Positions 1 through 64,000 of a stretch of 64,000 nucleotides of DNA are shown here, one piece after another (position 1 is the first letter of the stretch; each line of letters begins with the position of its first letter). The stretch comes from Candidatus Multivoradales bacterium (GTDB taxonomy: Bacteria > Acidobacteriota > Thermoanaerobaculia > Multivoradales > Multivoraceae), in contig CBDCWI010000002.1 in NCBI GenBank assembly GCA_965223325.1, positions 712,351-776,350 of the forward strand, written 5' to 3'. Made by a program: the position numbers and the translations under genes. Below the pieces are notes generated by a model, which did not search any database, was not told the origin of the DNA, and was given only the letters and a program-made list of their open reading frames with translations.

Positions 1-1
1 T

Positions 2-1083
2 GCACGTCGCAACGGCATCCCCATGCGTCAAGACCTGCCGACCCTGGCCGGTGTCCTGAGCGAGCACGGCTTCTCTACCGCCGCCTTCATCTCCAACTGG
101 ACCCTGCGTTCGAACCTCTCCGGCAACCATCGGGGTTTCGACCACTACGACCAGGAGTTCACCCACAAGCGCTACGGCGTTGGGCGCATGGCGGAACGCG
201 AGGCCTCCGACGTCGTGACCTCGGCGGTCGAGTTCTACGCCGGCGACAAGGGCGCTTCTAGTACCACTGAACGGCGCTTCTTGTGGATTCACTTCTCCGA
301 ACCGCACAGCCCCTACGAGCTGCACCGGGGCCACATTCCGCGCCCGGAAGACGCCAGTCCCGCCAGTCGCAAACGCCAGGCCTACGCCAGCGAGGTGCGG
401 CTCGTCGATCACTGGACCGGCCGTGCGCTCGAACGCCTGGCACCCTGGTTCCCGCCCGACCAGACCCTTGTCATCTTCACTGCCGACCATGGCGAGAGCC
501 TCGGTGAACACGACTACTGGGGTCACGGCAAGAACACCCACTGGCCCAACCTCCAGATTCCGCTGGTGCTCAGAGGCCCCGGCCTGCCAGCCGGCCAACG
601 CCGCAACGCTCCCGCTTCGATTCTCGATGTGCTACCGACGACCCTCGGTCTGCTCGGCATCGAGGCACCCGGGAACTGGAGGGGGTCGACCTCACCGAGG
701 TCGCCACCGGTGGTCACCATCAGTTGGACAAACGCACCCGCCACGCCTTCGCCGACCGCGGAGCAGCGCTCTCGACGAGCGCCGCCACCGGCGACCCGCT
801 CGAAATCGCCCAGGTCGTCGGTCAACGCGGCGCAGGTGCGATCAAAACGGTCTACGACTTCACCAGCCGAACGGTCGCTCACTACGATCTCGATCGTGAC
901 CCCGGCGAGACCGAACCTCTCCGCCGCGCTCCGATCGAAGTCGAGCCCCCCTTACGCCGCCAGTTGGCCAGCTGGTACCGCGGCCTTTCGACGTTCGAAC
1001 ACGACGAACGCAACACGCTCTCGGACGCGGACCGTAACGAGCTCGAAGCACTCGGTTACATCGAACCGAGCGAAGGTCGCTAG
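2..1083 (+). CDS. Sulfatase-family protein, 5'-truncated by the window edge, with an apparent frameshift at the G5 run 681-685
   Basis: The frame is open from base 2. It contains sulfatase-type segments (FLWIHFSEPHSPY, IFTADHGESLGEH, HGK, PLVLRGPG). Adding one G at 681-685 joins it to ORF 724..1083, which ends HYDLDRDPGE...ELEALGYI, a typical sulfatase C-terminus. Confidence 0.8.
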
Positions 1084-1102
1084 GGTCTTACTGAAGAATC
1101 CC

Positions 1103-2380
1103 TCAGGCCTCCTGCCTGCGGCGCACCTCTTCGAGAGCGCCCGGGCCAAAGCGGAGAATGTAGCGACCGAAGAACAAGGCGCCTCCCGCCACCAGGGTCC
1201 CGCCTGCGACCAGCACCAGGCGCTCGCCGAAACGGTCTGCCACCGCTCCGGCGGCGATGCCGGCGATCGGAAAGAAACCGAGAAACACCGTCGTGTGAAT
1301 TGCCATCACCCGACCCCTCAAGCCCTCTGGGGCGATCGTCTGAAGAAGCGTGTTGGTCGTCGCCAGCTGCACCATGAAACAGAACCCGAGGAGCACCAGC
1401 GCCGGCAGGGCCATCACCAGCGTTCGGCTCTGTGCGAACACCACCAGCAGCACCCCGAACCCGAAGCCTGCGCCAACGACCCAGCGCTCGAGACCGCTGA
1501 CCAGCCGCCGGGCGGCGAGGAGCAAGGCACCCACCAGTGCCCCGCTTCCCACTGCGGCCTGTAGGTAGCCGAAGGTGTCCGGTCCGCCACCCAGCTGGCG
1601 CTCGGCGAACGACGGCAGCAACACGCCGTAGGGCATGCCAAAGATCGAGGTGACCAACAGGCAGCCGAGCAAGGCCAGAAGAGTCGGCTCACCTACAACG
1701 TAGAGAATCCCATCCCGGAGCTCCGCCAACACCGACGTGCGACCTGCGACATCGGGCTCATGGGCCGCAAGGCGCATGGCGATGAGCGCCAACACCACCG
1801 CCAGGTAGGCCAGGGCGTTGGCGAGAAAACACCATCCCTCACCGACCCATGGAATCAAGAGACCAGCCACCGCCGGGCCGATCAAGCGCGCGCCGTTGAA
1901 GACCGCCGAGTTGAGTGCGATGGCGTTGGCGAGATCGTCCAGCCCTACCAGCTCAGGCAAAAAGGCCTGCCGGGTCGGGATCTCGAAGGCACGGGCGACT
2001 CCCGCCACCAAGGCGCACAGAAGAATGTGCCAGGGCAGCACCTGGCCGCTCAAGGTGAGAAGACCCAGCGCCAGGGCGGGAGCCATCGCCGACGACTGGG
2101 TGACGACCAGCATCCGACGCTTCTCGTGACGGTCCGCAAGCACTCCGGCAAACGGACTGAGTACCAACCCGGGACCCTGAATCGCCAGGGTCACGAGACC
2201 GACCCAGGCCGCCGACTCCGTCAGCCGAAAGACCAGCCAGGAAAGGGCCGTCCACTGCAGCCACAAACCCGTCAGTGAGACCGCCTGCCCGCCAATGAAG
2301 AGCCTGAAGTTGCGATGGCGAAGCGCGCGCAGCAGGTGGCGGCCACCACCCGGGGGTGGGGTTTCTTGTGACTTCGACAT
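1103..2380 (-). CDS. MFS transporter (DUF894/MFS_3 H+ antiporter type)
   Basis: About 12 hydrophobic helices, N-terminal ALRHRNFRLF and motif A GVLADRHEKRR. ATG chosen at 2380. Confidence 0.9.
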   Translation of the reverse strand: MSKSQETPPPGGGRHLLRALRHRNFRLFIGGQAVSLTGLWLQWTALSWLVFRLTESAAWVGLVTLAIQGPGLVLSPFAGVLADRHEKRRMLVVTQSSAMAPALALGLLTLSGQVLPWHILLCALVAGVARAFEIPTRQAFLPELVGLDDLANAIALNSAVFNGARLIGPAVAGLLIPWVGEGWCFLANALAYLAVVLALIAMRLAAHEPDVAGRTSVLAELRDGILYVVGEPTLLALLGCLLVTSIFGMPYGVLLPSFAERQLGGGPDTFGYLQAAVGSGALVGALLLAARRLVSGLERWVVGAGFGFGVLLVVFAQSRTLVMALPALVLLGFCFMVQLATTNTLLQTIAPEGLRGRVMAIHTTVFLGFFPIAGIAAGAVADRFGERLVLVAGGTLVAGGALFFGRYILRFGPGALEEVRRRQEA

Positions 2381-2477
2381 ACCCGGGCATCCTTTCAGGT
2401 CTCTGAGCCTCGGAAGGAGCGGCACGGGAGCCGGCAGTTGGCCGGCACTGCGGAGTAGGCTGGCTCCCCGGTGAACC

Positions 2478-2513
2478 CCCTCTGAAGACCCCTTTGAAGA
2501 CCCCTCTGAAGAC
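2478..2513. repeat. Three tandem 12-bp repeats (CCCTYTGAAGAC) in the MFS/rarD divergent intergenic region
   Basis: Read directly: ccctctgaagac ccctttgaagac ccctctgaagac. Confidence 0.9.
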
Positions 2514-2519
2514 CGCTGT

Positions 2520-3437
2520 GTGACGACCACCGTGAACACCACTCGCATCTCTCGCCCTGGCGCCCTCTTCGCGCTCCTTGCCTACGTCGGCTGGGGCATC
2601 GCTCCCCTGTTCTGGAAGCTGATCGCCGACCTCCCCGCCGTTTCGATGTTGGCGCAGCGGGTCCTCTGGGCGATGTTGGTTTTCTGGATCATCACGATGG
2701 TCTCGCGGCGCACGAGGGAAGTGCGCGATTGCCTCACCGCCCGTCGCCTCGCCCCCCTGATCGCCAGCGCCGTCCTGTTGTCGATCAACTGGTTCACCTT
2801 CCTCTGGTGCGTGATCACCGAGCGGGTGCTCGAAGCCAGCCTGGGCTACTTCCTGACTCCGCTGGTCAACGTTGCCTTCGGAATGATCTTTCTCGGCGAG
2901 CGTCTACGCACCGCCCAATGGCTGGCGGTGGCCTTGGCGGCGACCGGGGTCTTCATTTTCGCCACTCAGGCAGCCGATCCACCCTGGCTGGCCCTGGTCC
3001 TGGCAGTCAGCTTCGGTCTCTACGGCCTGATCCGCAAGTCCGTCGCCACCGAAACCCTGGCAGCCGGAACCATCGAAACGACTCTCATGCTGCCGGTCGC
3101 CGCAGTCCTCCTGGTGGCCGGCGAACGCCTCGGTCTGGCCTCAGCCTGGGCTTCGGCAACCAGCTTTCAACAGTTCCTCCTGGTGGTCAGCGGCCTGGTG
3201 ACCGCCCTCCCCCTCCTCTGGTTCGCCGCCGCAGCCCGCCGCCTACCACTCTCCACCCTCGGCTTCTTCCAGTACATCGCCCCGACCTCTCAGTTTCTCC
3301 TCGCCGTCCTGGTTTTCGGCGAAGCCTTCGGCCGCGTTCAACTCACCTGTTTCCTCTTCATCTGGAGCGCAGTCCTCGTCTTCGCCGCCGACACCCAGAT
3401 CGCCGAACGCCGCTCCGCCACCATGGCCGCCATCTAG
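2520..3437 (+). CDS. rarD: EamA-family transporter RarD
   Basis: 10-TM EamA pattern with RarD motifs LEASLGYFLTPLVNV, FGLYGLIRK and LGFFQYIAPT. Confidence 0.9.
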   Translation: MTTTVNTTRISRPGALFALLAYVGWGIAPLFWKLIADLPAVSMLAQRVLWAMLVFWIITMVSRRTREVRDCLTARRLAPLIASAVLLSINWFTFLWCVITERVLEASLGYFLTPLVNVAFGMIFLGERLRTAQWLAVALAATGVFIFATQAADPPWLALVLAVSFGLYGLIRKSVATETLAAGTIETTLMLPVAAVLLVAGERLGLASAWASATSFQQFLLVVSGLVTALPLLWFAAAARRLPLSTLGFFQYIAPTSQFLLAVLVFGEAFGRVQLTCFLFIWSAVLVFAADTQIAERRSATMAAI

Positions 3438-3558
3438 CCAACCACCTCCACTCCACCGCACCCTCCGTCACGCCAACGCCCAGGTCGCGAGGACACGCCA
3501 GAGCCTCTCCCCGAGGTGACCGACCGCGAGTTCTAGAGGGACGGAGCGTCCTTCCATA

Positions 3559-3593
3559 TGACAGGCTCCTGTCTTCTTGACAGCTCTCTGTCA
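3559..3593. promoter_or_regulatory. Tandem palindromic operators TGACAG-N4-CTGTC(A/T), likely MarR binding sites
   Basis: tgacag-gctc-ctgtct at 3559-3574 and perfect tgacag-ctct-ctgtca at 3578-3593, 20 bp upstream of the MarR ATG. Confidence 0.7.
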
Positions 3594-3612
3594 TTTCGAC
3601 ATACTTCTGTCC

Positions 3613-4158
3613 ATGACGGACGCACGACCCCTCAGCGCCCCCCGCCGGGCTGTCGCCGATCCCACGATCGGCTCGCTGATGCGTGAGACCTCCAGCCTCA
3701 ACGGCCGCTTCCAGGAAGCCTCCGAGCGCGCCGGCCGACTCGGCGGCCTCAGCTTCGCCCACTGGCAAGTCGTCGCCGAGGTCGCGCCCCGCCCCTACAC
3801 CGTCGCCCAGGTCGCCAGGCGCCTCAACCTCGCCCGTCAAAGCGTCCAGCGCACCGTCGACCTCCTGGTGCGCGACGGCTACCTCGAGCTCCGCCCCAAC
3901 CCCGACCACCGCACCTCGCTCCTCGTCACCCCCACTGAAACCGGCCGTCTGGCCCTCGACACCGCAGCCCATGCCCAGGTCGAGTGGACTCGCCAGCTCG
4001 CCGAAACCGTCAACCCACCAGAAGTCGAGGCGGCCGTCGATCTGATGCGGCAGATCAGCCATCGCCTCGACCAGATCGAGATCGAGCTCGCGCTCCCCGA
4101 AAACGACCTCGCCGACCCGACCTCGAACGACGAAAGAACGTCGCAAGGAGATAAGTAG
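3613..4158 (+). CDS. MarR-family transcriptional regulator
   Basis: Winged-HTH pattern TVAQVARRLNLARQSVQRTVDLLVRDGYL...NPDHRTSLLV.T..G. Confidence 0.9.
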   Translation: MTDARPLSAPRRAVADPTIGSLMRETSSLNGRFQEASERAGRLGGLSFAHWQVVAEVAPRPYTVAQVARRLNLARQSVQRTVDLLVRDGYLELRPNPDHRTSLLVTPTETGRLALDTAAHAQVEWTRQLAETVNPPEVEAAVDLMRQISHRLDQIEIELALPENDLADPTSNDERTSQGDK

Positions 4159-4524
4159 ATGTCACGAGTGACCCTGATCAACCCGTTCGAAGTCGAGGCG
4201 AGTCGCGAACTCGAGTTCCTCGGCTACTGGCAACAGGCGATGAACTTCCTCAAACGTCGCCCCGGCTTTCTCGAGTCGGAACTCGTTCGAGCGCGTGACC
4301 CCCACGCCCGCTTTCGGTTCACCAGTCTGCAGACCTGGAACTCAGCAGATGACTTTCACCGTGCCATCCAGCACCCGGACTTCGTGACCATCCTCGATCG
4401 GATGCCCTTCCCCCACTACGCCACTCTCTACGAACCCTTCCTCAAAGCCCACCCCGACCCGGGACCGCTTCGCCCGCCAGTCTCCGACCAGGCAGCCAGC
4501 GCTTCCGCCCATCCCCCAGCCTGA
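4159..4524 (+). CDS. Antibiotic biosynthesis monooxygenase (ABM)-family protein
   Basis: VTLINPFEV...FL..W....FLKRRPGF.ES.L pattern; starts directly after the MarR stop. Confidence 0.8.
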   Translation: MSRVTLINPFEVEASRELEFLGYWQQAMNFLKRRPGFLESELVRARDPHARFRFTSLQTWNSADDFHRAIQHPDFVTILDRMPFPHYATLYEPFLKAHPDPGPLRPPVSDQAASASAHPPA

Positions 4525-4611
4525 GGCTCCCACCCCCTTGCAGCACCCGATCTAGAACCAGACCCGCTACGCGCTCGTTGGGCACCCAGAGCCGCGTACA
4601 CGATCCCCTTG

Positions 4612-4650
4612 CCCCCGCTGGCCATCGTGGCCACGGGGGTTTCTTTTCTC
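4612..4650 (+). terminator. Rho-independent terminator after marR-ABM
   Basis: Hairpin ccccg(c)tggcca-tcg-tggccacgggg followed by tttcttttct. Confidence 0.7.
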
Positions 4651-4667
4651 GCGCCACCCGACAAGCG

Positions 4668-6236
4668 CTAGGAACGCGCAGCGCCGCGCAGCTCGCGGCG
4701 CAGAATCTTGCCCACCCCGCTCTTGGGCAGCGCGTCCACGAACTGAATGGCGGAAGGTGCCTTGAAGGGCATGGTGTGCTCCTTCACGAACCCGACGAGC
4801 TCGGCCTCTGTCGCTTGGGCGCCGCCCTTGAGGGCCACGAAGCCCACGACCTTTTCACCATAGGTCTCATCCGGCGCGCCGACAATGGCAGCCTCGGCGA
4901 CCGCGGGATGCTGATAGAGAATGCTTTCGAGCTCGGCCGGGTAGATGTTCTCGCCGCCTTTGATGATCATGTCCTTCTTGCGGTCAACGATGAACAGAAA
5001 ACCTTCTTCGTCGAGATACCCCACGTCGCCGGTGTGCAGCCAGCCGCCCTGAATGGCCTCGGCTGTCGCCTCGGGACGGTTCATGTACCCCATCATGACG
5101 GTCGGCCCCTTGAGAACCACTTCACCACGCTCCCCCGCCGGCAGGACCGCGCCAGAATCGTCGACGATGCGAAGTTCAGTCTCCGAGTACGCGCGCCCCG
5201 CCGAGCCGGGCCTGTACGCGTCGGACGGGCGATTGGCGCTCGCGATGCCGGCGCTTTCGGTCATGCCATAGATCTCACGCAACCGGCAGCCGTAGCGCGC
5301 GGCGAAGGCGTTGGCCAGTTCCACCGGCAACGGCGCCGCCCCGCAAACGACCTCTTCAAGACTCGACAGGTCGTACTCGGCGTTCTTCGGATGGTTGAGA
5401 ATCAGCGCCAGCATCGTCGGCACCGCCGGCATCGAACTGCAGCGGTGCTCCTCGACGAGGGCCATGAAACGCTCGGGCTCGAACCAGCTCATTTGCACCA
5501 TGTAGCCATCTGCCAGACGCTCGGGCACCAGGTAGCCACCGTTCATCACCCCGACTCCGAAGATGTGGGCCATCGGCATCGCAGAGATGCTGATGCGCGG
5601 AGCCTCGAGCGTCTCGAGCTCGGCAGCATCGGCCGACTGACGCGCAGAAGCGATCAGGTTTCCATGCGACAGCATGGCGCCCTTCGGTCGGCCCGTGGTG
5701 CCCGAGGTGTACAGCATGAGCGCGAGATCGTCTTCGGGAATCTCCGGCAGCTCGGTGCGCGGTTGGTGAGCGAGGAGCTCGGCCAGCGAAACTTCCGTCA
5801 CTGCCCGGGCCAGGGACTCTCCGCCGTCACTCGTGACGTTCTTGGCATCGCGGATCACGATCAGCTCGATCGCGGGAAGCTCCTGGGCCACCTGACGCAC
5901 CTTCTCCAGGTTCGCCGCATCGGTGAACACGCAACGGGCTCGCGTGTCGTCGAGAATGAACTGCAACTCTGGCGGCGCCAGCTGTGGCATCACCGGCAGC
6001 GCCGCGGCACCGGTGCGAAAGACACCCTGGAAGACCGGGTAGACGTCCGGGTGGTTCGTCAGACACAACGCCGCGATATCGCCGCGGCCAATGCCCCGTT
6101 CCGCGAGACCGGCGTGCAGCCGCCGTGCACGCTCCAGGAACTGCTTGTTGGAGTAACTCTCGCCCTCGAAGACCAACGTTCGGCGTTCTCCGAGGCGCTC
6201 GAGCGAGCTTTCGGCGAGCGTCGCCAGATTGTTCAT
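4668..6236 (-). CDS. Long-chain fatty-acid/acyl-CoA ligase (AMP-binding)
   Basis: YTSGTTGRPKG, YGMTE, GWLHTGD, DRKKDMII and LPKSGVGK motifs. The ATG overlaps the upstream stop (ATGA at 6233-6236). Confidence 0.95.
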   Translation of the reverse strand: MNNLATLAESSLERLGERRTLVFEGESYSNKQFLERARRLHAGLAERGIGRGDIAALCLTNHPDVYPVFQGVFRTGAAALPVMPQLAPPELQFILDDTRARCVFTDAANLEKVRQVAQELPAIELIVIRDAKNVTSDGGESLARAVTEVSLAELLAHQPRTELPEIPEDDLALMLYTSGTTGRPKGAMLSHGNLIASARQSADAAELETLEAPRISISAMPMAHIFGVGVMNGGYLVPERLADGYMVQMSWFEPERFMALVEEHRCSSMPAVPTMLALILNHPKNAEYDLSSLEEVVCGAAPLPVELANAFAARYGCRLREIYGMTESAGIASANRPSDAYRPGSAGRAYSETELRIVDDSGAVLPAGERGEVVLKGPTVMMGYMNRPEATAEAIQGGWLHTGDVGYLDEEGFLFIVDRKKDMIIKGGENIYPAELESILYQHPAVAEAAIVGAPDETYGEKVVGFVALKGGAQATEAELVGFVKEHTMPFKAPSAIQFVDALPKSGVGKILRRELRGAARS

Positions 6237-7870
6237 GGGCCAGCTGCCTCGGCGAGCGCGGGGGCGTCTTTGGCTACCCAATTGCCATGGAACCCGAGTG
6301 GAAAGTGGTTGCCCGTCCACACCCGGGCGGCAAAATCGAGTGTTTCTGCGTCGCGAATCTCGAGAAAGTTCTCATCGCGCGGCGCGTCATAGCCCTGCAC
6401 CAGGAGCCAGCCGTCGACTTCATCCTTGGCGCTCTGGCGTGCAACGAAAACCGTCTCGCCAAACGCACGTCCCGAACCAGCTTCGACCCGGTCGGCGCTC
6501 TTCTTGTGCAGGTCATGACGCACCAAAGCGGTCAAAGCGAACTGATCGTCTGGAATGGTGCTCTCCATCGTGTAGAGATAGCGCGCATCCTGACCGACGT
6601 GCCGGGTGTTGAAGCGTGGGAACTCCTGATCGTTCTCGAGCTCGGTACGGCTCGCGACCTGACCGCTCTCGAGGTCGAGCTCGAGACGTGTCAAGCGGGG
6701 TTCATCCGCCGGCGGTAGCTTGTCGTTGGCAAACGAGTGCAGGAGCTCGAGCACGCTGTCGTCGCGGGTCAGAATGGTGTCGACCACCAGGAGGCGCTCG
6801 CGCTCGAAGGCATTGCCATTGTGGAACACCATGTTGGCCGGCTGCTCGAAGACCTGCGGCTCACCAGTCCCGTCGCGCCGCAGCACCAGGAAGCGAGTCG
6901 GTTCCTGCTCGAGGTATCGCAGCGCGTCGGCGACGTTGGTCTTGCCGGCCAGGAGCACCGGCAGGTCGAAACTCACCGGCGGAATGACGAACACGATGTG
7001 GTTCTTGGTCAAGAGCATGTCGTGGATCATGAAGTAGCGCGACTGGGGCACCGAGTGGAGTGTCTCGAGAGTGCCGTCGGGCTTCATCTTGAAGACCGTC
7101 AAGGAGAAGCCTGGCCCCTGCGCGATGCCGTAACCGTAAGTCTCGCCGGTGGTCGGGTCGTGTTTCGGATGGGCGGTGAAGGGGATGTAGGGCGGCAAGG
7201 TGCCGTGAAAATCCCATCGACCCTGGAAGGCGAAGGTCTCTGGGTCGATCGCCGTCGGATGGCCGCCTTCGGAGAGACCCAGCAGGCGGCCGTCCCAGGC
7301 GATGACATTGACGTTGGGCTGGTTCTTGAACAGCACCCGCTCCATCGGACGGGCTGGCTCCTGGGAGCCAGTGGCGGCTTCGACCCGTGCTGCGGGTGGG
7401 AGAGTGCCGAACTCGGCGTACAACATCTCGCCCGCCTCGAGCTCGGCCTGGCGCTCGGGTGTGGGTACAAAACCGGCGCGCAGGGAGACCTTGCCGTCCT
7501 CGATCTTGAAAGCGGACACGAAGGGATCGCCGTCGAAGAGGTGCTGCAGCTCGGTGCCATGGTTCTCGCTCTGGCCGGGCGCGATACGAAACAGGGTGCC
7601 GGCGAGATCGGTCGGCACACGGCCCTCGACCTCACTGAGCTGCCATCGGCCTTCGGCACCGGCAGTGCGGTTGGCCATCCAACTCAGGCGACGGGGACTC
7701 TCTGCCAGGGCTCGGGTGACGAACTGCGGGTCGAGACAGCCCAGCGCACCGAGCACCGAAACCAGACCGGCGAAATCGCGGCGCGTCATGCCGGAGGTGC
7801 TCTGGGTCCGACACGAGGGAAAGGGAATGGACCGACGGTGCCCGATGTTGAAGGATTCGTTACGCGGCAT
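6233..7870 (-). CDS. Carotenoid oxygenase (RPE65/CCD/LSD) family protein with twin-arginine signal
   Basis: Four iron-ligand His contexts (FTAHPK, MIHDM, FHNGNA, LGFHGNW), FDGD and EFPR motifs, TRRDF..ALA signal. RBS AGGAGG upstream of ATG 7870. Confidence 0.9.
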   Translation of the reverse strand: MPRNESFNIGHRRSIPFPSCRTQSTSGMTRRDFAGLVSVLGALGCLDPQFVTRALAESPRRLSWMANRTAGAEGRWQLSEVEGRVPTDLAGTLFRIAPGQSENHGTELQHLFDGDPFVSAFKIEDGKVSLRAGFVPTPERQAELEAGEMLYAEFGTLPPAARVEAATGSQEPARPMERVLFKNQPNVNVIAWDGRLLGLSEGGHPTAIDPETFAFQGRWDFHGTLPPYIPFTAHPKHDPTTGETYGYGIAQGPGFSLTVFKMKPDGTLETLHSVPQSRYFMIHDMLLTKNHIVFVIPPVSFDLPVLLAGKTNVADALRYLEQEPTRFLVLRRDGTGEPQVFEQPANMVFHNGNAFERERLLVVDTILTRDDSVLELLHSFANDKLPPADEPRLTRLELDLESGQVASRTELENDQEFPRFNTRHVGQDARYLYTMESTIPDDQFALTALVRHDLHKKSADRVEAGSGRAFGETVFVARQSAKDEVDGWLLVQGYDAPRDENFLEIRDAETLDFAARVWTGNHFPLGFHGNWVAKDAPALAEAAGP

Positions 7871-8039
7871 GCTGCCTCCTTTGTCCGGCTGAAAGAAACC
7901 TGCTGATCGAAAAGCACTGCCGACTGACGGACGGTGCGGCCGGCCAACGGTTAGAGTCGGCTCGATCCCGAGAGGGCCTACGCACCCCTCGCGACCCAAA
8001 CAGTCTCTCACCCCTCGCAAGATAGCTGGAGTTTCTCAG

Positions 8040-8288
8040 ATGGTCCGACTCTACTTCGATCGTTCTTGTCCCTTCTGCCAACGCGTGTTGCGCTACCTCG
8101 ACTCCACCGAGATCGAGTGGGAGGCGCGCGAGCTTTCGACCCGTCAGGACTCCGACAACCGCAACGAGCTCATCGAGCTCGGCGGGAAATCTCAGGTGCC
8201 GTTTCTGGTCGACGACAGCCGCGACGTCAAGATGTACGAGAGCGGCGACATCATCGACTACCTCGAAGAGCACTACGCCGCCGCTTGA
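8040..8288 (+). CDS. Glutaredoxin / GST N-terminal-like protein
   Basis: CPFC active site; GGKSQVPFLVD..MYESGDIIDYL. Confidence 0.9.
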   Translation: MVRLYFDRSCPFCQRVLRYLDSTEIEWEARELSTRQDSDNRNELIELGGKSQVPFLVDDSRDVKMYESGDIIDYLEEHYAAA

Positions 8289-8438
8289 GGGCAGAACCGC
8301 CCGCACCACGCGGGGCTGTGGGGTGGGCTACACTGCCGATCCCTTTGTGACCGACTGATTGCGCAGAGCACACTGCCTACCAGGCCGCCGCACGGCTGCC
8401 TCGAGGGCCATCGTGTGCATGCTGGAAGGAGCTTTTCG

Positions 8439-9437
8439 ATGACCAGAACCCGCCAGGTCCACCTCGCCGCCCGCCCCGAAGGCCGTCCCGATCCGAGCCA
8501 CTTCAAAGTCGTCGAGATGGACTTGCCCGAACCGGGCGACGGCGAATTCCTGGTCGAGAACGAGTTCATGACGGTCGATCCGTACATGCGAGGCCGCATG
8601 CGGGACGTCAAATCGTACGTGCCACCCTTCCAGATCGACGAAGTCCTCGACGGCGGCTCGGTGGGGCGCATTGTCAGTTCCAACAACCCCGACTGGAAAG
8701 AGGGCGAGTGGGTTCTCGGAGGCCAGGGCTGGCGCGAGCACTACATCAGTGACGGCACCGGCCAGCGCAAGATCGATCCGGAGATCGCTCCCCCTTCGGC
8801 CTACCTGGGCGTTCTGGGAATGCCGGGCATGACGGCCTACATCGGCCTGCTCGACCTCGGTGAGCCCAAAGAAGGCGAAACGGTCTTCGTCTCCGGCGCC
8901 GCCGGTGCGGTCGGCAGCGTCGTCGGCCAGATCGCCAAGATCAAGGGTTGCCACGTTGCCGGTAGCGCCGGCTCGGCTGACAAGGTCAAACACCTCATCG
9001 ACGATCTCGGCTTCGACAGTGCCTTCAACTACAAAGACGGCGATCTGCACAAACAGCTCGCCACCGCCTGCCCCAATGGCATCGACATCTACTTCGAAAA
9101 CGTCGGCGGGCCGATGCTCGAAGCGGTGCTGATGCACATGAAGCCCTTCGGTCGAATCCCGGTGTGCGGAATGATCTCGCAGTACAACGCGACCGAGCCG
9201 GTCCCCGGGCCGAAGACCATCATTCAGGTCATTCCCAACCGCCTCAAGATCCAGGGCTTCATCGTCTCCGACCATTTTGACCGGCTCCCTGAGTTCACCC
9301 GCGATGTCGCCGGCTGGATCAGGGAAGGCAAGATCAAGGCCCGCGAGACCACCTTCGAAGGCATCGAGAAGGCACCCGATGCCTTCATCGGCCTGTTCTC
9401 CGGGGAGAACCTGGGGAAGATGCTCGTCAAGTTGTAG
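8439..9437 (+). CDS. NADP-dependent oxidoreductase (PGR/LTB4DH, CurA/YncB-like MDR)
   Basis: VDPYMRGRM, GMPGMTAY.GL, VSGAAGAVGSVVGQIAKIKG, FENVGG and GENLGKMLV motifs. Confidence 0.95.
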   Translation: MTRTRQVHLAARPEGRPDPSHFKVVEMDLPEPGDGEFLVENEFMTVDPYMRGRMRDVKSYVPPFQIDEVLDGGSVGRIVSSNNPDWKEGEWVLGGQGWREHYISDGTGQRKIDPEIAPPSAYLGVLGMPGMTAYIGLLDLGEPKEGETVFVSGAAGAVGSVVGQIAKIKGCHVAGSAGSADKVKHLIDDLGFDSAFNYKDGDLHKQLATACPNGIDIYFENVGGPMLEAVLMHMKPFGRIPVCGMISQYNATEPVPGPKTIIQVIPNRLKIQGFIVSDHFDRLPEFTRDVAGWIREGKIKARETTFEGIEKAPDAFIGLFSGENLGKMLVKL

Positions 9438-9526
9438 CGAGGGGCGCGGTCGTCAACGATTTGGTCGTCGGTTGGCGTACCTCGAGCAAGATGCATGGTT
9501 GGCGTTCGTACCACACCCCTCGCTAC
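9434..9526. repeat. GTAG-type REP-like inverted pair
   Basis: gtagcgaggggcgcggt (9434-9450) versus the reverse complement of 9510-9526 (gtagcgaggggtgtggt). Confidence 0.65.
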
Positions 9527-9527
9527 A

Positions 9528-10009
9528 GTCACCCTTGCGGCGATCGCGGTCCGGTGTGTCGGCCGCCTTCGTGGGCGCTCGCCCTGCAGGTGCGTCTTTG
9601 GACTTTGAAGGTCCGGCGCGCGCCGCGGATTCTTGGCTTCGTTGCCGCGCTCTACGCGTCCGGAAATGGAGTCCTTTCGCATCGTGCCTGCTGACCTTGA
9701 GGGAACAGTGCGCGTCGCGGGTTCTGGCCTTCGTTGCCACGCTCTGCGCGTCCGGACATGGAGTCCTTGTGCATCGCAAATGAAGGAGTGCGTTCGGGGC
9801 AACTAACCAACCCGGCCGCGGCGGCGGGCAGCACACTCCGGCGAAAAGGTGTCAACCGGCCGTTCGCCAGGAAACCCATGCTCCCTACGCGTTCTCACGA
9901 TCCACGTTTCATCGAAGGCAAGAATCCGCGGCGCGCGCTCGAACCCTCGAACGCCAAAGACGCGCCGGCAGGGCGAGCGCCCACAAAGGCCGCCCCCACA
10001 ACGGACCGC
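9528..10009. repeat. Mosaic of repeated units: roughly 110-bp inverted repeat (9528-9641 versus 9913-10009 plus 11923-11937) and 92-bp-period direct repeat (9618-9684 versus 9710-9776)
   Basis: By-eye alignment shows long shared strings such as gtgggcgctcgccctgc, cgcgcgccgcggattctt and gcgtccgga.atggagtcctt. Confidence 0.9.
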
Positions 10010-10013
10010 TTGG

Positions 10014-11922
10014 ATACGCCGGGATAAACCGGCATGGAGAAAGGAATGAGAGAGTCCCACCCTCGAAGGGGTAGCGACCCAGAGGGTCCCCGAGTCATGC
10101 GCCGGCTCCCGCGAGGGTGCGGTGAAGCGTTGACAGGGGCACACACAGGCCGGGTATTGAGCCGCGAAATAAGAATTTGGGAGTGCCGACGCTGTCAAGC
10201 GAAGCGGAAGGCGAGACTCCGTAGCGCGCTATCGCGAGCTCTGCGGCGACTCCCCGCGGTCGTAGACCCTGTGCATGTGTGGAATCTCCATGCGCGAGAA
10301 CCGGGAGATCCGCGATCTGGCCAGTTGGGTATCTGGTCCGCATCGGGAAGGCTAGAGGCCGTAAGCCGATGACGCACGGATGGCGGAAGTCAGACAGGCC
10401 CGTAGTACCTGCGAAGTCGTCGAACAACGGTGGGAGACCAGCGGCGGAGGCGGTGGAGGGAAGGGGCCTGGCCAAGGGGAACACGGGCAAGCAAAACGCA
10501 CCCCGGACACAGAGCCGGATGGAGAGTGCGAGCAATGCGCTGGGTCGTGTACGAGAAGCCGCCCGCAGGGGCAAGGAAGTGAAGTTCACAGCGCTTCTTC
10601 ACCACATCACGGTCGAGCGACTCCGGAGCGCATTTGACGTGTTGCACCGAGACGCAGCGGCAGGAGTGGACGGAGTGTCATGGAGCGAGTACGCAGAATC
10701 TTTGCTGAGCAATCTCGAGGACCTGCACTCTCGTGTCCACCGTGGGAGCTACCGGGCGAGTGCGACTCGTCGCGTCTACATCGAGAAATCGGATGGGCGG
10801 TTCCGACCGCTTGGCATCGCCACGTTGGAGGACAAGATCCTTCAGCGCGCCGTCGTCTCGGTGTTGGATGCGATCTACGAGGAAGACTTTCTCGGGTACT
10901 CATACGGATTCAGGCGAGGCCGCAGCCAGCACGATGCTTTGGATGCGCTATTCGTTGGAATCACAAAGCGGAAGGTGAACTGGGTGCTCGACGCAGACAT
11001 TCGTGGGTTCTTCGATGCCCTGGACCACGAGTGGCTGGTGAAGTTTCTCGAGCACCGTATCGGAGACCGTAGGATCCTTCGCCTCATCCAGAAATGGCTG
11101 AGGTCCGGAGTGATGGAAGACGGTAAGTGGCACGCGAGCACGCGGGGGACTCCTCAGGGGGCGACGATTTCGCCTCTCCTCGGGAACGTGTACCTGCACT
11201 ACGTGCTCGATCTCTGGGTCCAGCAGTGGAGGAAACGCAACGCGCTTGGGGACATGATCTTCGTGCGCTACGCGGATGACTTCATCGTTGGATTTGAGAG
11301 GCAGGAGGAGGCAGAACGATTCCTCGAGGAACTGAACCTGCGACTCCGTGACTTCTCGTTGGAGATCCAACCCGAGAAGACGCGCCTGCTGGAGTTTGGC
11401 CGCTTTGCGGCCTACAACCGACGCGCGCGAGGTCTCGGGCGGCCGGAGACCTTCGAGTTTCTAGGCTTTACGCACTGCTGTGCGCAGTCTAGTCGAGGGA
11501 GGTTCTTGCTGAAGCGCATCACGAGCCGCCACCGAATCCGCAGGACACTGAAGGCTGTCGGTACGGCCCTTCTGGGACACCGACACTCGCCGCTACCAGA
11601 GCAAGGTCTCTGGCTGGGATCCGTGGTGCGAGGCTTCAATGCCTACTACGGCGTACCCGGCAACTCAGCGGCGTTGAACGCCTTTCGACAGGAGGTCATT
11701 CGGCACTGGATGCGCGCTCTGCGCCGACGCAGTGACAAAGACCGCACGTCCTGGAAACGGATGTGGGCCCTGGTGGCCCACTACCTACCCAAAGCCCGAG
11801 TCCAACATCCCTGGCCTGATGAGCGACTTGTCGTCAATACCTGAGGCAGGAGCCCAGTGCATTAGCAGTGCACGCTGGGATCTGTGCGGGGGGCGCCGGG
11901 CAACCGGCGCTCCTACCGCGAT
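10014..11922 (+). mobile_element. Group II intron (endonuclease-less; resembles bacterial class E, class assignment is inference)
   Basis: Domain V gAGCccagtgc...gcACgctgggatc with AGC triad at 11851-11853, domain VI ending ctaccgcgAT at 11922, an RT ORF, and an intron-like 5' region (ccgg-gataaa-ccggcatggag...gagccgcgaaa...gaccctgtgcatg...gaaccgggagatcc). The 5' boundary is uncertain by 1-3 nt. Confidence 0.92.
10369..11844 (+). CDS. ltrA: Group II intron reverse transcriptase/maturase
   Basis: AAGVDG, RRVYIEKSDG..RPLGI..LEDK, SYGFR.GRSQHDAL, VLDADIRGFFD, GTPQGATISPLLGNVYLH, RYADDF and FLGF motifs; domain X ends HPWP; no HNH/En domain. Confidence 0.97.
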   Translation: MTHGWRKSDRPVVPAKSSNNGGRPAAEAVEGRGLAKGNTGKQNAPRTQSRMESASNALGRVREAARRGKEVKFTALLHHITVERLRSAFDVLHRDAAAGVDGVSWSEYAESLLSNLEDLHSRVHRGSYRASATRRVYIEKSDGRFRPLGIATLEDKILQRAVVSVLDAIYEEDFLGYSYGFRRGRSQHDALDALFVGITKRKVNWVLDADIRGFFDALDHEWLVKFLEHRIGDRRILRLIQKWLRSGVMEDGKWHASTRGTPQGATISPLLGNVYLHYVLDLWVQQWRKRNALGDMIFVRYADDFIVGFERQEEAERFLEELNLRLRDFSLEIQPEKTRLLEFGRFAAYNRRARGLGRPETFEFLGFTHCCAQSSRGRFLLKRITSRHRIRRTLKAVGTALLGHRHSPLPEQGLWLGSVVRGFNAYYGVPGNSAALNAFRQEVIRHWMRALRRRSDKDRTSWKRMWALVAHYLPKARVQHPWPDERLVVNT

Positions 11923-11938
11923 CGCCGCAAAGGTGACG

Positions 11939-11976
11939 CTCGTAGGGCCCGTGGTAAGAAGCACGGGCCCTACGAG
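11939..11976. repeat. Perfect 15-bp GTAG-containing hairpin (REP-like) just downstream of the intron
   Basis: ctcgtagggcccgtg-gtaagaag-cacgggccctacgag. Confidence 0.8.
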
Positions 11977-12141
11977 ACCTGAGTGAAACCTACTCAGGGA
12001 ATATCCCGTATCAGGTGCGGGTTTTCTCAGTCCGTCGATGAAGATTCGCCGAAGTTGGCCTAGATTTGCTAGATTTCGGTTGCCGATACACCTTCCGTGG
12101 CCCTTCGAGGGGCGGAAGCAGCCCCTGGAAGGGAGCACACT

Positions 12142-14604
12142 TTGAGCGAAAACAAGAAGTTCACCATTCCCCTGGTTGCCCTTCGGCAGCTGGTCCTGCT
12201 GCCGGGAGTGACCCTGCCGGTCGTGGCAGGTCGTCCACGCACCCTGCGGGCAATCGACGCCGCGACGTCAGATTCCGACAACAACCCCGACCAGCTCATC
12301 TTTTGCGTGCTGCAGCGTGAAAACTCCGATGAGATCGATCCCGGCGCGCTGCACACCATCGGCACGCTCGCTCGCATCGACCAGATCCAGCGCGGTCTCG
12401 GTGGCGCACAACTCCTGGTCAGTGGCCTGAAGCGCGCCATCGCACTGCGCATCGAAGACAAGGACGGTCACTACGAGGCCACCGTTACCGGGGCCGAGGA
12501 GATGATGCCGCAGGATGACAAGGACCTGGCCTTCGTCGCCTTGCACAAAGAGGCGCGTCAGCGGGCCAGTGAGCTCGGGCAGAAGACTGGCCTGCCGTCT
12601 GAGATCACCGAGCAGGTGCTCTCATCGGTCGATCATCCGGGACGCTTCGCCGACATGGTCGCGGGCTACCTCGATGTCGACGTCAGCGAACGACAGCGCA
12701 TCCTCGAGACTCTCGATATCGAAGAGCGCCTGCGACGCATCCTGATGCTGATCGGGCGCCAGCTGGGTGTCCTCGAAGCGCAGCAGGACATCAAGAGCGC
12801 CGTCCAGGAAGAGCTCGGTGACCGACAGCGCGAGATGTATCTGCGCGAGCAGCTCAAGGCGATTCAGCGCGAGCTCGGCGATGATGACGGCTCCGACGAT
12901 GACCTAGAAGAGCTGCGTGAACGCCTCCAGGCTCTCGATCTCGAGCCGGCGGCGCGCAAGGAGGTCGACCGTGAGCTCGGCCGTCTCGGTCGCATGAACC
13001 GTGAATCGATGGAGACTCAGGTCATTCGTTCCTTCCTCGAGACGGTGGCCGAACTGCCATGGAACGAGCGCTCCGTGGATGCCCTCGACCTCCTCGCAGC
13101 GAGCGAGATCCTCGACGAAGATCACCACGGCCTCGACGACGTCAAGGATCGGGTGCTCGAGTTCATGGCGGTACGCCAAATGCGCCAACGTCGCGGCGCA
13201 GCAGAACAGGACACCGACAGCGAAAACGGCGCCCAAAGCCAGAAGCGCGCCGAAGGTCGCAGCCCGATCCTGCTCTTCTCGGGGCCTCCGGGAGTTGGCA
13301 AGACATCGCTGGCGCGCTCGATTGCACGCGCAATGGGCCGTGAGTACGTGCGCATTTCGCTCGGTGGTGTACGCGACGAAGCGGACATTCGTGGCCATCG
13401 GCGGACCTACGTTGGCGCGATGCCCGGGCGCATCATCAAGGGCATGAAGGAGGCGGGGACGCGCAATCCGGTCTTCCTGCTCGACGAAGTCGACAAGCTG
13501 GGTGCGTCCATGCACGGTGATCCGGCCGCCGGCCTGCTCGAGGTCCTCGACCCAGCGCAGAACGACAGCTTTACCGACCACTACCTGGGTATCCCCTTCG
13601 ATCTTTCCGAAGTGATGTTCATCGCGACCGCAAACTTCGTCCAGAACATCCCCGGACCGCTGCTCGATCGCATGGAAGCCATCGACTTCTCCGGCTACAC
13701 CGAGGGCGAGAAGCTCGAGATCGCGCGCCGCTATCTGCTCCCGCGTCAGCTCGAAGAAGGTGGCCTGACCAGCGCGCAGCTCGAGGTCGGAGACGACGCT
13801 CTACAGGCAATCATCGCGCGCTACACCCGCGAGGCCGGCGTCAGGCAGCTCGAGCGCGAGCTCGGTCGAGTGGTGCGCAAGGTGGCCCGCAAGCTCTCGA
13901 CCTCGGCACCGGAAACGTCGATCCGTCTCGATGCGGAAAGCCTCACCGAGTTGCTCGGTCGCGAGAAGGTCCACCCTGAGCGCGCCGCCGAAGCCAGCGC
14001 AGTCGGCATCGCAACCGGGATGTACTACACCCCGGTCGGGGGCGACATCATGTTTGTCGAAGTTTCGACCATGTCGGGCAAAGGTGAGCTGGTGCTCACC
14101 GGGCAGCTCGGCGACGTGATGAAGGAGTCGGCGCGCGCCGCCTGGAGTTGGGCACGCGCAAATGCCGACCGTCTCGGGATTCCAGCCGAGCGCTTCGAAA
14201 GCGACGTGCACATCCACTGCCCCGCAGGAGCGATTCCCAAGGACGGTCCCTCCGCCGGCGTAACCATGGCCACCGCCCTGGTTTCCGCACTCAGCGGCCG
14301 CACTGCGCGTCATGACCTCGCCATGACCGGCGAGATCACGCTCTCGGGTCGAGTACTTCCGATTGGCGGCGTCAAAGAGAAGCTGCTGGGTGCTCTGCGC
14401 GCCGGAATCGACGAGGTCGTGATCCCGAAGGAGAACGAGAAGGATCTCGACGACCTCAGCGACGACGTACGCAGTCGCCTGGAGATCACTCTCGCCGGCA
14501 CCCTGGACGAGGTCCTCGACGCAGCGCTCAGCGGACCGGTCGACGCGCCTGTCCTGCATGAAGACCCGGCGGGTGGCGACGAACTGCCCGGCGAAGCGAA
14601 CTGA
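12142..14604 (+). CDS. lon: ATP-dependent Lon protease
   Basis: Lon N-domain, Walker [16 protein letters not shown], catalytic PKDGPSAG and GGVKEK. TTG start with GGGAG RBS. Confidence 0.98.
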
Positions 14605-14642
14605 GCTGAGCTGGCTGGCTCCACGGCCAGCCTACTGAGAGA

Positions 14643-14670
14643 CGAGGCTCCGGCGCACCCCGGAGCCTCG
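14643..14670. terminator. GC-rich hairpin after lon, possible terminator
   Basis: cgaggctccgg-cgcacc-ccggagcctcg; no clear U-tract. Confidence 0.45.
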
Positions 14671-14674
14671 GCGC

Positions 14675-15112
14675 TTGACCCTGGCGCCCTGGGAGCCAGA
14701 GAATGCTGCGGTGAATCCCGACTCTGTCTCGCCCGTGGAGCACTCGACAGCAACAGTCTCGACGGCTGAGGATACGCTCGGCAAGAGCGGCTACGGCAAC
14801 CTTCGCGACCTCGCCCTTCCGGTCCTGGTCTCGTCGTGTAGCAACATCGTGCTGGCGTGGCTCTACCTGCGTTCAGGCTGCCTAGGACTCGTCCTGACCG
14901 GTCCTATGGTCCTGCTCGCCGTCCAGGAGTTTCTGTACTTTGGGCACCTACCCCGAGAGGGGTACGAAGAGTTGAAGCGGCGCGGTCGCCTGATCGGGCT
15001 GTTCGAGCTCGGGATCGGGGTCTTCAACCCCGTGGCGTTCGTTTGCGGCGTCCTGCTTCTACTCGCCCTGCGGCGGAGGGCTCGGTCAGCCCAGCCAGCG
15101 TCGGCAACCTAG
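14675..15112 (+). CDS. Hypothetical small membrane protein (start uncertain, possibly GTG 14711)
   Basis: Three or four hydrophobic segments. Its stop TAG is part of the CTAG flanking the 158-bp element. Confidence 0.55.
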
Positions 15113-15270
15113 TACCCCGTACCATTGGAACGGATAGTGGCTGAGTGGATGATCGTGCTCGATATCAAGGCGTCACGACGCAGGCATATTGGTCTTCTGT
15201 CGAGGAGTGACAACGCAGAGATCGAGTGCGAGGAACGCTCAGACGCTGTGCGGTTCAATGGTACGGGGTA
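15113..15270. mobile_element. 158-bp inverted-repeat-bounded non-coding element (MITE-like), copy 1
   Basis: Perfect 15-bp TIR TACCCCGTACCATTG/CAATGGTACGGGGTA, flanked on both sides by CTAG (15109-15112 and 15271-15274). Confidence 0.85.
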
Positions 15271-15274
15271 CTAG

Positions 15275-15432
15275 TGCATCGTCCCCGAAGTTCGGGCACG
15301 ACAGCGGAAGTCAGTTTCGTTCGTTGTCCAGGCGCCAGGAGGCAGGAATACTGGGAATCTGTCGACGACCGGCAACGACGGCAGGGGGCGAAAGAGGCCG
15401 CGGGGTGGTGCGCGAACTTCGGAAACGATGCA
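15275..15432. mobile_element. 158-bp inverted-repeat-bounded non-coding element (MITE-like), copy 2
   Basis: TIR TGCATCGTCCCCGAAGTTCG / CGAACTTCGGAAACGATGCA (18/20, extendable), flanked by CTAG and CCAG. The core is homologous to copy 1 at identical offsets. Confidence 0.85.
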
Positions 15433-15480
15433 CCAGACCCGGGCTGCTAGAGTCTCCTCGCGCAAGAGCGGCCTGGACCT

Positions 15481-17766
15481 ATGCAGCGGCCACCAGCTGA
15501 GAACGCTCGTCGCCATTCCCCCATGCTTCCCTCCGCTCTTCGATGGGCGCGTTCAGGTCTCGAGTTGACCTGCGCCGCCGCTACCACCCTCGGCCTGCTT
15601 GCCGCCTTGTGTTCACCCGTCTCCGCTGCCGGCCTCGGCAGCCGGCAGAGTCCAATGAGCGCGCCGCCGAGCATCGCCGCTCTGCACACAGAAGACGACC
15701 TGCGCGTCGACGGTGTCTTTGACGAAGCCGCCTGGAGCACCGCAATGGCCGGCGGTGGCTTTGTCCAGCACGATCCCTACGACGGTGTACCCGCCACCGA
15801 GGATACCGAGATCCGCGTGCTGTACACGTCCTCGACGCTCTACGTCGCGGTCATCGCCCACGACTCTAAGCCGGAAGCAATCACGGCGCGCGAAATGTCG
15901 CGCGACGGGGCACTGCGGCGCGACGACAGCATCATCCTTTTACTCGACACGTTCCACGACGGCCGCAATGCCTACTTCTTCGAAACCAATCCCAACGGCG
16001 CCCGCGGTGATGCTCTGATCACTGACGAAGGTCGCGACGTGAACTTCGAGTGGGACGGCATCTGGGCGGTGGCATCACGCACCACTGCCACCGGCTGGCA
16101 GGCCGAGTTCGCGATTCCCTTCTCTACCCTGCGCTACGAACCCGGCCTCGAAACCTGGGGTCTCCAGGTGTCACGCCAGGTTCAGCGCTTGCGCGAGGAG
16201 AGCTTCTGGGCACCGGCGCCGCGCGAGGCCGACGTCTTCCGCATGTCACTGGCCGGAGACCTGACGGGTATCGACTTGCGCTCGCCCTCGCGACAGCTCG
16301 ATGTCAAGCCGTACATCGTTGCCGCGGCTCGCCAGGACGAGGAAACGGACACCTCGAGCGAAGACGCCGATCTCGGCCTCGACATCAAATGGGGAATCAC
16401 CCGAGGACTCACCCTCGATCTGACCTACAACACCGACTTCGCGGAGGTCGAAGTCGACGACCAGCGCGTCAACCTGACGCGTTTCTCCCTCTTCTTTCCC
16501 GAGAAGCGTGAGTTCTTCCTCGAGAACGCCGGCATCTTCGAGTTTGGCCAGCGCAGCGGTCGCCGGAGCTTTGGTTCACCACTGCTCAAGATCTTCTTCT
16601 CTCGCCGTATCGGTCTGGTCGACGGCGAACGGGTTCCCATCGAGTGGGGTACCCGACTCACCGGCCGAATGGGCGAGTGGAGTCTCGGGGTACTGGACGT
16701 ACAGACCGACAGTCTGGTGACCGAGGAGCTCGATATCTTCGGCGAAACCAACTTCGGCGTCGTGCGAGTCAAGCGCAACCTCGGTGAGCGCTCGAGTATT
16801 GGTGCGATCTACACCCGTCGCTCCGAACGTGGCGCCGCAGACAACCAGGTCTACGGCATCGACGCCGACTGGAACCCCACCGATCGCATCAATGTCAACG
16901 GTTTCTTCGCCCAGAGCGACGACGACGACCTCCGCACCAGCGACGACACCGCGGTTGGTGCGAAGGCGAGCTTCGAGGGCCGTGAGCTCACTGCTGGGCT
17001 CGAGGTGCAACAGATCGAGGGTGACTTCAACCCCGAGGTGGGCTTTCTCTTGCGCGAAGACATCAGGCGCTACAAACCGCAGATCGAGTGGAACCCGCGG
17101 ATCGAGAAAGCCGGCATCAGGTCCCTCTCTTTCGAGATCCAATCCGAGTACGTCGAGAAGATCGACGGACCGCTCGAGTCTCACAACCTAGAACTCACAT
17201 ACTTCGGCGTACGCACCTTCAAGAACGACGGCTTCCGCCTGCGCATCGAGCGTGACGACGAGCGCCTCTTCGAAGAGTTCGAGATCTCGGACGGAGTCAT
17301 CATTGCGCCCGGCCGCTACACGTCCGATCCGCGGTTCGGCATCTTCGGTTTCACCAGCGAGGCGCGGCTCTTTTCCATGCGCGGAGGCCTCGAGCGTGGT
17401 GGCTTCCTGAGCGGTGACCGCGACAGCGTGTTCCTGCGTCTCGCCGCCCGGCCTTCGAAGTTCTTCCGCGCCTCCACTGGCTACTCCTACAACATGGTGG
17501 ATCTTCCAGAAGGCCAGTTCAGCACCCACGTCGTCAACCAACGGTTCGACGTGTCGTTCACGCCCGACCTCTTGTGGAACAGTACCGTGCAGTGGAACGA
17601 TGCGAACGACACGCTGGGAATCAACCTGCGCTTGAACTGGATCTATCGCCCAGGAGCCGACCTGTTCGTCGTCTACAACCAGACCTGGGACACCCCAGCC
17701 GGTGCCACCACCACAACGCGTGATCGCGCCTTCCTGGTGAAGTTCACCTATCTGTTCCGCGGCTAG
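15481..17766 (+). CDS. CBM9-like sugar-binding plus DUF5916 outer-membrane beta-barrel protein
   Basis: Signal peptide, VDGVFDEAAW, DTFHDGRNAYFFETNPNG, LDLTYNTDFAEVEVD..VNLTRFSLFFPEKREFFLE, C-terminal KFTYLF. The start may be 15523. Confidence 0.85.
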   Translation: MQRPPAENARRHSPMLPSALRWARSGLELTCAAATTLGLLAALCSPVSAAGLGSRQSPMSAPPSIAALHTEDDLRVDGVFDEAAWSTAMAGGGFVQHDPYDGVPATEDTEIRVLYTSSTLYVAVIAHDSKPEAITAREMSRDGALRRDDSIILLLDTFHDGRNAYFFETNPNGARGDALITDEGRDVNFEWDGIWAVASRTTATGWQAEFAIPFSTLRYEPGLETWGLQVSRQVQRLREESFWAPAPREADVFRMSLAGDLTGIDLRSPSRQLDVKPYIVAAARQDEETDTSSEDADLGLDIKWGITRGLTLDLTYNTDFAEVEVDDQRVNLTRFSLFFPEKREFFLENAGIFEFGQRSGRRSFGSPLLKIFFSRRIGLVDGERVPIEWGTRLTGRMGEWSLGVLDVQTDSLVTEELDIFGETNFGVVRVKRNLGERSSIGAIYTRRSERGAADNQVYGIDADWNPTDRINVNGFFAQSDDDDLRTSDDTAVGAKASFEGRELTAGLEVQQIEGDFNPEVGFLLREDIRRYKPQIEWNPRIEKAGIRSLSFEIQSEYVEKIDGPLESHNLELTYFGVRTFKNDGFRLRIERDDERLFEEFEISDGVIIAPGRYTSDPRFGIFGFTSEARLFSMRGGLERGGFLSGDRDSVFLRLAARPSKFFRASTGYSYNMVDLPEGQFSTHVVNQRFDVSFTPDLLWNSTVQWNDANDTLGINLRLNWIYRPGADLFVVYNQTWDTPAGATTTTRDRAFLVKFTYLFRG

Positions 17767-18560
17767 CCACTCAGTACCGCGGAGAGAAAGGCGTCGCCGC
17801 CCTCGGTGTGTACGTTGTGGCCAACGCCCGCGAGCACCACCAGGCGCGCGTTCGGAAAGTAGCGGCGAGCCGCCGCAAAGCCCTCGTCGGTGATGTAGTC
17901 CGAGTCACCACCGGCGATGAACTGACATGGCCCCAGGTAGCGATCGTCATCGTCGAGGGGGTTCTCGAAGATCGCCGCCGGTCTCTCTTTCAGAATCTCG
18001 AGTGGAATCGACCACCGGTAGCCGTCTCCCGAGCGCGCCAGGTTGGTGAGGAGAAACAGCCGCGTGGCACGGTCTGGAATCGCCTCCAGTAGCTGTTCCT
18101 CAGCATCGCTGCGGGTTCTGACCTTGGTCAGATCGACGGCCAGGAGAGCGTCGAGGATCTCGGTACCCACCACATAGTCCACCGGTGCAATGTCGAGCAC
18201 CGAGAGGTCAGCGATGCGTTCCCCGACGTCAGAGGCCAGCCGCATGGCGGTTTTGCCACCCATCGAATGCCCAATCAGACGCACTCTTTCGAGGCCCGAC
18301 CCATCGAGGTAGCGGAGCACGTCAGCAGCCATTGCCCGGTAGTCGTGTGGCCGGGCGTGCGGAGAGCGACCGTGGTTTCGCAGGTCGAGAACATGGACCG
18401 GACCGCCGGAAGCCAGCTTGCGCGCCACCGCAACCCAGCTCCGCGACGAGCCGTAGAGCCCGTGCAGCACGACGATGGGCAGGGCGTCGGCGGGCGCATC
18501 GGGCGCCGCCTCGAAGGTTCGCCCGACCAGCTCGACCGGAACGGAACCAGCCTCAGTCAC
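17763..18560 (-). CDS. Alpha/beta-fold esterase (YbfF/ABHD11-like)
   Basis: LHGLYGS, DLRNHGRSPH, GHSMGGK nucleophile and GHNVH motifs. The GTG start overlaps the SDR stop. Confidence 0.9.
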   Translation of the reverse strand: MTEAGSVPVELVGRTFEAAPDAPADALPIVVLHGLYGSSRSWVAVARKLASGGPVHVLDLRNHGRSPHARPHDYRAMAADVLRYLDGSGLERVRLIGHSMGGKTAMRLASDVGERIADLSVLDIAPVDYVVGTEILDALLAVDLTKVRTRSDAEEQLLEAIPDRATRLFLLTNLARSGDGYRWSIPLEILKERPAAIFENPLDDDDRYLGPCQFIAGGDSDYITDEGFAAARRYFPNARLVVLAGVGHNVHTEGGDAFLSAVLSG

Positions 18561-19384
18561 TGGCTCATGTGCCAGCCGCCGTTGGGCGATAGCACCTGGC
18601 CGGTGACGAACCGGGCCTCTTCGGAGGCCAGATAGACGGCTGCCCAGGCGATGTCGTCGGCGTCGCCGAAGCGGAGCATGGGCGTCTGGGCGGCGATCAG
18701 GGCGCGGGCGTCTTTGAGCACCCGAGTCATGTCGGTATCGATCCAGCCTGGCGCGATGGCATTGACCCGAATACCGCGGCTCGCCGTTTCGCGCGCCACC
18801 GCTCGGGTAAAGCCGAGAATCGCCGCCTTGGCTGCACAGTAGTGACTCGACCCACTGCCGCCCGCCGTCCCCATGATCGAGCCGAGATTGATGACCGAAC
18901 CACTGCCCGCCGGAGCCATCACCCGTAGCGCCGCCCGCGTGCAGTAGAACGTCCCGTTGACATGCACATCGAACATGTGGAGCCACTCGTCGTCAGTGAG
19001 CTCGATCGTTCTGTCGTCATGGTCGGTGATGTGGCCCAGAGTGGCAACCTGCTCGGCACGCTGCATCATCGCCTGGAGCCGCTCCTCGACCCACCGCTCG
19101 CTCTTGTTCTCGAGACCGTTGATCCCGGCGTTGTTGACCAGAATGTCGAGGCCGTTCCAGTGAGACGCGGCTTCCTCGATCGCCCGGTCGACCCCCGCTC
19201 GATCGGTGACGTCGAGGGTTTGCGCCACTCCGTCGATCTCCTGGGCAACACGCGCGGCACCCTCGCCGTCCCGGTCAGTGACCACGACCCGTGCACCCTC
19301 CTCGGCGAAGCGCCGGGCAATCGCCTCTCCCAGGCCGCGCGCGGCCCCCGTGATCAGGGCTGTCTTGCCGAACAGACGATCCAT
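18557..19384 (-). CDS. SDR-family oxidoreductase (FabG-like)
   Basis: TGAARGLG, LVNNAGI, YCAAK and RVNAIAPG motifs. Confidence 0.95.
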   Translation of the reverse strand: MDRLFGKTALITGAARGLGEAIARRFAEEGARVVVTDRDGEGAARVAQEIDGVAQTLDVTDRAGVDRAIEEAASHWNGLDILVNNAGINGLENKSERWVEERLQAMMQRAEQVATLGHITDHDDRTIELTDDEWLHMFDVHVNGTFYCTRAALRVMAPAGSGSVINLGSIMGTAGGSGSSHYCAAKAAILGFTRAVARETASRGIRVNAIAPGWIDTDMTRVLKDARALIAAQTPMLRFGDADDIAWAAVYLASEEARFVTGQVLSPNGGWHMSQ

Positions 19385-19396
19385 CCTCTTCTTCTC

Positions 19397-20965
19397 CTAC
19401 CGCGGTTCGTTGAGTAGCGCCTCGGCGCCTCCCAGACCCGGCAACCCCGTGACCCCCCCACCGGGGTGGACGCCTGCGCCGCAGAAGTAGAGGCCCTCGA
19501 AGGGTGAGCTGAAATGACCGGCGCCACGCCACGGCCGCAAGACGAAGGAACGCTCGAGCACGACTTCCCCGTGATCGATGTGGCCGCCGCTCACTCCCCA
19601 GGTGTCCTGCCATTCACCGGGGAGGTGGAGTCGGCGATGCTCGATCAGATCGACGACTCCAGGAGCACTCTCCTCGAGCCGTTTCAACAACCGACCGACG
19701 ACCTGACGCGCATCGACTTCTGCATCGTGAGGAACGTGTTGCGCAACGTAGCTGAGAAGGTAGCGATCGTGCGGCCCTGGGGCCGCGACCTTCTCGACGG
19801 TGGCCGTGCCGTCGAGAGTCTTCGACTCGCGACCACGACGGGCGTCGATCGCCGCGAGCTCGAGGTCGGTCGTCGTCCCGGCGATGACGATCGACCCGGT
19901 CAGTTCGCTCGAACTCGACTGGCCGCGAAACCGTGGTCGCGCCCGCAGGAGCAAGTCGAGCCGAACGACGGTGCCATGCGGTTTAGTGGCACGTAGGCGC
20001 CGGCCAACGTCAATCGGCAGGTAGCGATCGCCAACCAGGCGCTCGAGAGTCATGAAGGGATCGGTTGAGGCCAACACAGATTGGGTTTCGACGAACTGTG
20101 CCGGCGAGTCGGGAGGCGCACCGAGTGGACGCACCTCGACACCGCGAACGCGACCGTCGCCGAGCACGATGCGGTCGACCCGTGAAGCGAGAGCGATGCG
20201 ACCTCCGCGTCGTTCGACCGCCGCCACCAGGCCAGCGACGAAATCTGCCATCCCGCCCGCCGGTCGGCGCACCGGCGCCAGGCCTCGAGCGCTGGTCCCC
20301 CAGCTGCGATAGAAGAAAGGGTAGCTCGAACCGGGCGAGAACGGCCCAGTGCGCGTGCCGAGGAGTGCCCGCATGGTGAGCATTCCCTGCAGCCTGGGGC
20401 TCTCGAACCACTCCCCGAGAAGTGATGCCAGGGGCATCGACAGCGCGCGCAGAAGCGCTGGCGCCTGGGCCAGCCTCCCGGTTGCCTGCCAGCGGTCGAT
20501 CTCGGCTCCGGGACCACCGGCGCGCAAGAGAGGCTCGAGCTCACCACAGCGCTCCCCAACCCAGTGAACGAAGTCGGGCCAGCGCGCCGCATCGCGTTGA
20601 TGGTGCCGAGCGATCGCCGCCGCCGTTTGGGCGACATCGGGATAGAGCGCGAGCGCCGGGCCCCTACGGTCTTCGGGAGCGAAGGCGACCACCGGCGCGT
20701 CGACCATCACCGGACCGCCCCCATCTGCCCCGGGAAAGCCGATGAGCTCGCTTACGTCGTCGCGCAGAAGGGAGGTGTCGGAGGCGCCGCGCGGTGCCAT
20801 GACGACATCGGAGGCGCCAGGGAAGGCAGCATGGACGCCGGTCATTCCGCCCGCGGTCTCCGCTTGCTCGATCACCAGCACCGAGCGCCCCTCATCGAGG
20901 ACGCGTGTGGCAGCAATCAGGCCGTTGTGGCCAGCGCCAATGACGACGCAGTCGACGCGCCTCAT
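19397..20965 (-). CDS. Phytoene-dehydrogenase-like FAD oxidoreductase (divergent paralog)
   Basis: VVIGAGHNGL, GGHIDHGE and LYFCGAGVHPGGGVTGLPG motifs; ATGA overlap with the upstream paralog. Confidence 0.85.
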   Translation of the reverse strand: MRRVDCVVIGAGHNGLIAATRVLDEGRSVLVIEQAETAGGMTGVHAAFPGASDVVMAPRGASDTSLLRDDVSELIGFPGADGGGPVMVDAPVVAFAPEDRRGPALALYPDVAQTAAAIARHHQRDAARWPDFVHWVGERCGELEPLLRAGGPGAEIDRWQATGRLAQAPALLRALSMPLASLLGEWFESPRLQGMLTMRALLGTRTGPFSPGSSYPFFYRSWGTSARGLAPVRRPAGGMADFVAGLVAAVERRGGRIALASRVDRIVLGDGRVRGVEVRPLGAPPDSPAQFVETQSVLASTDPFMTLERLVGDRYLPIDVGRRLRATKPHGTVVRLDLLLRARPRFRGQSSSSELTGSIVIAGTTTDLELAAIDARRGRESKTLDGTATVEKVAAPGPHDRYLLSYVAQHVPHDAEVDARQVVGRLLKRLEESAPGVVDLIEHRRLHLPGEWQDTWGVSGGHIDHGEVVLERSFVLRPWRGAGHFSSPFEGLYFCGAGVHPGGGVTGLPGLGGAEALLNEPR

Positions 20966-22638
20966 GGCGAGGCTCCCGCTGCATCGCCTCTTGCGAGCGA
21001 GGCCAGGACCCGGCGGGCCGCGAGCCGTCCCGGACCGCCCGAGATTCCGCCGCCCGGATGAGACCCCGAGCCGCACAGCCAGTAGCCATCCAACGGCGTC
21101 TGGAAACCCGAGAGGTCGCTCCCCGGCCGTAGGGTGAACAGCTGCGAGAGTCGGATCTCGCCGTGAAAGATGTTGCCACCGGGAATACCGATCTCCTGCT
21201 CGACGTCGTCGGGCGTGAGCACCTGCCGGTCAAGAGTGATTTCGTCGAGGTTGGTCACGTACTGGCGCAGGACCGCCATCACAGCGTCACCTAGAGCGTC
21301 GCGCTGGTCGGACCAGGTGCCGTGGGCGAGCTGGTACGGCGCGTACTGAACGAAGCACGACATGACGTGTCCGCCAGGCGGCGCCATGCCCGGATCGATG
21401 ACCGATGGCACCACGAGGTCGAGGAACGGTTCGCGCGAAAAGTTCCCGGCGCGCGCATCGGCGTAGGCACGTTCGATGTAGTCGACACTGGGGGCAATAC
21501 TCGTGCCACCAGCGAGATGCGCGTGTGGATCCGGTCTCACCCTGAAGCGCGGCAGATCGCCGAGCGACAGGTTGACCTTGGCCGAGCATCCTTCGGTCTG
21601 CCAACTGTTCGCAGCTGCGACGGTCTCAGGCGGGAGCGCCCCGTGGGGAATGAGCCTGTCGATACTGAGCTGCGGCGCAAGGCTCGAGAGCACGACGTCG
21701 GCGTCGATCTCCTCGCCATCGTCGAGCACCACCCCGTCGACCCGCCCATCCGCCAGGCGCAGCTCCGAGACGGTCGCCGCGGTTCGAATGACGGCCCCAG
21801 CCTCGCGGGCAGCGAGCGAAATCGCCCGCGCGACCGCCCCAGTCCCCCCACACGGGAAACCCCACGCGCGGTACTCGCCATCGATCTCGCCCATGTAGTG
21901 ATGCAACAAAACGTAGGCCGAGCCCGGGGTGCGCGGTGAAAGGAACGAACCGATGATGCTCGATGTCGAAAGTGCGGCCTTGAGTGCATCGGTCTCGAAC
22001 CACTCATCGAGCAGATCCGCGGCGCTACCGACCATCATCTGCGCCAGCATGTCGCAGTGGTCACGGGGGGCACTCGCGAAGTGACCTGCGACTTCCGCCC
22101 AGGCCGTGGCAGGGTCACTATCTTGGGAAGCGGCGCGGCTCACCGGCGGCGGCGTCACGCGCTGCAGAGCATGCACCAACTGTGCGACCTGACTCATCAA
22201 GAGCTTGAAGCGTGAGTAGGCCTCGGCGTCCTTCTTCGAGAAGCGGGCGATGTTGTGGTAGGTGCGTGCGGGACACGCTTCGCGATAGAGGAAGCGACCG
22301 TCGGGGAGTGGGTTGAACGTGCTCTCGAGGGGAACGATCACCAGACCGTGTCGCACCAGTTCCAATTCCTGAACCACCTCGTGGTGCAGAAGGCTCACCA
22401 GATACGAGTAGCGACTGTGGAGGAAGGTGCCGTTCTTGCCCACCACCGAAACCTCACCGGTGCGCGTTGCGCCGCCAATGATCTCGTCGCGCTCCAGCAC
22501 CGTGACCCGATGCCCGGCGCGGGCGAGATAGGCCGCCGCCACCAGGCCGTTGTGGCCCGCACCGATGACCACCGCACGGAGGCGCGTACCCGCGCTGCCT
22601 TTTCCATCGCGGCCCTTTCGCTCGCGCACGAGGGTCAC
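20962..22638 (-). CDS. Phytoene-dehydrogenase-like / PYROXD2-like FAD oxidoreductase
   Basis: VIGAGHNGLVAAAYLARAG, SRYSYLVSLL, AYVLLHHYMG, WGFPCGGTG, GGNIFHGE and WLCGSGSHPGGG motifs; GTG start at 22638. Confidence 0.9.
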   Translation of the reverse strand: MTLVRERKGRDGKGSAGTRLRAVVIGAGHNGLVAAAYLARAGHRVTVLERDEIIGGATRTGEVSVVGKNGTFLHSRYSYLVSLLHHEVVQELELVRHGLVIVPLESTFNPLPDGRFLYREACPARTYHNIARFSKKDAEAYSRFKLLMSQVAQLVHALQRVTPPPVSRAASQDSDPATAWAEVAGHFASAPRDHCDMLAQMMVGSAADLLDEWFETDALKAALSTSSIIGSFLSPRTPGSAYVLLHHYMGEIDGEYRAWGFPCGGTGAVARAISLAAREAGAVIRTAATVSELRLADGRVDGVVLDDGEEIDADVVLSSLAPQLSIDRLIPHGALPPETVAAANSWQTEGCSAKVNLSLGDLPRFRVRPDPHAHLAGGTSIAPSVDYIERAYADARAGNFSREPFLDLVVPSVIDPGMAPPGGHVMSCFVQYAPYQLAHGTWSDQRDALGDAVMAVLRQYVTNLDEITLDRQVLTPDDVEQEIGIPGGNIFHGEIRLSQLFTLRPGSDLSGFQTPLDGYWLCGSGSHPGGGISGGPGRLAARRVLASLARGDAAGASP

Positions 22639-23900
22639 CGCCTTCTCCCTTTCGGGCGCCGCTTGCGAACTGCGCGCTTGCGCTTGGGGTTGAAGAACGG
22701 CAACCCGACGATGCGCGCCGGAGCCAGCCGGCGCTCGTACTCCACGGTCATCTCGACCTCGACCGTCGAGCCCAGCTGCGCGAAGTCGCTGTCGATAGAC
22801 GCCAGTGCGATCTGCTTGCGAATCAACGGCGAGAAGACGTGACTGGTGGCCTGCCCCACCTGCCGAGAACCGCAGTAGACCGGCACCGGGGTGCGGCAGG
22901 CTGGGTGCCCAGGGGTATCGGGACGCACTCCATGCACCCCGTAGACTTCTTCGAGGTTCGCCCACTCGATCACCAGGCCAACGTAAGAGAGGTCGGTGTG
23001 GGGTGCAGCATCGTTGGCGGCACGCTTCCCAAAAGACGAGTTGGCAAAGCGTTTCTCGAGCGCAGGGCGGCCGAGAAAGTCGTTGTCGGGCACCATCTCG
23101 ACCGTCCAGCCCATGCCCACTTCGTGAGGCAACACCCGACGCGCCAGCGGCCAAGCCAGGTCGGCAGGGATCCAGTCGACACCGATCAACGGCAGACCGG
23201 CTTCGATACGAGCGACATCGAGCGCTTCGAGACCGGCCGGCAGGAGCGCGTGGCCTCTACCGGAATCGTAAAGCGCATCCCACACCATCGTCGCGAGCTC
23301 AGCCTGGACCACGAGCTCGTAGCCCAGGTCGCCGGTGAACCCCGTGCGCGTGATCGTGACCGGCGCTCCCCCGACACGAGCGGAAGCGGCACTGAAGTAG
23401 CGCAGCCGATCGAGGTCTGCCCCGGTGGTTACGGCGCTCAGAATCGCCCGTGACCGGGGGCCCTGAAGCGCCAGCATCGCGTACCGCTCCGAGCGCTCGC
23501 TGACCTCGACGTCGAAGCCGCGCGCGCAGTCAGAGAGCCAGCGCATCACCGGCTCCGCCGCCGTCAGCCGAAAGGTCTCGTCGTCGAGGCACACCAGATT
23601 GCCGTCCTGGAGCAGGTAGCCGTCGTCATCGAGCCAGGCCGAATAGGCCACCCTGCCAGGCGCGAGCTTCGAGATATCGCGGGTGAGGAATCGGTTGAGG
23701 GCAAAGCGCGCCTCGGGCCCGGTGACTTCGAGCTTGAACATCGGCGACATATCGAACAGCGCCGCACTGGTTCGGATCGCCCAGTACTCCCGCAGATGAC
23801 TCTGCAGATAGGAAGCGGCCGCCGAGTAGCCGGCCCAGTCATTCCAACGCTGGGCAACCGAGAGACGGGAACTGCGACTGTGGAGAGCGGTTGGACGCAC
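22635..23900 (-). CDS. GcvT-like aminomethyltransferase / folate-dependent demethylase
   Basis: EYWAIRTSAALFDMS, LDDDG...DG, TRTGFTGDLGYEL, GLEALDVARIEAG and PFFNPKRKR motifs. Confidence 0.9.
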   Translation of the reverse strand: MRPTALHSRSSRLSVAQRWNDWAGYSAAASYLQSHLREYWAIRTSAALFDMSPMFKLEVTGPEARFALNRFLTRDISKLAPGRVAYSAWLDDDGYLLQDGNLVCLDDETFRLTAAEPVMRWLSDCARGFDVEVSERSERYAMLALQGPRSRAILSAVTTGADLDRLRYFSAASARVGGAPVTITRTGFTGDLGYELVVQAELATMVWDALYDSGRGHALLPAGLEALDVARIEAGLPLIGVDWIPADLAWPLARRVLPHEVGMGWTVEMVPDNDFLGRPALEKRFANSSFGKRAANDAAPHTDLSYVGLVIEWANLEEVYGVHGVRPDTPGHPACRTPVPVYCGSRQVGQATSHVFSPLIRKQIALASIDSDFAQLGSTVEVEMTVEYERRLAPARIVGLPFFNPKRKRAVRKRRPKGRRR

Positions 23901-23902
23901 GA

Positions 23903-24283
23903 CTACCCTTTAGAGCGTGGCCGCTCGATCCCGATCATGCGGCCCAGCGGTGACCCGGCGAACAGATGCAAGTGGAGGTGCGGCACTTCCTGGTAGGCGT
24001 TCGGGCCACAGTTCGACAGCACCCGATAGCCCCCGTCGACCACGCCGAGCTGCCGCGCAACCTCGCCCGCGGCGCGCACCCAAGCGGCGATCTCCGCGTC
24101 ACTCGCCCGGGCAGAAAAGTCCTCGAGCGAAACGTACGGACCCTTCGGAATGATCAGCACATGAACAGGCGCCTGGGGGTTGATGTCGCGAAAGGCGAGC
24201 ACGTGCTCGTTCTCGAAGACCTTGTCGCACGGCAGCTCACCACGCAGGATGCGCGCGAAGATGTTGTTGTCGTCGTAGTTCAA
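23903..24283 (-). CDS. HIT-family nucleotide-binding protein (Hint-like)
   Basis: NIFARILRGELP, FRDINPQAPVHVLIIPK and QEVPHLHLH motifs. Confidence 0.95.
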   Translation of the reverse strand: MNYDDNNIFARILRGELPCDKVFENEHVLAFRDINPQAPVHVLIIPKGPYVSLEDFSARASDAEIAAWVRAAGEVARQLGVVDGGYRVLSNCGPNAYQEVPHLHLHLFAGSPLGRMIGIERPRSKG

Positions 24284-24291
24284 GGATTCGC

Positions 24292-25398
24292 CTACCGTCC
24301 GATCACGGTGAGTTCGCGCTCGAAGGTCGTCAAGCTCTCGTTGCCGGTTTCGCCGATCCAGAGATCGTCCTCGATGCGTACGCCGCCAAACCCTTCGAGG
24401 TAGAGCCCGGGCTCGACCGTGATGACCGTACCGACGCCGAGGGGCTGATGGTTACCCTCCATCACCGACGGTGGCTCGTGGATATCGACTCCGAGACCGT
24501 GACCGGTGCGGTGAGTCATGAACGAAGCGAAGCGAGCCTCGTGGAGGCCCGCCTGCGCTCTAGTGTGGACCTCGTGTGCGGTCGCCGTCGCAGAGGCCGC
24601 GGCACATCCCGCGCGGTTGCCCGCCAGGACGGCCTCGTAGACCTCACGCTGGCGATCGGAGGGTTCGCCGCCAACGAAGAACGTGCGCGTGATGTCGCTG
24701 TGATAGCCGTGGTGGGAGGTGCCGAAGTCGATCAGCAGAAAGTCACCGGCCGCCAGCTCGTAGTCTCCTGGTTCCCCGTGCGGCAAGGCGCTCTTCGGCC
24801 CACCGAGCACGATCGGACCGAACGAGATGCCCTCGCCGCCGCCGAGCAGCAGGCAACTGGAGAGCTTGCCCGCAATCGCGCGCTCAGAAGCGCCAACCCG
24901 TACTTCAGCGATCGTTGCCCTGAGGGCCTCTTCGGAGATCGCAATGGCACGGCGGAGCGCCGCGGCCTCTTGCTCGGACTTGGCCATGCGAAGCGGTGAA
25001 ATGATCGGATCGGCCGACTCGAACTGAGCCCCGGTCAGATGACGTGCCAGGACCGAGTACTCCATGTAGCGCATCGCCAGCGGTTCGATGCCGACCCGCT
25101 CCACCGAGTCGAAGCGTGCACAAGCCTGGCGCACCGCGTCTTCGGGACCGTCTTTGTCGTCCCAGGTGAAGATCGCGTCGACCGCTGGAACGGCATCGGA
25201 GAAATTGCCCCGCTCGAGCAGCGGCAACACTGCGACTGGCGGGCCGGTCCCCGGGACCAGCAGTACGAACAGCCGCTCGTGAGAGGTGAATTCGTGGCCA
25301 GCCAGCCAGGTGAACGTCGGCGAGGGGAGGAGCGCCACCAGGTCCAGGCCGGCCGCCTGTATGCCGTCCTGCAGCGCCGTCAATCTGTCGTTAGCCAT
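24292..25398 (-). CDS. Xaa-Pro peptidase (M24B)
   Basis: LIDFG...GYHSDITRTF, HRTGHGLGVDIHE, TVEPGLY and GVRIEDD motifs. Confidence 0.95.
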   Translation of the reverse strand: MANDRLTALQDGIQAAGLDLVALLPSPTFTWLAGHEFTSHERLFVLLVPGTGPPVAVLPLLERGNFSDAVPAVDAIFTWDDKDGPEDAVRQACARFDSVERVGIEPLAMRYMEYSVLARHLTGAQFESADPIISPLRMAKSEQEAAALRRAIAISEEALRATIAEVRVGASERAIAGKLSSCLLLGGGEGISFGPIVLGGPKSALPHGEPGDYELAAGDFLLIDFGTSHHGYHSDITRTFFVGGEPSDRQREVYEAVLAGNRAGCAAASATATAHEVHTRAQAGLHEARFASFMTHRTGHGLGVDIHEPPSVMEGNHQPLGVGTVITVEPGLYLEGFGGVRIEDDLWIGETGNESLTTFERELTVIGR

Positions 25399-25549
25399 GC
25401 CCCTACCCTACCGCGGAGCTGGGGTTGATGAAGGCGGAGTTTCGACCCGTCCGACCTTCGGAAGACTTTCGGTCAGTGCTCCTCGGACGAGCGCTCGCCA
25501 GGCCTCTCGGCGAGCGACCTTGCGGTTCGTGACAGCATGCTTTCCCGCC

Positions 25550-26569
25550 ATGAGCTACTTCTCCTTGCGCTTCTCGTCCAACCCAACGGCAGCGACCCTG
25601 ATGATCGCCCTCTGCCTCCCTGGGTGCCTCCCACGGGACTCCGCACCGACCGAGACCGCCGACCTGATCGAGAACCGCGGCGAAGGCAAAGACAGCTGGT
25701 GGCAGGATCTGCCGCGCCCGGCCTGGCAGGCAGTCGAGGCGCTAGGCGAGCGTCAGGGTTGGTTCGAGGTCTACCGAGCAGCCCCTGGGGTGTTCGCGAT
25801 TCATGAACCGGGTCAGTTCGAAGAGGTCACCTCCTACCTGATCACGGGTGACGAACGAGCACTGCTCTTCGATACCGGTCTCGGGATCGCCGACATCGAA
25901 GCCGTCGTCCGTGAACTCACCGACCTGCCGATCGTGGTGGTCAATTCACACACCCACTACGACCACGTCGGCGGCAATCACGCCTTCGACTTCGTCTATG
26001 GCGTAGACACCGAGTTCACCCGTCGCCACGCCGCCGGACGCTCGCACCAGGAAGTCGAGGAGGCGGTGGGTGAAGGCTGGATCTGGAAGGCGACCCCCGA
26101 GGGCTTCTCGCCCGCAGACTTCGTAGGCCGACCATTCGAGATCAGCGAGCAGCTGGTCGACGGTCAGCGCATCGATCTCGGCGGACGCCAGATCGAAGTG
26201 CTCTTGACACCAGGCCACGCACCCGACGCGCTCTGCCTACTCGACCTCGCGGCCGGCCTTTTGTTTACCGGCGACACCTACTACCCGGCGACACTCTACG
26301 CCCACCTCGACGGGTCGGATCTCCTCGAGTACCAGGCGAGTGCTCGTCGTCTGGCGACCCTCGTCCCCGAGCTCAACCTTGTCCTGCCAGCCCACAACGA
26401 ACCTCTCGCCGCACCCGAGGTCCTGGAACGACTGGCACAGCTGCTCGACGCGGTCGTCCAGGGCGAGGTCCGCTGGTCGCCCAGCGACGGCAACCGTTTG
26501 TACCAGGGTTTCGACCTCGAGATCCTGGTCGCCGAAACTGCTCCTGGTAGAGATTCACTTCCCCAGTAG
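25550..26569 (+). CDS. MBL-fold metallo-hydrolase, probable lipoprotein (start uncertain)
   Basis: SHTHYDHVGG, TPGHAPD, FTGD and PAHN motifs; LPGC lipobox-like sequence. Confidence 0.85.
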   Translation: MSYFSLRFSSNPTAATLMIALCLPGCLPRDSAPTETADLIENRGEGKDSWWQDLPRPAWQAVEALGERQGWFEVYRAAPGVFAIHEPGQFEEVTSYLITGDERALLFDTGLGIADIEAVVRELTDLPIVVVNSHTHYDHVGGNHAFDFVYGVDTEFTRRHAAGRSHQEVEEAVGEGWIWKATPEGFSPADFVGRPFEISEQLVDGQRIDLGGRQIEVLLTPGHAPDALCLLDLAAGLLFTGDTYYPATLYAHLDGSDLLEYQASARRLATLVPELNLVLPAHNEPLAAPEVLERLAQLLDAVVQGEVRWSPSDGNRLYQGFDLEILVAETAPGRDSLPQ

Positions 26570-28531
26570 CTGCGGCGGCCGCAGGAGCATGCACGCCCGC
26601 TCCACGGCCGCATGATCGCCGACCAGCACCAGGTCGTCTCCGACCTCCAGCTCCATGAGTGGGTCGGGGTTGGCGTGTGATTCCGTATCGCGAACCACCG
26701 CGATCACGGCCGCGCCCGATCGCCGACGCAGATCGAGGCCGCGCAGGGTCGCGCCGGCCGCCTGACTGCCATCGAGAACGCGTACGATCTCACTGGTCCC
26801 CTCGGTGAGGGCATCGAGCACTGCCTGATTGACGCCGGCACCCATCCGCGCAGCCCGCAACATGCTGTAGTCCTCACCGCGTAGCGCCCTGGTCTGTGCA
26901 CGAATCACGTTGCGTGGCACATGATAGGCCTCGAGAGTCTCGTGCAACACCTCGAGCGCGCTCTCGAAGTCCGACGCCACGATGCGATCGGCACCCAGGC
27001 GCTTCAGCGCTTCGACTTCGAGAACATCGTGCACGACTGCAAAGATCTTGAGGTTCGGGTTCAGGCCCCGGGCAAGCTTGACGATCCGCCGCTCGGCCCG
27101 CGGATCGGCCAGTGGCAAGATCAACACCCGGGCGTTCTCGACGCCCAGGGCCTCGAGGATCGCCACCCGGGTGGCGTCGCCGAACAGCACGTCGTAGTGG
27201 GCTTCGCGCGCCGCATCGAGCGCCCCCTTGTTCATCTCGACGATTTTGAAGTCGATGTGGGCCCGGTCGAGAACCTGCGCGATCGTTCTGCCAATCAACC
27301 CAAAGCCCACCAGGATCGTGTGGTTCTCGAGCTCGCCGCCGGAGCGCTCATCGGAGCCGTCTCCGAGCGACAGCCGGCGGGCCAGCCCGGGTGCGATCTG
27401 AATGGCAAGCGGAGTCAACAGCAGCGATACCACTGCCGCGGCCAGCAGAACGTTGACGACCTCCTCAGGCAGCAACTGAACCCGAAGACCAATGGCCAGC
27501 AGGAGGAAAGAGAACTCGCCGAGTTGCGCCAGGCCGAGAGCGGCCATCAGCGCGGGGCGCCTCGCAAAGCCGGTGAGGCGAATCGCCAGAAAGGTCGCCA
27601 GCGCCTTCGCCGCCATCATCAACAGTGCGACGGCCAGGATCGTGACTGCATCGAGCACCGTTTCCGGGAGCACCACCAGCATGCCAATCGAGATGAAGAA
27701 TAGGCTGGTGAAGACGTCGCGGAAGGGTCCTACGTCGGCCATCAATTGGTGGTGATAGGGCGACTCTGCGGCCGCTACGCCGCCGAGGAAAGCGCCCAGA
27801 GCAGGCGAAAGTCCGAGCACCCCCGTCAGGTAGGCCATGCCGAGCCCGAGGAAGAGGGCGCTCAAGAGGAAAGCCTCGCGCGCGCCGGCGCCGGCCAGTG
27901 CCGCCAACGTCGGAGGCAGGATGATGCGCGCCAGAACAAAGGCCGCGGTTGCTGCAACGACCGCCCCACCGAGCCGAAAACCGAGCTGGCTCAGCGTTTC
28001 ACCGCCGGCGCCGGCGAGAAGCGGCGTCACCACGACCATAGGCACCAGGAGTAGGTCCTGGAACAGGAGGATTCCAAGCGACAGTTCGCCGTGCACGGTG
28101 CGCATCTCCCGGCGCTCGTTGTAGAGCTTGAGGACCACTGCGGTACTCGAGAGGATGACGAGAAAGGCGATGAAGAGGCCTTCTGAGTAGCTGAACCCGA
28201 GCATCAAAGTCGCTAAAAGGGTCAGCGCACCGACAAACAGCGCCTGCAGCGGTCCACCGACCGCAAACGCGCGACGCGCCCGCGCCAGCTTCTCGAGCGA
28301 AAGCTCGAGGCCAATCGTGAACAACAAGAGCACCACGCCGACCTCGGCGAACAACTCGACCATCTCGCGCTCTTTGACCAGCGCGGTGCCGGCCGGACCG
28401 ATCAGAAGGCCGCTCAGAATCAGGCCGACCACCGGCGGAATGCGTAGCCGCGAACAGGCCACCAGAACAGCGATCGCGGCTCCTAGAACGACCAGGATCT
28501 CGTAGAGAGCATGCGCCAGGTGTTCGTTCAT
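26555..28531 (-). CDS. CPA2 (Kef-type) cation:proton antiporter with TrkA-N and TrkA-C domains
   Basis: AEVGVVLLLFTIGLE, LLFQD, FFISIGML, LAQLGEFSF and GFGLIG motifs. Confidence 0.92.
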   Translation of the reverse strand: MNEHLAHALYEILVVLGAAIAVLVACSRLRIPPVVGLILSGLLIGPAGTALVKEREMVELFAEVGVVLLLFTIGLELSLEKLARARRAFAVGGPLQALFVGALTLLATLMLGFSYSEGLFIAFLVILSSTAVVLKLYNERREMRTVHGELSLGILLFQDLLLVPMVVVTPLLAGAGGETLSQLGFRLGGAVVAATAAFVLARIILPPTLAALAGAGAREAFLLSALFLGLGMAYLTGVLGLSPALGAFLGGVAAAESPYHHQLMADVGPFRDVFTSLFFISIGMLVVLPETVLDAVTILAVALLMMAAKALATFLAIRLTGFARRPALMAALGLAQLGEFSFLLLAIGLRVQLLPEEVVNVLLAAAVVSLLLTPLAIQIAPGLARRLSLGDGSDERSGGELENHTILVGFGLIGRTIAQVLDRAHIDFKIVEMNKGALDAAREAHYDVLFGDATRVAILEALGVENARVLILPLADPRAERRIVKLARGLNPNLKIFAVVHDVLEVEALKRLGADRIVASDFESALEVLHETLEAYHVPRNVIRAQTRALRGEDYSMLRAARMGAGVNQAVLDALTEGTSEIVRVLDGSQAAGATLRGLDLRRRSGAAVIAVVRDTESHANPDPLMELEVGDDLVLVGDHAAVERACMLLRPPQLLGK

Positions 28532-29139
28532 GCGCGGTCACCCGACCGCACCGGCTGACGCGCAAACAGCGCCACCCCGGTATCCCAGTTCATCTCGATG
28601 CCGACGAAGTCGGAGCGTCTACTTAGGGCCTGGCGCAACCGCACAACGTTGTGCTCGTGACCCTCGGGCCAGTTCGGCTGGGGCAGGAGATCGTCAATGA
28701 CGTAGAGACCACCTGGCGCCACCAGATCGAGCGCAGGATCGAGATGGCTGATCTTGCCCGGCCAGGCATCGGCAAAGACGAGATCGAAACCACCCGGTGC
28801 GCGCGCGGCCAGAGCGCCTCCTTCGAGCAACTCCGCGCCGTCACCAACGAGAAACTCAACGCGTGGATCGTCGCCGACGACCTCGCGAGCGCTCGCCGAC
28901 AGCCGCTGATCGATCTCTACGGTGACCAGAGACGACACCTCGCACATGCCAGCCAACAGGCACACCGCGGCCGAGCCCAGCCCGGTGCCGAGCTCGAGAA
29001 AACGACCCTCGGGTCGGGCGGCCGCGAGGACCATCAAGAGATCACCGGTGGCTGGACTCGAGACCATGTCGAAGTCACGCTCTTTCGCCCGCCTCGAGAT
29101 CTCGTCCAGGCATCCTCTGCGGTCGCTCTCTCGAATCAA
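28528..29139 (-). CDS. Class I SAM-dependent O-methyltransferase
   Basis: LELGTGLG, FDLVFADAWPGK and PGGLYVIDD motifs. Confidence 0.85.
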   Translation of the reverse strand: MIRESDRRGCLDEISRRAKERDFDMVSSPATGDLLMVLAAARPEGRFLELGTGLGSAAVCLLAGMCEVSSLVTVEIDQRLSASAREVVGDDPRVEFLVGDGAELLEGGALAARAPGGFDLVFADAWPGKISHLDPALDLVAPGGLYVIDDLLPQPNWPEGHEHNVVRLRQALSRRSDFVGIEMNWDTGVALFARQPVRSGDRA

Positions 29140-29870
29140 GGCGAGGTTTTCTCTCGCAACTCAGCGTTGAGGCACCAGGAAAGCTCAGACAGCCGTTCGA
29201 AGTGCGCTGTCCAACCGTGCTCTTCGAGTGCTATCTGATCGAGCTCGACCTGCCAGAAGAACTCCTCGCAGACTTCATCAGCCAGTGCGGCTCTCCCGTC
29301 GCCTCGATAACCGGCCAGGATCTCCTTTTCGGCCAAGAGGTTCTCGAACATCAGGTCGCCAACCAGGAAACGACCACCCGGGCGGACCAGTCTGGCCAGT
29401 GCGCCAAACAGGGCATCACGCTCGTCCGGCATCAGGTGATGAATCGCATAGGTACTGACAGCGGCGTCGAACCTGCGCTCTGGTGTTCTAGAGGCCGCGC
29501 GATCAACGCAGAACTCGAGGAGATCCTGCGAGCACCACTCAACCGTCACCGCACGCAACCCCGGGTGCTGCCCACTGCTCTCTAGCGCCTCGAGCTTGCG
29601 ACGCGCGAGGTCGGTCATCGCGCGTGAAATATCCACCGCGACCACTCGCCCCTCCCCCGACATCCGGCGCGCCAGCTCGAGGGTCAGGTTGCCGGTCCCC
29701 GAGCCCAGTTCGAGGAGCTGACAGCCGTCGTGGGTCGGTGTTCGCGCGGCAACCCATTCGAGGACCAGGGGGTAGCCAGTGCGAATCGGATCGGCCGAGT
29801 TCAGGACGTCGACGTCGTAGCCGTCGGCATCTTCATCGTGATTGAAGCGATCTACGTGCTGGGAGCGCAT
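29136..29870 (-). CDS. Class I SAM-dependent methyltransferase
   Basis: LELGSGTGNL, VDISRAM, STYAIHHL and PGGRFLVGD motifs. Confidence 0.85.
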   Translation of the reverse strand: MRSQHVDRFNHDEDADGYDVDVLNSADPIRTGYPLVLEWVAARTPTHDGCQLLELGSGTGNLTLELARRMSGEGRVVAVDISRAMTDLARRKLEALESSGQHPGLRAVTVEWCSQDLLEFCVDRAASRTPERRFDAAVSTYAIHHLMPDERDALFGALARLVRPGGRFLVGDLMFENLLAEKEILAGYRGDGRAALADEVCEEFFWQVELDQIALEEHGWTAHFERLSELSWCLNAELREKTSP

Positions 29871-29895
29871 GTTTTTTTGGTTGCCTTTCCTGGCG

Positions 29896-30291
29896 TCACA
29901 GCGCCAGGCGATGGCCGACCCACACGGCGGCCATACCGAGGGCGAGGTGTAGCCCGATGTAGAGCGCAACCCTGCCCCCGCTGCCGGCCCCGGACCCGGC
30001 CTCGAGCAGTCTGAGGGTGTCGAGTGCGAAAGTCGAATAGGTAGTGAAGCCTCCCAGGACGCCGGTCACCGCAAAGGCTCGCAAGCGAGCGTGCTCGAGC
30101 CCGGTGCCATCGAGGTGCCCCACCAGCATCCCGATCGCCAGGCAGCCCAGGAGGTTCACCGTCAAGGTTCCCCAGGGCAGGAGTGCACCACCCGCAAACC
30201 GCGTCACCGCAAGGCCCACCAGGTAGCGCAACGCTGCTCCTACCCCGCCGCCAAGGGCGACCAGAACCACCATCAGACCCTGCACGCTCAT
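29896..30291 (-). CDS. crcB: Fluoride channel Fluc/CrcB
   Basis: GGGVGAALRY, PWGTLTVNLLG and GVLGGFTTYSTF motifs. Confidence 0.95.
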   Translation of the reverse strand: MSVQGLMVVLVALGGGVGAALRYLVGLAVTRFAGGALLPWGTLTVNLLGCLAIGMLVGHLDGTGLEHARLRAFAVTGVLGGFTTYSTFALDTLRLLEAGSGAGSGGRVALYIGLHLALGMAAVWVGHRLAL

Positions 30292-30380
30292 AGGCGGAGG
30301 ATAACGCCCCTGGCTCTTCGCCGTGATGCCGCTCGACGCTTCCTCCTGACCCCTGGGCCTGCGCTACTCTACGAACCATC

Positions 30381-31559
30381 ATGGACCTGACCATCTCGAA
30401 GAAGTACGAGCCTCTCCGTAGCGAGATTCGCGAGTTCCTCGACGCCCACCAGAAGCAGGCAGTCTCCGACAACGTCGGCGCTGGCGACGAGGAGGCCGCC
30501 CGGGGTTGGCAGAAGCTGTTGTTCGACCACGGCTACGTCGGCCGCACGATCCCCGCCGACTATGGCGGCGCCGGCCTCGAACCGGACCTCTTAGAAGCGA
30601 TCGTGATCGAGGAGGAGTTCCGAAAGGCACGCGTATCGCTCGGCTTGCACAACCAGGGCATCGACATGTTCGTGCCGACGGTTCTCCATTTCGGAACCGA
30701 AGAGCAGAAACGCGCCTACATCGGACCCACCATTCGCGGCGAGATGATCTGGTGCCAGGGCTACAGCGAGCCCGGCTCGGGCAGCGACCTGGCCTCGCTG
30801 ACCACCCGTGGCGAGCTCGACGGAGACGAGTACGTCATCAACGGTCAGAAGATCTGGACCAGCACAGCCGCTCAAGCCGACATGATGTTCGGTCTCTTTC
30901 GCACCGAGAAGGACGCCGGCAAACACGCTGGCATCTCCTACATGGTGCTGTCGATGGACACCCCGGGCATCGACGTCCGGCCGCTCAAGACGATGAACGG
31001 CGACAAGACCTTCAACGAAGTGTTCTTCACCAACGTCCGGGTTCCGCGCAAGAACGTCATCGGTAACCCGGGACAAGGCTGGGAGATCGGCACCTACACA
31101 CTGCGCCATGAGCGTCACATGCTGGGTCGACCGCAGGGCTCGCGGCGCTACCTCGAGAGCGCCGTCTCTGTACTCACCGATACCGGCAAGATCGACGACC
31201 CTCTCTTCCGCGAGCGGCTGATCCGGCTCGAGGCCAAAGTGATGGCGCTCGAGTTCCACGCCATGCGGCTGGTGACCGACGACCTCCAGAAGCGTGACTC
31301 GGGCGTCGCCGGCCTGGTGGTCAAGCTCTACGGCTGCCAACTCAACTACGACCTCTGCGCGCTGGCCATCGACGCCCTGGGCGAGCGCGGTCTGCTCAAG
31401 CCAGGCTCGCGCAACGTGCGTGACCACGGCGCCTGGCAGCAGAACTACATGTACGCCCTCGGCCTCATCATCGGCGGCGGCACCGCCCAGATTCAAAAGA
31501 ACATCATCAGCGAAGTAGGGCTCGGCATGCCCCGCGAACCCAAGGTTCGCGCCTCCTGA
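30381..31559 (+). CDS. Acyl-CoA dehydrogenase (FadE26/29-like catalytic subunit)
   Basis: WCQGYSEPGSGSDLASL, INGQKIWTS, FNEVFFTNVRVP, LRHER and IGGGTAQIQKN motifs. Confidence 0.93.
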   Translation: MDLTISKKYEPLRSEIREFLDAHQKQAVSDNVGAGDEEAARGWQKLLFDHGYVGRTIPADYGGAGLEPDLLEAIVIEEEFRKARVSLGLHNQGIDMFVPTVLHFGTEEQKRAYIGPTIRGEMIWCQGYSEPGSGSDLASLTTRGELDGDEYVINGQKIWTSTAAQADMMFGLFRTEKDAGKHAGISYMVLSMDTPGIDVRPLKTMNGDKTFNEVFFTNVRVPRKNVIGNPGQGWEIGTYTLRHERHMLGRPQGSRRYLESAVSVLTDTGKIDDPLFRERLIRLEAKVMALEFHAMRLVTDDLQKRDSGVAGLVVKLYGCQLNYDLCALAIDALGERGLLKPGSRNVRDHGAWQQNYMYALGLIIGGGTAQIQKNIISEVGLGMPREPKVRAS

Positions 31560-31578
31560 GGCTTCTGGAGCAACACCA

Positions 31579-32631
31579 ATGGAATTCGGCCTCTCACAGC
31601 CTCAGACCATGCTGCGCGATGCGATCGCGCAGTACGTGGCCCAGGAAGTACCGGTCTCGCGGGTGCGCGAGATCGCCCACGGCCCCGGCTTCGACTCGCG
31701 GTTGCTGGCCAGCCTCGGCAGCCAGGGCGTGCTCGGGCTTCTGATTCCAGAAGAGTACGGTGGCTCGGGCCTCGGCCTCTTCGAAGCTTGCATCGCCGCC
31801 CAGGAGCTTGGACGAGGCGTGACCCCGGTAGCCTTCGACCGCCTGGCGGTCACCACTCCACTGCTCCTGGCAGCCGGTGGTTCAATCGGCCAGAGGAAGA
31901 CCTGGCTCCCTCGAATCGCCGCGGGAGAAGCAACCGTCGTCCCCGTTCTCGACGGTGATGTCACCGTCGAGAACGGACATCTCTCGGGCCGCGCGCTCTT
32001 TGTCCCACACGGCGCCGATGCCAGTGCGTTTCTGGTGGCCGACAACGAAGGCGGTGTACACCTGGCCCCGGCAGGTGCTGCCGGTCTCACCTGCCACGCG
32101 CTCGACAACATCGACGACACGCGGCGACTGGCCGAACTCGGATTCGATGGAGTTGCCGCCGAAGCGCTGGCCGGCGACGCGGCGATCGATCGTGCTCTGC
32201 AGGCGGCGCGCATCGCACTCGCCGCCGACACCCTGGGCGCGAGCCAGCAGGCGCTCGAGATCGCGCGCGACTACGCCCTCGAGCGTCAGCAATTCGGCCG
32301 CATCGTCGGCTCCTACCAGGCCGTCAAGCACATGTGTGCCGAGGTGGCTGCCGATTGCGAGCCGGTACAGGCGCTGGTCTGGTACGCCGCCCATGCCTGG
32401 GACGAAGACCTCGACCTGACCATCTGGCTAGCCCCGCTGGCCAAGGCACACGCCACCGAGGTCGCCACCGAGGCGGTGGCCAAGACCACCCAGGTCTTCG
32501 GCGGTATGGGTTTCACCTGGGAGTGCGATATGCACCTCTACTTCAAACGCGTCGGTCAGAACCGGCAGCTGCTCGGGAGCCCCAGCGATCTGTTCCGCGA
32601 GGCCGCAGCGCTTCGCTATCCGGCGGCCTAG
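31579..32631 (+). CDS. Acyl-CoA dehydrogenase (FadE27/28-like short partner subunit)
   Basis: RQQFGRIVGSYQAVKH and GGMGFTWE..MHLYFKR motifs; lacks the N-terminal SEP motif. Confidence 0.9.
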   Translation: MEFGLSQPQTMLRDAIAQYVAQEVPVSRVREIAHGPGFDSRLLASLGSQGVLGLLIPEEYGGSGLGLFEACIAAQELGRGVTPVAFDRLAVTTPLLLAAGGSIGQRKTWLPRIAAGEATVVPVLDGDVTVENGHLSGRALFVPHGADASAFLVADNEGGVHLAPAGAAGLTCHALDNIDDTRRLAELGFDGVAAEALAGDAAIDRALQAARIALAADTLGASQQALEIARDYALERQQFGRIVGSYQAVKHMCAEVAADCEPVQALVWYAAHAWDEDLDLTIWLAPLAKAHATEVATEAVAKTTQVFGGMGFTWECDMHLYFKRVGQNRQLLGSPSDLFREAAALRYPAA

Positions 32632-33155
32632 TCGAGGTCGACCAAGACGGGCGGATGGTCGATCGCCTCGAGGAACCGGACCAGATCGCCGCTGGTGATC
32701 GAGGTGGTCATCGTATTGGCCAGCGGATGAAAGTTGAGCGGCTCTTCTCCCAGGAGGGCGTGCTCGACGATCATCTCGACCAGGCGACCGTGATCGTTGA
32801 TCAATGCCAACGGCGACACCGCCCCGGGACGCACGCCGAGCACCTCCATGAGTCGCTCCGGACTGGCGAACGAAAACCGCGACGCCGCAAGCGCGGCCGC
32901 CAGCGCTTTCAGGTTGACGGCCTGGCTGGCTCGGCACGAGTAGAGCACCAGGCGGCCCTTCTTCGTCGACAGGAGGAGGTTCTTGGTGTGGGCACCTGAC
33001 AACTCACCCCACCGCTCGAGTGACTCGGCGACCGTCCAGATCGGCTCGTGCTCGACGGTGCCGACCACGATCCCCAGTTCATCGAAGAGACCGAAGAGCT
33101 CGTCGGGCCCGACCGGAAGCGAGCCATCCGCCAACCTGTACTCCACGTCCTTCAT
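32628..33155 (-). CDS. proX: YbaK/ProX-family aminoacyl-tRNA editing (deacylase) protein
   Basis: HTKNLLL, FSFASPERL..LGVRPGAVSP and NFHPLANTMT motifs. Confidence 0.85.
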   Translation of the reverse strand: MKDVEYRLADGSLPVGPDELFGLFDELGIVVGTVEHEPIWTVAESLERWGELSGAHTKNLLLSTKKGRLVLYSCRASQAVNLKALAAALAASRFSFASPERLMEVLGVRPGAVSPLALINDHGRLVEMIVEHALLGEEPLNFHPLANTMTTSITSGDLVRFLEAIDHPPVLVDLD

Positions 33156-33181
33156 CGACAGGAGGCGCGGCCGCTCGAACC

Positions 33182-34267
33182 TCAGTCGTCTGAGGTGCTA
33201 CCCGACTTCTTCGCCAGCGCCTCACTCTCGAGCAGGCGAGCACCGCGCAGAATGCCGTCCATGGCGTAGTTGCCTTCGTGGCAGGCGTACTCGTAGACCT
33301 TCTCATCGCTGGTGCGCCAGACGTACTCACCACTCCACGGCGCCGTCCACACCGAGGGGTCGTCCATGGTGAAGCGATAGAGCAGATTGCCGTCCTCGAG
33401 GCGCGAGAAGCGCTCGGTCACAACCGCGTTCTCGGAGCCCCCACGCATCAGAGCGTCGGGCCGGAAGTTGGTGGTCTCGACGACCAGCGTGTCGCCTTCC
33501 CACCAACCAATCGAGTCACCGAGCCACGAAAGCGTCGCAGCCGGCGCGTGCTCCGAGTTCATGCGCACGATGCGTGCGTCGTGCACCATCTCGATGAGAA
33601 TCATCACATGCGTATCGGTCTGGATGATGCGCTTGTAGTTGTTGTAGAGGCTCGGGAATGTCGGTGCAGCACCCGTGAAACCGAGAAGACAACGCTCGGC
33701 GATGCCCAGAGACTCTGGACCATCGTAGGGCCCCGGACCATCGAGCTCGAGCCACCAGGCGGTGCCATCGTTGGGGCGCCGGAGCTTGGCACGCTCCGCC
33801 ATCCGCTCGATGGCAGCCTCGGTCGGCGGTGGCATGCGGCCGTCTTTCGGGTCGGTGATGATCGAGGTGCGGAACTTGCCGTCGACGGAGAACACCTCGG
33901 TTCCACGATCGGTCCAGAAGTTGTTGTAGCCGCCCACGTTGCCCGCACCACTGACCTCGCGTGCCTCGTCGTCGTATCCGATCGGTGGCGCACCGCCAGC
34001 GGGAGGTGCTTCGTCTACCGGGCCGCGATTGCGCTCACGCCGAAGAACCCGCTGGCGCTCCTTCTCCATGATCTCTTCGGCCGCCTCGCGGGTGAGCTCG
34101 AGGTTGGTGCCGAACTCTCTGGGACGCTGAAGCGGCGTGAGGGTCGAGACGTCGTAGGTGCCCGAGAGATCAGGACGCCCGTCGGCGGAGCGTGTGCCGG
34201 CCTCTTGCGCCTGACCAGGGAGTGCGAGCAAAAGGCCAGCGACCAGAACCATCAAGGTGCGAAACAT
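33182..34267 (-). CDS. Conserved secreted hypothetical protein (PDLSG.Y...YEYACHEGNY type)
   Basis: Signal peptide; PDLSGTY, ERCLLG, SIGWWEGDTLVVETTNF and YEYACHEGNY motifs. Confidence 0.85.
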   Translation of the reverse strand: MFRTLMVLVAGLLLALPGQAQEAGTRSADGRPDLSGTYDVSTLTPLQRPREFGTNLELTREAAEEIMEKERQRVLRRERNRGPVDEAPPAGGAPPIGYDDEAREVSGAGNVGGYNNFWTDRGTEVFSVDGKFRTSIITDPKDGRMPPPTEAAIERMAERAKLRRPNDGTAWWLELDGPGPYDGPESLGIAERCLLGFTGAAPTFPSLYNNYKRIIQTDTHVMILIEMVHDARIVRMNSEHAPAATLSWLGDSIGWWEGDTLVVETTNFRPDALMRGGSENAVVTERFSRLEDGNLLYRFTMDDPSVWTAPWSGEYVWRTSDEKVYEYACHEGNYAMDGILRGARLLESEALAKKSGSTSDD

Positions 34268-34350
34268 GTCAAGACCTCCGGTGTTTCGCTCATCCTAGAC
34301 CAACAGTCATCAACGAGCCGAAGCGCTTCCACTTTGGCTCTTCAAGCAAC

Positions 34351-34395
34351 AGAAAACCCCGACCCGCGCCGACGAATCGCGGGCGAATCGGGGTT
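34351..34395 (-). terminator. Probable terminator downstream of the OmpA gene
   Basis: Imperfect stem aaccccga...tcggggtt with a TTTTCT tail on the minus strand. Confidence 0.5.
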
Positions 34396-34419
34396 CCGTT
34401 GAAAAGACGGCGAAAGCCG

Positions 34420-34977
34420 TCAGCGACGGATGTGGACCTCGACGCGGCGCGCCTCTTCGAGATCACCACTGCCGGTGGTGAAGAGGGGCTTGCGCAAGTC
34501 GATACGGTCGGCCGGGACCCCGAGCGCGATGAGCTTGGAGCGCACCGAGAGCGCCCGGTTGCGCGCCAGCTCGTCGTTATGGGCGGCGTCACCGGTCGGG
34601 TCGTGATAGCCCGAGACTGCGGTGATGACGTCGTCGTGTTCGCCCATGTAGGCAACGATTTCCGCCAGCGTCGTGTCGACATCAGCCGGCAGGCTGAACT
34701 CGTCGACGTCGAAGTAGACGCGCGCCGTCGGAACCTCCTCGACATCCACCAGCCCGCGCAGCTTGTCAACGAACGACGGGCCTTCAGGCTCCGGTTCGGG
34801 AGCCGGCACGACGGCCGGTGCGGGCGCCGCGGCGACCGCGGTAGTGCCACAGGTGGGACAGTTGCGGCCGCCTGGGCCGTGACCCATGAGCCAGAGGGCG
34901 AGGGTTAGTAGCGCCAGAAGAATGGCGACGGTGAGCCAGATGGTCCTGAAGGAACTGCCTTCTTGATGGTTACTCAT
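34420..34977 (-). CDS. OmpA-family peptidoglycan-binding membrane protein
   Basis: N-terminal TM, Pro/Ala linker, VYFDVD, SGYHDPTG..HNDELARNRA.SV and ARRVE motifs. Confidence 0.9.
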   Translation of the reverse strand: MSNHQEGSSFRTIWLTVAILLALLTLALWLMGHGPGGRNCPTCGTTAVAAAPAPAVVPAPEPEPEGPSFVDKLRGLVDVEEVPTARVYFDVDEFSLPADVDTTLAEIVAYMGEHDDVITAVSGYHDPTGDAAHNDELARNRALSVRSKLIALGVPADRIDLRKPLFTTGSGDLEEARRVEVHIRR

Positions 34978-34995
34978 TTTTTTCCTTCCTAGCGA

Positions 34996-35679
34996 TCAGC
35001 GGCGCACGCCGCCATCGAGCACATCCTGGAGGATCTTCAGAGCCTTCCACCGGTTGTAGGCCGCGAGCATCGCCTGCTCCGGCCACGTACCTGGATCCGC
35101 GAGTTTGAAGTTCGGTCCCGCGGCGTCGAGAACCCGCTGCAAGCGTGGAATCTCGGCCCGGGAAAGTTCCATGAACGTCTTCACACCGTCCTCGTTGAGG
35201 AGCTCCTCGATCTTCGGGCCGATTCCCTCGATGATCTTGAGGTCATCGGGGCCCATGATCTCGAAGCCAGCAGCACGCGCCGCGGCCAGGTCGATGGTGG
35301 GTCCGAGCTCAAACGCCTTGAGGCGCGCTTCGAGCGCGGAGATTCTCGACAGGTGCGCCGGGTTGTCGACCTCGACGGTCTTCTCGACGATCTTCTCAAC
35401 CGTCTGCGGAGCACGTGCCTCGAGTTCGGCGATCTTGGCGACGAGCGCCGGGTTGTCGACCTCGACGACCTTCTCGACCTCGACGATCTTCTCAACGGTG
35501 TCGGGCGTACGAGCCTCGAGCTCGGCGATCTTCGCAATGTGGGCAGGGTTGTCGATCTCGACCTTTCGCTCGACGATCTTCTCCACCTCTATTTGGGGTC
35601 GCTTCAGCAAGCCGCTGAGCAACCACGCACCGAGCGCACCAGCAAGGTACGGCCAGAGTGCGCAAAGAAAGGAAGCCAT
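34996..35679 (-). CDS. Membrane-anchored protein with three VEKIVE..VDNPA repeats and a C-terminal helix-hairpin-helix (DDLKIIEGIGPK) domain
   Basis: Three repeats of about 30 aa; DDLKIIEGIGPKIEELL and DPGTWPEQA motifs. Confidence 0.8.
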   Translation of the reverse strand: MASFLCALWPYLAGALGAWLLSGLLKRPQIEVEKIVERKVEIDNPAHIAKIAELEARTPDTVEKIVEVEKVVEVDNPALVAKIAELEARAPQTVEKIVEKTVEVDNPAHLSRISALEARLKAFELGPTIDLAAARAAGFEIMGPDDLKIIEGIGPKIEELLNEDGVKTFMELSRAEIPRLQRVLDAAGPNFKLADPGTWPEQAMLAAYNRWKALKILQDVLDGGVRR

Positions 35680-36046
35680 AAATCCTCCATAGGACCCGTC
35701 ACGATGGACGCACGGCGTTCGCTGCCGGTGAGCCCTCCGATCAGTCCTGGTCATAGGTTTTGGGGAAACAGACCTCGATGGTAGAGGGGAGCGGTACCCG
35801 AGGGCAAGCAAGCATGCTGCAGCCGGCCGCAGAGACAACCGCCCGAGGGCCGCAAGTCCTTTGGCCCCTTTGGCTTCGTGAGATCGAGCCGCCCATCTCC
35901 AGAGGTCAAGCAGAACCCCTCGTGTCAGGCAACAACCCTCACAGGCCGCCGGCAGCGGGAGTGCCCCAGCAAGGTTTGAGCCGCGTTTCGCGTCCTCTCA
36001 AGCGAGAGCCCAATGACGGGGAACCTCAAACAAGGGAGAACACGAC

Positions 36047-36583
36047 GTGGGAAAACAGCGAGGATTCGGCAGTCGGAAACTGGGGAGCAGCGCGCTTCGC
36101 AGAACCCTGAGAGAACAGCGGCGCCAACTCGACGAGATGGTCGAGGCACAGCGACGGGAACGAGAAGCGTGGCAGAAGCGGCGGGTGATCCACCCCGCAG
36201 GACCACTGGAGCCGCCCTGGGAGGACCAGGACATGTGGCGCGAGCTCGCGTACCAATTGCACCAGAACGAGGCCCAGTCGACCGACGACGACTGGGACGA
36301 CGATCCCTTCGGGTTCGGCCCCGACGCGTGTCCAACGCTGCGCGAGTACGAGGTCCTCGAGATCTACGAGCACGAAGGGCTGCGGGTGATGGAAACCAGT
36401 TCTGACCCCGAACCCAAGTGTCGTTTGTGGATCCCCGAAGCCGCCGAGTGCTTCACCGTCGGCCAGCGCTTCAACCTGGGCTGGAACGACACTTCTGTCG
36501 GCGTCTGGCCGCCGGCTGGGGACGGGGTCACACCCACCGCACCGAGCGGTGTCGCGTTCCGCTGGGCACCCGGCAGTAGCTGA
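36047..36583 (+). CDS. Hypothetical protein
   Basis: 178-aa ORF with GGGAG RBS before GTG; acidic, no recognised motif. Confidence 0.5.
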   Translation: MGKQRGFGSRKLGSSALRRTLREQRRQLDEMVEAQRREREAWQKRRVIHPAGPLEPPWEDQDMWRELAYQLHQNEAQSTDDDWDDDPFGFGPDACPTLREYEVLEIYEHEGLRVMETSSDPEPKCRLWIPEAAECFTVGQRFNLGWNDTSVGVWPPAGDGVTPTAPSGVAFRWAPGSS

Positions 36584-36630
36584 CCGAGCAGGCAGGCGGC
36601 GGTTGGGGCCTCTGGCCCCTCCCCCGCGCC

Positions 36631-36816
36631 CTACGGCTTCATGTGTTCGTCGTACCAGGCGATCATGCACACCATGCGGCCTTCGATGGAACTCGGCACC
36701 GTGAGGCCGTGGAACTGGCCGTCGGGGCTGAACCTCGGGTGGCCCTCGCTTCCCTTCTTGGTGTGGGTCAGCAGCACCCGAGTCGGACCGTCCGGGCTCA
36801 CCATGAAGAGATCACT
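36631..36816 (-). pseudogene. Remnant resembling PD40 repeat plus C-terminus of an S9 peptidase
   Basis: Minus-strand translation SDLFMVSPDGPTRVLLTHT..SEGHPRFSPDG joined to FHGLTVPS...IAWYDEHMKP*. Confidence 0.5.
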
Positions 36817-36822
36817 GCTCGC

Positions 36823-36897
36823 TTCAACGAGATCTTCGATGATGGTTTCGAGAGCGGCGACTCCGACGCGTGGGACGTCATCTGCGACGGTTGCTAG
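36823..36897 (+). pseudogene. Orphan C-terminal fragment of a secreted protein (IFDDGFESGD..W tail)
   Basis: Translates FNEIFDDGFESGDSDAWDVICDGC* with no plausible upstream body. Confidence 0.55.
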
Positions 36898-38186
36898 AGA
36901 CCGTATCTCGCCACGCTATATGCCACCCAAAGGATCTGGCTAAGGATCGCGAACAGGCCAGCAGCAACGAGAAGGCCACGCCGCCACTGAGGTGGGGGGT
37001 TGAAGCTTTGGGCTAAGAGCACCGCGACCCAGGGTGCCCAACCCCAGAAATACCAGCCCCCCACAGCACCCCAAACGCCAAAAACCTTTCGCTTTCCAAC
37101 AGCAAAGGCCACGAACCCGATCGCCGCTACGATCAGTCCCGCTATGTGCGGAATCGTTCCCGACGAAGGCCTAGGCCTTGCGAGAAAAAATAGCACCAGC
37201 GTGAGCACGGCGAAGAACACGACAAGCCAGCCGGGTGGACGGATACCACTCCAGCCGCCTAGCCAGAACGCCGTTTTGAAGAAGGTATACGCGCTATGAG
37301 CAAGGCCCTTCGCCACCACAAGTGCTGAGTCCGTGAGTACGACCGAAGAATTCAGTTCTAGGGTCCCTCCCCACTGCCACCCTCTCCAAAGCTGAACGGG
37401 AAAAACCGCGGCCGTAGCAGCAACCCCAGCGGCGACCAATCGCCAAGAACGATCGCGTATCCACTGAGTGATGACCACCGCAGCGACGGGAAGCGCTGTG
37501 AGCTTCAAGAGCGGACCCACGGCAAGGAGCGCCACCGCTAGCCATGCCCGCGTCGCCTTGGGCCGACGTCCCACAATGATCAGCACCACGAGTGCCCAGA
37601 AAAAGATTGGCGCATCGTTGGATACTCGAATGAGCGACTCTGACGCTCCTGGTAAGAGAAGAAGGGCGAGTAACACTGCTTCTGACCCGGGGTGTCGCCG
37701 TTCAAGCCGGGGTAACCCAACCCACAAGGCAAGAGCCATTCCCACCACTGCCGCGAGTCGGATGAGAAGCAGTTGAAGCTCGGGCGATGTTCCACCTGCA
37801 CGGACAACCCCATAGGCCAACAGATAAGCGAGAGGCGGCTGGTGCGCCTGGTAGTTCGGATATTTCTCAAGCCTCGGTCCCTCAAGGATGGGCTCCGGAC
37901 GGAGTAGGTTGAACCCCGACGGACTCTCTTTGTTGAACGGCGGGCAGCCAAACGCGGCGTTCATATCGGGACCACACGGTCGCGCTTCTAGCGTTGAGAT
38001 GAGAAGGGGATCGAGGGCGTCTTCGGGGGTTCCCAGCGCTAGGGCACGTACCCGCGCAAGATGAAACGGTTCGTCTGGGCCCTCAAAGGCCGGCACCGCC
38101 AACGCATGCATCACGAAGATCAGTAGCAAGACGATGCGAACGCCTATCTTCGTCCTCTCAAAGGTCTGTGGTTTGATTCGTTCCAC
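36894..38186 (-). CDS. Polytopic membrane protein, GT-C / DUF2142-like glycosyltransferase
   Basis: FEGPDEPFH and YQAHQPPLAY motifs, VSND, KLT, many TM segments; visibly more AT-rich than the flanks. Confidence 0.7.
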   Translation of the reverse strand: MERIKPQTFERTKIGVRIVLLLIFVMHALAVPAFEGPDEPFHLARVRALALGTPEDALDPLLISTLEARPCGPDMNAAFGCPPFNKESPSGFNLLRPEPILEGPRLEKYPNYQAHQPPLAYLLAYGVVRAGGTSPELQLLLIRLAAVVGMALALWVGLPRLERRHPGSEAVLLALLLLPGASESLIRVSNDAPIFFWALVVLIIVGRRPKATRAWLAVALLAVGPLLKLTALPVAAVVITQWIRDRSWRLVAAGVAATAAVFPVQLWRGWQWGGTLELNSSVVLTDSALVVAKGLAHSAYTFFKTAFWLGGWSGIRPPGWLVVFFAVLTLVLFFLARPRPSSGTIPHIAGLIVAAIGFVAFAVGKRKVFGVWGAVGGWYFWGWAPWVAVLLAQSFNPPPQWRRGLLVAAGLFAILSQILWVAYSVARYGL

Positions 38187-38284
38187 TATTCAGACCAGCC
38201 AAACGGTTTGCGATGGTTCAAGGGTAAAGGGAAGCTCACGAGGTAGATCACCAGCCTAGGCGGAAGGATGCGGAGGTGACCAGT

Positions 38285-38353
38285 TTTCTCGGTCTTCAAT
38301 GTGTCGAAGAAGCTCTCGACCACAGCATGATCCCAGCAGTCTCCTCGGCGACT
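38285..38353 (-). mobile_element. IS3-family transposase fragment
   Basis: [22 protein letters not shown] matches the IS3 DDE C-terminal motif (S..G.CWDNA..ESFF..LK.E). Confidence 0.8.
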
Positions 38354-38560
38354 CGGAGCCGGTTCGAAGTCTGTTCTGGACTCCACGATCTCGCCCATCG
38401 GCGGTCCTGCCGACGTCCGTGTCGGCGCCCGGTCCATCTCACAGATGGACCCGGCAGAACCTGACCATCGGGCCTGGCGATTCTCCCCGCCAGACGATCC
38501 TGAAGGTAGTTCCGAAGACGACGGTTGCTAGCCAGCTTCGACGGCTTTGGTCGTCGGGGA
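38350..38560 (-). mobile_element. IS30-family transposase fragment
   Basis: [21 protein letters not shown]...[23 protein letters not shown]; WSPEQ is an IS30 hallmark. This reading frame is absent from the ORF track. Confidence 0.75.
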
Positions 38561-38668
38561 CGGCTCGAAGGGGCGACCTTCGGCAGCCAGCGGCGTCGCC
38601 AGAAGCGTGGCCGCTACGGCAGTCGCCGCCAGGGCGATCGTCAGTGTAGTTCTCATGGACGCATTCAT
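38561..38668 (-). pseudogene. 5' fragment (signal peptide) of a secreted protein cut by the IS30 remnant
   Basis: The ATG overlaps the upstream stop (ATGA). It reads MNASMRTTLTIALAATAVAATLLATPLAAEGRPFE and then switches into IS30 sequence. Confidence 0.6.
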
Positions 38669-40533
38669 TGCCCTTCTCCTTCGAGCAGCCAGCCTTCGGT
38701 CAGCGCAGCATGGTGAATCACTTTTCGCGCTCCCTCGTGCTGGCTGTAGGTGAGATGAATCGTGCCATCGGGCCCCTGATATGACGACGGATAGTGGAAG
38801 CGAGCACTCTCGGGTGGCGCCTCGGCAATCGTTCTCCTGGCGCTCCAGGTGCGGCCCTCGTCTTCAGACAGCGAGGCCGCGAGAAGATGCCGACCATCGG
38901 CGAGAGCGTTGTGAAACAGGATCCAGCGACCGCTCTCGAGCTCGAGCAAGTCGACTCCCGCGCCTGATTCCGGCAGGCCCGGTACGTCATGGGCGATCGT
39001 CCAGGTACCGCCGCGGTCGCTCGACTCGGCGGTCAGAACGAGCTTTGGCGGCGGCCCGTTGTCACGCATGTAGGCAACGACGGTGCCGTCGTCGCGCTGT
39101 CCGAACGAGGGCTGCACGGCGCCGCCGCCGATGATCGGCTCGGACATCGTCCAGGTCAAGCCGCCGTCGTCGCTGGCGCTTGCCGCAGCGAACGAGAAGC
39201 CATCGGAGTAGAGCCCCACCAGGAGGCGCCCGTTGTCGAGCTCCACCGGATGGGCGCGGGTGAACCAGCCCAGTCGACGGGTCAGTTTGTCGCTGGCCTG
39301 GCTGAGGTTGCGAGCGAGCCACGAAGCAGCCGGCTCGGGCGGGTTCTCTGGGTCGAGGCCGAGGCTTTCGAAGTACTGAAACGTCTTGGCTTCGACCACC
39401 GCGGCAAAGTCTTCTCCGGGTTTACCGGGAAGAACACCGGCACGCGACCACACCGGCGGCCCCTCGCCAATGGACCAGCCGGAGTCGGCAACGCGGTACT
39501 GCAAGAGAGCGCTTTCCCACAGGTTGGCCAGAATCACCGGCCAGAACAAGAACAGCCGGCCGTCGCCATCGACCATCAGAGTGCAGTTGGTGTCGGGGAA
39601 GTCGGGCGTGTCGGCGAGAACGAACGGCTCGCTCCAACCGCTTCTGGCAGACCGCTCGGCTCCGAGTCGCGAGGCCAGGATGCGCGTGTCGTCGGCGCGC
39701 CGCTCGCCCGAGCCACTGAACCAACTGACCATCAGCGCTCCGTCAGGCGCCGAGACCACCGACGAACCGTGATTGTGCACGCCAGCCAGCTCGCTCGCAG
39801 GCGAGAACACGTCGCGATCGGTGCGCCAGGCAACGTGGCGGCGCAGGATCTCACCCCACAGGAAGTACCCCGCGTCGCTCAGGTGCAAGCCATCCTGGAC
39901 AAACAACCCGGCGCGCGGTTTTCCATCGCTCCCCAGCATGGGCGTATCGATGTCGACGTAGACCAGCCGAGACTCGCCCTCTGCACGCGCGCTCACACCC
40001 TGGTTCACGGCGCGCATCGGCTCGATGAGCTCCCAGCGGGCCAGGCTCGGCTTGATCGCCACGAAGAAGAGACGGGTGCCTGGAAAGTCAGTCCACAGGC
40101 GGGCGGTGAAAGCGTCGAAGTCTGCCAACACCCGTTGCGGAGTCTTCCCCGCCGCGATGTCGTTGTCTCCGGCGTAGAACACCACCTCACGCGGCGCGTG
40201 TGGCACGACCAGCGTGTCGAACCATTCGACCGAATCGGCGATCTCTGAACCGCCGAACCCCCTGTTGGTCGCCGGCCAGTCAGGGAAGAAACGCGGCAGG
40301 TCCCAGAATCGAATACTCGAGGAACCGAGGAAGAGGACTCCTCCCGGTACGGGCGGCTCGGCTCGGTCCTGGGCCTTGAACGCGTCCATCGCCTTCTGCC
40401 AGCGCGACGCCGGAGAGGTCACCTGGGTCGGAGATGCGGAGGCGCGGCTGGACGAAATCGCTGTGGCCGCACCGGCTACTGCAACGAGCGCCACCACCAG
40501 TCCCACCGCCTGTCCCTTCGTGCGTCTTGCCAT
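38665..40533 (-). CDS. Secreted SGNH/GDSL esterase - BNR/sialidase fusion
   Basis: SGNH blocks FLGSSSI, NRGFGGS, YAGDND and DGLHL, followed by Asp-boxes SDDGGLTW, SSDRGGTW, SEDEGRTW and YPS. Confidence 0.85.
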   Translation of the reverse strand: MARRTKGQAVGLVVALVAVAGAATAISSSRASASPTQVTSPASRWQKAMDAFKAQDRAEPPVPGGVLFLGSSSIRFWDLPRFFPDWPATNRGFGGSEIADSVEWFDTLVVPHAPREVVFYAGDNDIAAGKTPQRVLADFDAFTARLWTDFPGTRLFFVAIKPSLARWELIEPMRAVNQGVSARAEGESRLVYVDIDTPMLGSDGKPRAGLFVQDGLHLSDAGYFLWGEILRRHVAWRTDRDVFSPASELAGVHNHGSSVVSAPDGALMVSWFSGSGERRADDTRILASRLGAERSARSGWSEPFVLADTPDFPDTNCTLMVDGDGRLFLFWPVILANLWESALLQYRVADSGWSIGEGPPVWSRAGVLPGKPGEDFAAVVEAKTFQYFESLGLDPENPPEPAASWLARNLSQASDKLTRRLGWFTRAHPVELDNGRLLVGLYSDGFSFAAASASDDGGLTWTMSEPIIGGGAVQPSFGQRDDGTVVAYMRDNGPPPKLVLTAESSDRGGTWTIAHDVPGLPESGAGVDLLELESGRWILFHNALADGRHLLAASLSEDEGRTWSARRTIAEAPPESARFHYPSSYQGPDGTIHLTYSQHEGARKVIHHAALTEGWLLEGEGQ

Positions 40534-40545
40534 CTCCAGTCACCT

Positions 40546-40581
40546 CGCCATTGAAGGCGCCCTTGAAGACGCCATTGGAAT
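40546..40581. repeat. Three tandem degenerate 12-bp repeats in a divergent promoter region
   Basis: cgccattgaagg cgcccttgaaga cgccattggaat. Confidence 0.7.
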
Positions 40582-40838
40582 CGTGGCCGCGATCCTCTCA
40601 CGCCCTCATTCTGGGAACGAGGCGCCAAGGGACCGAGGCGATGCCCAGCCGGCCCGTGAGGGCGCGCACCGGTCGAAGACGCCGGAACTCCAGCCGGGGA
40701 GGCTCAGGCCCATCGCGCTCCCCAGCCAGACCGCGGTGACGTAGACTCCCCGGGCACACTTTCGATACATCCACGATGATCGGTAGCAGAGGCGCTGGAG
40801 ATCTGCGCCCCGCTGCTTCACCGATGCGGAGAAACATC

Positions 40839-41273
40839 ATGCGCACACAGAGAGCTGTCATCCTTTCGCTAGCCATCCTCGGTCTACTCTTCAACGTCGC
40901 CTGCGCGTCGACTGGCGGTGGTGGTGCTGCGGCCATACCGCCAGAGCAGCAGATTGAAAGCCTGCTCGACAGCATCACCACGGCCCTGTCCGGTGCCGAC
41001 ATCGAAACCATGATGTCGTACTACTCGGACGACTTCATGTCTGACCAGGGTCAGGACAAGGCAGCGACCACCACCTTCCTGTCGACGGTCGCCGAACAGG
41101 GCTTCCTCGAAGGTGTCGAGATCGACAACACGTCGCGCACCATCGCCGTTGACGGCGATACGGCAACCGTCGAAGGCGTTGGCCTTTCGGGTGCCTTCGG
41201 CGTTCTCACCCTGGGCTTCAAGCTCGAGAACCGCGACGGCAACTGGGTGGTCACCTACCAGTCCCAGCAGTAG
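40839..41273 (+). CDS. Lipoprotein with NTF2/SnoaL-like domain
   Basis: Lipobox NVAC, GGAGA RBS, D.E.MMSYYSDDF pattern. Confidence 0.75.
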   Translation: MRTQRAVILSLAILGLLFNVACASTGGGGAAAIPPEQQIESLLDSITTALSGADIETMMSYYSDDFMSDQGQDKAATTTFLSTVAEQGFLEGVEIDNTSRTIAVDGDTATVEGVGLSGAFGVLTLGFKLENRDGNWVVTYQSQQ

Positions 41274-41294
41274 ACCGAGAGACAGCGGTCGAAG

Positions 41295-41333
41295 GAAGGG
41301 CGGCAGGGGTCACTCTGTCGCCCCCTTCTTTTT
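41295..41333 (+). terminator. Rho-independent terminator
   Basis: gaagggcggcagggg-tcac-tctgtcgcccccttc followed by ttttt. Confidence 0.65.
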
Positions 41334-41395
41334 GGAGTCCTTCTTCTTGGCGCCGATTCTCCCGGCGACTCTGCGATGGCGGCCGCTCCTCCCGG

Positions 41396-42823
41396 TCACG
41401 CCAGCGTTCGCAGGTGGTTCGAGGCGCAGCGGTAGCCACCGTTTCTGATCACGCTTTCAGACAGCGGTGGCATGAGTTCGAGGGCATAACCGAATCGCCT
41501 GAAAGCCAGAGTTGCCAGCTCATCCCCGGCCGGCAGACCGGAGGCAAAGCCCACCGCAACTCTCTTTCGGTCCAAGACCTCGAGCACTGTGTTGTTCCAA
41601 CCCAGGAGGAAGCGAGCGGTGAGTCCTCTGCCGAGCGGTGGTGGTAGAAGCGCGAGAGGCAGGCGCCCCACCTCGAGACCGAGGCGGGCCAGGTGCTTGG
41701 CGATCGAGTCCAGGAAGACCTCGAGCCCGCGGCCTGCAACGCCACCGGCAGCTTCTACAGCCTCCGCCACCAGGCGCGTGCCAGAGGCGAGGTGAAACGT
41801 ACGCGCGAGCTCCGCAACAGCCTCCGGCGGCTGACTGGCCAGCAAGTCACTGCCCGCTTCCAGGCTGCCAACCAGCGCCGCGGGGAGGGCATGCGCACGC
41901 GGCAGAATCGTCACCAGCGAGTCCAGGTCATGACCGGCGCCTTGCCCGAGGGCGAGAATCTCCCGCACACGCCCCTGCGAAGAGCCCGCGCCTGGAAGAC
42001 CGTGCACGAACCGAATCGGCCGCCCCAGCGCGGTACCGAGCTCAGCCGCCGCCCGAGAAACCGCCACCAGATAGCGGCGCAGTCCCGCCGCGGTCTGCAG
42101 TGCAGCCAGTGGAATACGCGGCTCGCCCAGGAGCTGCAGCACGCGGCGTTCGAGGCTGTGCAGCGAGACCCAGGCCGCGCCATCGGCGAGCAGGATCTGG
42201 CCGTTGTGAAATGGCGTCGGTGCCGTCGACCACAGCGGGCGACCGAGCCGCTCCCACATCCGCGATGGCAGTCGGTCGATCAAGAAGGGGGCCATTCTCG
42301 AGTCGGCAGCACGACCACGCTGGCGGTTCGGCCGCACCAGAAAGTGCGGCCGACCGTCCATCGTGAACAGAAAGGTCATCGCGTCGCGCGGCCAGGGCGA
42401 GAAACCCTCGGCGGTACTGTCGAGCGGAACCAACTCCAACTCCCCGGCAAGCGCCTGAAGCTGCGCAAGCAGAGCGCCGTTGGTGAGAACGATCAGCGAG
42501 CGCTCGCCAATCGAGGCCTCGCGGACTCGCCGCAACAGATCTTCGGCCCGCCGGGCGCTGACGAAGCCGTGCGGAAACGAGAACACCGACGCGACGATCG
42601 GTTCTGTGTCGGCACTCAAAACCCGTCCGGGTGGCGGCCATACCGCTGGCTCGTCACTGCGCGAGGGGCGAGACGCCATTTGGGTCATTCGGATGATCTC
42701 CGCGGCACCTCCCGCGTTGGCCAGCGTCAGGCAGCCGACCGCTGCGGAACCCAGGAACCTTCGGCGACTCGCCGAGGCTGATCCCGCTGGCGAGCATGCT
42801 GCCCTCGCTCGGCTCCCGGACAC
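41396..42823 (-). CDS. Tat-signal pentein-superfamily (agmatine/peptidylarginine deiminase-like) protein
   Basis: SRRRFL signal; WPRD, HDLD, WNN and C-terminal GGYRC motifs. The start (GTG 42823) is inferred. Confidence 0.6.
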   Translation of the reverse strand: MSGSRARAACSPAGSASASRRRFLGSAAVGCLTLANAGGAAEIIRMTQMASRPSRSDEPAVWPPPGRVLSADTEPIVASVFSFPHGFVSARRAEDLLRRVREASIGERSLIVLTNGALLAQLQALAGELELVPLDSTAEGFSPWPRDAMTFLFTMDGRPHFLVRPNRQRGRAADSRMAPFLIDRLPSRMWERLGRPLWSTAPTPFHNGQILLADGAAWVSLHSLERRVLQLLGEPRIPLAALQTAAGLRRYLVAVSRAAAELGTALGRPIRFVHGLPGAGSSQGRVREILALGQGAGHDLDSLVTILPRAHALPAALVGSLEAGSDLLASQPPEAVAELARTFHLASGTRLVAEAVEAAGGVAGRGLEVFLDSIAKHLARLGLEVGRLPLALLPPPLGRGLTARFLLGWNNTVLEVLDRKRVAVGFASGLPAGDELATLAFRRFGYALELMPPLSESVIRNGGYRCASNHLRTLA

Positions 42824-42990
42824 TCCTGGGTTTCCTATCTGACGCCGGACGACCGCAACGACTCCAGGAAACAGTAGGAGGAGCAAGGAATGCAGCGCAA
42901 GGCAAGCGGTGCGAGGGCCGAACCCCTGCCTCGAACACGCAAGAGATAGGGATCGGATTCGATCCCGGGAAGAGAACCGCTGGCCTGCGC

Positions 42991-44112
42991 TCAGTCCCGA
43001 GGTTCTGAGTCGCAGTCCTCGCGGGCAACCAGCGCGGTGCCTGAGGAGTGCGGACCCCTGAGGATCTCGAACATGTCGATCTTGGTATCGCCGTCGTAGT
43101 CGAGCGTGACTGCGCCCATCGAGCCCCATGACGTGCGCGGAAACAGGGGTTCGGTCTTGTCAACGAATGTCTTGCCGGCCTGGTTCTCGTAGTAGTGGTC
43201 GTCGCCTTGCATGTTGAGGAGGAACACGTCGGGATACCGGTCGCGGTTCCAGTCGACGATGAGCGCATCGCCCGACCAGCTGCCGTCGACGAAGCTGACC
43301 TGTTCGGAGACCTCTTCGAACCGCCAACCGCCGAGGTTCTTGTAGAGCCGCGACCGCTCCGTGCGTTCGGGGTAGCGATGACCGGAGAAGGCGTCTTCGC
43401 GCCCGATGTGGTAGCCGCCCGCACCGCGGTTCTCGGTCGTATAGGAGCCTACGACCACCGACAGAATGTCCAGCTGGCCGTCGAGATCGAAGTCGAAGAG
43501 AACCGGCGCCGATGCGTGCCCAACGTAGTCGACTCCGGCCTCGGCTGCGCGTTCGCGGAACCTCCCTTCCCCGAGGTTTTCGAACAGCGCCGTCCCCTGG
43601 CGCACCGTCGTCACCTAGAGGTCAGGGTCTCCGTCGTTGTCGACGTCGCCAAAGGTCGCACTCACACTGATCCGCCCGGACATGTCCACACCGGCGCGAA
43701 CCGTCCAGTTCTCGAAGCGTCCGTTTCCGCGGTTGTGCCACAACTCGTTCGACCCGATCTGGTTCACGAAGTAGAGATCGGGCAGCCCGTCACCATCGAC
43801 ATCGCCCGCCGCCAGGCCGTTGCCGTGGTCCCAGTGGCTCATCTTCCAGTACAGCCCGCCGTCGTCGACGATGCGATGCACAAAGGAAATGCCACTCTCG
43901 TCGATTCGATCGGTAAAGGAAAACCCCGGGGCGATTGGGTTCTCCCGACGCGCGTCTTTCGCCCTCGCGGCAAGCGAGTCAGAAACTTTGTCGCCCTCGG
44001 GCACCCTCCATGTCTGCCAGTCCTGCTGCGCAGAAGCGGCATCGGCCGGCGCCAGAAAAAACGCCCCGGTCACCAACGCTGTCAGCAAAAGATCTCGCGC
44101 CCTCACGGCCAC
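42991..44112 (-). pseudogene. CRTAC1/FG-GAP-repeat protein interrupted by an in-frame TAG (43615-43617) and lacking the ASPIC/UnbV C-terminus
   Basis: GNGLAAGDVDGDGLPDLYFVN, FGDVDNDGDPDL*VTT, FDFDLDGQLD and DWNRDRYPD repeats lie in one frame across the stop. Confidence 0.85.
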
Positions 44113-44846
44113 TGCGCGCTGTTCTTGAGCATGTGCGCAGCGCCATGCGCGGCGTTGATCACAGCGTTCTCACCGAACAACCGCTCTTTCTGGCCGCCAA
44201 AAAGCTCCCGGTTGGCAGCCAGTGGGGCCAACTCGGTCGCTTTCTGCATCGTCGTGCTCTCGAGCTCCTCGAGGGCAGCGGTCTGCTGCACGAGCCCCGC
44301 AGCGAGGGCATCGGCCCCCGTCCAGCGACGCGCCATCTGCACCGTTTCATAGAACACATCTGCTCGTAGCTTGTGGCGAAACAGGGCAAGCTCGGGGCTG
44401 GGTATGGTCAGCCCGAGTTGCATCTCGTTGGCGCATAGGAAGCCACGGTCGGCACGCATGATGCGCGTGTCGCAGCACAACGCCGCCATGAGACCGGCTC
44501 CGAAGGCGTGGCCGTTGATGGCGCAAACCGTCGGCACGGGGAACGTGATGATGCGCCCCATGAGAGCCATGAACTCCGTTCCGAAGGTGTTTCGATCGCC
44601 GCCCTCGGGATGGTCATCCGGGGCCATCACCCAATCGAGGTCGAGCCCATTCGAAAAGAACTTCGGATCATGCGAAGAAACAACCAGTGCCGCCGCACCC
44701 TCGGACGCCTCGACCGCGTCGAGAGCGGAGCTCCAGCGCCGCACGAACGTTGTATTCCAGCGATTCTGCCCGGCGACCATCGTCAGCTTGTAGACGGGGT
44801 CATGGTGTTCGAGATCGATCAATCTCGTCTCCTCGGCGCCAGGCAC
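44103..44846 (-). CDS. Enoyl-CoA hydratase/isomerase (crotonase) family
   Basis: KFFSNGLDL, PTVCAINGHAFGAG and ANEMQLG motifs. Confidence 0.9.
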   Translation of the reverse strand: MPGAEETRLIDLEHHDPVYKLTMVAGQNRWNTTFVRRWSSALDAVEASEGAAALVVSSHDPKFFSNGLDLDWVMAPDDHPEGGDRNTFGTEFMALMGRIITFPVPTVCAINGHAFGAGLMAALCCDTRIMRADRGFLCANEMQLGLTIPSPELALFRHKLRADVFYETVQMARRWTGADALAAGLVQQTAALEELESTTMQKATELAPLAANRELFGGQKERLFGENAVINAAHGAAHMLKNSAQWP

Positions 44847-46121
44847 TTACGGCTGCTTGATGCTGTAGAGGTTCTCGCGGCCACGCAGCAGAATGCGATC
44901 GCCAACCACAACCGGCGAAGCATCGAAGCGATCCTCGAGACGATTGCTTGCCAGGACTTTGAACTCGTCGGCGGCCTCGAGAACGACGGTTCCTCCCTGG
45001 CGACCGGCCATGTAGACCCGACCTGCGGCACCGACCGGTGAAGCGTAGACACCCTTGAGACCTTCAATACGCTGTGGACCGACCAGGTGCTTGCCGGTTG
45101 CGGCATCGAGGACGGTCAAGAGAGCGTTGTTGCTCTTGAAGAAATAGAGCCTGCCCTGGTAGAGCAAGGGCGACGGGACGTACGGCGTGTCGCGATCGAG
45201 CGTCCACAGAATGTGCTCGGAATCGGTGATGTCGCCTTTGGCGCCGGCAAGGCGAATGGCCATCAGGGCGTTGCCGCGGAAACCGCTCATCAAATAGACC
45301 GTGCCGTCCTGGGAAACCGGCGTGGGGATGGCGTTCAGGGTCATGCCACTGGCTTCCCAGATCTCCTCGCCGGCGGCCAGATCGTAGGACTTGATGCGCC
45401 TGGTTGCGCTCACGATGACCTGCGGGCGACCCTCGACTTCGACGATGTAGGGCGTCGACCAGGAAGTCAGCTCGTCGCGCGAACGCTCCCAGGCAATCTC
45501 GCCGGTTGCCGTATCGAGCGCCACGATCTTCGAGTCACCCTCGTGATCCCAGTTGATGACGATGCGGTCGCCGAAGAGCGCCGGCGAGCTGCCCTCGCCG
45601 AATGCCATCCGGGTCCGCATGTCGCCGAGGTCGATCTCCCACTGTTTCTCGCCGTCCATGTCATAGGCGAACAAGCCATACGAACCAAAGTAGGCGTAGA
45701 TGCGTTCGCCATCGGTGAGTGACGAGGCCGAGGCCCAGGTTCCATCCGGATGGGTGCCCTCGATCGGCGTCCCTTCGTAAACCACCTTGCGCCAGAGCTC
45801 CTCGCCCGACTCGAGATCGAAAGCCAGGAGCGCCCACTGGTGTTCGTCTTCCTTGTCGCCACCGCGACCGTCTTCGGAAGCGGTGTTGATCGCCGTGCTG
45901 AGGTAGATGCGACCCTGCCAAACGATGGGGGTTGAGCTTCCGAGGCCCTCGAGGGGGACCTTCCACTCGACGTTCTCCGACTCCGACCAGGTCACCGGCG
46001 GATCGCCCTCTGGGGCTTCGCCGGTCCCCAGCGGACCGCGCCATTGCGGCCAGTCGGATGACCAGGCGGGCACGATGGCGAGAACCACGATTGACAGTAC
46101 AGAAAGGACCGGTTTGTGCAT
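44847..46121 (-). CDS. PQQ-binding-like beta-propeller protein (BamB-like)
   Basis: DWPQWRGP.G.G, W...WKVPLEGLGSSTP, YVPSPL and YASPV..SPVV motifs. Confidence 0.9.
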   Translation of the reverse strand: MHKPVLSVLSIVVLAIVPAWSSDWPQWRGPLGTGEAPEGDPPVTWSESENVEWKVPLEGLGSSTPIVWQGRIYLSTAINTASEDGRGGDKEDEHQWALLAFDLESGEELWRKVVYEGTPIEGTHPDGTWASASSLTDGERIYAYFGSYGLFAYDMDGEKQWEIDLGDMRTRMAFGEGSSPALFGDRIVINWDHEGDSKIVALDTATGEIAWERSRDELTSWSTPYIVEVEGRPQVIVSATRRIKSYDLAAGEEIWEASGMTLNAIPTPVSQDGTVYLMSGFRGNALMAIRLAGAKGDITDSEHILWTLDRDTPYVPSPLLYQGRLYFFKSNNALLTVLDAATGKHLVGPQRIEGLKGVYASPVGAAGRVYMAGRQGGTVVLEAADEFKVLASNRLEDRFDASPVVVGDRILLRGRENLYSIKQP

Positions 46122-46317
46122 TGCTGGCTTCTCCGAAGGGTCAGGGAAGAGTTGGCCGGTGGTTCGCCGGCGAGTACTCGGGGAAGTCTAGCGGGCGCCG
46201 CGATGCGGCGAGGCCGCACGCCTCTTGCTTCTTGCCTCTTGGCTCTCGCCTCGCGCGTATAGGCTCTACCCTCCAAGCCCCTTCTTTCGGTCGACTCCTC
46301 TGTGAGGGCCTCACATC

Positions 46318-47762
<1,445 letters not shown>

Positions 47763-47763
<1 letters not shown>

Positions 47764-48968
47764 TGAGACGCCGATGCCACTGTCAACGTTCATCGTTTCT
47801 GGCAGCTCTTTACGGCGGCGCTCTGGCCGCTCTGCTCGCTGGCTGCAGCCCGGAAGCCGAGCCACCCTCCTCGGCTCTCGATCCCATCGAGGAAGCGCCT
47901 CCGGTCTCGATGATCGAGCCATTGGAGCTCGAGATCGGGCCACGTTTGCAGGCTGTTCAGCTTCTCCCGGGACCGCCGGGCGAACCGGTTGCCCTGTGGG
48001 CGAGCGGAATCGACAACCTCTGGCTGCGCCGCGTCGAAGACCAGGTTCGAGTGCGTGATAAGAAGGTCGCCGATACGTTCTTCGGCAGCGAGCCGGCGCT
48101 CCAGTTTCGTGACCTCCATGCCATCGACCCGGAGCGTGCCTGGCTTCTAGCCTCGGGTGAGGGTGCACTTTCGGCGATCTACTTCACCGCCGACGGTGGA
48201 GCGAGCTGGGACTTGCAGTTCCAGAACCAGGAACCTGCAGCCTTCTACGACTGCTTCGCCTTCTGGAACGAGCGCACCGGCTTCGTCTTCAGCGATTCCA
48301 TTCCTGACCCTGTCGACGACCAGAGCGCGCGGATGCTGCTGCGTCGGACCGTCGACGGGGAGGAGTGGTCAGAGGTACCGGGTGCCTCGCTTCCCGCAGC
48401 CCAGCCCGGCGAAGGGGGCTTTGCGGCCTCGGGAGACTGCGCCGCCATCATCGGTGACCCCAGTGAAGGCCGCGGGATCGTCGCCATGGGAAACGCACCG
48501 CGAGTGCGGGTCCTTCTGACCAGCGACTTCGGGGGCTCGTGGCGAGCTGTCGAAACAGGGCTCGAGGGTGGCTCGGCGATCGGCCTGACCGCGGTAGCGT
48601 TTCGACCCCCGACACCCGGCAAGAGGAGCGACTTCGGCGTCGCGGTCGGTGGAGTGATCGGCAATCCGGACTCCGAACCCTTCGTGGTGCTCACCAACGA
48701 CGGTGGCGAGAGCTGGACCCCCGCCTCATCTCTCCCTCCCATCGCGGGCGCGCTCTACGGCGTTGCCATGGCCACGGCTGACGACGCGACGGGTGACCCA
48801 CTGATCGTCGTCACCGGCCCCGGTGGCGCCGCGCTCTCAGGCAACCGGGCCAGGACCTGGGAGCTGATCTCCGCGCAGGACTTCTGGAGCGTCGACCTGT
48901 TACCCGACGGACGCGGTGCCCTGGTGGGTCCGGACCAGCGAATCAGCCTGGTCGCGCTCAGGCGCTAA
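47763..48968 (+). CDS. Lipoprotein, Ycf48/BNR-repeat beta-propeller
   Basis: LLAGC lipobox; T.DGG.SW repeats (TADGGASW, TSDFGGSW, TNDGGESW); TGATG coupling to the upstream gene. Confidence 0.8.
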
Positions 48969-49057
48969 GGCCTATCGGGCGAACCCCGAAGAACAAAGTT
49001 CACGCTACGTGATCACCATCGGGATGGGGCAACGGCGCGGTCCTGATCGCTGCCGGA

Positions 49058-49438
49058 GTGTTCTTCTACCGCGCGCTTTCGGGGCATGAGGTCAAGGTGC
49101 CGCTCGAGAGGCCGCTCTACGCAAGGTGTGCCGTCTTTCTCAACTTGATGAACACGCGCCTGTACTGGGGGTTGATCTCAAGCGCAGCCGCCAGGAGACA
49201 GTACGAACAGGCCTGCCTCGCCAAGGGCACACATGCCGATCTCTATCGCCTGGCCCACGACCACTTTGGCGTCAGCCTGGCCACCATGGGCTTCGCTTTC
49301 ATTTTGCTCTCAGCCTTGCCGCTCACCTGTGCCTGGCTCTACCAGGTCAATCGTTCAGCGCTCCATGCGGCGGTGCGCAAGTACCTCCTGCAGCTCTCTG
49401 GCTGCTTTCCGCGACTTCCCCAGCCGACGCTTCTCTAG
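49058..49438 (+). CDS. Hypothetical membrane protein or degraded remnant
   Basis: Short hydrophobic ORF without a clear RBS; the frame extends upstream (GWGNGAVLIAAG) without an obvious start. Confidence 0.3.
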   Translation: MFFYRALSGHEVKVPLERPLYARCAVFLNLMNTRLYWGLISSAAARRQYEQACLAKGTHADLYRLAHDHFGVSLATMGFAFILLSALPLTCAWLYQVNRSALHAAVRKYLLQLSGCFPRLPQPTLL

Positions 49439-51042
49439 GGTGGAATCGGCACCGGGAAGAGCGGGTTGTCGTCGGTTTCTCGTTCGAGAATCTCGACCCC
49501 CTGGCGCACCAGCTGCGGGTACTCAGCGGCCAGGTTGTGGAGCTCACCAGGATCTGCGGCAAGGTCGTAGAGTTCCCACCCGGCGCCCGCGCTGGGCAGA
49601 TCGTCGAGACGCTGGTGCACGAGCTTGTAGTCGCCGAAGCGCACCGCCACCTGGCCGCCATACTCGGGGAACACCCACACCATGGGGTTGCGCTCGGGAC
49701 GTTCGGGTTCGCCCCGAAGCGTCGGCAACAGGCTGATGCCGTCGCCGCTTGCGAGGGGGCTCCCCAGCAGCTCGGCGAAGGTCGCGAACCAATCGGGGAA
49801 GTAGGTCACGTAATGGTTGGTCACGTTGGCGTCGACCTCCCCGGGCCAGCGCACGATCAATGGAACGCGCAGGCCGCCTTCGTAGACGCTCCCTTTGAAG
49901 CCGCGCAGGCTGGCGGTGTCGCTGTAGGCAGTGCTCCTGAAGAAGGGCGCGTCGACGCCGCCCACTCCGAAGTCCGCATCGCGATCGCTCCCGTGGGTGG
50001 TGCCGTTGTCGCTGGTGAAAACCACCAGGGTCTCATCGCTCAGGCCAAGCTCGTCGAGTTTTCTGAGCACCAACCCGACGTGTTCGTCGAGGTCACTGAC
50101 CATCGCCGCGTAGCCTGCCCGCGGGCGCGGGTGTGGCGTGTAGCCGGCGGCGCCACGATAGACCTTCCGGTCCCAGTCCTCGGGATAACGCTCGACCCAC
50201 TCTTTCGGAGGCTGCATCGCGACATGCGGCTCGACGAAGGGCAGATAGAGAAAGAACGGCTGCGCGCGATGCTCGTCCAGGAAGTCGAGCGCGGCTTCGA
50301 CGATCAAGTCCGGTGCGTACTGGTCGGCGAACCAGTCCTCCATGCGCACCGGACCTTCGGGCTGTCTCATATGGCCCGGCACCGGCTCCTGGTTGATGCT
50401 CATCTTGTGGTCATCGACCCAGAGGTGCGGTGGGTAGTAGCTGTGGGCGACACGCTGGCAGTTGTAGCCAACGAAACGGTCGAAGCCCTGAGCGTTCGGG
50501 TCGCCACTCGAACCCACCGGTCCCAGGCCCCACTTCCCCATCGCTCCAGTGACGTAGCCATGTTCGCCGAAGAGCTCCGCTAAGGTGTACGCCTCCTCGG
50601 GTATCGGCCACTGCCCTTCGACGCGCTCACCCTGGTCGTCGACCGCATCAAGGTTGCCGCGGATGGTCGTATGGCCCAGATGCTTGCCGGTCAACAACAC
50701 GTTGCGCGACGGCGCACAAACCGGCGCCCCCGAATAGTTGTAGCTAAAGCGCATACCCTCCGCAGCGAGGCGGTCGAGGTTCGGCGTGCGGATCTTCTCC
50801 TGGCCGTAGCTTCCGAGCTCGCCGTAGCCAAGGTCGTCGGCGAGGATGAAGACGACGTTGGGTGGCCGCGTCGCTTCGCCGCCACGGCCGTTGGCTAGAG
50901 CAACCTTCGGGCCTGGGGAAGAAGAAGCGTCGCCGGTACAGCCGGCGCTCGCGGCCAGCAACAAGAGAGCGGCCGGCAAGCTCAACCGCTTTCGGTCGCA
51001 GAGGGTGCGAAACGATGACAACGAGAACGACGGTTGGAACAT
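49435..51042 (-). CDS. Arylsulfatase (type I, formylglycine), probable lipoprotein
   Basis: PNVVFILADDLG, CAPSR, GKWGLG, FTSDNG, KGSVYEGGLRVP and ELYDL..DPGE motifs. Confidence 0.95.
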   Translation of the reverse strand: MFQPSFSLSSFRTLCDRKRLSLPAALLLLAASAGCTGDASSSPGPKVALANGRGGEATRPPNVVFILADDLGYGELGSYGQEKIRTPNLDRLAAEGMRFSYNYSGAPVCAPSRNVLLTGKHLGHTTIRGNLDAVDDQGERVEGQWPIPEEAYTLAELFGEHGYVTGAMGKWGLGPVGSSGDPNAQGFDRFVGYNCQRVAHSYYPPHLWVDDHKMSINQEPVPGHMRQPEGPVRMEDWFADQYAPDLIVEAALDFLDEHRAQPFFLYLPFVEPHVAMQPPKEWVERYPEDWDRKVYRGAAGYTPHPRPRAGYAAMVSDLDEHVGLVLRKLDELGLSDETLVVFTSDNGTTHGSDRDADFGVGGVDAPFFRSTAYSDTASLRGFKGSVYEGGLRVPLIVRWPGEVDANVTNHYVTYFPDWFATFAELLGSPLASGDGISLLPTLRGEPERPERNPMVWVFPEYGGQVAVRFGDYKLVHQRLDDLPSAGAGWELYDLAADPGELHNLAAEYPQLVRQGVEILERETDDNPLFPVPIPP

Positions 51043-51046
51043 GGTT

Positions 51047-51922
51047 CTAGGACTCCTTCGACCTCCAGAGCTCGAAAGCCCAGGGGCCACTTTCTTCGCC
51101 GCGCTCGGCGCAGCCGACGATTTCGTGGGTCGCTCGGAGTGCCGACCGTGACGGTAGCTCGCCAGCCTCCAGACTCGGGGGGAGGCGGCCACCTTGCCAG
51201 GACGAGAGAAGCAAGAGGTCGATCCGTGGTGGAACCGTATTCCACAACCACCGGACCGACGATGGCCCGAGCTCGACGGTGGCACGCCGTCCTCCACCAC
51301 CCGCTTCCACAAGTGCCGTGAGCGCGGTCTCGGGGTTTGCCGGCTCGAGGCATTCGACCTCGAGCTCGGTCGGGACCGGCCCGCGGTGCTTCGCGAACAG
51401 CGCCTGGAGTCGCCGTTCCCCAGCCCGGTCGGTGAGTACGGTGGTGGGCAACCCAGTGCCTCCGTCGCCCTGCGCCAGGGCGGGATGGCGGAGGTCGAAA
51501 CCACGACCCGACGTCAGCACACCGAGCCGAGGCCGGTTGCTTTTGTTCGCCGTCGGCAGGTGTTCTGCCCGCCAGGACGCGAGTAGAGACGCCGCAACCG
51601 GCGCACCTGCCAGGTCGTGGCGAACTTCTGGTTCGGCGCGCAGGATCGAACCACTGGTGAGGATGCAGTCGGCGCGCGCGCGAGCAAGCCCGAGGATGAA
51701 GCCGTCCAGCACACTCGTCGGAGTTCTCTCGTCGATTGCCATCACCACGTTGCGTTCGTCGTTTCGCCAGACCGCCGCCACCTGAAGAATGGCGCCCGGA
51801 TCCAGGAGAAGAGCCAGCGCTCGCTCACCCCACATCGAAGCGACCAGTTGGTCGACCGCTCGCCAGTCTCCTCTTCGTTCGAGATCGGCCAGGGGCCCCT
51901 TCTCCAGTTGCAGTCTCTTCAT
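51047..51922 (-). CDS. RibD C-terminal / dihydrofolate-reductase-like protein
   Basis: LARARADCILTSGSILRAEP, VLTSG and VELGPS motifs. Confidence 0.7.
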   Translation of the reverse strand: MKRLQLEKGPLADLERRGDWRAVDQLVASMWGERALALLLDPGAILQVAAVWRNDERNVVMAIDERTPTSVLDGFILGLARARADCILTSGSILRAEPEVRHDLAGAPVAASLLASWRAEHLPTANKSNRPRLGVLTSGRGFDLRHPALAQGDGGTGLPTTVLTDRAGERRLQALFAKHRGPVPTELEVECLEPANPETALTALVEAGGGGRRATVELGPSSVRWLWNTVPPRIDLLLLSSWQGGRLPPSLEAGELPSRSALRATHEIVGCAERGEESGPWAFELWRSKES

Positions 51923-51987
51923 GACCGGGACGCTACACTGCCGAGGGTAAGAGCCCTTGTCAGACTGAAACCGTAGAGGGGAAGCGC

Positions 51988-53223
51988 TTGGACTTCAACG
52001 ACTCACCCGAACAGGCCGAGTTCCGCCGAGAGGCCAGGGAATGGTTGGCAGCACATGCACCGACCTTCGAAGTCCCAGCTCACCGCGACAACGCCGCCGT
52101 CAACTCCGAGGAAGAACTCGCGCACGCCAAGAAGTGGCAGGCGCAAAAAGCCGATGCAGGCTACGCCACGATGCATTGGCCCGAGCGTTTCGGCGGGCGC
52201 AATCTGCCCCGCATCTACAGCGTGATCTACGACCAGGAGGAAGCACGCTACCGCGTACCGCGGGGCGCCTTCTTCAACATCGGCATCAACTTCGGTGGCC
52301 CCACCGTCATCGAGTACGGGTCACGTGAACTCCAGGAGCGTCTGCTACCACGCCTGCGTCGCGCCGACGACATCTGGTGCCAGCTGTTCTCAGAACCCGG
52401 CGCAGGCTCCGACCTCGCTGGCCTGCGCACGCGCGCCGAGCGTGACGGCGATGAGTGGGTGATCAATGGCCAGAAGATCTGGTCGACCTACGCGCAATAC
52501 GCCGACTGGGGCATCCTGGTGACGCGCCACGACCCTGGCCTACCAAAGCACAAGGGCCTCACCTACTTCCTGCTCGACATGAAGACCGAGGGCGTCGAAC
52601 CGCGGCCCATCCAGCAGGCGTCGGGAGCGTCGCACTTCAACGAAGTCTTCTTGACCAACGTTCGCATCGCCGATGCCTACCGGCTCGGCGAGGTTGGAGC
52701 GGGCTGGCAGGTGGCGATCACCACGCTCATGAATGAACGCCTGGGCGCCAACTCGGTAGAAGCACCGCCAACCTTCGAGCAGATCTTCCGGCTCACGCGA
52801 GCCGCCGAGCTCGAGAGCGGTCGCGCCATCGACGACCCTGCCGTGCGCTCCGAGCTCGCCGACTGGTACGTCAAGTTTCGCGGCCTCGAACTGGTCCAGC
52901 AGCGAACTCTGACGCGGCTGGCGCAGGGGAGACAGCCTGGGCCCGAAGCCTCGATTCGCAAGTTGGTCGCTGGCGACCTGCAGCAGGAGATCGCCAGCTT
53001 CGGCATGGACCTGTGCGAGATGACCGGCAGTAGAACCGACGATGCCGGCGGTCCCGGTGCGCTCTTCGCACGGGCGCTCCTCGGCTGCCCGGCAACGCGC
53101 ATTGCCGGCGGTTCCGACGAGATCCTGCGCAACATTCTCGCCGAACGTGTGCTGGGGCTTCCGGGTGACATCCGGGTCGACCGCGACGTTGCATTCCGTG
53201 ACATTCCCACCGGCCGGGCCTGA
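51988..53223 (+). CDS. Acyl-CoA dehydrogenase
   Basis: WCQLFSEPGAGSDLAGLRT, FNEVF, LMNER and IAGGSDEILRN motifs. Confidence 0.95.
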   Translation: MDFNDSPEQAEFRREAREWLAAHAPTFEVPAHRDNAAVNSEEELAHAKKWQAQKADAGYATMHWPERFGGRNLPRIYSVIYDQEEARYRVPRGAFFNIGINFGGPTVIEYGSRELQERLLPRLRRADDIWCQLFSEPGAGSDLAGLRTRAERDGDEWVINGQKIWSTYAQYADWGILVTRHDPGLPKHKGLTYFLLDMKTEGVEPRPIQQASGASHFNEVFLTNVRIADAYRLGEVGAGWQVAITTLMNERLGANSVEAPPTFEQIFRLTRAAELESGRAIDDPAVRSELADWYVKFRGLELVQQRTLTRLAQGRQPGPEASIRKLVAGDLQQEIASFGMDLCEMTGSRTDDAGGPGALFARALLGCPATRIAGGSDEILRNILAERVLGLPGDIRVDRDVAFRDIPTGRA

Positions 53224-53237
53224 CATTGGAGAGAACG

Positions 53238-54137
53238 ATGACTGAGTCCTTGACCCGTCGAGACCTGCTCAAGACCGCTTCGGCCGCCTCGGCTGCCGGA
53301 GTTCTCGCCGGCGGTGCCACCTCGGTGCTTTCGGCTCCGGTTTCCCCTGAAGAGACCGGCGCGATCGAGCGCGTTATCGAGAACGACCGCATCAAACAGT
53401 CGGTCTGTCGTTGGTGCTACATGCGCACGCCACTGCCGGAACTTGCGGCTGCCGCCAAAGCAATCGGCCTGCGCTCGATCGAGCTGGTAGGCCCGAACGA
53501 CTTCGAGACCCTGCGCCAGTTCGGGCTTACCGCAGCGGTACTCAACACGCACAGCATCGAGAAGGGTCTCAACGACCCTGCCCACCACGAGGCCTGCCTC
53601 AACGCGATCCGCACCAGCCTCGAAGCCGCAAAGGGCTTCGGCGCGCCCAACGTGATCACCTTCTCGGGCAACCGGAACGGCAAGTCTGACGAGGAGGGCC
53701 TCGAAAACTGCACCAAGGCGCTCAAACAGGTCGTCGGCGAAGCCGAGAAGCTCGGCGTGACGATCGTGATGGAGCTCCTCAACAGCCGCGTCGATCATGC
53801 CGACTACCAGGCAGACAGCACACCTTTCGGTGTCGAGCTGGTCGAACGCGTTGGCTCAGAACGATTCAAACTGCTCTACGACATCTACCACCTGCAGATC
53901 ATGGAAGGCGACGTCATTCGCACGATCCGCGACCACCACGAGGCCATTGGCCACTACCACACCGCTGGTGTTCCGGGTCGCCACGAGCTCGACGAGAATC
54001 AGGAACTGCAGTACCCGGCGATTGTGCGCGCCATCATCGACACCGGCTACGAGGGCTACCTCGGCCAGGAGTTCATTCCCGCCGGCGACGACGCACTCCG
54101 CAGTCTGGCGCACGGCGTGCGGGTCTGCGACGTCTAG
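53238..54137 (+). CDS. Hydroxypyruvate-isomerase-like TIM-barrel sugar-phosphate isomerase with Tat signal
   Basis: TRRDLLK signal; ELLNSRVDH, LLYDIYH.QIMEGD, HYHTAGVPGRHE and GQEF motifs. Confidence 0.9.
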   Translation: MTESLTRRDLLKTASAASAAGVLAGGATSVLSAPVSPEETGAIERVIENDRIKQSVCRWCYMRTPLPELAAAAKAIGLRSIELVGPNDFETLRQFGLTAAVLNTHSIEKGLNDPAHHEACLNAIRTSLEAAKGFGAPNVITFSGNRNGKSDEEGLENCTKALKQVVGEAEKLGVTIVMELLNSRVDHADYQADSTPFGVELVERVGSERFKLLYDIYHLQIMEGDVIRTIRDHHEAIGHYHTAGVPGRHELDENQELQYPAIVRAIIDTGYEGYLGQEFIPAGDDALRSLAHGVRVCDV

Positions 54138-54149
54138 AGAGCCGGTGGC

Positions 54150-54863
54150 TCAGGTTTCGTACTCGTCGTGGCGCTTGACCCACGACTGACCGAAGGCCAG
54201 GTCCGCCTCGTCGCGGCCCTTCGGCAGGAGATCGATGGTGTGGTACGCACCGTTCAAACGGTCGAGTCCGCGGGCGTAGGTCGAGTAGGCGTGAAACACC
54301 CTCCCGTCGCGCGTTGCAAAGACCGAGACCCCAGGCCACTCTCCCGGCCGCTCGGCCCGTCGATAGTTGTACTGAACTTCGCCCGCTTCGATCTCCTCCG
54401 CGCTGAAGGTGACCCCATAGTCCTGGTTGAACGAAGAGCGGCCTGACGACAGCCACGGGAAGCTCCAGCCCATGCGCTCACGGTACGCCAGCAGGGTCTC
54501 GAGTGGCGCAGTCGATATGGCGACAAAACGCGCGTCGCGTTGTTCGACATGCACCCGAAAGGCGTCGAAGCCATCAGCCCAGAACGAACAGCTCGGGCAC
54601 CCGGCTTGCCAGTCGGCACCGAACATGAAGTGCTGGACGATCAGCTGGCTCTTGTCGCCGAAGAGATCCGCAAGCGACACTTCGCCGTCTTCACCATCGA
54701 AAACGTAGGGTTCTGTCACCTCGACCCAGGGCAAGGCGCGCAGCTCGGCGGCAAGCGCGTCGCGCTGTCTGTCGAACGCCTTTTCTCTGACCAGCAGGGC
54801 ACGCCGAGCGGCAAGCCATTCCTCGCGCGAGACGACGTTCGGGTGGTGGGGGGTTTTGGACAT
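54150..54863 (-). CDS. DUF899 thioredoxin-like protein
   Basis: SREEWLAAR..LL..EK, LIVQHFMF, GCPSCS and WVKRHDEY motifs. Confidence 0.92.
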   Translation of the reverse strand: MSKTPHHPNVVSREEWLAARRALLVREKAFDRQRDALAAELRALPWVEVTEPYVFDGEDGEVSLADLFGDKSQLIVQHFMFGADWQAGCPSCSFWADGFDAFRVHVEQRDARFVAISTAPLETLLAYRERMGWSFPWLSSGRSSFNQDYGVTFSAEEIEAGEVQYNYRRAERPGEWPGVSVFATRDGRVFHAYSTYARGLDRLNGAYHTIDLLPKGRDEADLAFGQSWVKRHDEYET

Positions 54864-54979
54864 CTCACTTCTCCTCGTTGACATGAAGACGGTCGGGGCG
54901 ATGCCTCTCCTCAGTCATGACGAACGACAACAAGAGCACTCGACAGCAGGCGGCGACATTCCTTCCAGCCGCCTTTGAC

Positions 54980-56260
54980 TCAGGCGACCTCCTTGTCGTA
55001 GCCCGTCTCGTCGCGAAAAAAGGCCGCAAACCCGAGCATGGTGACGAGCGCAGCAACCGACAACGCCCCCCACAGGCCGGTGTAGTTGACCGGCAGACCA
55101 CCGGTGCCCGGGAACATGTCGACCAGTACCTTGACCGCCAGGCTGGCGGCCACCGGCCCGACACCGAGGATGATGATGCCGAAGACGGTCTGTGCCGAAG
55201 CGCGCACGTCTTCGGGCGCGATGCGATCGACGTAGATGAAAGCGGCGGCAAAGAAGCAGGCATAGCAGAGACCGTGCAGGGCCTGGCTGGCGACAATCAC
55301 TTCGGCCGGCAGGGAGCTGGCAAAGATGGCGTAACGCACCACATACGCCAGGCAGCCGAGGGCAATCACCCAGCGGAACCCGAGCCGGCGCAGCAGCCAG
55401 CCGGTCGCGACCATGACCGCAATCTCGGCGAACTGGCCAATGGTCATCGCCGGACCGATCTGAGAGTCTCGGAGGCCGACGACGTTCGAGAAGAAGGGCG
55501 CCGTTTGCATGAAATAGACCTGGTGGATGATCGAGATCGGCAGACTGGCGAGCACCAGGACCAGCAGCGAGCGTTTGCGCAGCAGAGCAAAAGCCGCCTT
55601 CCACGCCAGCGGTTCCGCGGCATCGGTACGCGGTGGCGTGTGCGGCAGGAAGAGTGCGAAGACCGCGAACAGAATCGAGATCACGCCACTGGCAATCAGT
55701 GCGTCGCCGAGACGCCCGGTGACGTTGGCGACCTCAGTGCCGCCGTAGAACGGCGGCATCCACTGGAAGTGGACATCTCTGAGGAGCCAGAACAGCGGAA
55801 ACAACCAGCTGGCGGCGATCCACCCGATGGTTCCCCAGACCCGCACGTAGGGGAAACCGCGGTCGGGATTCTCGAGGTGTGCAAAGGCCAGCGAGTTGGT
55901 CAGCGAAAGGGTTGGCATGTAGACCACGCTGTAGGCGATCGACAGCCACAGCCAGGCCGAGAAGGTCGTCTGGTACGCGGTGGCGATCTTGATGATGCCG
56001 CCAATCACCAGGAGGCCGGCGAGAAAGCGCTCGGTCGAGAAGCGACGGTCGGCGAACTGACCAGCGATGAATGGCGCGCTGATGGCTCCGATCGAAGCCG
56101 CAATCCCGAGAATCGCCGCCACTTGCGCATTGGTGAAACCCAGACCCCCCTCGTGGGTGCCGGCCTCGAGGTAGCGCGCCAGAATCGGCATCCAGACACC
56201 CCAGACGGCGTACTGGAGAAACATCATCAACGAAAGTCGAGTCCAGGGGGATCGCTTCAT
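54980..56260 (-). CDS. MFS nucleoside:H+ symporter family (NupG/XapB-like)
   Basis: RLSLMMFLQYAVWG, FIAGQFADRRF, YMPTLSLTN, RVWGTIGWI and GQFAEI motifs. Confidence 0.9.
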   Translation of the reverse strand: MKRSPWTRLSLMMFLQYAVWGVWMPILARYLEAGTHEGGLGFTNAQVAAILGIAASIGAISAPFIAGQFADRRFSTERFLAGLLVIGGIIKIATAYQTTFSAWLWLSIAYSVVYMPTLSLTNSLAFAHLENPDRGFPYVRVWGTIGWIAASWLFPLFWLLRDVHFQWMPPFYGGTEVANVTGRLGDALIASGVISILFAVFALFLPHTPPRTDAAEPLAWKAAFALLRKRSLLVLVLASLPISIIHQVYFMQTAPFFSNVVGLRDSQIGPAMTIGQFAEIAVMVATGWLLRRLGFRWVIALGCLAYVVRYAIFASSLPAEVIVASQALHGLCYACFFAAAFIYVDRIAPEDVRASAQTVFGIIILGVGPVAASLAVKVLVDMFPGTGGLPVNYTGLWGALSVAALVTMLGFAAFFRDETGYDKEVA

Positions 56261-56645
56261 CACACGTCCTTGGCGAGGGGTTCTGTCTTTCACACAGGGA
56301 ATGCGGCGCTCATAGTAGCCCGTCGCGCGTGCTTTCCCAGAACCCGACCGGCCGGTCGGTTGGAATGCCAGACTCAGTCCTTGCTCAGTTCCCGAACCCG
56401 GGTAACATGTCTGACACTGTTTCAACAGAACATCTTTTGACGGATCGGCCGACCGCCGGTTCGGGTCCCCGGACTTTCGTGGCTGAAATGGGGGAGGGAC
56501 CGAAGGGGAGACGGCGAACAGAGCCGGCGAGGGGGTGCCTCTCCATCTGGCAACCGTTTCCTGAGCGACCCTCGTGGTCGAGGTGTGGACTTCGTTAGAC
56601 CCGCGCAACAGGGAACGTCCCGCAACAGGGACAGGAGAGAACCAC

Positions 56646-59243
56646 ATGGCAGAGACCCCCCCGGACACGACACCCACCCCGCGCTCGCTGAGGCTCCCCA
56701 CCGGCAGCCTGTTGCTGGCGCTCCTCATCGCCTTCGCTCCTGGCCTCCTTGCCCAACAAAACGACGCCCCGGTGCGCACCCAGCTACAGCGCGCCATCGG
56801 CGACGCGTTCACCCAGAGCGCCCACGCCCGCTCGCTCAACCGTGGCCCCGGCAAGACCGAAGGGGTCTCGATCCTGCTCGAAGCCGGTGCCGTCTTGCAC
56901 GACGACGTCGTGCGCGCCCAGAATGGCGCGGTCAGAAACGCCGCCCTCGACATGTTCGACTTCGTCGGCGCCTACGGCGACATCGCCCATTCCGACCTCA
57001 ACCGCGCCCTGCCCTCGGGCAGCGAAATCTTCGCGCGTGCCCAGGCGCTGCGCCAGCAACACCGTGCGGTTCCGATCGCGATCGCCGCCCTCGACTACGC
57101 CACCTGGGGCGAGCGTGCAGCCGAAATCGGCCGTGACGACGATGGTCGGGTGGTGCTGCCGGCGACCGCCCCGGGTGTCGAACGCTTCGTAGCGGTCGGC
57201 GCGATGGCCGACATGCTGCCGTCCTGGAACCCACGCATCGTCTTTCCTTCCGCACTCGTCATGCGTCAGGGCAACGACCGAATCACCCACCTCGCGGTGC
57301 GTGTCAACGGCTCGTCGTGGCAGCGCACCGCCCTCGACCGGGTCCTGACCCTCGACCCCGCGACCTTCCGCCGCACACCCCGCGACGGGCGCCAGCTGGT
57401 GCTCGATGTTTCGATGCGAGTGAACGGTGAGCGCGTGCGCGCTCGCACCCGCCTCCGCTGGCGCCAGGGTCCGGCCAGCCAGATGATCGCCCAGGGCGAC
57501 TCACCCGGTGGCCTGCATGGCCTCGGTTCCCCCAGCCGCGATGACCGCGACGACCCCCGCGTTTCCGTCCTCGCGCCGCCCGATGAGGGTTGCCCGGTCA
57601 CCTGCTACGACATGCCGCAGGTGACCGCAGATTTCGCCTGGCCGCCGAGCAATGGCCAGCGCGGCAAGATCAACCCACGCATCTACACCTCCTCTGGACG
57701 CGTCGAACTCGAAAACGGCCGTCGGGTGCCGAAGCTCAGAAACGTTGTGATTGCGGTCGATGGTTTCGACGCCTTCAACACGCGCACCCAGGAAGACGTC
57801 TGGTCGGACTTCCAGCGCGGCTTCACCGAGATTCTCGAGTGGGGCTTCGACCTCGTCGTCGTCGACTACCACAACGGTCGCGACTACATGCAGAAGAACG
57901 GCTACGCGCTTCGCAAGCTCGTCACCGACGTCGTCCCTGGATGGATAGACCCGGCGTTCGAGGGTCAGCCGCTGATCGTCATTGGTGGCAGCATGGGCAC
58001 CCAGACCACGCGCTGGGCGTTGCGCACCGCCGAGCTCGGCTATCCCTGGGGTGATCCAGTCGATCACAACGTTGGGCTGTGGGTCGCCTTCGATGGTCCC
58101 TTCCACGGGGCGAACATCGCGATCGGCAACCAGGCCATCGCCGACTTCCTCAAAGACGAGTCTGACCTCGGGGTGCTCTTCGAACAGGCGCTCAACAGCC
58201 CTGCAGCCCGCCAGCAGATGCCACGCACGCGACTGGTGGGGGCGAAACTGCCGAAGAAGAAGGACTATCGCCGGGGCAACCCCCTCTTGTCCTGGTACGT
58301 TCCCGATCCGCTGCATACCGAGTACTACGACCTGGTGAACCAGCCCTGGTTCAGGATGCCACAACAGCCGCGCACCGCCAGCATCACCAGTGGCTCCGGT
58401 ACCGGAACTCTGCAGCTCGAGCCGCCGCATCCGGGCTGGCTCCCCACCTCGATGCTCAACCGCGTGTTCAAGGACAACATCATCGGGCGCGTCAACATCT
58501 GGGCACAAACCGACCACGACAACGGCCACATCTTCCACGGTCATATCCGCAAGTTCCTCTCCTGGCGCACGCGTGATCTCTACCTCGGGCCGGCCGACTG
58601 GCTCGACGTCTCGCCCGGTGATCTGCGATCCACACCTCAGCAGATCGCCGATGCCTGGAACAACACCGACGGCACCCTCGGCACCATGGAGGTCCCGCTG
58701 CCCGTTCACAGCTTCGTGGGCACGAACAGCGCGCTCTATACCGCTGACCCGTCGCCCTACTACATCGCCGCTGACGACTCGGGCGTCGATCTGGCGATTC
58801 CCTTCGACAACTTCACCTGGGGCAAGTGCAACAACGGGCACGCCAATATCTCGGGCGAGGCCTTGCGCTTCGTGAAGGAAGAGATCTTCGCCTTCGTCGA
58901 GGGTCGTGAGTCGATGCATCCACCGCGCTACTCGGAACCCTGCAATCGGCCCGAGCCGGTCGACCGTTGCCTCCCCTACGTCGACTGGTTCGCGGACCCG
59001 AACGCCCCCGAAGACCTCATCCCCTGGTACGACGGTGCCAACTGCTACGTCACTCCGGTGCCCTCGGGCGAGCGCGGCTTCGTTGCCGAGAACTCCTACT
59101 GGGTCGAGCCGCGTGCCGGCCGCTGCCAGGTAGGGATTCCGCGCTCACAGGGCGGCAACCCGGCCTGCTTTCTGGGCGAGGCTCCCAGGAACATGCGCGC
59201 CTTCCTGTGGCACGGCTCGTTCTACTACGACGGCTGGGACTGA
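56646..59243 (+). CDS. Large secreted protein with central alpha/beta-hydrolase (GxSxG) domain and Cys-rich C-terminal domain
   Basis: Signal peptide; VDGFD, QKNGY, GGSMG and DGPFHGANI motifs; C-terminal WYDGANCY...C...C; AGGAGA RBS. Confidence 0.8.
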   Translation: MAETPPDTTPTPRSLRLPTGSLLLALLIAFAPGLLAQQNDAPVRTQLQRAIGDAFTQSAHARSLNRGPGKTEGVSILLEAGAVLHDDVVRAQNGAVRNAALDMFDFVGAYGDIAHSDLNRALPSGSEIFARAQALRQQHRAVPIAIAALDYATWGERAAEIGRDDDGRVVLPATAPGVERFVAVGAMADMLPSWNPRIVFPSALVMRQGNDRITHLAVRVNGSSWQRTALDRVLTLDPATFRRTPRDGRQLVLDVSMRVNGERVRARTRLRWRQGPASQMIAQGDSPGGLHGLGSPSRDDRDDPRVSVLAPPDEGCPVTCYDMPQVTADFAWPPSNGQRGKINPRIYTSSGRVELENGRRVPKLRNVVIAVDGFDAFNTRTQEDVWSDFQRGFTEILEWGFDLVVVDYHNGRDYMQKNGYALRKLVTDVVPGWIDPAFEGQPLIVIGGSMGTQTTRWALRTAELGYPWGDPVDHNVGLWVAFDGPFHGANIAIGNQAIADFLKDESDLGVLFEQALNSPAARQQMPRTRLVGAKLPKKKDYRRGNPLLSWYVPDPLHTEYYDLVNQPWFRMPQQPRTASITSGSGTGTLQLEPPHPGWLPTSMLNRVFKDNIIGRVNIWAQTDHDNGHIFHGHIRKFLSWRTRDLYLGPADWLDVSPGDLRSTPQQIADAWNNTDGTLGTMEVPLPVHSFVGTNSALYTADPSPYYIAADDSGVDLAIPFDNFTWGKCNNGHANISGEALRFVKEEIFAFVEGRESMHPPRYSEPCNRPEPVDRCLPYVDWFADPNAPEDLIPWYDGANCYVTPVPSGERGFVAENSYWVEPRAGRCQVGIPRSQGGNPACFLGEAPRNMRAFLWHGSFYYDGWD

Positions 59244-59285
59244 CGTCTGCCGGTAGGGCTGTTTTCTACCACCGTTGATTCCCTG

Positions 59286-59326
59286 AACGGGCGAGCGACA
59301 GCTCGCCCGTTTTGTTTTCTTTGTTT
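59286..59326 (+). terminator. Strong Rho-independent terminator
   Basis: aacgggcgagc-gaca-gctcgcccgtt followed by ttgttttctttgttt. Confidence 0.9.
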
Positions 59327-59397
59327 CTGTGCTGCCAGGTTTCTATGATGCCGGGTAACAGACCTTGTCAACTTCCCGCTGGAGACACCGAAGCCCC

Positions 59398-60804
59398 ATG
59401 GCCACTGAAACCACGATTCAGTTCGAGACCATCATCGAACCCTTCCGCATCAAGGCGGTCGAGCCCATTCGTCAAACCACCGCCGCCGAACGCGCCAAAG
59501 CCCTCGCCGCCGCCGGCTACAACCAGTTCAAGTTGAAGGCCGAGGACGTGTTGATCGACCTGCTGACCGACTCGGGCACCGGCGCCATGTCGTCTTTTCA
59601 GTGGGCCGGCATGATGCGTGGCGACGAGTCCTATGCCGGGGCGCGCTCGTTCTACCGCTTCCTCGAAGCGGTCCAGAAGGTGACCGGCTACGAACACGTC
59701 ATCCCTACCCATCAAGGGCGCGCCGCCGAGCGCATTCTCTTCGGGGCGCTCGCCAGTGAAGGCGACCTGGTCCCCAACAACACCCATTTCGACACCACGC
59801 GCGCCAATGTCGAGGCGCGCGGCGCCGAAGCGCGCGACATACCGATCGCCGAGGGCCTGGTGCCAGAGCTCATCCATGACTGGAAGGGCAATATCGACCT
59901 CGAGGTTCTCGACCAGCTGCTCTCCGAAGAGGGCGAGAAGGTTCCGGTGGTCATGCTCACGGTGACGAACAACTCGGGAGGTGGCCAGCCCGTCAGTCTC
60001 GAGAACCTTCGGGGAGCGAGCGCAATCTGCAGGAAGCATGAAAAGCCGCTTTTCCTCGATGCCTGCCGTTTCGCGGAGAACGCGTGGTTCATCAAACAGC
60101 GCGAAGCTGGACACCAGGACCGGACGCCCCTCTCGATCGCTCAGGAGATCTTCTCACTCGCTGACGGGTGCACCATGAGCGCCAAGAAGGACGGCCTGGT
60201 CAACATCGGAGGCTTCCTGGCTCTCAATGACCCCGAACTCGCCCAACGCTGCCGCGACAACCTGATCCTCACCGAGGGCTTCCCCACCTACGGCGGCCTG
60301 GCCGGCTACGACCTCGAGGCACTGGCCGTTGGCCTCAACGAAGTACTCGATCCAGACTACTTACGCTACCGGATTCAGTCGGTGGCCTACCTCGGCAAGA
60401 TCCTGACCGAGGCAGGCGTTCCGATCGTGCAGCCTCCCGGGGGCCACGCGATCTACATTGACGCACGCGCCATGCTCCCCCACATCGAACCGCTCGCCTA
60501 CCCGGCCTGGGCCCTGTCGTGTGCTCTCTACCTTCTGGGCGGCATCCGCTCGGTCGAGATCGGGTCGGTGATGTTCGGCCGCGCGCCAAACGGCACCGAA
60601 CACCCTGCACCAATGGAGCTCGTGCGGTTGGCCTTCCCGCGCCGCGTTTATACCCAGAGCCACGTCGACTACACCGCAGAGGTGGTACTCGCCGCCCACC
60701 AGCGCCGGGAGCGGATCTCTGGTATGCGCATCACCGCCAGCCCGCCGGCCCTGCGCCATTTCTCGGCCGACCTGGAACCGCTGGAGGGCTCGTTGTTGGG
60801 CTGA
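59398..60804 (+). CDS. tnaA: Tryptophanase (PLP beta-eliminating lyase)
   Basis: EPFRIK.VE, IDLLTDSGT, PTHQGR.AE and MSAKKD (PLP Lys). VEIG rather than the tyrosine phenol-lyase ERG (Arg381) favours TnaA. Confidence 0.85.
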   Translation: MATETTIQFETIIEPFRIKAVEPIRQTTAAERAKALAAAGYNQFKLKAEDVLIDLLTDSGTGAMSSFQWAGMMRGDESYAGARSFYRFLEAVQKVTGYEHVIPTHQGRAAERILFGALASEGDLVPNNTHFDTTRANVEARGAEARDIPIAEGLVPELIHDWKGNIDLEVLDQLLSEEGEKVPVVMLTVTNNSGGGQPVSLENLRGASAICRKHEKPLFLDACRFAENAWFIKQREAGHQDRTPLSIAQEIFSLADGCTMSAKKDGLVNIGGFLALNDPELAQRCRDNLILTEGFPTYGGLAGYDLEALAVGLNEVLDPDYLRYRIQSVAYLGKILTEAGVPIVQPPGGHAIYIDARAMLPHIEPLAYPAWALSCALYLLGGIRSVEIGSVMFGRAPNGTEHPAPMELVRLAFPRRVYTQSHVDYTAEVVLAAHQRRERISGMRITASPPALRHFSADLEPLEGSLLG

Positions 60805-61452
60805 GACTGGGCGCAAACGCCGACCAGGAAGCCTCCCCTCTCGATCTGCTAGTCTCCCGGTGGCAGGAGCATCTATCTCCACCGAACACTGGAAGTCCTT
60901 GCTTTCTAGCAACTTGCAGCTCGAGAGGAGTCCGCCACCTGGCGGTGGCTTCTGCAGAATCGACATGCAACGCGGCCGCCCACCCAGCGACCGACTCGAC
61001 TTTTCACATCCTCCCCGGAGACCGACGGGGGTTCAAAACCAGACAGCATTCGACGATGAGCCGGGTCCAGAGCGCGTCGCGCTCCCCGACTCTCCAGACT
61101 GCAGTCGCGCAATCGGACCCATCGGTCAACCAACGCCCGGTCATTCAGAAAGAGACCGCAGGCGACCGGAACGAGGAAATCCGACGCTCGCGTAAGGACG
61201 CTCTTTGCGAGACCTCTTTGCAAACGGAACGCGGTCACAAGCAGCACGCCGGTCGAAGGCCGCAAGCGACGCCGCCTGCCCCGCACCTCCCCCCTGTTCG
61301 GGGATCATCCCGTTCAGAGACTGGAGGGCCGGCTCGCCGCATGGCTGCCAACCCTGATTCAGTTTGAAGTCCCGGTGCCAGTCGCACCGAGATGAAACTC
61401 GCAGTTCAATCTGTCCCTACCGCGCCTCGGTCACCAAGAGGACAACCATCCA

Positions 61453-63771
61453 GTGACCACCAAGCGCATGCTCATCAACGCGCGCAACCCAGCAGAACTG
61501 CGGGTCGCGTTGGTCAGCGACAAAACACTCGACGACCTCAAGGTCGACGTTGCCGAACGCGGACTGACCCGCGGCAACATCTACTACGGCGTTATCTCCA
61601 ACGTTCAACCGAGCCTCAACGCCGCCTTCATAGACTATGGGGCGGAACGCAACGGCTTCTTGACGATTCAAGATGTTGTCCCCGAGGCCTACCACAAGAA
61701 GTACACCAAGAAGAGCCGGCCGAAGATCGAGGAGGTCCTAGAAGACAGGAAATCCCTCCTGGTTCAGGTGTCGCGCGAACCCGAGGGCCAGAAGGGTTCG
61801 GCTCTGACGACCAACCTGTCGCTGGCCGGCCGCTACCTGGTGCTCACCCCCTACGACTCGACGCGCGGCGTTTCGCGCAAGGTCGACAGCGACGAAACCC
61901 GGCGCGCACTCAAGAAGCTCGCCACCTCACTCGACGTACCCGATGGCGCCGGCGTCATCGTACGCACCAACGCACTCGATCAGAACAAGACCACCCTCAA
62001 CCGCGACCTCAATGCGCTCCTGCGCCTGTGGAAGCGCATCTCGACCGAGGCCGAACGCAACGGTCAGGTGCGGCTCCTCTACTCGGATCAAGACATCGTC
62101 TTGCAAGCCCTGCGCGACTATCTCGACACCTCGGTCCAGGAAGTCCTGGTCGACGAAGTCAACGCCTTCAACAAGGCGCAGGAGTACATTCGCGCCTTCA
62201 TGCCACGGTCGCGTGTCCAGCTGACGTTCTACGAGGACCGGGCGCCTCTCTTCGCGCGCTACGACCTCGAGTCGCAGATCGATCGCATCTTTCAACGCAC
62301 CGCACCTCTGCCGTCGGGCGGCTCGATCGTCATCGACCGCACCGAAGCGTTGACCGCCATTGACGTCAACTCGGGGCGTTCGACGAGGGCATCGAGCCAG
62401 GAAGAGACCGCGGTCAACACGAACCTCGAAGCCGCCGCCGAGGTCGCACGACAGCTGCGACTGCGCGACATCGGCGGCCTGGTGGTCGTCGACTTCATCG
62501 ACATGCGGGCGCGCAAGAACCAGCGACGGGTCGAACGCGCGCTGATTGACGCCCTCAAGCCCGACAAGGCACGCGCCACGGTCGGCAGAACCAGCTCCAA
62601 CGGTCTCGTCGAAGTCAATCGCCAGCGCATCCACCAGGCAATCCAGGTACGCACTCAGCGTGTGTGCCCCAACTGCGCCGGCACCGGGCGCGTGCCGAGC
62701 CCCGACATCGTCTCACTCCACATCCTGCGCGAGCTGCAAGCACGCTGCCAGGACGGTTCGATCGAGCGGGTGCGCATTCGTTTGCACCCCGAACTGGCAG
62801 ACGCCTTCCAGAACATGCGACGCACCGAACTCGCCACCATCGAGAAGGAGCTCGACGTACGCATCGAGATCCTCTCTTCGATGAAGCTCGGTCCAACCGA
62901 ACGCGACATCGACTGGTACGCGCGAGCAGCCCTGCGGCGCGGACCCGTCGTTCGAACCGCGGCGGAGGCAGCCGTTGCCAACATCTCCGAGGCAGCGGAT
63001 GACGCACGCAGCTCGCGCTCGCGGCCTGCCAAGAAGTCCAAGACCACCAAGAAACGCAAGACGCGAAAACGACGCACCGACGCGAAGTCGAAGAACGAGG
63101 GTACCGAGGCAACCAAGGCCAAGGGCAGTGACGGCGAAGACAACGAGGACGAGGAAGCGCCACGGAGGCGGACTCGTCGCCGACGTTTGCGCGGTGGGCG
63201 AAGCAGGTCACGGCGTAGCAAGAGCGACGAAACCCCAACCGATGATGATGCGATCGAGGCAGCAGCGGATGACGTCGCCGAGGGCGGGGACGGCGAGACG
63301 GATAGGGACGGTGACGAAAAGCCGGCCCGGCGCCGGCGCCGTTCCCGCGGTGGACGAGGGCGCGGTCGCAGGGCGTCCGAGAGCGGAGACCCGGGTGACA
63401 GCGACGACGGCGCGGCCACCAGCGATGCGTCACCTTCAGCAAACGGGGATGAAAAGGAACGCCCCGCGCGGCGTCGGCGCACGCGCGGCGGTCGCGGTCG
63501 TGGACGACGCGTTGCGGCGAGCGACGCGGAAGAATCGAGCGCAACGAGCGGTGACGACAAGCGAGCGGAAGCCGACTCCGACGGTCCTGAGAAACCCGCT
63601 CGCTCCAGGAGAAAGACGCGGCGGACCAGAGCTGGCGCTTCCGACACCTCCGAGAAGAGCGGAGCTGAGACGGGCGCGATCGAGGCGCCTCCCAGGGCCG
63701 CCGCCAGCACCGACAGCGGTGCCGGGCGTAGCTGGGCACGCGCCGAGCCACCACCCGAAGACCAGAGCTGA
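61453..63771 (+). CDS. rne: Ribonuclease E/G family with long charged disordered C-terminus
   Basis: GNIY.G.I..V.PSLNAAFID, LLVQV.REP...KG..LTT, GGSIVIDRTEALTAIDVNSG, LRDIGGL.VVDFIDM and Zn-link CPNC motifs. Confidence 0.95.
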   Translation: MTTKRMLINARNPAELRVALVSDKTLDDLKVDVAERGLTRGNIYYGVISNVQPSLNAAFIDYGAERNGFLTIQDVVPEAYHKKYTKKSRPKIEEVLEDRKSLLVQVSREPEGQKGSALTTNLSLAGRYLVLTPYDSTRGVSRKVDSDETRRALKKLATSLDVPDGAGVIVRTNALDQNKTTLNRDLNALLRLWKRISTEAERNGQVRLLYSDQDIVLQALRDYLDTSVQEVLVDEVNAFNKAQEYIRAFMPRSRVQLTFYEDRAPLFARYDLESQIDRIFQRTAPLPSGGSIVIDRTEALTAIDVNSGRSTRASSQEETAVNTNLEAAAEVARQLRLRDIGGLVVVDFIDMRARKNQRRVERALIDALKPDKARATVGRTSSNGLVEVNRQRIHQAIQVRTQRVCPNCAGTGRVPSPDIVSLHILRELQARCQDGSIERVRIRLHPELADAFQNMRRTELATIEKELDVRIEILSSMKLGPTERDIDWYARAALRRGPVVRTAAEAAVANISEAADDARSSRSRPAKKSKTTKKRKTRKRRTDAKSKNEGTEATKAKGSDGEDNEDEEAPRRRTRRRRLRGGRSRSRRSKSDETPTDDDAIEAAADDVAEGGDGETDRDGDEKPARRRRRSRGGRGRGRRASESGDPGDSDDGAATSDASPSANGDEKERPARRRRTRGGRGRGRRVAASDAEESSATSGDDKRAEADSDGPEKPARSRRKTRRTRAGASDTSEKSGAETGAIEAPPRAAASTDSGAGRSWARAEPPPEDQS

Positions 63772-63795
63772 AGGGGTCCGCAAGGTTCAAATAGA

Positions 63796-63828
63796 ACGGC
63801 CCCGCCGCCTGTCTAGGCTGCGGGGCCG
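63796..63828. terminator. Hairpin after rne, possible (bidirectional) terminator
   Basis: acggcccgccgcct-gtct-aggctgcggggccgt; T-rich tail only on the minus strand. Confidence 0.45.
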
Positions 63829-64000
63829 TGTGCCTGACGATTGGACGTCAGGGCTTGGCTGCCCGGGAGCTTGGCGGCAGGGCCTTTCGGTCAGAGCGAC
63901 GGAAAGAGCGCTGCGGAGCCAGGTCGCGAGCTGTGGTTGACTCGAACTGGTGGCGATGGGTAACCCTTTGAAGCTACGCCACGGCCACCGAATCGGAGCC

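Follow-up and report, generated by a model that had tools for sequence, protein, structure and literature searches.

[quoted passage not shown]

The locus described here raises the question of how a group II intron came to occupy exactly one of two neighbouring, inverted copies of a repeat, and why the other copy is empty. It lies in a stretch of 64,000 nt (the window, to which all coordinates refer) of contig CBDCWI010000002.1 from Candidatus Multivoradales bacterium. We consider it probable that the intron, a mobile, IIB-like element lacking an endonuclease, retrohomed into a site on a dispersed non-coding repeat. [quoted passage not shown]

The two copies form the arms of an inverted repeat. 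Arm 1 (9521-9648, minus strand) is empty; its equivalent of the insertion site is the minus-strand junction 9543/9542. Arm 2 is occupied: its 5' part (9905-10012, plus strand; inverted-repeat pairs I1 and I3) leads up to the intron and its 3' part (11923-11958, plus strand) resumes directly after it. The arms share 84.6% identity over 117 columns with one gap, and their local alignment score of 68 compares with 8.7 +/- 1.15 (maximum 15.5) in 500 shuffles. An earlier interpretation drawn from the letters alone (the sequence-only reading) had held that the empty copy fixes the insertion site, which is confirmed, as the repeat continues exactly at 11923; it had likewise correctly noticed that arm 1 holds ACCGCGAT|CGCCGCAA, i.e. 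the last 8 nt of the intron joined to the 3' exon. On the upstream side it had let arm 2 end at 10009 and the intron start at 10010 or 10014, which is off by 3-4 nt, the true start being 10013. A 3-nt indel at the junction between the arms proved to be an artefact of a wrong intron boundary: with the boundary at 10013, the junctions differ by three substitutions (TTG vs GAT) and no indel.

The host locus is intergenic and non-coding, a 3' untranslated region flanked by an oxidoreductase gene and by lon, and the intergenic ORFs at the repeat gave no Pfam match. A perfect 15-bp hairpin (11939-11976, plus strand; pair I5) begins 16 nt downstream of the insertion site, and its arm 1 counterpart is an 18-bp hairpin (9433-9450 / 9510-9527; pair I4). 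The hairpin test gave z = -6.8 and -2.4 here, and the strong hairpin is that of the 3' exon. Downstream of the repeat follows a terminator-like hairpin with a T run (12005-12031, plus strand), and it is the position of this site that places the intron in sense orientation in the stretch from the oxidoreductase stop codon (9437) to 12005-12031. GC skew of the plus strand is negative and gives no claim to a lagging-strand-template orientation. Searches with the repeat returned no family in Rfam at a permissive threshold, no match among plasmids and no parent IS, no obvious target-site duplication was seen at ~9521 / 11958, and beyond the intron locus the 64-kb window holds no further copy. A 22-mer of the repeat found only two chance matches, both in coding DNA, among 185,579 species genomes, a set from which the host genome is absent.

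The intron itself (10013-11922, plus strand) comprises 1910 nt and reads 5'-GAUACG...GAU-3', its extent being given by RF02005, the EBS1-IBS1 register and intron-less contigs. RF02005 (group-II-D1D4-6) matches 10051-10269 over the full model length with 180.6 bits (E = 9e-53, gathering score 49), which together with the identity of the arms bears out the earlier claim of a group II intron inside one of two inverted repeat copies. The general D5-D6 model RF00029 gave no match at E <= 1; the fold of D5 plus D6 has z = -3.9. Domain V (11850-11882, plus strand; 33 nt), recognised by its fold and kept in relatives, reads GAGCCC..., so that its triad is AGC. Domain VI (11886-11919, plus strand) folds with bulged U11914 and A11915, and the tail GAU comes after it. 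The putative branch point is A11915, which lies 8 nt from the intron 3' end, and ...CCCTACCGCGAY is kept across relatives. Among 147 highly conserved columns of the 5' ribozyme part three deviate, one of them compensated within its own helix, and the median for relatives is two. A decayed intron is ruled out by this relative-level conservation and by the intact ORF described below; the intron is intact.

Its 3' end, AU, fits the AY-3' boundary motif. The 5' end GAUACG, in contrast, deviates from GUGYG with the 5' G kept, and the relatives vary here as well (GUGCG, GAGCG, GANAGCG, GAUGCG, GUUGCG). Compared with the GUGYG register the start has moved 1 nt upstream in the window intron and 2 nt in relatives of the GANAGCG type. 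A start at AUACG with G1 lost, as a fixed-anchor alignment gives it, is ruled out: both the EBS1-IBS1 register and an intron-less allele joining 10012 to 11923 establish G10013 as the first intron base. Shifted or non-GUGYG 5' splice sites have been described for C.te.I1 and for fungal rRNA IIB1 introns (reviewed in PMC4424553), where the IBS1-EBS1 pairing likewise defines the 5' splice site upstream of the GUGYG-register position. The window intron differs from them in that its shift is 1 nt, that it has retained a bulged branch A and an RT ORF, and that it is demonstrably mobile, with splicing at this site being predicted. A mobile intron that lacks a GUGYG start and is validated by an empty site is useful both for annotation and for the rules of 5' splice sites.

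The intron-encoded protein (IEP) is an RT/maturase of 491 aa (10369-11844, plus strand), with RVT_1 at E = 9e-39 as the sole domain in the Pfam search and YADD at 11269-11280. The ORF is intact and its 5' part overlaps the ribozyme from J2/3 to D3, including A10392, the gamma candidate. Pfam detected no endonuclease (HNH/En) domain in the IEP, whose ORF stops 188 aa past YADD; the lack of such a domain at the C-terminus characterises classes A, C, D, E and F, among others. More than 8000 homologues were found, the nearest of them with 69% identity. The top PDB matches are all group II RTs, with scores so close together (IIC RTs 136-145 bits, LtrA 134 bits, TeI4h 128 bits) that the IEP stands no closer to IIC RTs than to LtrA or TeI4h. 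For the Ralstonia and Burkholderia relatives we found no assignment to an IEP class in the literature. Judged from its sequence, the element is of the RF02005/D1D4-6 ribozyme type, with IIB-like exon recognition and no endonuclease.

Its target appears to be set by base pairing. EBS1 (CAAGCG, 10196-10201, plus strand), identified by covariation and located by the Rfam structure line in the loop that caps a domain I hairpin, forms six out of six Watson-Crick pairs with IBS1 (CGCTTG, 10007-10012, plus strand), the six nucleotides that end the 5' exon. EBS3 (G10262, plus strand) pairs with IBS3 (C11923, plus strand), the base with which the 3' exon begins. In ~60 relatives, EBS1 covaries with exon positions -1 to -6 (MI 0.5-1.0 in fixed register), and complementarity reaches 93-98% once the register is corrected for each locus; position by position it amounts to 83-98% across relatives, for a pairing of 6 bp. 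EBS3 covaries with position +1 of the 3' exon (MI 1.14), with 92% complementarity in 52 relatives. For EBS2 no alignment column covaried with exon positions -7 to -18 (MI <= 0.42), and the test for loop complementarity gave z = 1.5. The sequence-only reading had made its case depend on whether the EBS-IBS pairing involves the repeat, and it does. Distantly related introns (IEP identity 55-69%) occupy unrelated contexts, each of which fits the EBS1 of the intron concerned; this is to be expected and does not refute homing into the repeat. The pairings of CAAGCG with CGCTTG and of G with C would thus set the insertion site, and further flank positions, at least -14 to +8 and common to most copies, are probably read by the IEP.

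Whether the intron still moves can be seen in public sequence runs (X1-X13). The runs represent DNA, since their longest contigs reach 153-213 kb and they show even depth across genes; copy numbers are derived from assembler word depth in metagenome-sized runs and not from a finished genome. In X3 a contig of 3041 nt, whose depth of 189 equals that of the host, joins 10012 to 11923 with zero differences, and an 873-nt contig of X1 does the same. Both skip exactly 1910 nt, GA..AT. The filled junction occurs in X2 and X4; the locus is polymorphic, with one empty and two filled samples. Relative to the flanks, the intron has a depth ratio of ~11-13 in X1-X3 and ~18-20 in X4, and X5-X13 contain the intron without the flanks of the window, i.e. 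other strains or organisms carry it as well. The intron is currently mobile and present in multiple copies. Found both filled and empty in public data, the locus offers a clean natural case of ongoing movement by a bacterial group II intron.

The copies also tell where the intron lands. Every high-depth intron contig continues into CGCCGCAA, and the common intron unitigs start at 9999 (X1, X6), 10002 (X3) or 10007 (X4) and extend 8 nt into that sequence. Most copies agree in their flanks over at least 14 nt on the 5' side and 8 nt on the 3' side. In X2, nested unitigs have depths of 70, 95 and 103 over a base of ~8, and ~70% of ~12 copies (~8-9 of 12-13) share the upstream 14 nt. Others have only 6-11 nt of common 5' flank, which makes the repeat the main, not the exclusive, target. 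For at least two further intron copies the surrounding sequence can be recognised as this repeat; their flanks read ...CTGCAGGGCG.CCACCAAGGC... and ...CAGGGCGGAAACCACAGCAGGC... The claim of the sequence-only reading that the repeat serves as homing site is therefore upheld by these copies and restricted by those with the short flank.

The repeat is dispersed through the same genome. Its depth is elevated over 9892-10012 and back to host level by 11959, the arm core stands at ~12-14 times host depth, and at least four other contigs of host depth end in arm sequence of 80-90% identity, their depth tracking that of the host in three runs. This dispersal is seen solely in read and contig data. Empty members of the repeat family exist elsewhere in the runs, and at least one perfect CGCTTG|C site is empty. 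Earlier, the repeat had been likened to a dispersed harbour of REP/BIME type; the dispersal stands, at ~12-14 copies by depth, whereas the REP/BIME label does not fit units of ~130-145 nt in about a dozen copies, none of them elsewhere in the 64-kb window. REP/BIME elements are imperfect palindromes of ~20-40 nt that number in the hundreds, form BIME clusters and go together with a RAYT (REP-associated tyrosine) transposase.

Pairing, copies in the repeat and the locus found empty and filled all support homing into the dispersed repeat. The intron would have reached 10012|11923 by retrohoming into a site on this partly palindromic non-coding element. Because the IEP lacks an endonuclease, synthesis of the cDNA was presumably primed at replication forks, as we infer from RmInt1 and RmInt2. 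The site lies in the 3' untranslated region of a gene, where the insertion is harmless.

One might object that the association is incidental: the ~7 paired bases (CGCTTG|C) could suffice and the repeat merely contain them, without being a preferred harbour. Some X2 copies with only 6-7 nt of common 5' flank would agree with this view, and so would the distant relatives in unrelated sequences fitting their own EBS1. Nevertheless, we hold it to be unlikely, as by simple base-frequency arithmetic a 7-nt site is expected hundreds of times per 4.5-Mb genome, whereas ~8-9 of the 12-13 X2 copies agree over 14 nt, the common unitig begins 14 nt (X1, X6) or 11 nt (X3) upstream of the junction, and this same repeat can be recognised at no fewer than three occupied sites. 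Even less probable is a passive amplification, in which repeat and intron were copied jointly through duplication, recombination between repeats or transposition of the repeat. It would account for the many copies whose flanks are identical over 14 nt and 8 nt and for the MITE-like appearance of the locus with its inverted arms of ~130 nt. However, the flanks of different copies cease to agree 6-21 nt away from the junction and are alike only at family level farther out, while the introns are near-identical; the locus exists in a filled and an empty form that differ solely by the intron with its exact ends; and empty copies of the repeat exist.

The sequence-only reading had also drawn an analogy to class C (IIC) introns. 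Under class C behaviour the intron would recognise a DNA stem-loop (terminator-like, attC-like or a REP hairpin) and insert immediately 3' of this structure, with the sequence itself mattering little. Hallmarks of IIC are a CGC triad in the basal D5 stem, a distal D5 stem shorter by 2 bp, an IBS1-EBS1 pairing of 3-4 bp, the lack of EBS2/IBS2 and a terminator or attC stem-loop at the IBS2 position of the 5' exon (PMC1702495). With introns such as B.h.I1 and IIC-attC (PMC1702495, PMC4424553) the window intron indeed shares the compact ribozyme, the undetected EBS2, the IEP without endonuclease domain and an intergenic, palindrome-rich site, and a few relatives (L071, L025, L076) have strong upstream hairpins. 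Class C behaviour is nevertheless most improbable and the assignment is rejected on these hallmarks, since the triad is AGC instead of CGC in a domain V of 33 nt, EBS1-IBS1 comprises 6 bp, and the 5' exon of the window has no significant hairpin (z = 0.71), the strong one being in the 3' exon instead; the relatives show no enrichment of upstream hairpins either (mean z = -0.05, n = 56; strong in 4 of 56), and the IEP scores given above do not favour IIC.

The closest precedent for homing into the dispersed repeat is RmInt2 of Sinorhizobium meliloti (class D / IIB3, endonuclease-less), which occupies both inverted repeats of ISRm17 (PMC4615759, PMC5894124). Both introns encode an endonuclease-less RT/maturase and are multi-copy (7 copies of RmInt2, ~12 here). 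Both home into the inverted repeats of a dispersed element, which gives two oppositely oriented sites per unit, and both rely on EBS1 and EBS3 pairing plus distal flank positions. Unlike RmInt2, the present intron lies in a non-coding element that has no transposase gene, gave no Pfam match and is no known IS; an EBS2-IBS2 pairing was not detected, the intron begins with GAUACG, and the second arm is unusable. The RmInt2/ISRm17 strategy, in which the inverted repeats of a repeated element serve for homing, is thereby extended to a repeat that is not an IS. RmInt1 homes to ISRm2011-2 and to ectopic sites such as oxi1 (PMC5894124); it resembles the window intron in its homing to a repeated element, in occasional sites that have only IBS sequences in common and in a natural presence/absence polymorphism. 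It differs in that it recognises IBS1, IBS2 and IBS3, has a canonical start and targets the coding region of an IS. A dispersed extragenic palindromic repeat also serves as landing site for REP-targeting elements, namely ISPpu9, ISPpu10 and IS1397, and for a group II intron of P. putida KT2440 with 2 of 9 copies in REPs (PMC1525189). However, REPs measure ~35 nt and occur in hundreds of copies, whereas the present repeat of ~130-145 nt occurs about a dozen times and involves RNA-DNA pairing.

There remains the question of why arm 1 is empty. At 9543-9545 (minus strand) it has GAT where arm 2 has TTG. These bases equal the last three of the intron and break IBS1 at positions -1 to -3, so that only three of six positions can pair with EBS1. 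Judged by this pairing, arm 1 is not a usable target, and the disruption of IBS1 explains why it stands empty. Since GAT corresponds to the intron's 3' tail and ACCGC is present in both the 5' exon and domain VI, GAT is a candidate for a genuine retrohoming scar of an earlier insertion or abortive event in arm 1. We hold this tentatively; the earlier suggestion that arm 1 is a relic of a previous insertion plausibly remains the best available reading of GAT. The reading is based on a single site. Two routes might have led there: either a deletion running from the exon's ACCGC to the one in domain VI removed a former arm 1 intron, or retrohoming was abortive and extremely 5'-truncated, with the RT stopping after 8 nt and a template jump at ACCGC. 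By either route three intron bases would stay behind and IBS1 would be erased.

Alternatively, GAT could possibly be ordinary divergence, or the result of template switching (gene conversion) within the quasi-palindrome that copied the junction of the arm 2 intron with its 3' exon into arm 1. The correction of imperfect inverted repeats by template switching is an established mechanism, and a switch entering at CGCCGCAA and exiting at ACCGC would yield the identical product. Furthermore, the arms are just ~85% identical and show further clustered differences. Against divergence speaks that three adjacent changes, exactly at the junction, match the last 3 nt of the intron, for which chance is ~1/27 given three changes and far less overall. 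Conversion in turn would need a later precise loss of the intron, as GAT is also present, with zero differences, in the strain whose arm 2 is empty. If GAT is indeed a scar, it would be a rare bacterial trace of abortive retrohoming or of the loss of an intron. In that case, introns of this lineage would mark the sites they had used with recognisable footprints and immunise them against re-invasion, and such footprints could be searched genome-wide. The inner part of arm 1 is overlapped by the first unit of a tandem direct repeat in the spacer (9601-9684 and 9693-9776; 84-92 nt, 82% identity; family D1).

The interval between a zinc-type oxidoreductase gene (8415-9437, plus strand) and lon (12097-14604, plus strand) is non-coding and contains two inverted arms of one repeat. 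Arm 1 (9521-9648, minus strand), as delimited by inverted-repeat alignment, is empty, and arm 2 (plus strand, 9905-10012, continuing at 11923-11958) is split by a group II intron. Both arms share 84.6% identity over 117 columns with a single gap, and their local alignment score of 68 compares with 8.7 ± 1.15 in shuffles. The inter-arm spacer holds a 92-nt tandem duplication (9601-9684 and 9693-9776). Strong hairpins flank the outer sides of arm 1 (9433-9450/9510-9527) and arm 2 (11939-11976, z = -6.8), the latter being followed by a terminator-like hairpin with a T run (12005-12031). That a group II intron interrupts one of two repeat copies, as the sequence-only reading had claimed, is correct given this arm alignment, an RF02005 match of 180.6 bits, a reverse transcriptase (RT) ORF with YADD, and a fold of domains V and VI (D5, D6) with a bulged A.

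The exact ends of the intron follow from its exon pairing. At the 5' junction, relatives start with GTGCGCCGGGATAAACC, while the window has ...GCTTGGATACGCCGGGATAAACC. We gathered 83 related loci and tested each alignment column against the last 5' exon bases. Positions 10196-10201 (CAAGCG) covary with exon positions -1 to -6 in this alignment and sit in a domain I hairpin loop; consequently, they represent EBS1. Locus by locus, introns starting with GTGCG or GAGCG pair through EBS1 in register 0, apparent AAGCG, TAGCG and CAGCG starts pair 2 nt farther upstream, and the window intron pairs 1 nt upstream of register 0. Thus the intron starts at G10013 (GAUACG) and IBS1 is CGCTTG (10007-10012), with six of six positions paired. 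The proposed check of EBS pairing with the 5' exon therefore came out in favor of the repeat arm, as EBS1 covers its last six bases before the intron. EBS3 is G10262 with C11923 as partner (MI 1.14).

Proof of these boundaries that is independent of the EBS1 register comes from an intron-less allele. In the public sequencing runs X1 and X3, which stem from one sample, intron-less contigs at the host's own depth link 10012 straight to 11923, skipping 1910 nt (GA..AT) with otherwise zero differences; the filled junction is present in runs X2 and X4. Since the longest contigs of these runs reach 153-213 kb and depth is flat from gene to gene, the runs are DNA, which rules out spliced RNA as the source of the joint. 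The pairing rules EBS1/IBS1 and EBS3/IBS3, the exact insertion ends and the presence/absence polymorphism are shown by these data, as are the multi-copy status and shared flanks described below.

Among the relatives (loci L007-L083), about one in three has no GUGYG start. Placed in the EBS1-IBS1 register, the 5' ends of these introns read GAGCG, GANAGCG, GAUGCG or GUUGCG, the 5' G always being kept. Examples of non-GUGYG junctions are GA|AAGCG (loci L008, L012, L015, L058), GA|TAGCG (L019, L046), GA|CAGCG (L071), GTTGCG (L013), GATGCG (L062) and GAUACG at 10013-10018 of the window. As the last is backed by the empty-site allele, this lineage seems to tolerate insertions of 1-2 nt behind G1.

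The analogy to class C introns drawn earlier did not hold. The features that Toor et al. (2006; PMC1702495) give for class C are not those of this intron: domain V comprises 33 nt with an AGC triad, EBS1 spans 6 bp, and the 5' exon shows no hairpin, neither at the window (z = 0.71) nor in relatives (mean z = -0.05). Comparison with PDB structures did not favor IIC RTs over LtrA or TeI4h. A search for EBS2 detected none. The ribozyme is compact, and the intron-encoded protein (IEP) has RT motifs and the YADD box with no recognizable endonuclease domain. Of 147 highly conserved columns, 3 differ in the window ribozyme (median of relatives: 2), one of them by a compensated G-C to A-U change. The intron is intact, which fits its polymorphism and copy number. 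Since the candidate gamma position, A10392, falls within the annotated ORF, there is overlap between J2/3-D3 and the conserved N-terminal IEP peptide. The stretch 10369-10434 encodes this N-terminus (..KSDRPVVPxK..) and also holds a small D3-like hairpin. Peptide conservation may act at the RNA level, and the true start codon may lie farther downstream, e.g., the ATG at 10519. The general D5-D6 model RF00029 gave no match at E ≤ 1 on 11845-11922, despite the good D5/D6 fold and its conservation in relatives; annotation pipelines relying on this model would overlook the 3' end of this lineage.

Within the 64-kb window no further copies of the repeat were found, and a 22-mer of the repeat, run against 185,579 species genomes in a collection without the source genome, gave two chance matches only. 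In X1, X2 and X3, other long contigs terminate in the arm at 80-90% identity (11.7, 29.5, 7.9 and 1.8 kb in X1), and their depth follows host depth between runs (X1, about 20; X2, about 9; X3, about 190). In the arm core (9577-9639), depth is 12-14 times that of the host, and the intron is multi-copy at 11-13 times flank depth in X1-X3. Its copies share flanks: the common high-depth unitig begins 14 nt (X1/X6), 11 nt (X3) or 6 nt (X4/X2) upstream of the junction and extends 8 nt into CGCCGCAA. Nested unitig depths in X2 (70, 95 and 103 against a base depth of about 8) mean that CAACGGACCGCTTG is common to about 8-9 of about 12-13 copies. The flanks of two more occupied sites (...CTGCAGGGCG.CCACCAAGGCACCCG... 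and ...CAGGGCGGAAACCACAGCAGGCAACA...) are clearly members of this repeat family, and empty members occur in X1 (119-nt contig, depth 40) and X2 (...GCACGCTTG|CGCCGCAA). Other intron copies have only 6-11 nt of flank in common. Hence, the suggestion of a dispersed repeat as homing site stands in part: the repeat is the main recurrent landing site, yet not the sole one. The intron copies are far more alike than the repeats around them, which argues for homing into repeats over co-duplication with them.

In runs X5-X13, several other samples bearing the labels of different organisms contain a near-identical intron without the flanks of this locus, so the intron is spread beyond this strain; in X6 its upstream flank differs (...CCAACCGCCAACGGCAACCG|CAACGGACCGCTTG). 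Window position 10545 is T, where every intron contig of X1, X4, X5 and X6 has C (synonymous, Gly codon); this copy may carry a private substitution, or the assemblies may differ here. Other repeats in the window comprise a 37-nt inverted repeat downstream of lon (15109-15274, 84% complementary, 92-nt spacer), unrelated to the arms; a 90-96-nt unit repeated three times in tandem (35324-35587, 67-82% identity), probably a repeated protein motif within a gene; and two collinear pairs 21.6 kb apart (30734-30857 with 52359-52482, 31010-31039 with 52635-52664; 71-90% alike), whose sequence suggests paralogous genes.

Arm 2 without the intron reads ...GGACCGC TTG|CGCCGCAAAGGTGAC, and arm 1 reads ...GGACCGC GAT|CGCCGCAAGGGTGAC at the same site. 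The arms are of equal length here, and positions -3 to -1 carry three substitutions in a row. Arm 1 is empty because it pairs with EBS1 at only three of six positions, the mismatches adjoining the splice site. GAT (9543-9545) is also the 3' tail of the intron, and ACCGC occurs both at exon positions -8 to -4 and in the domain VI 3' strand of essentially all relatives. A filled arm 1 could have lost the sequence between its two ACCGC copies, or cDNA of only the last 8 intron nt could have been made before a jump to the exon at ACCGC; both routes yield the arm 1 sequence exactly. Conversion from arm 2 would leave an identical product, but GAT is also found in a strain with arm 2 empty, which makes conversion less parsimonious. 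For this single site, we put an insertion scar at slightly below an even chance.

Homing into dispersed inverted repeats is already known. The nearest precedent is RmInt2, whose copies all lie in ISRm17 inverted repeats, with two oppositely oriented sites per element (PMC4615759, PMC5894124); further analogs are RmInt1 in ISRm2011-2 (PMC5894124) and REP-targeting IS elements (PMC1525189). The present case differs in its non-coding host repeat, the undetected EBS2, a 5' end other than GUGYG and the possible scar in the empty arm. The points of interest are the validated unusual 5' end and the scar hypothesis. By analogy with endonuclease-less RmInt1 and RmInt2, the intron would reverse-splice into DNA at replication forks, nascent strands would prime cDNA synthesis, and the protein may recognize distal flank positions. 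GC skew on the plus strand is weakly negative. With its sense orientation and its place between the stop codon of the oxidoreductase gene and the terminator-like site, the intron could be transcribed by read-through without gene disruption.

A sub-lineage of relatives carries an EBS1 that resembles a Shine-Dalgarno sequence (AAGGAG, GGAGGT, AGGAGA; L020, L027, L035, L040, L043, L047, L049, L050, L052, L057, L063, L064, L065, and also L028, L062, L071). These introns directly follow 5' exons ending in ...CAT-N5-9-CTCC(TT), and thus lie antisense to an opposite-strand gene, directly upstream of its ribosome-binding site and start codon.

Follow-up and report, generated by a model that had tools for sequence, protein, structure and literature searches.

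A tandem pair of 160-bp elements between two genes

In the window (the whole 64,000-nt stretch of DNA analysed), an ORF for a membrane-like protein of 145 aa (14675..15112, + strand, from the ORF list), to which no Pfam family could be assigned, lies upstream of a gene for a DUF5916 protein (15481..17766, + strand, identified by Pfam PF19313 and homologues). At 15109-15436, two head-to-tail 160-bp elements share one CTAG; the DUF5916 gene begins 45 nt past the second and is co-oriented with both elements and with the upstream ORF. A spurious ORF call (15189-15500) runs over the elements. Unit 1 (15112..15271, + strand) begins with G and ends with C, belongs to the U1/L014b subfamily and forms one long imperfect hairpin, and unit 2 (15274..15433, + strand) is likewise 160 bp long. 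They are delimited by tetranucleotides to which no strand is assigned: a left CTAG (15109..15112, with the target TA at 15110-15111) that conforms to the C-TA-G flanks found family-wide, a common CTAG (15271..15274) whose TA (15272-15273) serves unit 1 as its right duplication and unit 2 as its left one, and a right CCAG (15433..15436), which is a CTAG with T changed to C, i.e., a degenerate TA duplication. The TAG stop codon of the upstream ORF (15110-15112) falls within the left CTAG: its TA is the duplicated target, and unit 1 begins with its G.

The layout CTAG-158 bp-CTAG-158 bp-CCAG, proposed by an earlier sequence-only reading of this DNA, was confirmed together with the sequence details that accompanied it. 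In the closing inverted repeats, arm complementarity is 84% for both units: over 37 nt in unit 1, where the first 15 nt past CTAG are perfect, and over 32 nt in unit 2, where there are 18/20 matches past the tetranucleotide. By our count the left ends of the two units do agree at only 7/15 positions. The ungapped conserved core corresponds to a central domain at 15159..15215 in unit 1 and 15321..15377 in unit 2 (both + strand), a direct repeat of 57 nt with 74% identity and a spacing of 162. Each copy of this domain contains a tip motif recovered by pattern match on the + strand, GCAGGCATATTGGTCTTCTGTCGA at 15180-15203 and GCAGGAATACTGGGAATCTGTCGA at 15342-15365. The internal pair said to covary between T-A and C-G is present at A1 columns 66/104. 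The outer arms of unit 2 resemble the main subfamily of the chromosome OY761158.1 (66%) and its core resembles the L011 type (84%); unit 2 appears to be an older copy in decay.

A 36-nt core pattern occurs in the window at these two sites only (0 expected), and a covariance model run over the whole window with filters off recovered the two units only, at 150.5 bits (unit 1) and 116 bits (unit 2). A weak match at 34665-34818 (16.8 bits), within a coding region, was taken as a generic hairpin.

A dispersed and previously uncatalogued family

The two units are members of a dispersed family. A pattern scan of 185,579 genomes returned 25 loci, 17 of which are in one Thermoanaerobaculia chromosome (OY761158.1), and a pattern scan of metagenomes added 13 further loci. 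Searches with nhmmer and cmsearch revealed extra copies within the same loci, for >45 copies overall in the loci examined. At least 22 copies are encoded in the pieces of OY761158.1 examined, where copies of the main subfamily are roughly 85-98% identical pairwise. The hosts are mainly Thermoanaerobaculia/Acidobacteriota genomes and metagenomes.

At the gathering threshold, the only Rfam 15 match in the window was a group II intron elsewhere; at E <= 10 the element region gave nothing better than E = 1.2, and four loci of three other lineages matched no Rfam family. The pair had no blastn match among the plasmids of PLSDB or the phages of INPHARED, a pattern scan of viral contigs was likewise negative, and we found in the literature no specific description of a Thermoanaerobaculia or Acidobacteria repeat of such kind. 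The family is previously uncatalogued. The search for further copies and the Rfam screen suggested by the sequence-only reading thus both support its proposal of an undescribed non-autonomous element or structured-RNA family.

Copies occur in both orientations next to unrelated genes, and no conserved neighbour gene was detected at L009, L012 and L027. Based on a crude gene caller, copies show no preferred orientation towards flanking genes: 11 follow a co-oriented upstream gene, from which read-through would cover the motif strand, and 14 face a converging downstream gene, from which it would cover the complement. No orientation bias was found along the OY761158.1 chromosome, where orientations are mixed within short intervals. 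The nearest syntenic relative, the single locus L039 (Lon, small ORF, DUF5916), has no element between the genes; its small ORF (5631-5921) is orthologous to the 145-aa ORF (E = 3e-10), and the relative is distant, with 59% identity in the DUF5916 protein. The search for empty alleles in relatives, which the sequence-only reading had suggested, came out in its favour at this locus.

Taken as a group, the elements have terminal inverted repeats (TIRs) and a short target-site duplication, fall at 160 bp within the <300 bp of MITEs, and lack coding capacity (no reading frame is open in every subfamily, and coding potential was rejected); presence/absence at an orthologous site is given by the L039 locus only. 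We consider it very improbable that they are instead structured ncRNA genes or cis-regulatory hairpins of the host that were merely duplicated and are non-mobile. The covariation described below is strong, the purine-rich internal loops are conserved and the strands are asymmetric, all of which would suit such RNAs, but dozens of near-identical copies with precise CTAG/TA flanks stand at unrelated loci, in both orientations and beside unrelated genes, some of them abutting or nested, the syntenic locus lacks the element, and neither a promoter nor a terminator was predicted within it.

Target sites and candidate mobilising enzymes

Nearly all copies are flanked C-TA-G...C-TA-G, although CTAG is depleted (49 observed vs 91.5 expected in the window). 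The duplication had initially been read as a 4-bp CTAG or, alternatively, as a TA with 160-bp units. The second version fits better: TA is kept and the outer bases are not at L021 (gTAG...CTAg) and L035 (CTAG...CTAa), and L028 is flanked TA...TA outside any CTAG. In lineage 2, the duplications are of 3 bp (TGA, TGA, TTA and ACG). Abutting and nested copies exist in the family. Neighbours with a common CTAG are found in direct (L014) and inverted (L023) arrangement, with the 4-bp overlap of the studied pair, and L032 adjoins a solo end; these cases support the suggestion that the element re-targets its own CTAG and so builds tandem arrays. A TAG stop codon is abutted by 9 of ~35 copies.

We propose that the element would insert at TA, in this lineage nearly always the TA of CTAG, and would duplicate the TA. 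Because it starts with G and ends with C, each insertion would remake CTAG on both sides, so that a later insertion could adjoin an earlier one to give tandem or inverted pairs with a common CTAG, and a stop codon would stay intact after insertion on C-TAG.

Mobilisation is presumed to occur in trans, by a DDE transposase that would read a few conserved terminal positions. G4, G11, T12 and C15 (CTAG-inclusive unit numbering) are invariant in 11 diverse members, and the terminal 15 bp keep the skeleton TA-G......GT..C, which makes a sequence-reading transposase possible. Hence the initial description of the units as a conserved core with diverged ends holds for the core and for the arms, which do diverge, and needs refining for the termini, which keep these four bases. 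We infer IS630/Tc1-mariner as the leading candidate for the transposase type, with IS5/IS1182 as an alternative. IS630/Tc1-mariner elements and their MITEs (e.g., Nezha and RUP) share with the present family the TA duplication and, presumably, the mobilisation of short TIR elements in trans, and IS630 inserts at the TA of CTAG (Tenzen and Ohtsubo 1991, cited in PMC2170065), as this family prefers to do. An IS630-type TA duplication fits lineage 1 and L028, whereas the 3-bp duplications of the sister lineage 2 do not fit. Also unlike IS630 MITEs, the family has no IS630-type transposase or matching TIR in the sequence examined, and double-stranded cut-and-paste of the IS630 type does not predict a strand-specific fold.

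The sequence-only reading had further suggested looking for a transposase with the same ends or core; no autonomous partner with matching ends was found in the ~385 kb examined. Outside known copies, blast searches with the TIRs returned only a 29-bp remnant (L015) and a 16-nt fragment (L016). No transposase emerged from an all-against-all blast of the loci for multi-copy genes or from Pfam searches of the window's 30 largest genes, and Pfam scans of neighbouring genes revealed no RAYT. The only CTAG-flanked IS seen, an IS1182-family element in OY761158.1 (L043, 16223-17786), has unrelated TIRs. Variants of 213-257 nt were considered as ends of an autonomous IS; they are instead elements that carry an extra branch close to the tip.

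Covariation and strand asymmetry of the fold

Each unit folds as a hairpin with ~70 paired positions. On the + strand, the predicted free energy is -91.7 kcal/mol for unit 1 (z = -9.9) and -79.5 kcal/mol for unit 2 (z = -5.5), with 0/200 shuffles equally stable in both cases. Over 63 stem pairs, 93.7% of cells are paired, compared to 71.1 +/- 1.2 in shuffles and 34-41% in slid-alignment controls, and double (compensatory) changes across subfamilies are found in 41/63 pairs vs 26.7 +/- 2.5 (0/500 shuffles as high). The second and third lineages independently show double changes in 27/60 pairs. The tip helix covaries (CATATT/AATATG to CATACC/GGTATG), and an isolated pair between purine loops, at A1 columns 72/98, is C-G in 5 sequences and G-C in 5. 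Covariation so far above the controls supports the earlier idea of selection on a folded single strand. The tip consists of a helix (GGCAUAUU/AAUcUGUC), a 3-nt CGA bulge, purine-rich internal loops and AAGGC/AACG loops; compared by eye with the K-turn, SRP, sarcin-ricin loop, hammerhead, IHF-site and sigma-54, it fits no consensus.

The fold favours one strand. Unit 1 reaches only -64.7 kcal/mol on the - strand and scores 39.4 bits there with the covariance model (vs 150.5 bits on +), and unit 2 reaches -75.2 kcal/mol. The motif strand folds better in nearly all copies and lineages, mostly by 10-40 kcal/mol, the exceptions being small margins in U2 (4) and L009 (4) and a tie in the truncated L030. 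G.U pairs outnumber A.C pairs by 72:10 in cells and 27:10 in columns (p = 0.008), always on the same strand, and by 26:4, 30:3 and 15:2 in the separate shells; in the terminal 20 bp the ratio is only ~11:4 (tallied from the per-pair table). Unit 1 has 7 G.U pairs vs 1 A.C pair, and unit 2 has 5 vs 5. The pair at A1 columns 77/94 is always G.U, and the most frequent pair at 51/120 and at 52/119 is U.G. Given the random orientation relative to genes, host read-through alone cannot explain a strand-specific RNA fold. Recent private substitutions in the main subfamily show no G.U bias (7 to G.U, 7 to A.C and 18 other mismatches); thus, the structural constraint seems to choose which copies propagate and not to act on each resident copy. 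Such a constraint is more easily understood if the fold serves the life cycle of the element itself than if it works as an RNA for the host.

These observations also bear on whether the family could be a purely DNA-level MITE, whose arms would be complementary as a side effect of repair templated by the palindrome (quasipalindrome correction or fold-back synthesis in transposition). The conserved centre would then be a double-stranded site for a DNA-bending protein or transposase that aligns the equal arms for synapsis. Equal arms (68/68) and a fixed length of ~160 bp suit a central U-turn that juxtaposes the ends, and Correia elements carry a central IHF site; moreover, resident copies decay without structural bias and show no orientation preference relative to genes. 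We nevertheless regard this reading as unlikely. Templated correction predicts Watson-Crick pairs, whereas G.U exceeds A.C by 72:10 on one strand, with the excess present in every shell, and the wobble pairs at 77/94, 51/120 and 52/119 are kept in most or all subfamilies. The flip between C-G and G-C at columns 72/98 is unexpected for a double-stranded protein site, and by eye the core has no match to the IHF consensus.

Replaceable arms and a fixed length

The TIRs sort into subfamilies, and between subfamilies the elements form a concentric mosaic in which the core is 68-90% identical and the outer arms fall to 21-34%. In distant lineages the arms are unrelated and the target duplications differ (TA or 3 bp); the tip motif GCAGGnATAnTGGnnnTCTGTCGA is kept, and is conserved across phyla. 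Arms are 67-70 nt long in 3/4 lineages measured, and element length is 159-162 bp in three lineages with unrelated arms and differing duplications. Longer insertion variants (179, 213, 244 and 257 nt) have side branches near the tip, with the basal stem whole, and still multiplied. Nested insertion of the core at the central TA of different carrier palindromes is not supported as the source of the mosaic: a TA or TAG often lies near the shell boundary, but TA is its own complement, no carrier lacking the core was seen and the composites do not differ in length.

A more radical explanation, to which we assign a small probability, is a structure-guided mobile hairpin that moves via a single-stranded (ssDNA or RNA) intermediate of the motif strand. 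An enzyme acting in trans would recognise the conserved tip and the geometry of the hairpin, with its fixed 67-70-nt arm, and not the terminal sequence, and would cut and join at the base of the stem, a fixed ~68 nt away. Docking on the tip in this way would leave arm sequence, termini and duplication length free to vary between lineages and, unlikely as we think it, would explain the cross-phylum tip motif and the constant 159-162 bp despite unrelated arms, as well as the concentric shells and a G.U bias selected at propagation and not in resident copies. Consistent with this, tip motif and arm length persist between lineages that share neither arms nor termini nor duplications, lineages inherit the G.U asymmetry whatever the orientation of host genes, the core is conserved against divergent outer arms, and the branched variants retain an unbroken basal stem. 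However, no candidate enzyme was found among the genes examined, and direct TA or 3-bp duplications are typical of double-stranded DDE transposition, not of HUH/Y1 single-strand transposases. OY761158.1 is without orientation bias, unlike IS200/IS605, the conserved G4, G11, T12 and C15 suggest that the ends are read by sequence, and the branched variants change the tip-to-end geometry yet spread.

We conclude that the units belong to what is probably a non-autonomous, TA/CTAG-targeting MITE-like family, with selection on its body to form a hairpin as a single strand of RNA or DNA. This constraint would act inward of the terminal ~20 bp and on the fold of one particular strand, a predicted rod-like hairpin in which arms of 67-70 nt lead to the conserved tip. 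The folded molecule is most likely RNA, with an ssDNA intermediate as the less likely option.

Comparison with known small repeats

The pattern of compensatory change is unusual, but it has a precedent in bcr1 of the Bacillus cereus group (~155 bp), in which compensatory base changes keep an RNA-level fold (PMC3184786). Both are small dispersed non-autonomous repeats with short terminal direct repeats and compensatory changes, whose stability is lost over time; bcr1, however, is cruciform-like, with two independent stem-loops and 5-bp direct repeats, and is confined to Bacillus (PMC3184786). The present element, from Acidobacteriota, forms one rod-like hairpin between TA/CTAG flanks and has no evident sequence relation to bcr1. 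Correia/NEMIS elements of Neisseria are likewise MITEs of 100-160 bp with a TA duplication, long TIRs and transcripts that fold into hairpins (in part from PMC3184786). Correia elements, however, conserve the TIR and have a variable interior, whereas the present family conserves its interior and exchanges its arms; the phylum also differs and no sequence similarity is evident. We know of no transposase identified as mobilising Correia/NEMIS.

The whole-length imperfect palindrome recalls ERIC/RU-1 (IRU) of enterobacteria, where ERIC is 127 bp (in part from PMC2759123). ERIC differs in taxon and, as far as is evident, in sequence, and has no documented CTAG targeting or modular arm replacement. 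Like the present element, it has a conserved central part, is intergenic and folds when transcribed. Correia, ERIC and bcr1, whose host phyla are different, are treated as functional analogues only. Beside them, the family is an unusually modular and length-constrained variant of this kind.

REPINs (REP doublets mobilised by RAYT) are also short mobile hairpin repeats in which the hairpin, and not the sequence, is kept within genomes, but their REP ends are conserved, their loop varies, and they are RAYT-linked and lack a target duplication (PMC3116915). The conserved tip, variable ends and duplications of the present family, next to which no RAYT was seen, led us to reject an identity with REPIN/REP-RAYT. 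PATEs have separate subterminal hairpins, no TIR, no duplication and an orientation tied to replication direction. An IS200/IS605-derived PATE was rejected because the element is one whole-length hairpin with TA flanks and mixed orientations (OY761158.1). Integron attC sites have R''/L''-L'/R' boxes, GTTRRRY at the recombination point, conserved ends and a variable centre; the present elements end TA-G...C-TA without GTTRRRY and conserve the centre rather than the ends, and this assignment was rejected as well.

Implications

Small palindromic repeats are common in bacteria and, to our knowledge, only a minority have been assigned a mobilising enzyme or an explanation for their fold. The family described here provides an unusually clean data set, with a conserved tip, fixed arm length, replaceable arms and a strand-specific wobble signature, and it includes enough diverged lineages to tell constraint on sequence from constraint on structure. 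Should propagation require the fold, this would point to a single-stranded-hairpin step in transposition, so far undescribed for elements that duplicate TA. Should the fold act as RNA, the family would be a widespread uncatalogued structured RNA in Acidobacteriota, located preferentially on stop codons and in intergenic regions, and its addition to RNA and repeat libraries would avert mis-annotation such as the spurious ORF noted above.

A tandem pair within a dispersed repeat family

Positions 15109-15436 of the window read CTAG / 158 bp / CTAG / 158 bp / CCAG, and what the sequence-only reading had described there was confirmed as a whole (layout, inverted repeats and conserved core), down to its counts (15/15 and 18/20 in the closing repeats, 7/15 between the two left repeats, ~43/59 in the core) and its covarying T-A/C-G pair. 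Using a repeat finder, we detected a closing inverted repeat of 37 nt (84% complementary) in unit 1 (15112-15271) and of 32 nt (84%) in unit 2 (15274-15433), as well as a central direct repeat of 57 nt between the units (74% identity, spacing 162). The + strand of each unit is predicted to form a single long hairpin (-91.7 kcal/mol, z = -9.9 for unit 1; -79.5 kcal/mol, z = -5.5 for unit 2) that 0 of 200 shuffles matched in stability in either case, and the reverse strands fold more weakly (-64.7 and -75.2 kcal/mol, respectively). CTAG is rarer than expected in the window (49 observed vs 91.5), the core pattern occurs twice with 0 occurrences expected, and a covariance-model scan returned units 1 and 2 as the sole family members there. 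Three mechanical ORFs of 74-103 aa that cross both elements (15189-15500 and 15226-15450 on the + strand, 15271-15516 on the - strand) are spurious products of the GC-rich repeat that annotation could mistake for genes.

Rfam scans matched no family to the units, and the search for other copies revealed that the elements form a dispersed repeat family. With one genome taken per species, exact matches to the tip motif GCAGGNATANTGGNNNTCTGTCGA were found at 25 loci. A single Thermoanaerobaculia chromosome (OY761158.1, 6.78 Mb) accounts for 17 of these, and the remainder are in Acidobacteriota and Thermoanaerobaculales MAGs, apart from one match each in an Amphritea MAG and a Deltaproteobacteria MAG; metagenomes contributed 13 additional loci. 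Within these loci, nhmmer recovered additional, more diverged copies, as did a covariance model based on 11 diverse units. Copies of the main subfamily of OY761158.1 lie at unrelated loci and share ~85% to 98% pairwise identity, and the genes beside distant members are unrelated housekeeping genes. No close relative of the source genome, a contig of 4.55 Mb, was found in the protein database, where the best homologue of the downstream DUF5916 gene is 59% identical. DUF5916 genes have undergone extensive multiplication in these Acidobacteriota (7,729 database matches at E <= 1e-30); one OY761158.1 locus (L042, 10001-17263) encodes three tandem paralogues of 740, 747, and 743 aa with hairpin elements nearby.

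Insertion target and array formation

Nearly all copies are flanked by C-TA-G...C-TA-G. A 4-bp CTAG duplication had been proposed, with a TA duplication and 160-bp units as the alternative, and it is the alternative that fits better. One copy has a changed left outer base (gTAG, L021) and another a changed right outer base (CTAa, L035), TA being retained in both, and a member of another lineage (L028) has TA...TA flanks outside any CTAG. Thus, we prefer a TA duplication around a 160-bp G...C element. Duplication of TA at a preferred CTAG is documented for IS630, according to work cited in PMC2170065. Nine of ~35 copies sit exactly on the TAG stop codon of a gene, on either strand, including that of the 145-aa ORF upstream of the window pair. 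The empty allele sought between this membrane ORF and the DUF5916 gene was found in the closest syntenic relative (L039), where Lon, the orthologous small ORF, an 80-nt spacer and DUF5916 follow one another and the element is absent.

Because an element restores CTAG at both sides, new insertions next to resident copies are to be expected, and such cases do occur. The suggestion that elements re-target their own CTAG and so build arrays agrees with the neighbouring copies that recur at three further loci: a direct pair with a common CTAG (L014, 4964-5292), an inverted pair with a common CTAG (L023) and, among members with 3-bp duplications (lineage 2), a copy adjoining a solo end (L032). The L014 pair, which belongs to a different genome, consists of a unit 1-like element followed by a main/unit 2-like element, the same order as in the window, and is 71.7% identical to the window pair over 315 bp with unrelated flanks; this dimer may move as one unit. 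A CTAG-flanked 29-bp fragment (L015, 2858-2886; CTAGTGTTGTGTCTCCGACATGGCACTAG), in which the left arm of the L004b subfamily is joined to the final bases of the right arm, and a 16-nt solo end (L016, 6024-6039) are what internal deletion or excision has left of hairpin elements. At another locus (L019, 1-993) a tandem array of a ~126-bp unit, with copies 82-85% identical, lies upstream of a lineage-2 element; another GC-rich hairpin breaks the right arm of this element.

Covariation and strand asymmetry

RNAalifold predicted 63 pairs for the alignment of the 11 diverse units, 41 of them with compensatory double changes (26.7 +/- 2.5 in shuffles; 0/500 reach 41), and this covariation supports the proposed selection on a folded single strand. 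Paired cells amount to 93.7% vs 71.1 +/- 1.2 in shuffles and 34-41% in slid-register controls. A separate alignment of lineages 2 and 3 has double changes in 27/60 pairs. The tip helix changes in compensatory fashion from GGCATATT-GGG-AATaTGTC to GCATACC-GAG-GGTATG, or to GGCGTACC-GGA-GGTACGTC, in more diverged members, and a lone pair amid purine-rich loops (alignment columns 72/98) alternates between C-G and G-C (5 vs 5 sequences). No conserved reading frame was found when subfamilies were compared.

The strand carrying the motif folds better in all 21 full-length copies tested and in 11/12 additional diverged or distant members, mostly by 10-40 kcal/mol (~4 for unit 2 and L009); in a truncated copy (L030) the two strands tie. 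G.U exceeds A.C in the 11-unit alignment (72:10 cells; 27:10 columns, binomial p = 0.008) in the outer (26:4), middle (30:3) and core (15:2) shells, the ratio being only ~11:4 over the terminal 20 bp in our own tally of the per-pair table. Across subfamilies, columns 77/94 always hold G.U, and U.G is the most frequent pair at columns 51/120 and 52/119. Neither recognition of the ends as double-stranded TIRs nor templated repair of one arm from the other predicts this excess and the retained wobble pairs. Unit 2, with a G.U:A.C ratio of 5:5 and a degenerate right flank, looks like an older copy.

Copies have no preferred orientation with respect to neighbouring genes, as called with a crude GC3-based gene caller: a co-oriented upstream gene would read through the motif strand in 11 copies and a converging downstream gene through the complement in 14. 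Both orientations are mixed over short intervals of OY761158.1, and no promoter or terminator was predicted within the element. Private substitutions in 21 main-subfamily copies (7 to G.U, 7 to A.C, 18 to other mismatches) are similarly dense at paired and unpaired positions; these small numbers suggest neutral decay of resident copies and a selection on the fold that acts through which copies go on to propagate. Such decay, together with the lack of a tie to host transcription, keeps viable a reading, unlikely in our judgement, in which the fold serves the element's own propagation via a single-stranded intermediate recognised by shape.

Exchangeable arms of constant length

Subfamilies resemble one another in concentric layers, with a core at 61-90% over all subfamily pairs (>=68% except in one), a middle shell of two types and outer arms of at least four. 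For instance, the main subfamily and L011 share 34% of the outer arms, 84% of the middle shell and 90% of the core, and in unit 2 the outer arms resemble those of the main subfamily (66%) and the core resembles that of L011 (84%). Element length is 159-162 bp in three lineages with unrelated arms (left 67-68 nt, right 68-70 nt) and differing duplications (TA in CTAG; TGA, TGA, TTA, and ACG; TA), the exception being L009 (180 bp, arms 78/78). Terminal positions G4, G11, T12, and C15 are invariant in the CTAG-flanked lineage 1. In insertion variants of 179, 213, 244, and 257 nt, the 179-nt and 244-nt forms in several copies each, the added nucleotides form side branches close to the tip and leave the basal stem intact. 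In branch-carrying variants (L013 2344-2587, L016 1115-1357, L017 3251-3494, L025 6612-6868, and L023 6320-6532), which have multiplied to several copies, GCTGG of the left arm is followed by an inserted branch of 47-78 nt that starts with CTAGGAGCCTGCGAAGCAGG.

Candidate mobilising enzymes and known families

The 30 largest window genes yielded no transposase, and the family loci neither a multi-copy gene nor an extra TIR pair. The only mobile element detected in the window search was a group II intron (RF02005, 10051-10269, 180.6 bits) with a reverse-transcriptase ORF (10279-11844). It lies in the stretch 9505-12000, behind a large palindromic region (arms 9546-9644 / 9910-10009, 83-93% complementary), with an inverted repeat of 46 nt on either side (9505-9550 / 11915-11960, 76%), and may be located inside or beside another palindromic element. 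Elsewhere in the window, a 32-nt inverted repeat (42897-42928 / 43144-43175, 75% complementary, 215 nt apart) partly overlaps an ORF (42991-43614, - strand) and was not matched by the hairpin-family model.

An autonomous IS1182-family IS was identified in OY761158.1 at about 2.215-2.2165 Mb (L043, 16223-17786; 439-aa transposase, NF033551, 364 bits). Its perfect 20-nt terminal inverted repeat, which includes the flanking CTAGs, is unrelated to the hairpin-family ends and resembles the start of the branch insert, specifically of the 78-nt branch in the 244-nt variants. Two small CTAG-flanked palindromes adjoin this IS (17782-17851 and 17940-17979), so several unrelated elements target CTAG in this chromosome.

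We consider the family to be probably a non-autonomous, TA/CTAG-targeting, MITE-like transposon in whose interior one strand is constrained to fold as a single-stranded hairpin. It would be mobilised in trans by a DDE transposase, presumably IS630-like given that the target is TA in CTAG, an IS5/IS1182-like enzyme being possible; the folded molecule would be RNA.

The nearest kinds are bcr1, Correia/NEMIS, ERIC/RU-1, IS630-derived MITEs, and REPINs. Compensatory changes at the RNA level are reported for bcr1 repeats (PMC3184786). The family probably belongs to none of these kinds; bcr1, Correia/NEMIS and ERIC/RU-1 come from other host phyla and are regarded as functional analogues, and the TA duplications of lineage 1 and L028 are of the IS630 type whereas the 3-bp duplications of lineage 2 are not. 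REPINs, attC sites, and Correia elements have the reverse conservation pattern, and IS200/IS605 derivatives lack duplications whereas the hairpin family has them. Three features set the family apart from all the nearest kinds: a tip conserved across phyla, arms that can be exchanged but keep their length, and a concentric mosaic.

Follow-up and report, generated by a model that had tools for sequence, protein, structure and literature searches.

To our knowledge, all flavin demethylases known to be linked to THF have a flavin domain of the DAO type, as in dimethylglycine oxidase (DMGO), DMGDH, SARDH and sarcosine oxidase. In sarcosine oxidase and N-methylglutamate dehydrogenase, the folate site is located in the GcvT-like part of one subunit and the flavins in another, and the operons often contain PurU. 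Human PYROXD2 is a mitochondrial protein linked to an infantile metabolic disorder, and its gene is one of the loci most strongly associated with trimethylamine, dimethylamine and dimethyl-lysine metabolites. No substrate of PYROXD2 was defined in the literature that we searched. Variants of the human gene track trimethylamine, dimethylamine and N2-acetyl-N6,N6-dimethyllysine (PMC3169529, PMC13352909). DMGDH and SARDH are established FAD- and THF-dependent demethylases, and a role of folate as carbon scavenger has been proposed for LSD1 (PMC4769866).

Here we describe a locus in which a GcvT-like protein is encoded together with two PYROXD2-type flavoproteins, FAD-A and FAD-B. The window, by which we mean the whole stretch of 64,000 nucleotides that was analysed, comes from a member of the Acidobacteriota.

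The gene trio and its genomic setting

The interval 19397-23900 contains exactly three genes, all on the minus strand (Table 1). A previous sequence-only reading of this DNA had described them as translationally coupled, and this was confirmed by reading the overlaps at both junctions. In the first, a GTGA, the GTG of FAD-A (22638-22636) lies on the TGA of the GcvT-like gene (22637-22635); in the second, an ATGA, the ATG of FAD-B (20965-20963) lies on the TGA of FAD-A (20964-20962). GGAG-type ribosome-binding motifs are present 7-9 nt ahead of the FAD-A and FAD-B starts. The longest open frame of FAD-A extends to 23154; we consider the short form to be the likely gene because relatives share identical 4-bp overlaps.

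Table 1. Genes of the seven-gene run, in the order of transcription
Gene	Position	Strand	Assignment and remarks
M24 metallopeptidase	24292..25398	minus	Creatinase_N + Peptidase_M24; prolidase/aminopeptidase-P type; first gene of the run
HIT-family hydrolase (HinT-like)	23903..24283	minus	PF01230, 85 bits
GcvT-like (P0001), 421 aa	22635..23900	minus	GTG start; assigned as THF-binding protein
FAD-A (P0002), 558 aa	20962..22638	minus	PYROXD2-type flavoprotein
FAD-B (P0003), 522 aa	19397..20965	minus	fast-evolving paralogue of FAD-A
Short-chain dehydrogenase/reductase (SDR)	18557..19384	minus	PF13561 + PF00106
Alpha/beta-fold hydrolase (esterase-like)	17763..18560	minus	PF00561, 93 bits; last gene of the run

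The seven-gene run in which the trio had been placed is also real, with successive gaps of 8, 2, -4, -4, 12 and -4 bp, the largest being 12 bp, and a GC3 of 0.75-0.83 across all seven frames. The HIT gene ends 2 bp before the GcvT-like start, and the SDR starts 12 bp past FAD-B. We also observed a third GTGA overlap, absent from the sequence-only reading, between the SDR stop and the GTG start of the alpha/beta hydrolase.

Five metal-ligand positions are legible in the translation of the M24 metallopeptidase, of which a 51%-identical copy is found upstream of the trio in a relative locus, L100; a 69%-identical copy of the HIT protein adjoins the trio in the same locus. The SDR has a 66%-identical copy in the same position in another locus, L099, and copies of the alpha/beta hydrolase, 50-51% identical, follow the trio in both. 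This M24 peptidase/HIT/SDR/esterase setting recurs in the nearest relatives of the window, and the M24 peptidase, the HIT protein and the SDR are lineage-specific accessories of the trio.

The sequence-only reading had made its proposal depend on the conservation of the trio across genomes, which turned out to be strong across phyla. In a sample of 80 loci from 7 phyla, the FAD-B paralogue is directly downstream of FAD-A in 76 loci, and a GcvT-like gene lies at most 8 kb away in 71; five of the nine loci lacking it are cut by contig ends, and in the other 4 of the 80, whose flanks are complete, the GcvT-like gene is not adjacent. We also analysed 151 genomes of the window's phylum (Acidobacteriota). 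In this sample, 37 genomes encode a FAD-A orthologue, and 36 of these encode a GcvT-like orthologue too; no genome has the latter alone, and the two orthologues lie within 1.5 kb of each other in 31 genomes; the GcvT-like gene is not adjacent in one family. The trio is distributed among soil and marine phyla, with Acidobacteriota, Gemmatimonadota, Chloroflexota, Marinimicrobia and some archaea.

A weak search among longer proteins did not reveal a natural GcvT-flavoprotein fusion. A-B fusions were considered as Rosetta-stone evidence and rejected: seven matches were found among longer proteins, one a clean A-B protein and the others a truncated A followed by a gap. They are singletons or nearly so, and look like frameshifted calls of genes overlapping by 4 bp. 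In two genomes (G002 and G055), apparent long frames that run from B into the GcvT-like gene were also discarded, being only high-GC upstream extensions.

The genes that recur next to the trio include an APC (amino-acid) permease (22-31 of 80 loci), a GbcA-like Rieske oxygenase (19/80) and PurU (15/80), and MTHFR directly follows B in one genome of the window's order. In the window's own genome, no PurU scored above the cut-off, and its operon contains no Rieske gene, the homologous Rieske gene of the genome being unlinked. A neighbouring ORF of 518 aa, conserved in 18 Acidobacteriota loci, has no match in Pfam, NCBIfam or the Atlas. Elsewhere in the genome, apart from the trio, we found a housekeeping gcvT (374.6 bits with TIGR00528) followed by gcvH at C2:2.593 Mb, and a separate SoxA-like/SoxB-like pair at C2:3.606-3.610 Mb.

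The GcvT-like protein and the two flavoproteins

The GcvT-like protein passes both Pfam gathering thresholds, with 222.3 bits for PF01571 (threshold 25.6) and 46.5 bits for PF08669 (threshold 25.9). Against the gcvT model TIGR00528 it scores 161.7 bits, under the cut-off of 235.85, and it has no gcvH/gcvP context; it is not the housekeeping glycine-cleavage T-protein. When it was aligned with solved T-proteins, Tdm and DMGO, we observed that D99 aligns with Asp552 of DMGO and that the GYE motif (E195) and the RxEAG motif (R231) are retained. These three residues are conserved to at least 95% in 64 GcvT-like orthologues, and 92 of the 105 columns conserved at that level are kept in the window's protein. 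We take D99, E195 and R231 to have the folate-site roles that the DMGO and T-protein literature gives to their equivalents. Profile scores place the protein nearest to Tdm, GcvT and SoxA and not to DmdA or LigM. Since the DmdA score is far behind those of the first three, an N-methyl substrate is favoured over an S-methyl one.

FAD-A matches PF01593 with 50.7 bits (gathering threshold 19.8) and also PF13450, with a GxGxxG motif at residues 26-31; its match to PF01266 is limited to the N-terminal Rossmann residues 22-59. Its closest non-self relative is 60% identical, and over its full length (residues 22-548) it shares 39% identity with bat PYROXD2 (E = 2e-113). In the tree it is placed in the A clade beside a Vicinamibacteraceae orthologue, and it retains 56 of the 67 A-specific invariant residues. 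An AF2 model of FAD-A was obtained with a pLDDT of 80.8 and a pTM of 0.84. By Foldseek, its best folds were the carotenoid desaturases 4REP and 4DGK, and then NicA2 and MAO-type amine oxidases; this order, carotenoid desaturases on top and amine oxidases second, is one of the points that weigh against a demethylase.

The sequence-only reading would have been refuted by a grouping of the flavoproteins with bona fide CrtI/CrtP; we observed no grouping with CrtI or CrtO. FAD-A scored 116.8 with TIGR02734 (CrtI; cut-off 238.1) and 258.3 with NF045689 (CrtO; cut-off 1000), and FAD-B 68.3 and 138, all under the cut-offs. The identity of FAD-A to solved CrtI, its best structural match, is 16%, and the flavoproteins reach 62 bits against 4DGK. 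The absence of crtB/crtE nearby, already pointed out in that reading, holds, the sole SQS/PSY-family gene of the genome being about 3.7 Mb away; likewise, there are no carotenoid genes among the recurrent neighbour families of the 80 loci. The genome has no CrtI-like genes other than FAD-A and FAD-B. Judged by its sequence, FAD-A is not a carotenoid enzyme, and it is likely to be the catalytic amine-oxidising subunit.

FAD-B is 28% identical to FAD-A. It had been described as the more divergent of the two, and indeed the B gene of L099, the closest relative found for it in a set of 1.84 billion representative proteins, is only 39% identical, against 60% for FAD-A. It retains GxGxxG, E33 and the C-terminal HPGGGxxG, and keeps 32 of the 44 residues invariant in both clades, but the A motif is absent; its match to PF01593 is marginal (21.3 bits, with no single stretch above the threshold). 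The A and B clades are sisters with parallel branching. FastTree grouped the window's FAD-B with distant sequences, away from the B clade; we attribute this position to long-branch attraction because a mixture-model tree puts FAD-B among the B rows and a single B clade is not rejected by the AU test (p = 0.20). The two clades differ strongly in constraint: 202 columns are conserved to at least 95% in A and 57 in B, clade-specific invariant positions number 67 in A and 8 in B, and in the same 43 loci the mean pairwise identity is 74% for A, 63% for the GcvT-like protein and 51% for B.

FAD-B thus appears as an obligate, FAD-binding and weakly constrained partner of FAD-A, whose divergence is extreme in the window. 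Because of this asymmetry, it is most likely a structural or electron-handling partner rather than a second, equally specialised enzyme. Obligate co-occurrence and asymmetric conservation also point to a predicted A/B heterodimer. B is not needed everywhere, however, since animals possess PYROXD2 and no B paralogue.

A candidate THF-coupled demethylase and its alternatives

Taken together, we propose, with a probability of roughly 60%, that the trio forms a split THF-coupled flavin N-demethylase. In such a system, FAD-A would form an iminium by oxidising an N-methyl C-H bond in a secondary or tertiary amine, with FAD-B as its structural or electron-handling partner. The GcvT-like protein would hold THF and trap the carbon as 5,10-methylene-THF, with no release of formaldehyde; this capture is suggested by the retained folate-site residues and by analogy with DMGO, sarcosine oxidase and TMAO demethylase. 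A quaternary amine would probably first be demethylated, in many lineages, by a GbcA-like Rieske oxygenase, and the C1 unit would be carried onward by PurU or MTHFR. Candidate substrates are N-methyl amino acids of the dimethylglycine/sarcosine type, N-methyl-lysines and small methylamines. The folate/one-carbon and N-methyl neighbours and the intact folate-site residues fit a THF-coupled demethylase. The sequence-only reading had suggested an oxidative demethylase with C1 capture by the GcvT partner; the conserved trio, the non-CrtI flavoproteins, the PurU, MTHFR and Rieske neighbours and the folate-site residues support it in part, and its choice between N- and S-methyl substrates can now be narrowed in favour of the former. 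We found no paper describing the trio or tying its flavoprotein family to demethylation. Besides the order of the structural matches, points that count against the proposal are that our search revealed no GcvT-flavoprotein fusion, that a few loci have no adjacent GcvT-like gene, that the window's genome has neither a PurU above the cut-off nor a Rieske gene in the operon, and that animals do without B.

Both flavoproteins could instead be catalytic, acting as sequential demethylases that remove one methyl each (for example from dimethyl to monomethyl to free amine) with a shared GcvT-like partner, as for the mammalian paralogues DMGDH and SARDH. A and B are nearly always found together, their FAD-binding motifs are intact, and the frequent Rieske neighbour could take the first methyl of a quaternary amine, giving three steps for three methyls. 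The small number of B-specific invariant positions makes this unlikely: B conserves no substitute for the A motif S78/Y79, Y242, H246/H247, W259/G260 and N489/F491, and its evolution is far faster than that of A and of the GcvT-like protein, an unusual pattern where the substrate of an enzyme is fixed. It is rather improbable that the trio is no demethylase at all and instead desaturates, isomerises or saturates a lipid or isoprenoid, in a reaction of CrtI, CRTISO or RetSat type, or catalyses another C-N/C-C oxidation, the GcvT-like protein having a role outside C1 capture. CrtO and the crtI family are the top NCBIfam matches, as carotenoid desaturases are the top structural ones, and the local SDR and esterase would suit lipid chemistry; but the scores stay far under the cut-offs (258 against 1000, 117 against 238), carotenoid genes are absent nearby and the trio flavoproteins are alone of their kind in the genome. 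Such chemistry also leaves unexplained the PurU and MTHFR neighbours, and why the flavoproteins co-occur almost perfectly with a folate-binding protein that has an invariant catalytic Asp.

We also considered that the GcvT-like protein might be mainly a sensor or regulator: it would control the operon by binding folate or the substrate, and amine oxidation by the flavoproteins would yield free formaldehyde or another product. This idea comes from the nearest relatives (L100, L103 and L006), in which an IclR-type winged helix is present at the N-terminus of the GcvT-like protein, and from three other loci with a similar HTH gene just upstream. The window's GcvT-like protein, however, has no HTH, its catalytic-type residues are invariant across the 64 orthologues, and the translational coupling of its gene to that of FAD-A suggests that the two are stoichiometric subunits. 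PutA and other fusions of an enzyme with a regulator retain their catalytic role, so the HTH fusions are no argument against catalysis by the GcvT-like protein, and a mainly regulatory role seems very improbable.

Coming back to the split demethylase, a broader proposal is more tentative, and we give it slightly less than an even chance. The module may be the prokaryotic prototype of an unrecognised class of PYROXD2-based, folate-coupled N-demethylases, in which FAD-B, as a pseudo-enzyme subunit, would serve as a scaffold for FAD-A and in channelling the iminium to the folate protein. Extended to humans, this proposal would make PYROXD2 an enzyme that oxidatively removes N-methyl groups from methylated amines, either dimethyl-lysine derivatives or di/trimethylamine-type compounds. 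The demethylase reading at least gives PYROXD2 a testable function, and since the module is widespread in soil and marine phyla, it would matter for how methylated nitrogen compounds are turned over. What the window adds is the weak constraint on FAD-B, family-wide and extreme here, the conserved accessory genes of its sub-lineage, and the IclR-type domain fused to the folate protein in its nearest relatives.

Comparison with described systems

CrtI and CrtO share their overall fold with FAD-A and are its best Foldseek and NCBIfam matches, far under curated cut-offs; in contrast to them, the trio lacks a carotenoid gene context and has a folate-binding protein as its constant partner. LSD1/KDM1A is, like FAD-A, a PF01593-type flavin amine oxidase, which demethylates mono- and dimethyl-lysine via an iminium. 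However, its substrates are histone tails, it carries SWIRM and tower domains, and it has no dedicated GcvT-fold partner; only the fold is common to both. Mammalian PYROXD2 has 39% identity to FAD-A and 34 of the 67 A-specific invariant residues, including the HH motif, but it lacks a B paralogue, and no GcvT-like partner is known for it. In both FastTree and IQ-TREE it falls just outside the A+B clade, at its base, in an unsupported position.

Heterotetrameric sarcosine oxidase (SoxABDG; PDB 2GAG, 1VRQ) and N-methylglutamate dehydrogenase are, as we propose for the trio, multi-subunit THF-linked N-demethylases, but SoxB-, SoxD- and SoxG-type subunits are absent from the trio's operon (17 bits with the soxG model). 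DMGO (PDB 1PJ5), DMGDH and SARDH couple the oxidation of an N-methyl group by flavin to its trapping on THF as 5,10-methylene-THF by a GcvT fold, as in our model (PMC4769866), and the trio's GcvT-like protein aligns with the folate domain of DMGO, the Asp552 position included. In these enzymes a DAO-type (PF01266) flavin domain is fused to the folate domain in a single chain, whereas the trio uses a flavoprotein of the PYROXD2/CrtI-amine-oxidase type, in two paralogous copies, and consists of three separate polypeptides. If our reading is true, the trio would be a second, independently assembled THF-linked flavin demethylase.

Gene layout and conservation of the trio

The GTG start of FAD-A overlaps the stop codon of the GcvT-like gene (GTGA) and the ATG start of FAD-B overlaps that of FAD-A (ATGA), GGAG-type motifs being present 7-9 nt upstream of both starts. 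These genes belong to a seven-gene run in the order M24 peptidase, HIT, GcvT-like, FAD-A, FAD-B, SDR (short-chain dehydrogenase/reductase) and alpha/beta hydrolase, with successive intergenic gaps of 8, 2, -4, -4, 12 and -4 bp. All seven frames have a coding-type GC3 (0.75-0.83), and Pfam and NCBIfam bore out the family assignments of all the run genes. Coordinates, overlaps, GC3 and domain searches thus confirmed the coupled trio described in the sequence-only reading, which had not listed a third GTGA overlap at the SDR/hydrolase junction.

Genes of the trio in the window
Gene	Position	Strand	Product length
GcvT-like	23900-22635	-	421 aa
FAD-A	22638-20962	-	558 aa
FAD-B	20965-19397	-	522 aa

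The C-terminal tail of the GcvT-like protein (window 22635-22700) is unusually basic, with about 12 Lys/Arg among the last 18 residues; in this region orthologues keep just a short PF..P.RK motif. The N-terminus of FAD-A (20 residues) is likewise rich in Lys/Arg.

For the comparison of neighbourhoods, a FAD-A orthologue profile retrieved 80 loci from Acidobacteriota, Gemmatimonadota, Chloroflexota, Fidelibacterota, Myxococcota, Thermodesulfobacteriota and one Thermoplasmata archaeon. We observed that a second flavoprotein paralogue directly follows FAD-A on the same strand in 76 of them, and that a GcvT-like orthologue (38-50% identical) is encoded at most 8 kb upstream of FAD-A in 71 (same strand in 19, divergent in 52); contig ends cut five of the nine remaining loci. 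Among 151 evenly drawn genomes of the window's phylum, 37 carry a FAD-A orthologue (at least 46% identity) and 36 of these also a GcvT-like orthologue (E <1e-73), the two genes being at most 1.5 kb apart in 31 genomes. None of the 151 has the GcvT-like orthologue without FAD-A, and in the sole carrier lacking it FAD-A sits at a contig end. These tallies take in an unpublished genome, G024, without which each count shifts by one. Judged by gene content, co-occurrence of the three genes is near-obligate, and the trio proposed from the window is indeed conserved across genomes.

In a close relative (L101:3354-7312), FAD-A and FAD-B are separated by genes for a 671-aa protein that matches no family and for an N6/N4 DNA methyltransferase, apparently an insertion of mobile or restriction-modification type. 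The module is markedly expanded in the 2.4-Mb genome G004 of the same phylum, which has nine FAD-A-family genes in two tandem arrays (C1:1212274-1224901 and 1624385-1631099) and four GcvT-like genes.

The GcvT-like protein and the two flavoproteins

The GcvT-like protein carries both T-protein domains (Pfam) and scores below the NCBIfam gcvT equivalog cut-off (161.7 vs 235.85); the true gcvT of the genome (374.6 bits), followed by gcvH, is 1.9 Mb from the trio. Among solved structures, it comes closest to the folate domains of TMAO demethylase, bacterial T-proteins, dimethylglycine oxidase and sarcosine oxidase. D99 aligns with Asp552 of dimethylglycine oxidase, the GYE and RxEAG motifs are retained, and these positions are at least 95% conserved across 64 orthologues, showing at the sequence level an intact folate site.

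In the nearest relatives of the window (L100:7466-9004, L103:607-2184, L006:6439-7950), the GcvT-like protein bears at its N-terminus an IclR-type DNA-binding winged helix (PF09339, 50-52 bits), and a similar HTH is encoded just upstream in L059, L013 and L009. Such proteins may be enzyme-regulator fusions; the window's own protein is without this HTH.

FAD-A and FAD-B, the sole CrtI-like genes of the genome, both fall far under the curated CrtI/CrtO cut-offs of NCBIfam; FAD-A matches solved CrtI with 62 bits, and the flavoproteins do not group with bona fide CrtI. One mammalian PYROXD2 is 39% identical to FAD-A over the full length of the latter and 26% to FAD-B, and the closest FAD-A orthologue among named genomes is that of a Vicinamibacteraceae MAG. 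Structural matches of the AF2 model of FAD-A (pLDDT 80.8, pTM 0.84) are headed by carotenoid desaturases, followed by many flavin amine oxidases, with identities of about 16% throughout.

In the FastTree tree, the A and B clades are sisters and branch in parallel; columns with at least 95% conservation number 202 in A and 57 in B. Sixty-seven positions are invariant in A only (including S78/Y79, Y242, H246/H247, W259/G260 and N489/F491), 34 of them retained by PYROXD2, and eight in B only; at the sequence level the two proteins are not equivalent. Over a shared set of 43 loci, A sequences average 74% pairwise identity, against 63% for GcvT-like proteins and 51% for B sequences. The greater divergence of FAD-B, noticed from the window alone, is therefore a trait of the whole B family. 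The window copy is extreme even so, since no relative above 39% identity turned up among 1.84 billion representative proteins searched exhaustively. Of the 44 residues invariant in A and B alike, it retains only 32, though both the dinucleotide-binding and the C-terminal FAD motif are preserved. FastTree placed it outside the B clade; under a mixture model it grouped with the B rows again, and a single B clade including it was not rejected by the AU test (p = 0.20).

Neighbouring genes

An APC-type amino-acid permease occurs near the trio in 22-31 of the 80 loci, a Rieske oxygenase in 19-20 from three phyla (best named relative, the glycine-betaine monooxygenase GbcA) and the formyl-THF (THF, tetrahydrofolate) deformylase PurU in 15; a threonine-aldolase-like lyase, an S58 peptidase and a methyltransferase also recur. 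In G119, a genome of the window's own order, methylenetetrahydrofolate reductase (MTHFR) directly follows FAD-B (L092:9136-10098); two sulfatase-TPR proteins flank this trio. None of these permease, Rieske, PurU, aldolase-like, S58, methyltransferase and MTHFR genes is present in the window's operon, and its genome has no PurU above cut-off. The genome does have a 45%-identical homologue of the Rieske gene that is linked to the trio elsewhere; it is on the other contig (C1:1877660-1882080; L106:7625-12080), immediately downstream of a 1083-aa self-sufficient P450-flavodoxin-FAD/NAD reductase fusion.

On the contig of the closest FAD-B relative (L099), the window's order of GcvT-like, A, B, SDR (66% identical) and hydrolase (51%) is kept; on that of the closest FAD-A relative (L100, 60%), M24 peptidase (51%), HIT (69%) and Rieske genes come, in this order, before GcvT-like, A, B and hydrolase (50%). 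Since copies recur around the trio, the window's accessory genes are not chance neighbours. A PIN/RHH toxin-antitoxin pair (L100:5060-5800) separates the M24 peptidase and HIT genes, adjacent in the window. A 518-aa ORF conserved in 18 Acidobacteriota loci (L038:12161-13702 and 17 more), some 4 kb downstream of FAD-A, has no match in Pfam, NCBIfam or Atlas and may not be a real gene.

The genome also encodes a 930-aa SoxA-like protein whose GcvT domains are preceded by two 2Fe-2S domains (Fer2_4, BFD) (G000:C2:3606363-3610327; L005, L095), adjoined by a SoxB-like gene (406 bits, under the 529 cut-off). By sequence, this pair is a candidate second, different folate-linked oxidase; the compound or step of the trio is thus probably a different one.

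A possible oxidative demethylation

The trio's tight coupling and near-obligate co-occurrence, its intact folate site, neighbours from folate and N-methyl metabolism, and the absence of carotenoid gene context around it suggest a split oxidative demethylase. FAD-A would oxidise an N-methyl group to an iminium, and the GcvT-like protein would trap the carbon on THF as 5,10-methylene-THF, by analogy with dimethylglycine and sarcosine dehydrogenases (DMGDH, SARDH), which perform this capture; it was also proposed for LSD1 (PMC4769866). FAD-B would bind FAD and serve as a structural or electron-handling partner. That FAD-A and FAD-B are instead two sequential demethylases seems unlikely given their non-equivalence, and a non-demethylating, CrtI-like reaction, which the structural matches recall, is quite improbable beside the low CrtI scores. 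We hold a mainly regulatory GcvT-like protein to be the least probable, its folate site being so well conserved.

For the demethylase, an N-methyl substrate is preferred over S- or O-methyl because, by NCBIfam scores, the GcvT-like protein is much closer to relatives that form methylene-THF than to DmdA or LigM, and because the latter two need no flavoprotein. The PurU, aldolase-like and GbcA-like neighbours are reminiscent of betaine, dimethylglycine and sarcosine clusters, and the genetic associations of human PYROXD2 suggest dimethyl-lysine derivatives and di- or trimethylamine as candidates (PMC3169529, PMC13352909).

In our literature search, no paper tied either PYROXD2 or the related bacterial proteins to a GcvT-like partner, THF or demethylation. 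The chemistry proposed for the trio is the same as that of known THF-linked flavin demethylases, but the trio differs from them in its flavoprotein family and in its putative split three-subunit layout.
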